A stretch of DNA of 20,909 bases from Thermoproteota archaeon (GTDB lineage: Archaea; Korarchaeota; JAOZGF01; JAOZFZ01): assembly GCA_027492035.1 (NCBI GenBank), contig JAOZFT010000034.1, positions 1 to 20,909 on the forward strand. Reading direction: 5' to 3'. Each line of letters starts with the position of its first letter. The first letter of the stretch is position 1. The position numbers and the translations under genes were made by a program. Shown here piece after piece: positions 1 to 20,909 of the stretch. Under the pieces are notes generated by a model, which worked only from the letters and a program-made list of their open reading frames with translations, ran no database searches and was not told the origin of the DNA.

Positions 1-198
1 GGGGACAATGTAAACACTGTCCCTTTCACAGCTCAAAAACTTTCCAACCTCCTTTTCCAAAACAACTCTGTCATGAAAGTTAAGGTCACCTATAAAACCA
101 CTGTACCGAATCCTTTTCAACCCATACTCAAAAAGAAGCTTACTCAACTTAGACCTCTTACGGTTATCAGAAATATCATAAATCACAAGAGTTTGCAT
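1..198 (-). CDS. cas2: CRISPR-associated endoribonuclease Cas2, 3' end runs off the window edge
   Basis: Manual translation from ATG at 198: MQTLVIYDISDNRKRSKLSKLLFEYGLKRIRYSGFIGDLNFHDRVVLEKEVGKFLSCERDSVYIVP. Shows the Cas2 VIYDI..D..R motif, the G..R(I)xYS.F motif and C-terminal DSV.I.P. Not in the supplied ORF track. Confidence 0.93.
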   Translation of the reverse strand, partial: MQTLVIYDISDNRKRSKLSKLLFEYGLKRIRYSGFIGDLNFHDRVVLEKEVGKFLSCERDSVYIVP

Positions 199-209
199 GA
201 ATAATAAGA

Positions 210-351
210 GGGACGCCAATAAAAATTTAACTTCCAACCACCAACACTACACAGACCCGCAAAGAACACATCAACAAGGAAAACAATGCGAACCCCTTTA
301 AAAAACAACAATCCAGAAAAAACAAAACATCAAACATACACTTAAAACAAG
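210..351 (+). promoter_or_regulatory. CRISPR leader-like A/C-rich non-coding tract with TATA-like box
   Basis: Non-coding, strongly A-rich tract. TTTAAAAA at 297-304 lies about 50 nt upstream of the repeat-like sequence at 352-377. Confidence 0.5.
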
Positions 352-377
352 GAGTCTCGAAGAAAGAGAATTGAAAG
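352..377 (+). CRISPR. Single isolated CRISPR-repeat-like sequence (no array)
   Basis: GAGTCTCGAAGAAAGAGAATTGAAAG (26 nt) has an internal TCTC/GAGA mini-stem and the canonical archaeal 3' 8-nt tag ATTGAAAG. It resembles GAATCTC...GAG.ATTGAAAG-type archaeal repeats. No second intact copy seen. Confidence 0.6.
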
Positions 378-384
378 AAAGAGT

Positions 385-1041
385 TTAGTAGGGTTCATTT
401 ATCCAGATTATTTTCCTACCGGAGAAGTAAAGAGCCTTTAAATTATAGTTTACAGCTTGTCTTAGCAGGGCTATTGTCAAAGGCTTGGTTCCACCAGTTA
501 AATCTACAAGTATCTCATGGTTAAAGATGTTTTCCTCCACTGCCCTCCCAGTTATCTCGATCAATTTGTCAAGGTTCTCCCTTAAAACCTCCTTGTAGGG
601 TTGAACAATGAAGTTAACTCCAACTTCACCGTAAACTTTAAAAAATTTCTCTCTCACCTCAGGACTTGTAACATATAACACCTTGTCTGGTTTATATCCA
701 TGAACCTCTAAGGCATCCCTCAAATCTTTGTAAAGAGTTACTTCCTCGCCTAAACCTCCAATAAGTAAGAGAGGCATCTTTATGTCAAGTACATGTCTAA
801 CAATGCTTAAAAGACCTGGTTTCACCCTGTAAACTCCTCTCTCAATTTTCTCAATCACTCCCTCACGGATCAAAAACCTTACATGGTAATCCACACGCCT
901 CGAAACCTTAACCCTTCCAATTATCTCTGAAAACTCAGCTTTCTCCCTTCCACATAGAAAACTAAGTATAACTTTCCTAGCCCTGCTTTTAACCAATTCC
1001 TTGATCCTTAAAGCTGCTGTACTCAAATCAAACACTTCCAC
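385..1041 (-). CDS. wHTH-CARF putative cOA-responsive transcriptional regulator (Csa3-like, reversed domain order)
   Basis: N-terminal ArsR-like winged HTH (FSEI...VDYHVRFLIREGVIEKIERGVYRV). C-terminal Rossmann-like CARF domain with LLIGGLG first strand and the DLTGGTK signature. Confidence 0.8.
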   Translation of the reverse strand: MEVFDLSTAALRIKELVKSRARKVILSFLCGREKAEFSEIIGRVKVSRRVDYHVRFLIREGVIEKIERGVYRVKPGLLSIVRHVLDIKMPLLLIGGLGEEVTLYKDLRDALEVHGYKPDKVLYVTSPEVREKFFKVYGEVGVNFIVQPYKEVLRENLDKLIEITGRAVEENIFNHEILVDLTGGTKPLTIALLRQAVNYNLKALYFSGRKIIWINEPY

Positions 1042-1304
1042 ATCTAAAATTTTAGGAGGTTAAAGAGACAGTAAAAACATATGTTTTAAATTTAAATTCC
1101 TCCGGTAAGGTTTCATCCTTCAGTCAAGTTTCACAGCTTTAAAGAGATTCCTCCCTCAAAAATAAGTAACACTAAACTTCAAATTAAAGTTTAAGGGGTA
1201 ATTTATTTATAGTTAAGGCTCCTTAATAAACAGAGAGAATAACCCTGGGAATAACTTCTCACAGTCTAGGGAAACATCACCTCAAAAAAAGGTTTAATGA
1301 GTAG
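1042..1304. promoter_or_regulatory. Divergent promoter region between the wHTH-CARF gene and cas6, with palindromic candidate operators
   Basis: Perfect palindromes CTAAAATTTTAG (1044-1055) and AAAACATATGTTTT (1074-1087), an inverted repeat TAAACTT-N7-AAGTTTA (1173-1193), and a TATA-like TTTATTTATA near 1203-1211. Confidence 0.45.
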
Positions 1305-2189
1305 TTGAAGAAGAGAGGAATCGGTTTGTCCATTATTCAAAGTTTAAAGTTTAATGTTTTCTGCTTGGAGGAAGGTGAAATCTCCTTTCCCGGACACGTC
1401 ATTCAAAGCATATTCTTCAATCTATTAAGAAAGGGAGACCCTGGGTTAGCCACTTATATCCATGACCTAAAAGCTATGAAGGGATACTCAGTTACACCTC
1501 TTCTCTACACAGATTCAAACAAGAAACTTAAACTTGCATGGAAAATCAGAAAGAAGCTAGAATACTTCTTTAAAATCTCCATTTACGGTAAACCCCTGTC
1601 AAACGCGGCTCTCACAATTTTAAAAGGGTTAGAAACAAGTTTCAACATTTACAACGCAAACTTCACCCTTGAATCAGTTGAGGTATCAGTTAAAACCTAT
1701 GAAGGAATCCAGCGGCAAAGCACACCGATAAATTCATTTTCCATTATGTTTATCTCTCCTACATGCTTCAAAAACTTTGAAACAAACCTTGTAAGTTTAT
1801 TTCCAACACCCTTCAGAGTCTTAGACAGCGCCTTAAGAGTTTGGAACAACTTCGCCCCCGAAAAACACAGATTCAAATGGGTTATAGAGGGAAAGGAAAC
1901 AGCTTCCCCATACAGGGAATGGATAAAAACATGTGTCTCAGAGAAGAAATTCAAGGTTAAAAGTGTAAAACCAATCGAACCCTACAAACTACCAGGTTTC
2001 ACAGGGCAAACAACCTATATAATCAAAAAACAGAGAGGGATAGATGAAGAGGAACATGAAGAATACTGCAAAATAACAGATACACTTCTAAAATTCGCTG
2101 AAACAGTTAATGTAGGCTCCCAAAGAACAACTGGAATGGGGGTAATAGAGGTTAAAACCAATACAAAACCCCAAGAACCCAATCAATAA
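1305..2189 (+). CDS. cas6: CRISPR pre-crRNA processing endoribonuclease Cas6
   Basis: RAMP features: 'LATYIHD....GYSVTPL', 'FISPTCF', 'LFPTP', 'GFTG' and the C-terminal G-rich loop 'NVGSQRTTGMG'. The true start may be the TTG at 1326. Confidence 0.92.
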   Translation: MKKRGIGLSIIQSLKFNVFCLEEGEISFPGHVIQSIFFNLLRKGDPGLATYIHDLKAMKGYSVTPLLYTDSNKKLKLAWKIRKKLEYFFKISIYGKPLSNAALTILKGLETSFNIYNANFTLESVEVSVKTYEGIQRQSTPINSFSIMFISPTCFKNFETNLVSLFPTPFRVLDSALRVWNNFAPEKHRFKWVIEGKETASPYREWIKTCVSEKKFKVKSVKPIEPYKLPGFTGQTTYIIKKQRGIDEEEHEEYCKITDTLLKFAETVNVGSQRTTGMGVIEVKTNTKPQEPNQ

Positions 2190-2426
2190 CCACTAAACCC
2201 ACGCAGATACAAAACCTAACAAACAACCTATACCGCTTAAAAACCTTTAATCTCTTTTCACAGCCACTTTAAATATATGTTCCTTTAACTCCAATTCTCA
2301 AAAGCCTCTCCTAAACCATACCCACCTTTACCATAAGGGAGACTTAAGGGTGTAGCAGAGGCCATGAGAAAACATAAAGAGTTAAATATAAGGTATTTAC
2401 TCTATTCCTTAATGGTGTATAGGAGT

Positions 2427-2696
2427 ATGAATGAAAGGATAAAAACAAGCATTATAATCAACAAGAAACTATGGGATAGGTTTAGACATAAAATAAGTGT
2501 TGAAAAGAATTTAAAGAGCCTTAGCAAATCAGTTGAGGAGGCATTAGAGGAAGAGCTTAACGAGTTAATCATAGCTGAGGCCCTAGAAAAAATGATTTCA
2601 GCGAAGCCCACTACACTTGAAACAGTACCAGTTAAACTTAAAGTGAAGGGTAAAGCTGAAGAAGTAGTACGTGAGTTGAGGGGGTCCAGAACTTGA
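2427..2696 (+). CDS. vapB: VapB-like antitoxin (ribbon-helix-helix type)
   Basis: MNERIKTSIIINKKLWDRFR...LSKSVEEALEEEL fits an RHH pattern and ends in 'AEEVVRELR'. AGGAG RBS precedes the ATG at 2427 (the ORF track starts at 2364). Stop overlaps the PIN gene start. Confidence 0.75.
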   Translation: MNERIKTSIIINKKLWDRFRHKISVEKNLKSLSKSVEEALEEELNELIIAEALEKMISAKPTTLETVPVKLKVKGKAEEVVRELRGSRT

Positions 2697-3139
2697 CTGT
2701 TTATCTTGATACAAGTGCCATAGTTAAGAGATACATCCTTGAACCTGGAAGCAAAGTTGTGAAGAAAGTTTATGTCAATGCACTTAACGGAGAAACAACT
2801 TTATCATTCTCTGCATGGAACATCGGTGAGGTTTTCGGGGTATTAGACAAATATCTTAGTAGAGGATGGCTAGATAAAAGGGGTTACGAAGTAGCATTAG
2901 TTTCATTTGTAAAGGAGACTATTAGGTTAATAAAGCTTAGATTAACTAAGATAATCCCGGTAAGAACAAGTCTGCTCGCAGAAACATGGAACCTGATAAA
3001 TAAATATCATATATATGAAGCTGACGCCATACAAATTACATCTGCAAAACATGCAGATTCAGAACAATTCCTTTCAGGAGACAAAAAACTTGTAGAAATA
3101 TCTAAGGCAGAGGGCCTCAACGCTCTTTATTTAAAGTGA
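2693..3139 (+). CDS. vapC: VapC PIN-domain ribonuclease toxin
   Basis: YLDTSAIVKRY..E, GEV, DAIQI and 'SGDKKL' acidic PIN motifs. Translationally coupled to the upstream antitoxin. Confidence 0.92.
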   Translation: MTVYLDTSAIVKRYILEPGSKVVKKVYVNALNGETTLSFSAWNIGEVFGVLDKYLSRGWLDKRGYEVALVSFVKETIRLIKLRLTKIIPVRTSLLAETWNLINKYHIYEADAIQITSAKHADSEQFLSGDKKLVEISKAEGLNALYLK

Positions 3140-3233
3140 GTTTAAATCCAACTAAAAGAAAACCTTTCTCTCCGAGGGAAAGAAGAGACAGAAAAAGAGA
3201 ATAAAGCCATCTACTTTTCAAAAGCAACCATGA

Positions 3234-3545
3234 GACAAACATGTCGCGGAAGCAGAGAAAGCAATTGCTGACAGTTTACATCTACCGAAACAGTACCCTA
3301 TTCAAGAAACATTTCTTACTTTAACCCACTTAAAACATGACCTAGAGAAAATCTTAAGTTATACGCTAAAGATGAAATCAGATGCCTTACTAAAGAGACC
3401 ATGTCTATTAGAGTTAAAGGGTATAGACATTTCTAGTGCGTCAAAAAGATTTAACGAAGAACATTATAAAATTAAATTTATTTCCCTTTCAAAAGGAGTT
3501 AAAATCAGGAAATAGAGACTGACGATCAACGAGTTGTTAGAATAA
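3234..3545 (+). pseudogene. Decayed AbiEi-type (type IV TA) antitoxin, C-terminal remnant
   Basis: Start-less frame reads HVAEAEKAIADSLHLP...DLEKILSYTLKMKSDALLKRPCLLELKG...KGVKIRK*RLTINELLE*. This matches the AbiEi C-domain pattern EKxxxDxL / KRLGxLLE / KWxLxxN, with W replaced by TAG. Confidence 0.7.
3381..3545 (+). repeat. Diverged direct repeat of about 165-170 bp (second copy at 8524-8693)
   Basis: Collinear shared blocks: GATGC(C/T)TTACTAAAGAGAC, AAAAAGATTTAACGAAGAAC, TTCAAAAGGA, CAGGAAATAGAGACT, TCAACGAG and TAGAATAA. Confidence 0.88.
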
Positions 3546-3707
3546 CCCTGCAATGTCGATCCATCATTCAATTTGCCCTTTTCTTACACCATAAGTTTTA
3601 TCATAAAATAAATATATAGAGGAAAACCTTCCATTAATACTCTAATCATCCAAATGGGGATAAGACAAATCCAGGTGACACCTAACCAAAGTAGGGGGGT
3701 TTCTAAT

Positions 3708-4305
3708 TTGAACCACTCAACCCATGAATTAGGAACCGTAACTGTGAATGACATAGTTCAACACTTTTACTGCCCCAGGAAAGTTTACTTCCTTAAAACA
3801 ATGCAGACCCCCTTCAAACCAAGGAAAAAGATGGTTTTCGGATTAGAAACCCAAGAAAAGGAAAAGAAAAGGGTTAAGGAAAGAATAGATGTATACGGAT
3901 TCGAAAAAAGAGAAGTTAAAGCTATGCACTTAAACGTTGAAGCATACTGTGAAGAAATAGGGTTGAAGGGGGAAAATAGATGTACTCCTGAAACTTAAAA
4001 GCGGAGAACACATCCCAGTGGAAATAAAATACACAGAGAAACCAATTGTCCAAAGACCCTACAAAAAACAAGTTATAGCTTATGCAACCCTAACAGATTG
4101 CAAATACAAAACAACCACTGAAAAAGCAATAATCTACTTCTCAAAACAGAAAATATCCAGGAAAATAAATGTTTCAAGGGAAGACAAAGAAACACTTAAA
4201 AGAGATATAAAGAAAATAAGGGAAATGCTTACAAATGAAAAACCACCAAGGAAAACATCAAAGGAGAAATGCAAATACTGCGAAGTCGAAAAATACTGTG
4301 TATAA
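3708..4305 (+). pseudogene. cas4: Cas4 exonuclease split by a +1 frameshift (pseudogene or sequencing error)
   Basis: ORF1 has 'VNDI.QHFYCPRKVYF'. Deleting one G from the G5 run at 3968-3972 gives LKGKIDVLLKLKSGEHIPVEIKY (RecB-like motifs II/III), which continues into ORF2 with QVIAYA and C..C....C. Likely TTG start at 3708. Confidence 0.9.
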
Positions 4306-4855
4306 ATAACCTACATATAAAAATGAAACCCGGATAAATTAAAAACAACAAACCCCTCCCCCTTAACCGTCACTACTCCATGTGCTAAATAAACCATCCC
4401 CTTTTGCAGTTAAACTTTGAAATCTCTTATTTATCAAGGAACAGTTTTATTGTCAGATCCCTTTATAACCCGTAACGCTTTCTCAAATCAAGCTTTACAG
4501 CTCTTTATCCTTCCTTAAACCTCCATAATTTCCCCTAAATTTAGGCTAAGACCATTAAACTGAATATTTAAAGGACTAACATTCATCCATTTAAATTTAA
4601 ACCGTTAAACTATTCCAGGAACCCTGGAAACATGTTTCTCTTCTACCTCCTGCACAATACTATAAAGACAAGTTTAAAGATGCAGCAACAGCCCCAAGGA
4701 AAAAAGTGAAAAGTTAAATAAGATATAAGTTTTACTCTATTCCTTAACGGTGTAAAAGACTAGGGCTTTTATGCTTCACACCTCCCCTCTAAACCCAACT
4801 GGACTTCAGATACACTTGAAACGTTAAGTGAAATTAGGGTTTGTTGAGGATAACG

Positions 4856-5632
4856 ATGTCAAAAGGGAAAATAGTTAGTATAGCACTCTTCTATCTGCTT
4901 GCCTACCTAATTGCTTACATTGTAAACCCCCTTCTGTTTCCACATTTGGAAATGCCACACCCCTTTCCCAGCCTCCTATTGACTCATACACTTACACTGG
5001 TTGAAATACTTTTAATCGCCTATTTGGTTTTAAAGTTAAACAACGAAAACTGCACCCTCTCAACCTTCGGGATTAGAAAAGATAACTTAGGTAATAGTTT
5101 CTTGTGGGCAGCAGCTTTCTCAACACCTATCCCGCTGCTTTGGCTTATCGGCACAAAAATTGTAGGTTTTGAAACCATTTTAATCGCTGCCAAACCCTCA
5201 TGGGCTAATCCACCAATTTCGCTACAAGTTTTGATGTCTGCTATACTTTTATGGATTCTGGCAGGCATTGTAGCGTTCATGTTCTGGGAAGCCTTCCCAT
5301 ATGAACTCATGAAGGATTTCCCCCAGAAGCTTGCAACACCCTTAATAGCAGTTTTATGGACAGGTCTATACAACACCCCCTTGTTGACAGGGAAAATTGA
5401 CCCATTTGATGCCATATTCTTCGGATTTCTTTTTACATTGACTTATCATAAAGCAAGAAATAGCATGGGAATATTGATGGCGTACCTTCTAAACGAGAAT
5501 CCTCTATGGTGGGTAACAGCAGCAGTATTTGGATCAAATATTAAAATGGCATTCACAGTTTTCCTCATCTTTAGGATGTTAATATGCTCCATATCAACAT
5601 TTTGGGTGATTAAAACGAAAAATTCTAAGTAG
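4856..5632 (+). CDS. Multi-pass membrane protein, CPBP/CAAX (Abi)-like with degenerate catalytic motifs
   Basis: About 7-8 hydrophobic segments. 'TFGIRK.NL' and 'GFLFTLTYHKARNSMGILMAYLLNEN' resemble the CPBP layout, but EExxxR, FxxxH and HxxxN are absent. GAGGA RBS precedes the ATG at 4856. Confidence 0.55.
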   Translation: MSKGKIVSIALFYLLAYLIAYIVNPLLFPHLEMPHPFPSLLLTHTLTLVEILLIAYLVLKLNNENCTLSTFGIRKDNLGNSFLWAAAFSTPIPLLWLIGTKIVGFETILIAAKPSWANPPISLQVLMSAILLWILAGIVAFMFWEAFPYELMKDFPQKLATPLIAVLWTGLYNTPLLTGKIDPFDAIFFGFLFTLTYHKARNSMGILMAYLLNENPLWWVTAAVFGSNIKMAFTVFLIFRMLICSISTFWVIKTKNSK

Positions 5633-5749
5633 AGAAAGAAATAACACCATCACTCCACCCGACTCTACGGTGCTTTGCAACCCTGTAAAAAACCCTGTAA
5701 AAAACCTTTGCATAATTTCTAGGTTTATGGTTACCAAGGTTGTCAAAAA

Positions 5750-5950
5750 AAGTAACTTTCACCTTTCAGATATTTCTTCTACTAAATTAATCGCATCCAA
5801 GATGTGATTAGGAATATCATATCGCCTTTCTTCATCCGAATACTACCCTAAACTCTTTCTCAATTATTTCTATCAAATATGAAGTGATGGATGCCTTTGT
5901 AAGTAAATCTATCCACTAATTTATCTATTATTTCATACATTTTCATTATA
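5750..5950 (-). pseudogene. Decayed MntA/HepT (nucleotidyltransferase/DUF86) TA remnant
   Basis: With frameshifts, the minus strand reads VD.(L)TYKGIHH...EIIEKEFRVVFG* (MntA-like C-terminus). Its stop overlaps the ATG at 5835 of MKKGDMIFL/HILDAINLVEE/YLKGESY (DUF86-like N-terminus), which is then truncated. Confidence 0.65.
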
Positions 5951-5974
5951 TCTTGGAGTGGGGTTCAGAATTCC

Positions 5975-6066
5975 TGGCAACAGATTGGGGATATGTGAAG
6001 TTTACGGAGCGTAAACGGAGCAAATTTGGGCTAGCAAAGCGGGGGCCACATATCTATATGTTGTTC
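5975..6066. repeat. Imperfect hairpin with attC-like architecture
   Basis: Outer arms CAACA (5978-5982) and TGTTG (6059-6063), inner arms GATATGTG (5990-5997) and CACATATC (6047-6054). Locally GC-richer than the flanks. Confidence 0.4.
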
Positions 6067-6136
6067 GAGTGCTATAACACCGTAGCGAAGTGGAGAGTTG
6101 CAGGTGACAGGCGAAGTTTCACGGATCTTCGGTTCA

Positions 6137-7408
6137 TCAACTTTTCTCTTGTGAGAATGACCTAAATATTCTTGTAAATTTTCTAAGTTTATTTTTGAAA
6201 TCTGCAGGAGAATGGTAGTTCTGCTCTCTCCAACCACTATGGTTTATGTCATTCCTGTAATCTATAATTTCATGCCACAAATTTAGAATTCGAGCAGGTA
6301 TTTTTTCATATCTATTATTCAACATTACTTCTGCAATCTCTCTATAATCTGTGTCTTCTCCCTTTCTCGGTTTTTTCAGTCTATTACTTCCAATAATATT
6401 TACTATCACATAATTAACAATAGTTTCCCTTAAAATCGTAAATCCTTGCTGAATTAAATCATTTTCTATACACCAAGAAGCAACTTCTAGTCCACAAGTT
6501 ACATTGTTATCGATTTGCATATTGCTAAATCTCCCTTTTATTTTCCTAAATAATGGTTTAAATTGCCTCAATTTTTCCAGTTCTTTCTCTGCTTCTAACA
6601 ATGAATCTAAAATCTTTTTAATGTTGGATTTAAAATCAGGAGCACGACATGTTGAAACGTTCTGTGAAAAAGCTTTCAGGGAACTAATAAGCTTTCGAAG
6701 CCCTCCTCCAACCTCACCCCTAGTTTCTGCAAGTAAAGGTTTCAATTCCTCTATTCCAAGCTCACTTATCATTTCTGCATTTCCAGTTTTTAAGAATCTT
6801 TCAACAGCTACTGTCCAGTCGAATAAGCTTGCAAACGGTGTGAGATTGAATACAGGTATTACTCTTTCTTTTAAAGGCATTCTTTTAACTTTATTTGGGG
6901 AACCTAAAGCCTCCATTGCACCATAAACAATTTGGTTTATCTTCACATTTTTTAAGAATTTGACATAATTTAAAGCTACAAGTGTCAACATTGGGAGAGA
7001 ACGAAAACTATGAGTGATATCAAAAATTAAGACATCCTTTTCACCGATATTATCATTTATTTTTTCAAATATCTCCCACAATTCCTCTTCATTTCTTCCT
7101 TCTGGTATTTCAACTTCTTTTAAAGTAATGTTCAATTTCAGTCTTTCTTTAGCCCCTTCCAATCGTTCTTTTAACCCCTTTTCAAAGTTTGCACCCTCAC
7201 ATTCATTTTTACCTAGCCAATTCCTTCTTTTAGATTCTTTAGTCAGAAAAATAACTATCTGGTCGCCATCTTTCCACTCTTTACAGAAAAATTCAAGTAA
7301 GGCTTCTTGGATAAACTGACATGGTTTCTGAGACTTTTCATTATTGTAGATATAATAAGCCTCGATGTATCTCGTGGGACCTATAAAGCTCAATAATTTA
7401 TAGCTCAT
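6137..7408 (-). CDS. csx1: Csx1/Csm6-family cOA-activated ribonuclease (CARF + HEPN, TM1812-like)
   Basis: N-terminal 'LLSFIG..Y', CARF motif 'FDITHSFRSLP', 'YGA.E' and HEPN RxxxxH motif 'RNDINH'. Confidence 0.93.
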   Translation of the reverse strand: MSYKLLSFIGPTRYIEAYYIYNNEKSQKPCQFIQEALLEFFCKEWKDGDQIVIFLTKESKRRNWLGKNECEGANFEKGLKERLEGAKERLKLNITLKEVEIPEGRNEEELWEIFEKINDNIGEKDVLIFDITHSFRSLPMLTLVALNYVKFLKNVKINQIVYGAMEALGSPNKVKRMPLKERVIPVFNLTPFASLFDWTVAVERFLKTGNAEMISELGIEELKPLLAETRGEVGGGLRKLISSLKAFSQNVSTCRAPDFKSNIKKILDSLLEAEKELEKLRQFKPLFRKIKGRFSNMQIDNNVTCGLEVASWCIENDLIQQGFTILRETIVNYVIVNIIGSNRLKKPRKGEDTDYREIAEVMLNNRYEKIPARILNLWHEIIDYRNDINHSGWREQNYHSPADFKNKLRKFTRIFRSFSQEKS

Positions 7409-7694
7409 CGATCTTCACCTTTATAATCTCCCCTACTTCCAAGCTTTGTCCATGCGATTCTACCACTATAGCACCACTAACTCTTGGATCATAGGTTGCT
7501 ATAAATTTTGTGGGATGGTAATAATGGCAAAGATAACAGTAAAGCCATATAGGACCACGACCACTCAGTATTATTCCTTTTGTTCCATCAACCTTTGGTG
7601 GTTTTAGTTTTTGCAAAATTTCTGGTGATATACTACTTTCTAATTCAAAATGAACCACTGTAAACTCTTCTCTCTCTATCACTTTGAATCTCAT
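7398..7694 (-). CDS. csx3: CRISPR ring nuclease Csx3/Crn3
   Basis: 'GIILSGRGPIWLY..L.H..H', 'YDPR' and 'VVESH' are Csx3 signatures. ATG at 7694 has a GGAGGAG RBS (the ORF track starts at 7709). Overlaps the csx1 start. Confidence 0.93.
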   Translation of the reverse strand: MRFKVIEREEFTVVHFELESSISPEILQKLKPPKVDGTKGIILSGRGPIWLYCYLCHYYHPTKFIATYDPRVSGAIVVESHGQSLEVGEIIKVKIDEL

Positions 7695-8520
7695 TTCAAT
7701 CTCCTCCAACAGAAATTTTCAATTGTTTCCATCTTATCCTCACAATACTTTAACAACACTTTGCCATTACCCTTTTCGATTTCCACTACATTTCTTTCAA
7801 AAGCTGAATAAGTCAAGAAATCTCTTGCATTAGGTTCTCCTATCTCTTTTCCCAATACATCATTGTATATTTACCAGTTTCTGATATCTTTTCCTTCTAC
7901 ATCTTTCTCTAAGTATAAACATCAGTGCTAATTCTCATTTTAAGTCTTTCATCAAATATGAATAAATTATCTCTCAAATTCTTAATTTCGTCGAGAGTTA
8001 CCTCTGATTTCACAAAGAAATGAGTTTTTGATTCTTTAACAATATTGAAATTATATAGGTGAATATATGCTTTCAACTCTTTTCTAAATTTTACCTTTTT
8101 TCACAACTTTTAACTACCTTGATTTTTTACCTAATATATTTCTCATACAAATTTAAGACTTCAGAAATTATTTTCTCCAGCTTTTCTGGATAGAACCTAA
8201 AAAGAGCAATAGGCAACCCATTATATAATGCTCCAATAAAGGGTTGAAAGTTCTTTGTTATCTATTTCCCTGACACTTTTCAGCTTGTGTTCGAAAAGTT
8301 CTCTTCTTCCTTTATCGCCCAAGTTTTATAGGTTCCAGTGGTCTTTCTTGAATAATCTTTCGAGTAGAAGGAGTGAGATTGGGCAGAGTGTCTTCAACAA
8401 TGCTAATAAAAAATTTTTCTACAACCCTTGACCAAGAACCCGCCTTATCAGTGCTTTAAATTGTACTTTCTTAAAAATAGAAAGCATTTCCACTATTTCT
8501 TTAATAAGCTATGTAGTTAA
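7691..8520 (-). pseudogene. csx1: Decayed archaeal-type (MJ1666/DxTHG-like) csx1 pseudogene, 5'-truncated
   Basis: Broken frames read IKEIVEMLSIFKKVQFKAL, FIGALYNGLPIALFRFYP, EVTLDEIKNLRDNLF and PNARDFLTYSAFERNVVEIEK...LLKY...RRLK*. The last segment is a degenerate version of the Csx1 HEPN 'RNFLAHSGFE.N.VE'. Its TGA overlaps the csx3 ATG. Multiple stops and frameshifts. Confidence 0.82.
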
Positions 8521-8523
8521 GCC

Positions 8524-8770
8524 GATGCTTTACTAAAGAGACTAGGTTATCCGTTAGAATTGAAGGATATGGATATCTCTACTTGCATTAAAAAAGATTT
8601 AACGAAGAACGTTAGAAAATAATCCATTTTCCCCTTCAAAAGGATTTTAAAAACAGGAAATAGAGACTACCGGTCAACGAGGTACTAGAATAATGCTGAG
8701 TAAGAAGCCAAGAATATGGAGTTAATAAAAGTCGTCGGTTTCGGTGTTTTGGTAACAGAAAAGGATTATC
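8524..8770 (+). pseudogene. Second AbiE remnant: AbiEi 3' end plus AbiEii 5' stub
   Basis: Reads DALLKRLGYPLELKDMDIS.../NPFSPSKG/NRK*RLPVNEVLE*, then a TAATG overlap at 8691-8695 (MLSKK) and, in a shifted frame, 'VVGFGVLVTEKDYL', the AbiEii N-terminal EKDY motif. Confidence 0.68.
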
Positions 8771-10049
8771 TTAACATGTCCTCAAGATGCTCGCTTAAAT
8801 TTTTAACATTACATATTAAATCTCTTCTAGCTGCCTCCTTACATGTTACTAAAATACCACCTATACCTAATTCAGGAACTTTTTCAAGGTCTTTCTTTAG
8901 AGAATCGAGTTTTTTATTAAATCTTTTTGCGTCCTTCTCTTCAGCTGTTATTTTACACTCCAGCAAAATCAATTTGCGTTGTGGTTTTACAACTAGTGAT
9001 AAAACATCATATTCTTCCCCTTTGATCATAGTGTTGTGGGAAATGAAGTAATCTACACCTCTTTCAGAAAAGATTTTCCTCAGCAATAAATAAACATAAA
9101 TCTCAAATAAAGTGCCTATGTTATTTTCCTTAGTGTATTCCTTATCTATGAGAAACACCTTTTTCATTTCCTTTATATCCCTTTGAGGATGGTTACTTAA
9201 GTTTTCTTCTATGATCCTCCGTGATATACGATGATATTTTACCTTTCCGAAATATGAAAAGCCACACTTATCTAGATCCTTTTCTCTTTCGCTAAATAAC
9301 ACGGTTAAATCACGGGCAGCTTTTCCGAAACTTTTAATTTTTAATGGCTGAAAATCTTTATCATTCCGTTTTAAAGACTCTTCATTCCCAATATCCATTT
9401 TTGTCAACTTCGAAAACAAAACAGACCCAATAGACGTTTCCATTAGCTTTTCTAGTAAATTCAATACTTTACTTTTCTTCAATAAATATTGAAATATAGA
9501 ATATCTCTCAGGGAATAAAAACCCTTTCTCAGAGTCTTCATAGAAGTGAGGATGCACGAATGAAATGAGTGAGATTGAAGAAGTATAATCACAAAGCTCA
9601 ATTAGTGCACTGTAAATATCACTATTGTTAGAAAAAAGAGGTCTGTCTCTATCTAAGAAAGCAGTTATGAAAAAAGATAAATATGGAATACATAATAAGT
9701 TCTTTAAGTAGCTAGACATGCTGTATCCATCAAGCTTTAAAATTTCTATGTCTTTCCCTGACACAGTAATTTTAATGGTAGAAGGTATTTTCAACTGGGT
9801 TTTTGGAATCGAAGAAGTAATCACATAACGAAGAGCCTCTGATGCATAACTTAAGATGGAATCCTCAAGAGCCTCTATGCCATCTGTTAAAAAAGACATT
9901 TCCTCGGAGATTGATTGTTCAATATACCCTTCTAATAATTTCTCTGAGAAGGAATCACCGAGTTTCAGTTCGTTATCTTTTAATGATCTCACAATGTTTT
10001 TAAGCAGCTTTATAATAATTTCGGCCTCACTTTGAGATATGTAAAGCAA
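8766..10049 (-). CDS. Type III-associated protein with C-terminal PD-(D/E)xK nuclease domain and unrecognised N-terminal region
   Basis: 'GTLFEIYVY', 'EEYDVL' and 'LLECK' form the restriction-endonuclease-like E...D...ExK motif. Starts 12 nt after the last cas7. Confidence 0.72.
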   Translation of the reverse strand: MLYISQSEAEIIIKLLKNIVRSLKDNELKLGDSFSEKLLEGYIEQSISEEMSFLTDGIEALEDSILSYASEALRYVITSSIPKTQLKIPSTIKITVSGKDIEILKLDGYSMSSYLKNLLCIPYLSFFITAFLDRDRPLFSNNSDIYSALIELCDYTSSISLISFVHPHFYEDSEKGFLFPERYSIFQYLLKKSKVLNLLEKLMETSIGSVLFSKLTKMDIGNEESLKRNDKDFQPLKIKSFGKAARDLTVLFSEREKDLDKCGFSYFGKVKYHRISRRIIEENLSNHPQRDIKEMKKVFLIDKEYTKENNIGTLFEIYVYLLLRKIFSERGVDYFISHNTMIKGEEYDVLSLVVKPQRKLILLECKITAEEKDAKRFNKKLDSLKKDLEKVPELGIGGILVTCKEAARRDLICNVKNLSEHLEDMLR

Positions 10050-10061
10050 TTTAGAAGGCCT

Positions 10062-10940
10062 CTACTTCATTTTTTCTATGTAACTTCGTACATCCAAAGT
10101 ATCATAATGGCCTTCTTTAAGTAGTAAAGCATATATGTTTTCTTTTACAGCGGCATCGCTCTCTGGATCAGGATTAAGCTTTAAAATTAATGCTCTCGAA
10201 TTTTCCTCATCTAATGTCAGTAATCCGAAGCCTTTGCTTTTAAGCCCCCCGACATATAAACCATTCGTTAAGATGTATTCTAACACCTTTGCAAACAATC
10301 TTGCTTCGCTTGAGCCATTATCTAAGTTGTCAATCACCACTCTGGTTTCAAAGTATAAACCTTCCTGTGGAGGAATCATTTCAGCTGAAAACAATCTTTC
10401 CCCTTCAACAACACCTATTTTCCTTGACATAGAAGTTGATGTATAAGTTGTTACTTTTGGCTTCACTATCGGTATTAAATCATAGAACAAAAGCTTGCCA
10501 GCTAACTTCCTCGATCCGAAAAGTAGACAAATTGGACAATTCATTGAAAAATAAATCTCCATTTTATCGCTTTCGCTTAGCTCATTCAGTTGATCTTCGG
10601 CGTAAAGTTTGCTAGCTAACTCAGAGGCAGCACTTAAGTATTTCTCATCTATTTTTGACGGCAAATGTTCATCTTTCCTGTGAAATCTGACTACTTCATC
10701 TACTTCGCTGCTTTTAAATTGCATGGATTTAGCTAAATAGGTTGCCAGCGACCTTAAAGCCCCTTTAAATGAGTTAGAGGGTATTATTGGAACTAAATCA
10801 TCTCCAACTCGAAGCCTTACAATTTGTTTAAGCGCCCCTTCCTGTCCATTCCCTACGTGAAGGGGGGTTTCAGGTTTTAGGAATAACTTAAAGATTGCTC
10901 TACTCACCAATTTTTCAAGGTGATTGACCTTACTGAACAA
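10062..10940 (-). CDS. cas7: Cas7-group RAMP (Csm3/Csm5-like)
   Basis: 'ETPLHVG.G', 'IPSNSFKGALRS', 'CPICLLFGS' and G-rich loop 'VGGLKSKGFG'. Confidence 0.88.
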   Translation of the reverse strand: MFSKVNHLEKLVSRAIFKLFLKPETPLHVGNGQEGALKQIVRLRVGDDLVPIIPSNSFKGALRSLATYLAKSMQFKSSEVDEVVRFHRKDEHLPSKIDEKYLSAASELASKLYAEDQLNELSESDKMEIYFSMNCPICLLFGSRKLAGKLLFYDLIPIVKPKVTTYTSTSMSRKIGVVEGERLFSAEMIPPQEGLYFETRVVIDNLDNGSSEARLFAKVLEYILTNGLYVGGLKSKGFGLLTLDEENSRALILKLNPDPESDAAVKENIYALLLKEGHYDTLDVRSYIEKMK

Positions 10941-12018
10941 AGGGAAACACCTCTAAAATGTTTAAGCCTACGTTTGAGAAGGAACCGAAACCCAACAGTT
11001 CCCTTTCAGCAATTTTCGTCGGGTTTAAGTCATTTTCTGTTTTGAAGAAATATAATGAACCTATTTCAGCTGCTTCAATAGATACTTTCGGCAGATTTGA
11101 CAGTAAACTAAACCCTGAAACTCTCGTCGTTTCTGTTAACACGTAATTTAGGTCCTTATATATAAGTAAAGGTTCAGCTTTTATTCCCATTCTACCAAGA
11201 TCTATGGTTGGGGTTGAAGTTAATTTCTCATTTAAAAAACTTAAGGAGAAAACCGGAGAAATCGCAATCAAAATAATTTTTCCATCAAAAAGTTCAAGGG
11301 TCTTTTTAATCCTATCGCTTTCTCTCTTTATGTAGCCTTTTTTTTCGCTGATCTTCACCTCTACATGGCCATATCCTCTTGAAATCGCTCCTCCGATGAA
11401 CAGATCAATTATTTCCTCATCTAAAAATCCAAGTTCTTCCATTCGATTTGAAAGATCTATTATTAACCCCTTAAATATTGACCCTGGAGATACCGCCACG
11501 TATCCATAAAGCATTTTGATCTCAGCTCCCTTCACTACTCTGTTGATACCTATGGCCTCTGTTTTAGAGTAAGTTGTTTCATGTTTAATGTAACTATTTC
11601 CCTCCATAAACACAAGTGCCCCTCCGATACTTTTCGTGGAGAAGATATGTTTCCCTTTTCGGCATATATATGGAGGGTTATAGGTTTCAAAGTTGAATGA
11701 AGCTATCCTTTTAGGCTCCTCAAAACTCTTAGGTACAAATATCTCCCCGCAAACTTTGCATTCATACATAAAGGGATGGGCTGGCTTTGCGGTTTCGTCG
11801 TTCACTACTGGATATGCTGGGTGGAAAAATAGTTTTGGATCCTTAAGTTCCCTTTTCACCAAGTCTTTTTTCCCTTCCCTCCAAGGTTTAGCTAGAAATG
11901 CTCCTCTAAGGGTTAAACCAGGGATTTCCTGTCTACTATGCACTAGGAGGTTCCCGGTTTTAGGGCCCGAGTGAACTAAAGGTGTCTTAACTTCAATCAT
12001 GGTTTCATATATCTTCAA
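10930..12018 (-). CDS. cas5: Cas5-group RAMP (Csx10/Csm4-like) with Zn-ribbon insertion
   Basis: 'IPGLTLRGA', 'FHPAYP', 'IGINR', central G-loop 'IGGAISRGYG', C-terminal 'GFG...GLN' and a CKVC...C....H insert. Confidence 0.8.
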   Translation of the reverse strand: MKIYETMIEVKTPLVHSGPKTGNLLVHSRQEIPGLTLRGAFLAKPWREGKKDLVKRELKDPKLFFHPAYPVVNDETAKPAHPFMYECKVCGEIFVPKSFEEPKRIASFNFETYNPPYICRKGKHIFSTKSIGGALVFMEGNSYIKHETTYSKTEAIGINRVVKGAEIKMLYGYVAVSPGSIFKGLIIDLSNRMEELGFLDEEIIDLFIGGAISRGYGHVEVKISEKKGYIKRESDRIKKTLELFDGKIILIAISPVFSLSFLNEKLTSTPTIDLGRMGIKAEPLLIYKDLNYVLTETTRVSGFSLLSNLPKVSIEAAEIGSLYFFKTENDLNPTKIAERELLGFGSFSNVGLNILEVFPFVQ

Positions 12019-12646
12019 GGCTTAGCTCCTCCCATATCGCCTTTACGAGAGGGTCTCTTAAAACTTCCCTTGGAACCTTACTCTTCTCTTTCACAATTTT
12101 AACCCCTACAGCTCCATTTCTACCAATCCTTTCGTAATTTAACTCTGCAATTGAAGCCATTAATGCTCTGAACTCCTCAATATTCAAATTAAAACCCTTT
12201 AAATCTACATAAAACCTCTTTTTAATTGATAGGTACTCAGCGGTGAAAAGCCCCATCTCTTCGGCTATTTTAGTAGCATCATCTATTTTAACATGGGTAA
12301 GCGTATTTGTTTCTTCATCTAACAATGCTGAGCCAACAAAAATTTTACTTTCAGGTCCATGAGGCTTCCCGAAGAGATTTGTAACAATATCTAACTTACT
12401 GCCTATTTTATTGGGGTAAACAGTTTCTGTTACCCTTCTGTAACCCAATAAATTAGAAATCCTTATTAAACTAGTTCTAAGAACCCCTTTAATAGTAGAC
12501 CCTGGAACAAGAAGCTTAGATCCCCCTTTTCCTCTCACCCTTAAGAAGGGGGCGTCAGATTTTATTTTAACAGATAAACCACCAGCCCCGACTATAAATT
12601 TTTTCTTAGTTTCTAATCTTAACCTAAGTTCTACATTAAAGTTCAC
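12005..12646 (-). CDS. cas7: Cas7-group RAMP (Csm3-like)
   Basis: 'FIVGAG', 'VPGSTIKGVLR', 'LFG', 'THVKIDD.T..AEE..LFT.E' and a short G-loop 'IGRNG'. Confidence 0.87.
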   Translation of the reverse strand: MNFNVELRLRLETKKKFIVGAGGLSVKIKSDAPFLRVRGKGGSKLLVPGSTIKGVLRTSLIRISNLLGYRRVTETVYPNKIGSKLDIVTNLFGKPHGPESKIFVGSALLDEETNTLTHVKIDDATKIAEEMGLFTAEYLSIKKRFYVDLKGFNLNIEEFRALMASIAELNYERIGRNGAVGVKIVKEKSKVPREVLRDPLVKAIWEELSLEDI

Positions 12647-15288
12647 TATCGCCCACCTTCAAGAACCTCAATCAATTGATAAAGGTCATATAAGTTGAAA
12701 CGTGGTTTATCAGATGGTATATAAAGTTCATCTAGTATTTCCTTAATTTCCCTTGCATCAACCTCTGTTCTTGACTCTCTGAGAGCGAAAATAACTCTGA
12801 TTTTTAAATCCGAGTCCCCTAATATATTCACTTGAAGCACTTTATTTAACAGGTTACGTAGTTTCCTTAATTTATTTAGCGAATTAGTTGAAATAACCCA
12901 AGAAGCAAACTCTTCCATTGATAAGTTTCCAAGGGACAAACCATTTGAGTAAATTGTCCTGATTAACCTTAGAATAGACCTTGGGTCTTTAGTATTTGAA
13001 ATCGTGTAGGGAAATTTCTCCTGGGAACTGATGCCCTCCTTTGAAAGTTGTTCGAGAACTGATCTAAGCGCTTCCCTTGTCATTGTTCCACCGTCAGCCG
13101 AGAGGAAAGATAAGCAACCTCTAAATTTACTACTGGGTTTCTCCAATGCAACGCTGTGATTTTCCCTGTAGTCCAGTGATCGAGCCCCCTTCTTAGCTGT
13201 TCTAAGTAGGTAATCAGCTGATTCATAGAGTTGAATTATTGGATGCTTAGGCTTAGCTACTGCGATTCCAAAGGAAAGAGTGGCTTTACATCCCATATGA
13301 AGATAAAATTCGTTTGCTAGGTGTAATGCAAAAGGGATAGCTAATGGTGAGGGCATCATTACTGCTCCATCGTCTCCTCCAAGGTACATTAAACCCAAGG
13401 ATAATCTGCAGAAATCATCTTCATTTTTACCTTTTATCATCTCTAGGAAATCTATGAAGGCCTGTTTCACTCCGTAATCAATACGAACACTTCTCTCAAA
13501 AGCATCTGTTATGGATATGCTTGAAGCCATTATTTCACTCATCAGGTTACCATCAAACTTAATGAGTGCTAGGCTTCTATACTTTCCTACTTTACCATTG
13601 CACAGTTCATCTAATGGATGACCTGCAATGTACTCCAAAATATGATCTCTAAGCTTTTCCCATTCAACCTTGATTATACTCTTCAGCTTTTTAGTCGTTA
13701 CTCTAGCTTTAAAGTGAATGCCGTCACCAACTTCCAGCTTCCTCTTACAAGTCGTGCAGATGTATTTTTCTCTCCTATAGTCCACAGCATATTTTTGTTC
13801 ACATAGTAAGCATAATTGAAAAATATTTGGGCTTACATCTCCAAGGAGACTTGTAAGTTTCTCTTTTAATATAGATTCATCGATTTCCCTGCTAATTAAC
13901 GAAAAATCTCTATACAAAGGGGAGAAACCAGTAGTGATGGATATGTTAAAGCATCTTTGGAAATGCTCTTTTAACCTTTGTATTTCTGAAACTTTGTTTG
14001 AAGGCATTATTAGTGTTAAGTTACCTCCTCCAAAATATAAAATTGTTTCTGCAGGTAATGTAAATTGATTCATCAAGTATAAGGGTATTGCCACATAACC
14101 TATGAAGTCAATTATTCTACTAGCTCCATTCATCGCCCTTATGTCATTACTTTTAATATATGCTTGAATCTTCCTCAAATCTAACCTTACAACTGAAATT
14201 TCATCCGTTATCAATGCTTTCCTTTTTTTCTCTTCATTTACAGAAATAAGTGACTCTTTAATCACAGGGTTCTCAGGGGAAATCTTTGATGCGTTCATAC
14301 AGAAATTCAAGGTTAATTTCTTTATTAATTCATCACCTACAAATTTCTCCCAGAATTTCCAGCTTGTGAAGGCTTTATAGAGTTTCTCATCCTCTCTAAC
14401 CATTGTTTCCCCGCAAAACTCATTTACACGGTTCAACAATTCATTTTTAAGGCTTTCATCTAGAAGTTTAGGGAGCAACCATATAACTCTGTCAATACCG
14501 CTTGCAAGTCGATCTGATTTTTCAAGTATATTACGGAAATATGTTAATTCTGATATTTCTTTTTCTTCGATGATGGATGAAGATTTATTAATGATCTCCT
14601 CTGCTTCGCTTCCGGATTCCACATATTTCTTAAACAATTCATGTACTTTTCTAGCTGATATTGATTTGTGTCTACGCCAGTCTAGGAATTTACCTAGGTC
14701 ATGAAAGATCGACGTCACTCTAACGATGGCTAAATTGTATGTATCCTCGCAACCGTATTCCCCAATATATAGACTAGAAGCCATCGCTGAAGTTGTAAGC
14801 ATGTGAATTAAAAGTGAAGATGTGTTGGAGGCAGGTCTAGTATCAGCAGGAAAGCTTAAAATCCTTAAAATCAGGGAATGACGAGGCTGAAACAACTTTT
14901 CATCCGAAATCATAATTCTATTTAAGATGTCCTTGTATCGTATAAGTGACTCCCAAGAATAATAAGGCATGTCTTCCCTTCTCAGCTTTCCTTTGTATTT
15001 AAAGTAAAAATACAGCGCGTCCATGGGAGAAAGAATGATATCAGGCAGTGGATCCAAATAGAGTTGAGATTTAAGGTAAAGGATAAATGAATCTAAAAAA
15101 TTATTAACGTCCAGCGAGGTCTTCAGTTTTTTCCCTCCGTTATCTGTGTAGTTCCTAACAACTTCCTCTATTAGTTCACAGAAAGCATTAAGCAGCGATT
15201 TTCCATCATCAGAGGATAATTCCTCTATGTAAACCGGGTTATTATTCTTCCCTCTCTTAGGAATAATGTATCCCCTTACGATATTCAT
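12646..15288 (-). CDS. cas10: Cas10 large subunit with HD nuclease and active-type cyclase palm
   Basis: 'PADTRP..N.SSL..H', 'FHDLGK' and 'SDRLASG' (HD domain), palm1 'YFGGGN', Zn finger CLLC...CTTC, and palm2 'KFDGN' with 'YLGGDD'. Confidence 0.96.
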   Translation of the reverse strand: MNIVRGYIIPKRGKNNNPVYIEELSSDDGKSLLNAFCELIEEVVRNYTDNGGKKLKTSLDVNNFLDSFILYLKSQLYLDPLPDIILSPMDALYFYFKYKGKLRREDMPYYSWESLIRYKDILNRIMISDEKLFQPRHSLILRILSFPADTRPASNTSSLLIHMLTTSAMASSLYIGEYGCEDTYNLAIVRVTSIFHDLGKFLDWRRHKSISARKVHELFKKYVESGSEAEEIINKSSSIIEEKEISELTYFRNILEKSDRLASGIDRVIWLLPKLLDESLKNELLNRVNEFCGETMVREDEKLYKAFTSWKFWEKFVGDELIKKLTLNFCMNASKISPENPVIKESLISVNEEKKRKALITDEISVVRLDLRKIQAYIKSNDIRAMNGASRIIDFIGYVAIPLYLMNQFTLPAETILYFGGGNLTLIMPSNKVSEIQRLKEHFQRCFNISITTGFSPLYRDFSLISREIDESILKEKLTSLLGDVSPNIFQLCLLCEQKYAVDYRREKYICTTCKRKLEVGDGIHFKARVTTKKLKSIIKVEWEKLRDHILEYIAGHPLDELCNGKVGKYRSLALIKFDGNLMSEIMASSISITDAFERSVRIDYGVKQAFIDFLEMIKGKNEDDFCRLSLGLMYLGGDDGAVMMPSPLAIPFALHLANEFYLHMGCKATLSFGIAVAKPKHPIIQLYESADYLLRTAKKGARSLDYRENHSVALEKPSSKFRGCLSFLSADGGTMTREALRSVLEQLSKEGISSQEKFPYTISNTKDPRSILRLIRTIYSNGLSLGNLSMEEFASWVISTNSLNKLRKLRNLLNKVLQVNILGDSDLKIRVIFALRESRTEVDAREIKEILDELYIPSDKPRFNLYDLYQLIEVLEGGR

Positions 15289-15605
15289 ATTCTTTCCATC
15301 AACTCCTTAAATTTAACTCTTCTTTCACTCAGCTCGACATGAGTGAAATATTCAGAGAATCTTTGGGCTGTTTCCGAGCTAATCTCGTTAAAAAGATAAT
15401 TTCCGTTGATTTTTAGCCATTCAAATCCCTTTAATAAGCCTTTAATCAACGTAAACGCAAACCCTAAAACCCCGAGGTCATTGACCCTACCTATCTCCGC
15501 TTTGGCAATTCTCCACGTTGTCAAGTCATTGGATACTATCAGGATTAATCCCGGTTTCAACTGAGTTAATTTCTCTTTTAACTCCTGAACAGTTAACTTG
15601 TTCAT
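15285..15605 (-). CDS. Small uncharacterised Cas-operon protein (possible Csx19-like subunit)
   Basis: 106-aa ORF overlapping both neighbours by 4 nt (ATGA-type coupling), directly before cas10. No motif recognised. Confidence 0.6.
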   Translation of the reverse strand: MNKLTVQELKEKLTQLKPGLILIVSNDLTTWRIAKAEIGRVNDLGVLGFAFTLIKGLLKGFEWLKINGNYLFNEISSETAQRFSEYFTHVELSERRVKFKELMERI

Positions 15606-16588
15606 ATTTCAACAATCCCCTTTTCAAAATCTATATGTTCACCATACTTACTTTTCATTAATATCCCCTTGACTTTTTCAATAAGCTCGGCAGTACCCCT
15701 CATCTCTTTCATCTCACCGTTCTCAAAGCTATATCCTTTGAAGTTTTTTAAGGTAAATTTCAGCAATCCAAACATGTACTTTTTTCTAAAACGTCTCGTT
15801 GTCACTTTAGGATTATAGACATATTTAAAGGAGCCGATTAGTATGGGGCTCCCCGAGTAAAGTTCAAATCCAAGAAAGAGAATAGATAAATCCAGTAAAC
15901 TCATGTTCAAACAATTAACGGATAATTTAAATTTGGATCCAGGCTTAACAGCTTCTATACCCTCTAACTCTATTAATTTCTCGGTGTTACCTGAAACCAT
16001 GTAGGCGTCTGAAAAATAAACCCTAGACGCTAAGTTTGGGGAGCCGAATAAATCGCAAACTATACAAACATTTGGGGATCTGCAAACACCACTTCTCATA
16101 TATCTAGTTTCCTCTCCCCAGAACTTCAAGTGATTTACTGCCCTTGCTTTGTCGAAAAACAAGGATTCAACTGAGTAACAAGAGTAAGAATATAGTTTTC
16201 CACTTATTTCAAATGGTTTAAATTTATACTCAACCCTAGATCTAACGGCTCCTTTAATAGAAGACCCAGGTATGAAATATTTGCCTTTTCTAGAAGGAAA
16301 AGACTTGGAAGGAGCTATCTTTTTCACTAGGAATTCCTTTCCAAGCCTTTTAAGTTCATCAATATTTAAATGTTCTTTTCTTTTAAGGATCCTAGATTTA
16401 TATGCCTTTATCCTTGATAAAAGCTTATGCGGCTCCTTTAATTCTTCTGGGACAGCTCCACTGAAAAGGTAACTGTTTGAGGGAGTGTAAGCTTCAAAGT
16501 TTAATATGACATTGAAGTGATCGGGTAAGACATGATCTCTACCTGTATATTTATCCTTTTTAACCTCTACTCTTAACTCTTTTGACAT
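15602..16588 (-). CDS. cas7: Cas7-group RAMP with insertion
   Basis: 'YFIPGSSIKGAVRSR', 'C....C..C.LFG' and 'SRVYFSDA'. The G-loop is degenerate (IGSFKY...FG). Confidence 0.87.
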   Translation of the reverse strand: MSKELRVEVKKDKYTGRDHVLPDHFNVILNFEAYTPSNSYLFSGAVPEELKEPHKLLSRIKAYKSRILKRKEHLNIDELKRLGKEFLVKKIAPSKSFPSRKGKYFIPGSSIKGAVRSRVEYKFKPFEISGKLYSYSCYSVESLFFDKARAVNHLKFWGEETRYMRSGVCRSPNVCIVCDLFGSPNLASRVYFSDAYMVSGNTEKLIELEGIEAVKPGSKFKLSVNCLNMSLLDLSILFLGFELYSGSPILIGSFKYVYNPKVTTRRFRKKYMFGLLKFTLKNFKGYSFENGEMKEMRGTAELIEKVKGILMKSKYGEHIDFEKGIVEI

Positions 16589-17423
16589 AGTCCCACCATG
16601 CTCTTTTACACTCGTTTAGAAAAGCAGATGGATCCTTAGCATTTACCTTTATTTCTTCGTCGTCTTCGTCCAGTCCTGGAAGAGAACTAAGCTCCCTTAA
16701 ATCCTTCCTATCTCCATCAGTGAAGACATATCCACTTAAGGAAGCAGCATCAACCTTAACTCTTCCGAAACCCCTTGATTTAAAGCCTCCAATCTTTAAA
16801 AAACCGCTGTTGATTTGATCAAGAATAACGGAGAACAGCCCCATCCCATAGTTAGGTATATTTCTGAACTCTACAAAACCGTTAAATACACTTCCAGGCG
16901 TGACGAATTCAACTGTGTACAGGGCCCCTCGTCTAACCGTGCCACTTCTCCTGTTAATGGCAATACCTGTTTTGACTCCTCTCTCAGGCAATGTTTCCCA
17001 TGGGGGATATGCATCCCCGAAAAATATATGGCTTGCATAACTGGAGGAACCATACATTTTACATATTAAACAGTATTTTTTGAGATGTTCAACGAGCTCG
17101 TCAAGTTCATTACTTCTCATTAACATTTGCAATTTATTGTTATTGTCATTTTTCTCCCTACAGCCTTCACCCGCCATGCAAATGCCTTTGATACCTGAAG
17201 ACCTGGCAATGAACTCTGAAGAAGATCTAAAAACACCTTTAAGGCTGCTTCCAGGTATAAACGGAACTTCAGCTTCATTTATTTTAATGGTTAAAACTTG
17301 TAGATCTATAGGAGAAGTGGGCTTCTTAGCTTTGCCAGCTCCTATCCTCAAAGGTGATAATGCCTTAAATCTAAGGTTTATCTTCAGATCTCTATAAACT
17401 ACATGATGTACAAACCAGCTCAA
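16560..17423 (-). CDS. csm3: Cas7-group RAMP (Csm3, likely catalytic backbone)
   Basis: 'SPLRIGAG...PID', 'IPGSSLKGVFRS', Cys cluster, 'IAINR..G' and G-loop 'IGGFKSRGFG'. Confidence 0.9.
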   Translation of the reverse strand: MSWFVHHVVYRDLKINLRFKALSPLRIGAGKAKKPTSPIDLQVLTIKINEAEVPFIPGSSLKGVFRSSSEFIARSSGIKGICMAGEGCREKNDNNNKLQMLMRSNELDELVEHLKKYCLICKMYGSSSYASHIFFGDAYPPWETLPERGVKTGIAINRRSGTVRRGALYTVEFVTPGSVFNGFVEFRNIPNYGMGLFSVILDQINSGFLKIGGFKSRGFGRVKVDAASLSGYVFTDGDRKDLRELSSLPGLDEDDEEIKVNAKDPSAFLNECKRAWWDYVKRVKSRG

Positions 17424-18145
17424 TGTTTTTCCTCCTCCAAGATTTTCCTATAATCTGTTGTTGCATCGCTTACAGTCATTGTAGCTCCATCTAAACACCT
17501 AACCTTTCTGATGTACATTTTTATCTGCCCTAATCCAACGCTACGCCTTGAACCAATGAATAACTCTCCTTCAACCAGCTTTTTCATGAGGTAATTGAAA
17601 AGATTAGTCCTTTTATCTCCTCTGTTTAAAATATCAATGTTTATCACTCTCAATTTCCATTGAAACAAGGCATGAGGGGTTACATACTCGATGTCAAAAA
17701 GTCTCCCGGCATGCTGACCCCCGGTTATCCTATTGATAGAAACGGCATTTCTAATCTCAGTGTGATAAACTTTAGGATAAGCGTCAAAAATATACACATG
17801 AGAAGCTATAGTGGGTCCGCCGAAAACTTGACAGACAAGGCAGGGTACATAATTCTCTCCAAGTTTCTCTTTCCTTTTTAATTCCCCTTCTTTAGGGTTT
17901 AATATATTGCAAACATAGCTTTGATCTTCTCCATAAACTGTTCTTACATATCTCTCAGCTTCAGACCTTAAAATGCCTTTTAAAGTGCTCCCAGGTATAT
18001 ATGGCTTTCCTTCTAATCTGATAATGGGATTATCTATAGCCCCTACTACAGATTTACCTGAACCAATTGATAAAGGTGTTAAATTTTCAAGGTCAGCTTC
18101 TAAGATGTACTCAATTAATAATTTATCGAAGTCTCCATACAACAC
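17420..18145 (-). CDS. csm3: Cas7-group RAMP (Csm3)
   Basis: 'TPLSIGSG....AIDNPI' (Csm3-type catalytic Asp position), 'YIPGSTLKGILRS', 'CLVCQVFG' and 'IGSRRSVGLG'. Confidence 0.9.
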   Translation of the reverse strand: MLYGDFDKLLIEYILEADLENLTPLSIGSGKSVVGAIDNPIIRLEGKPYIPGSTLKGILRSEAERYVRTVYGEDQSYVCNILNPKEGELKRKEKLGENYVPCLVCQVFGGPTIASHVYIFDAYPKVYHTEIRNAVSINRITGGQHAGRLFDIEYVTPHALFQWKLRVINIDILNRGDKRTNLFNYLMKKLVEGELFIGSRRSVGLGQIKMYIRKVRCLDGATMTVSDATTDYRKILEEEKH

Positions 18146-18151
18146 TTAAAA

Positions 18152-18544
18152 TCACCTAGAAACAACTACTTGAATAAGTTCCTCAAAGCTATTTACTCTA
18201 CCCCTTACATTGCTTTCATATATCCACTTCATTAAAACAAGGTATTTCTGAGTCGCGCTCCTAAGCTTCTCATGGTTGTCTCTAAATTTCTTGAAAATTT
18301 CATTGAGATGGGAGATAAAAATACTACCTATGTGCCTTGGGATTTCATTTCTACCCATCTGCCGAAGAACATAGGTTATTAAAAGCAGAATAGCGTCTAA
18401 AGGATCCGCTTCACCTTGGAAAAGGGAAAGCATATTTGAAATAGTTGATTTATCCACCCGGCCTGAAGCAAGAGTACCTGCTTTCGAAGCAAAATTATAG
18501 ACCTCTCTCTCCATAAATTCCCCGAAGCTGTTGTTATCTGTCAA
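18152..18544 (-). CDS. csm2: Cas11/Csm2-like small subunit
   Basis: 130-aa helical-looking protein with 'YVLRQMGR..I' and 'YL..MKWIYE'. First gene of the RAMP operon, with a GGAGGTG-type RBS upstream. Confidence 0.75.
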   Translation of the reverse strand: MTDNNSFGEFMEREVYNFASKAGTLASGRVDKSTISNMLSLFQGEADPLDAILLLITYVLRQMGRNEIPRHIGSIFISHLNEIFKKFRDNHEKLRSATQKYLVLMKWIYESNVRGRVNSFEELIQVVVSR

Positions 18545-18550
18545 AATAGA

Positions 18551-18567
18551 TTCACCTCTCCACCTCC
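18551..18567 (-). promoter_or_regulatory. Strong Shine-Dalgarno of the effector operon
   Basis: The minus strand reads GGAGGTGGAGAGGTGAA, ending 6 nt before the TTG at 18544. Confidence 0.65.
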
Positions 18568-18895
18568 TATATAGTAATGACGTTTAATATTCACATAATA
18601 CTTGCTTAGTTCAACATTCTCTAATCAAATATTAACGTGAGGTATATGTGTTAAGGGATTTATGAAGATATTTAAGTTTTTTTAAAAGATGTAATACAAG
18701 GTTATGTTTTAAAATTCATATGAACGCTGTTACTCTTTTTTTGGGGGATAAATGATATTTATTTAAACAGAAAAATTCACTAATCTCATAGTTTTAAACT
18801 TTATTTAGAAGAGGCTAAAGTAAGTTTTTATTCGAAACTTACGATGTAGGCGGCCTCTTTTCGAAAATGCTGGTTTATATTGTAAAAAGAAGGTG

Positions 18896-20395
18896 CTACA
18901 GGTTGTGGTTCGATTTTGTTAGTAGAACCAAAAATGTTTCAGTTGGGACCACCAAGGTGTCTCCCTTGAACTCTATGTCCTCTTTGCTTAGCACAATGTA
19001 TTTTTTGATTTGAGGAATTTTTAGGATATCTCTACTTTTAACTCTGCCTTTATATTTTGTTTCAATCCCTAAGAAAGATTTGTCCACCTTCATTATGTTA
19101 TCTATTTCCCTATTACTTGTATTATAGTAAAACCATAGAAATGTAGGTGTTTCTCTCATGACAGGTGTTTCTTGAGTTAAAACTAGGTGGGAGTTAACTA
19201 TTCCTTCCACTATTTTGCTTAATGATTCTTCATCTTCAAGTGTTTCAGTTATTACTTCGTTTATATCTATGCCTGTTAAAAAACTTTTAAGTGCATGGAA
19301 GATAAAGGGGTCTTGGAAATAAATCTTCTTTCCCCCCTTAAACTTTGGTTTTTGCTTGTTAAAGTCGAATGCATGGAGGATCGTTAAGATGAACGAATCT
19401 TTTAATAGCTCTAAGTAATCAATTGTCGTTGCATGGGATATCTCTATGTCCCTTGCAAGTTTTGAAAAAGTATATCTGGTCCCGTACTTCTCTATGATTT
19501 CCCTTAACATCTGTCTTGCAAATGCTTCCTGTCTCCCCTGCTTAACTATGTCTCCTAGGACATTCCTAACGAACATTTCAGCCAAGGTAAAGTCAACTAA
19601 TTCTTTTTCCCCAGCAAATTTTTTCCTTAAATGATTATTGATGATCCCGGGAAAACCACCAGTTACTAAGTAAATTCTGAAAAGATACTCTAATTCTTTT
19701 TTGAAGGGGATTACTGTGTTAATCACCTTAAGTATTTCATTTAGATTCCATTTTAGGTTTATACTAACCTTTTCAAGGTTAAATTTTAGGTGTCCTAAAG
19801 CGTTGTAGAATTCCTTTGTTTTAACATGATTTCTCATGTAATCCACGGTTTGAAGTACAAATTCCCTGAAGCTTAAAGGTTTTAAGTAATATTCATTGCC
19901 CTCTAAACCCCTACCTGGTAAAAGCTCTCCTTTTCTGCGAAGAGCAGCTCCACTTGAACCAGTTGCAACAATAACAGCCCTTTTTGTAACCCCTGAATCC
20001 CACAGATACTTTAGTTCAAGGTTCCAATCCTTTATAGAGGTTAACTCATCCAGTAAAATGTAAAGGCTTTCAGCTTCCCTGTTTATATCCATGAAATAGT
20101 TGATGGCGCTCCTCATCTCCTTCCTAGAAGTAAAGAAATCTAATGAAAGGTAAAGGATCAGCTTTGAGTCAAATCCATTACCTACTAACTTCTCGACCCA
20201 TTTCTTTAAGTAAGTTGTCTTACCAGTTTGCCTACATCCCCTTATTACATATATGTTCTCCTTACTTGTTTCAAAACCCCTTCTTTCAAAGTAAATTAAT
20301 TCCTTTTTTACCTTGGATAAATGTCTATCGTAACCGGTGAAACTTTTACCGTGTTTCCACCAAGGGTTTTGCTTTATAATCTCACCTATCTTCAT
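18896..20395 (-). CDS. AAA+ ATPase, AAA_14/DUF4143 type
   Basis: 'QNPWW' N-terminus, Walker A GCRQTGKT, Walker B ILLDE, 'TGSS', 'GGFP', 'KKIYF.DP' and C-terminal 'EID...IETK'. Confidence 0.9.
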   Translation of the reverse strand: MKIGEIIKQNPWWKHGKSFTGYDRHLSKVKKELIYFERRGFETSKENIYVIRGCRQTGKTTYLKKWVEKLVGNGFDSKLILYLSLDFFTSRKEMRSAINYFMDINREAESLYILLDELTSIKDWNLELKYLWDSGVTKRAVIVATGSSGAALRRKGELLPGRGLEGNEYYLKPLSFREFVLQTVDYMRNHVKTKEFYNALGHLKFNLEKVSINLKWNLNEILKVINTVIPFKKELEYLFRIYLVTGGFPGIINNHLRKKFAGEKELVDFTLAEMFVRNVLGDIVKQGRQEAFARQMLREIIEKYGTRYTFSKLARDIEISHATTIDYLELLKDSFILTILHAFDFNKQKPKFKGGKKIYFQDPFIFHALKSFLTGIDINEVITETLEDEESLSKIVEGIVNSHLVLTQETPVMRETPTFLWFYYNTSNREIDNIMKVDKSFLGIETKYKGRVKSRDILKIPQIKKYIVLSKEDIEFKGDTLVVPTETFLVLLTKSNHNL

Positions 20396-20909
20396 AATTT
20401 TTAGTAAATCTATTATCTAAATATATAAAAATTTCGATATTTAATTAACCAAAATACAGAGGGTTTTTCAATAGTGCTAAGGAACCACTTCACCTAATAG
20501 AACACATTTGGCTTTATGTCTCGCACCTAAACTCAGAACGTTGTTTTGAGAAGTTGATAAGTAAAGGATTAAGGAGTTGTTGAGCAGCAAACAAGAATCT
20601 CCAGCTTCATCCGTGAAGAGCGCCAAATATCCTTTATATTTTCTTTAATATCTGTAAATTGAGAATTTGAGGTGAGTTTTAATTGTCTAAATATTCTGTG
20701 GCGAAATTCTGTTAAAGTGTTTGTTGATGGAAGGTGGAATATGTTTTTTGGGTTCCAAGGGATCAGTAGAGCTCCTCCCTCGACGCTGTTTACTGTTTGG
20801 GTTTGGGACTTAAATTCGTGACGACTAGGCATGAGGAGATGCTAAAAACACCCTTAAATCTATTCTTGGAGAGGTTAAAAGGGTTACACCTAGAAAGGAG
20901 ATAGACTTA

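Follow-up and report, generated by a model that had tools for sequence, protein, structure and literature searches.

Standalone repeats are often found beside cas genes, and in type I, II and V systems some of them direct the effector to promoters of the host. Guides of the CreA, CreR and crlRNA type work with DNA-binding type I, II and V effectors, show partial complementarity to a promoter and usually involve two flanking repeat-like sequences. We know of no such host-gene-steering role of standalone repeats in type III systems, in which RNA cutting and the tag/anti-tag logic would allow the silent knock-down of a cis-antisense target. Cas6 cleavage at ATTGAAAG-type repeats leaves an 8-nt 5' tag. 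In E. coli, a leader and one repeat are enough for spacer uptake, and the 'long repeat/short repeat' loci of Methanocaldococcus jannaschii mostly carry several repeats with spacers. According to the portions of a preprint survey used here, standalone repeats occur in 39–44% of type III loci, and many standalone repeat units (SRUs) are degraded and probably functionless; for type III, those portions report no conserved SRU positions or targets (PMC10120712). Viral solitary repeats, named Racr, act as RNA anti-CRISPRs, as far as the consulted part of the source describes them (PMC10651486).

The 20,909-nt stretch of DNA analysed here (the window) carries a leader-like tract and one CRISPR repeat between cas2 and an opposed gene for a putative wHTH-CARF regulator (Table 1).

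Results

Sequence comparison shows the element at 352–377 to be a genuine CRISPR repeat, of the same family as those in the host's array. The comparison with the genome's array repeats that the initial annotation had proposed gave 23 of 26 matching bases (manual count) to an array on contig C3 of the source assembly (G000). This contig continues the window contig (C37) via a 127-nt overlap and dead-ends at its 3' end in the array, the full repeat of which is GAATCTCACAGAAAGAGAATTGAAAG. The exact 12-mer GAGAATTGAAAG occurs four times in the 1.87-Mb assembly, every time in C37 or C3, and the tag is identical to the handle in the arrays of C3 and of two other genomes (G002 and G031). The repeat also belongs to the same family as the 24-nt array repeat of a same-phylum genome, and locus L008, a unit in the relative, aligns to window positions 317–377 with 91.9% identity over 62 nt (E = 7e-17). 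The repeat is single and ends in ATTGAAAG at 377, as first annotated. A search with the model R1, whose training set included the window copy, gave E = 2.6e-17 at 319–377; the next-best match in the window covered 18 nt within a RAMP gene (E = 0.037), and no second repeat was found in the window by R1 with filters off (one match at E < 0.01). Neither the window nor the orthologous contig shows the two or more regularly spaced repeats with unique spacers that make a CRISPR array.

Table 1. Positions of the features described, numbered from the first base of the window.
Feature	Position	Strand	Evidence or remark
cas2, first 66 codons (ATG 198–196), cut by contig end	1..198	-	Pfam CRISPR_Cas2 E 1.1e-12; TIGR01573 E 9e-10
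Leader-like A/C-rich tract between cas2 and repeat	199..340	+	Composition, position; promoter and terminator roles predicted
TATA-like box TTAAATTTTTATT (minus strand), 20–32 nt upstream of cas2 ATG	218..230	-	Sequence
CCCCTTTAAAAAA, candidate TATA-like leader promoter	293..305	+	Similar motifs in other copies
T4/T6 runs, candidate terminators of the CARF transcript	347–344, 327–324, 322–317, 305–300	-	Read from sequence
Conserved 11-nt block CTTAAAACAAG abutting repeat	341..351	+	Alignments A1, A2; leader-repeat junction or 5' part of a 37-nt repeat
Solitary CRISPR repeat, 26 nt, GAGTCTCGAAGAAAGAGAATTGAAAG	352..377	+	23/26 identity to C3 array repeat
ATTGAAAG, predicted 8-nt 5' tag after Cas6 cleavage	370..377	+	Sequence; predicted cut position
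Would-be guide portion	378..414	+	7 nt intergenic, then antisense of CARF stop and last ~9 codons
wHTH + CARF protein, 218 aa, putative cyclic-oligoadenylate-sensing regulator	385..1041	-	Weak domain matches
cas6, only one in assembly	1305..2189	+	Pfam CRISPR_Cas6 E 2.9e-15; TIGR01877 E 2.9e-11
Type III-D-like effector: Csx7-type RAMPs, Csx10-like, small subunit, cas10 (12646–15288)	10062..18145	-	Domain matches

The 11 nt abutting the repeat (family consensus GTTAAAACAAG) are conserved in nearly all copies of the unit, even in those with unrelated distal upstream sequence; because of this conservation, the 5' boundary of the repeat may be 341 rather than 352. The repeat RNA is predicted to be essentially unstructured (-3.5 kcal/mol, z 0.02), and the repeat with its flanks folds no better than shuffles. 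Of 56 cells, 55 keep a 4-bp mini-stem that precedes the cut site, but it shows neither compensatory changes nor any departure from shuffles; an Rfam search of the window returned no family.

The tract upstream of the repeat looks like a leader, being AT-rich and non-coding, abutting cas2 and resembling the other units. Its last 25–100 nt are common to other units, in a comparison confined to single-repeat units. Over the 150 nt that end at position 340, base frequencies are A 0.50, C 0.25, G 0.11 and T 0.14, so the tract is indeed A-rich, as the initial annotation had it, but the TATA that it also named is present only as TATA-like runs, namely TTTAAAAAA at 297–305 and AATAAAAATTTAA at 218–230, and a further TTAAAA at 342–347. 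Motifs like CC(C)TTTAAA(A), read by eye, lie ~45–100 nt upstream of the repeat in C34, C196, C155, C146 and C3:7017, and the candidate leader promoter reads TTTGAAAAA in the ortholog of the relative. The cas2 start lies 143 nt from the repeat, or 154 nt if the repeat is 26 nt, in divergent orientation. The TATA-like box on the minus strand suggests that cas2 has a promoter of its own. A small ORF of 65 aa crosses the leader in L041; since the window does not keep it, it was rejected as coding.

The cas2 at 1–198 is the only one in the assembly, and its domain begins at the residue of ATG-198. In the relative, the gene order at the locus is cas2, then csa1 and cas1. With the order taken from there, the window copy stands in an ordinary array position beside cas2-csa1-cas1, which supports a spacer-less array and counts against a guide gene. 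The frameshift that splits cas4 in the window and the lack of cas1 in G000 as assembled support the same reading. The incomplete bin of the one related genome (G001) has cas1, cas2, csa1 and cas6, and no match to the window Cas10 was found in it. For the effector, Csx7 scored above cut-off for 16560–17423 and 17420–18145, Csx10 matched 10930–12018 (E = 6e-11), and palm and HD domains were detected in Cas10. No Cas3 was found above cut-off in G000 or G001.

The CARF assignment of the opposed gene is weak but consistent. The matches to CARF_Card1 (E = 3.3e-4) and TIGR02710 (E = 6e-7 over residues 114–209) both fall below cut-offs, the wHTH part matches AbiEi_4 HTH (E = 5.5e-3), the product contains a DLTGGTKP motif, and there are weak PDB matches to a DUF1887 (CARF) protein and a small wHTH protein. 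A 95% identical counterpart is present in G001. The 7 nt after the repeat (378–384) read AAAGAGT and are followed by TTA at 385–387, the stop of ORF 385–1041 on the minus strand, exactly as annotated. The anatomical premises of a self-regulatory guide thus hold: the repeat is genuine and present once, its ATTGAAAG tag is intact, and it runs on the plus strand into the last CARF codons. Because this anatomy fits and cas6 and a type III-D effector are encoded in the same window, an antisense guide could form, with a target that would look like 'self'. Downstream of the CARF stop codon, the minus strand has its first oligo-T runs at 38–85 nt, so the 3' UTR of the CARF mRNA would have to carry the anti-tag.

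The would-be guide portion ends at a T4 run (411–414), +34 from the tag. The C-terminus of the CARF protein is homologous to that of its paralog through the final residue, so the 'spacer' is ancestral coding sequence and not acquired. The only full match of the post-repeat sequence is the cis-antisense end of the CARF gene, and away from this site the 45 nt downstream of the repeat have best matches of 13–17 nt, which are at chance level (E = 0.19 or worse). The CARF paralog, on contig C9, has no repeat downstream. The solitary state is not in itself evidence for regulation, because the last repeat of a full array would give the same antisense RNA.

The window copy is one of a family. The last ~60 nt of the unit, i.e. 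the leader end and the repeat, recur at two further sites on C3. R1 gave five matches in G000 (the window, C3:5252–5307, C3:6959–7016 and two array repeats) and 14 in G001, each on a separate contig and five of them outside the training set. The 17 single-unit matches (3 in G000, 14 in G001) all came without a spacer; none of the units is in tandem, G001 has no two repeats 50–75 nt apart, and no second repeat-like match lies within or beyond 60 nt of the window copy or the other units. Homology among the units extends to the final base of the repeat and no further. Eleven independent copies were compared for orientation and tag. Six face a convergent gene, four are co-directional with their neighbour and one is unclear; the tag is ATTGAAAG in seven copies, ATTAAAAG in two, and ATTAAGAG and ATTGAAGG in one each, so that 4/11 are mutated. 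Since the units are scattered, have no orientation bias and include decayed tags, they fit generic, partly decaying elements better than purpose-built guides. The neighbours examined mostly resemble housekeeping genes (translations read by eye, without family search), and no tRNA genes were found in 12 scanned loci.

All 14 units of G001 are spacer-free despite the cas1, cas2, csa1 and cas6 of that bin, which is odd for acquisition-ready arrays and tells against the spacer-less reading. A run of T4 or longer follows the tag by 26–42 nt in 7/11 copies, against a background of 0.33 (P = 0.037, for an interval chosen post hoc). This placement resembles short guide-sized transcripts, again not what spacer-less arrays would lead one to expect.

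The same single-repeat junction is present in the second assembly (G001:C40), the only other copy of the locus found, where the position of the repeat is kept. Positions 341–377 are identical (37/37) between the two, and the leader-like tract is 86% identical, whereas the flanking genes reach 97%. Over 114 columns of the distal leader there are 13 changes, versus 2 over the 80 columns of 306–384. This slower change around the repeat hints, weakly, at constraint (P about 0.03–0.12). Because this one locus is 95–97% identical, with 42–69% protein identity across the rest of the genomes, the two assemblies are not independent evolutionary witnesses. That the window copy is the best-kept one, while its distal leader varies, runs counter to a spacer-less relic. 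Synteny between G000 and G001 was not usable at the other units, whose neighbours lie on different contigs at 42–69% identity.

Beyond G000 and G001, no CARF ortholog was found among 43 genomes of the phylum, and a scan of genome contigs with the CARF protein returned only the same locus again (L041). A 17-mer pattern matched 57 of 401 genomes, with ordinary arrays in G031, G055 and G099; three exact single matches that were examined (L089, L090 and L092) had no further upstream similarity. A metagenome scan with the repeat pattern gave five stretches, of which only L074 matched model positions 29–60 (repeat and junction block); it is solitary and repeat-like, in an uninformative context. The other four matched only in or near the pattern and were taken as chance. 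In a collection of viral contigs, the repeat pattern had 0 matches.

Discussion

Our best explanation, in which belief and doubt are evenly balanced, is that window 199–377 is a spacer-less CRISPR mini-locus, either a naive or a collapsed (relic) array, without a dedicated regulatory role. A leader and one repeat stand where an array normally sits beside adaptation genes and would be transcribed away from cas2; they are one member of a family of leader ends with single repeats in this lineage, and several members show visible decay. Should the leader promoter be active, the predicted Cas6 cut in front of ATTGAAAG (370) would give a tagged RNA complementary to the terminal codons of the wHTH-CARF message. 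Since the CARF mRNA would also carry the anti-tag, a type III-D complex holding this RNA could cleave the mRNA and leave Cas10 switched off. The antisense RNA would then be an unavoidable by-product of the geometry and not a selected function.

The initial annotation had instead proposed a selected guide gene, which we consider unlikely. On this model, a leader-driven RNA, cut by Cas6 to ATTGAAAG plus ~37 nt antisense to the 3' end of the wHTH-CARF gene, would guide the type III-D complex to cut the CARF mRNA quietly, since tag and anti-tag pair, giving feedback on the regulator; cas2 would be affected only if the CARF transcript reads through. The exact geometry with its intact tag, the presence of cas6 and a complete III-D effector in the window without a type I effector helicase above cut-off, the (almost) perfect conservation of the repeat and proximal leader between assemblies where the distal leader is not conserved, and the placement of the T runs all speak for it, as does the anti-tag that the target would carry. 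However, the unit belongs to a scattered family without orientation preference, with tags mutated in several copies, and its 'spacer' is conserved C-terminal coding sequence without a trans target above chance. Read-through into cas2 is neither needed nor indicated, given the TATA-like box of cas2's own, the paralog lacks a downstream repeat, the phylum genomes yielded no more distant ortholog, and the consulted text of PMC10120712 reports no conserved positions or targets of type III mini-arrays.

An assembly artefact is quite unlikely, in our judgement. A multi-spacer array here and at the other units would have been collapsed to leader, repeat and trailer by population variation in spacers. 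Both genomes are fragmented drafts (42 and 220 contigs), L041, which is the same locus, is labelled a MAG, G001 has its 14 single units and no assembled array, and some units have differing 3' ends, as a join through a degenerate terminal repeat could produce. Yet contig overlaps of 127 nt far exceed a repeat, so a join would need supporting sequence, and the C3 array in the same assembly broke the contig at a repeat boundary instead of collapsing. Old trailer-proximal spacers, usually common to all cells, would remain, but no unit shows one. Many positions vary from unit to unit, and ~5 separate the C3:7017 copy from its ortholog in G001, unlike the repeats of an active array. The identical junction in two assemblies also argues against a collapse.

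A broader form of the guide hypothesis, very unlikely in our estimate, takes the scattered units as self-contained genes for fixed 'self' guides, each with a TTAAAA box, tag, local sequence and T-run terminator, whose RNAs would be loaded by type III-D. A TATA-like TTAAAA box does lie within the conserved unit, ~25 nt before the tag. The tag, ~35–40 nt of local sequence and a T-run terminator would yield a crRNA-sized RNA, perhaps without Cas6, and the III-D complex would silently cut the mRNA of any gene converging on a unit, e.g. that of wHTH-CARF, because cis-encoded targets always carry the anti-tag. If true, host genes, among them the regulator of CRISPR's own signalling, would be under fixed post-transcriptional control by CRISPR.

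It is highly improbable that the minus strand is what functions, with the G/T-rich complement of 300–377 as CARF 3' UTR and oligo-T terminator and the anti-repeat either incidental or pairing with pre-crRNA repeats. This reading is favoured by the T4, T4, T6 and T6 runs at 38–85 nt beyond the stop codon, by a G/T tract similarly rich in T-runs that follows an array trailer in the same-order genome G002, and by the 6/11 units just past a convergent gene. Against it stand the 4/11 units without one, a conserved core that is the repeat and not the T-runs, a minus-strand RNA fold no better than shuffles (z 0.65) and the homology stop at the repeat 3' end, which it leaves unexplained.

The geometry of the locus suits a clean test, since it pairs a single repeat and an intact tag with a target that is the CARF regulator of the system itself, and the scattered single-repeat family of G001 would allow testing whether RNAs of this kind exist. 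Without them, this would be a commonplace case of array loss or a naive array, and a reminder that single-repeat sites with a leader should be checked against the reads in metagenome bins.

Among known systems, Racr shares with the unit a solitary repeat that mimics array repeats but, in the part of the source consulted, is carried by viruses or mobile elements to inhibit Cas proteins (PMC10651486), whereas the examined G001 units lie among housekeeping-like genes. An origin as a viral or mobile-element solitary repeat was rejected on these neighbours, the lack of viral-contig matches and the lack of tRNA genes in the scanned loci. The M. jannaschii elements are likewise many dispersed leader-like segments followed by CRISPR repeats, here with one repeat per assembled copy. 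With CreA/CreTA, CreR, crlRNA, scaRNA and tracr-L, as far as the partial sources on them go, the unit would share, if transcribed, a repeat-derived RNA outside an array that redirects the system's own effector to a host gene. It differs from the CreA, CreR and crlRNA type in that its repeat is single, its cis-antisense match to the 3' end of an mRNA is complete, and the effector is of type III and cuts RNA; two repeat-like sequences around a 15–60 bp spacer are not present, nor is a spacer partially complementary to a cas or toxin promoter, off-site matches being at chance. Like the SRUs in the consulted portions of the survey (PMC10120712), it is a single intergenic repeat-like sequence in a CRISPR-cas locus that is kept in a close relative; unlike them, it has a leader-like flank that it shares with no fewer than 10 other single units, the majority of which lie outside cas loci, with only a type III-D effector and no partially complementary promoter target. 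Compared with a minimal or naive array, some copies here have decayed and lie far from cas genes, and the window cas4 is frameshifted, but the locus shares with such an array a leader and exactly one repeat beside adaptation genes, with a conserved leader-repeat junction.

Locus anatomy and identity of the repeat

The window is the whole of one contig (C37) in a 42-contig assembly. It holds a leader and one repeat by the adaptation genes, where arrays normally lie, and the remainder is a CRISPR-Cas locus. As the initial annotation described and the coordinates bear out, the solitary repeat ends at 377 and the stop codon of the opposing CARF gene follows 7 nt on. The 186-nt gap between the minus-strand cas2 and the CARF gene consists of an A/C-rich tract (A.50, C.25, G.11 and T.14 in the 150 nt preceding position 341) and the repeat. 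The CARF protein carries a DLTGGTKP motif, with signals for an N-terminal winged helix (AbiEi_4, E 5.5e-3) and a C-terminal CARF domain (CARF_Card1, E 3e-4; TIGR02710, E 6e-7, both below cut-offs), and has weak PDB matches. A paralog at L006:1480-2118 (G000:C9:516435-517073, same genome), distant from any cas gene and with no repeat downstream, shares 44% identity in an alignment of 209 residues that extends to the protein's end. The cas4 reading frame shifts at a G5A4 run near 3968-3978, through either a genuine frameshift in the gene or a sequencing error in the homopolymer. A non-coding element of ~190 nt with no match in Rfam occurs twice (copies 73-78% identical): 3361-3550 lies in the long gap that precedes cas4, and 8504-8698 in the one separating csx3 from the Card1-like gene.

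Features of the locus in window coordinates
Feature	Position	Strand	Remarks
cas2	ATG at 198 to contig end	-	Pfam Cas2, E 1e-12
A/C-rich tract	199-340		upstream of repeat
CRISPR repeat	352-377	+	GAGTCTCGAAGAAAGAGAATTGAAAG
8-nt tag	370-377	+	ATTGAAAG
Spacing between repeat and CARF stop	378-384		7 nt
CARF stop codon	385-387	-	TTA on plus strand
CARF gene	385-1041	-	218 aa; weak but concordant domain signals
cas6	1305-2189		sole copy at the locus
cas4	3654-3998 and 4018-4305		two frames
PIN gene			
Csx1/TM1812-family gene			
csx3/crn3			
Card1-like gene			
Type III-D-like effector	cas10 at 12646-15288		Csx7 RAMPs, Csx10-like protein, cas10

Contig C3 (L001), which overlaps the 3' end of C37, reaches a dead end within a CRISPR array at its 3' end (L001:11601-11697, minus strand). 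In minus-strand order, a full 26-nt repeat GAATCTCACAGAAAGAGAATTGAAAG is followed by a 35-nt spacer, a degenerate last repeat and unique sequence; the leader and the remaining spacers are absent from the assembly. Comparison of 352-377 with the host array, suggested earlier, gave 23 of 26 identical positions. Across 1.87 Mb there are four exact matches to the 12-mer GAGAATTGAAAG, always in C37 or C3. A same-phylum genome (G031) carries an ordinary array with a 24-nt repeat, GAATCTCACAAAGAGAATTGAAAG, and a same-order genome (G002) a 50-repeat array with the same 8-nt 3' end. The window repeat is a genuine CRISPR repeat and of the unstructured ATTGAAAG type (predicted RNA fold -3.5 kcal/mol, z 0.02). 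The sole regularly spaced repeat from a k-mer scan of the assembly (C18:2053-2342) was rejected as an array, being a Lys/Arg/Ile/Asp-rich coding tandem repeat with a period of ~70 nt.

The solitary state recurs in a second version of the locus

Using R1, a model of the leader end plus repeat, with filters off, we found one significant match in the window (319-377, E 2.6e-17), the runner-up having an E of 0.037. Position and orientation of the repeat are the same in a near-identical locus of the related genome G001 (contig C40, L041), which reads cas1-csa1-cas2, leader, single repeat, 7 nt, CARF gene, cas6. The two versions are identical at 341-377 (37/37) and 378-384 (7/7), and share 86% of the leader (199-340), 96.7% of the CARF gene and 97.5% of cas2. 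Changes number 2 in 80 columns at 306-384 and 13 in 114 at 199-305; given the intergenic rate, zero change over 26-44 nt has a P of about 0.03-0.12, a hint of constraint and no more. The two versions are not independent witnesses, as C37 and C3 match three small G001 contigs (C40, C20, C183) at 95-97% DNA identity, whereas other G001 proteins are 42-69% identical to those of G000 and non-syntenic. This contrast, together with the outlying composition of C37 and C3 for their size (high tetranucleotide distance), suggests that a region of roughly 32 kb was recently transferred horizontally or mis-binned. For a conservation test of the CARF gene, no ortholog was found beyond this one near-identical locus among 43 genomes of the phylum.

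A scattered family of single-repeat units

The window unit belongs to a family that is in part decaying, and its last ~60 nt have the consensus AAAACACnAAAnATAnACTTAAAACAAG + GAATCTCGAAGAAAGAGAATTGAAAG. Two further units lie on C3 (5252-5307 and 6959-7016), making three sites in C37/C3, and G001 has 14, each on a different contig (11 strong; 5 outside the model-building set). The examined loci were L008-L017, L055, L068, L070, L001:5252-5307 and L001:6959-7017, the G001 contigs being C34, C223, C101, C107, C181, C196, C155, C146, C183, C20 and C40. None of the scattered units has a spacer or second repeat, and nowhere in G001 do two copies lie 50-75 nt apart. The remaining 59 genomes searched gave weak or repeat-only matches alone, those in G055 being ordinary arrays. 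Homology ends exactly at the repeat's last base and reaches 25-100 nt upstream. Since an 11-nt block, GTTAAAACAAG, is retained in nearly all copies, either the repeat measures 37 nt, or it measures 26 nt and the block is a conserved junction with the leader; the shorter length is the one favoured by outgroup arrays.

Neighbours of the examined units are mostly ordinary-looking (housekeeping) genes: AcnX, confirmed by Pfam, and, judged from translations, prenyltransferase-, decarboxylase-, endonuclease III- and sugar-kinase-like genes. In a tally of raw ORFs (70 aa or longer) flanking 11 independent units, six had a convergent gene (stop 1-156 nt away; +8 in the window), four had a co-directional downstream gene, and one was unclear. 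The tag is ATTGAAAG in 7/11 and mutated in four, and the copy at C3:7017 differs from its G001 ortholog at ~5 positions. Seven of the 11 units have a run of at least four Ts 26-42 nt past the tag (background 0.33; P 0.037, range picked post hoc). One solitary repeat whose ATTGAAAG tag is intact (L001:5271-5307) directly follows the gene for the AcnX small subunit and ends 1 base before ORF 5308-5709 (133 aa, no Pfam family); being co-directional with this ORF, the unit would make up the 5' end of its mRNA, not an antisense RNA. An apparently solitary repeat-like sequence ending AGAAAGAGAATTGAAAG also occurs on a GC-richer metagenome contig (L074:2196-2227), with no clear genes nearby.

Guide-RNA geometry and competing explanations

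We give about an even chance to the window unit being a spacer-less array without a dedicated role, and infer that it is either naive or was collapsed by recombination between repeats. An active leader promoter would then transcribe antisense into the CARF gene. The candidate, CCCCTTTAAAAAA at 293-305, recurs upstream of several copies, but its counterpart in the ortholog is TTTGAAAAA. The locus's sole Cas6 would cut before A370, yielding a predicted ATTGAAAG followed by the antisense of the CARF stop codon and last codons. This CARF end is ancestral coding sequence: the C9 paralog aligns to the very last residue, and the would-be guide is therefore no acquired spacer. Reading past the CARF stop, T4-T6 runs are first met on the minus strand at 38-85 nt, so the CARF mRNA should carry the full anti-repeat and anti-tag. 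In type III systems, a target bearing the anti-tag is cut by Cas7-like subunits and Cas10 is not activated. By these rules the silent cutting proposed in the initial annotation is coherent, and it would hold equally for the last repeat of a complete array. As cas2 is preceded by a TATA-like box of its own (218-230), the proposed read-through of the CARF transcript into that gene is not required, nor do the data point to it.

That the unit was selected as a cis-antisense guide is unlikely. The geometry is exact, the window tag is intact, this copy is the best conserved of three orthologous unit pairs, and the T-runs add a weak signal. However, the family has no orientation bias and includes decayed tags, the unit occupies an ordinary array position, no target in trans was found, and conservation is seen in one near-identical locus only. 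These comparative data do not favour a self-regulatory guide. Collapse of a normal array during assembly is distinctly improbable: C37 and C3 overlap by 127 nt, the C3 array broke its contig at a repeat boundary and stayed uncollapsed, old spacers are retained at none of the units, and the units differ among themselves. A minus-strand terminator or 3' UTR is very improbable.

Comparison with known systems

The regulatory cr-like RNAs CreA, CreR, crlRNA, scaRNA and tracr-L work with DNA-binding effectors through partial complementarity, in contrast to the window's type III-D-like effector and cis-antisense arrangement. In a survey of standalone repeats and mini-arrays of CRISPR-cas loci (PMC10120712), one or more repeat-like sequences are reported for 39-44% of type III loci; in such loci they are not enriched between cas genes, no conserved mini-array positions or targets are reported for type III, and many single repeat units are judged spurious. 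No type III cis-antisense guide was found in the literature covered, nor anything pertinent on scattered leader-plus-single-repeat loci in archaea. The window element, a lone repeat unit that has a leader, is of a kind already known; what is unusual and worth following up is the scattered family of single-repeat units, none of which has spacers.
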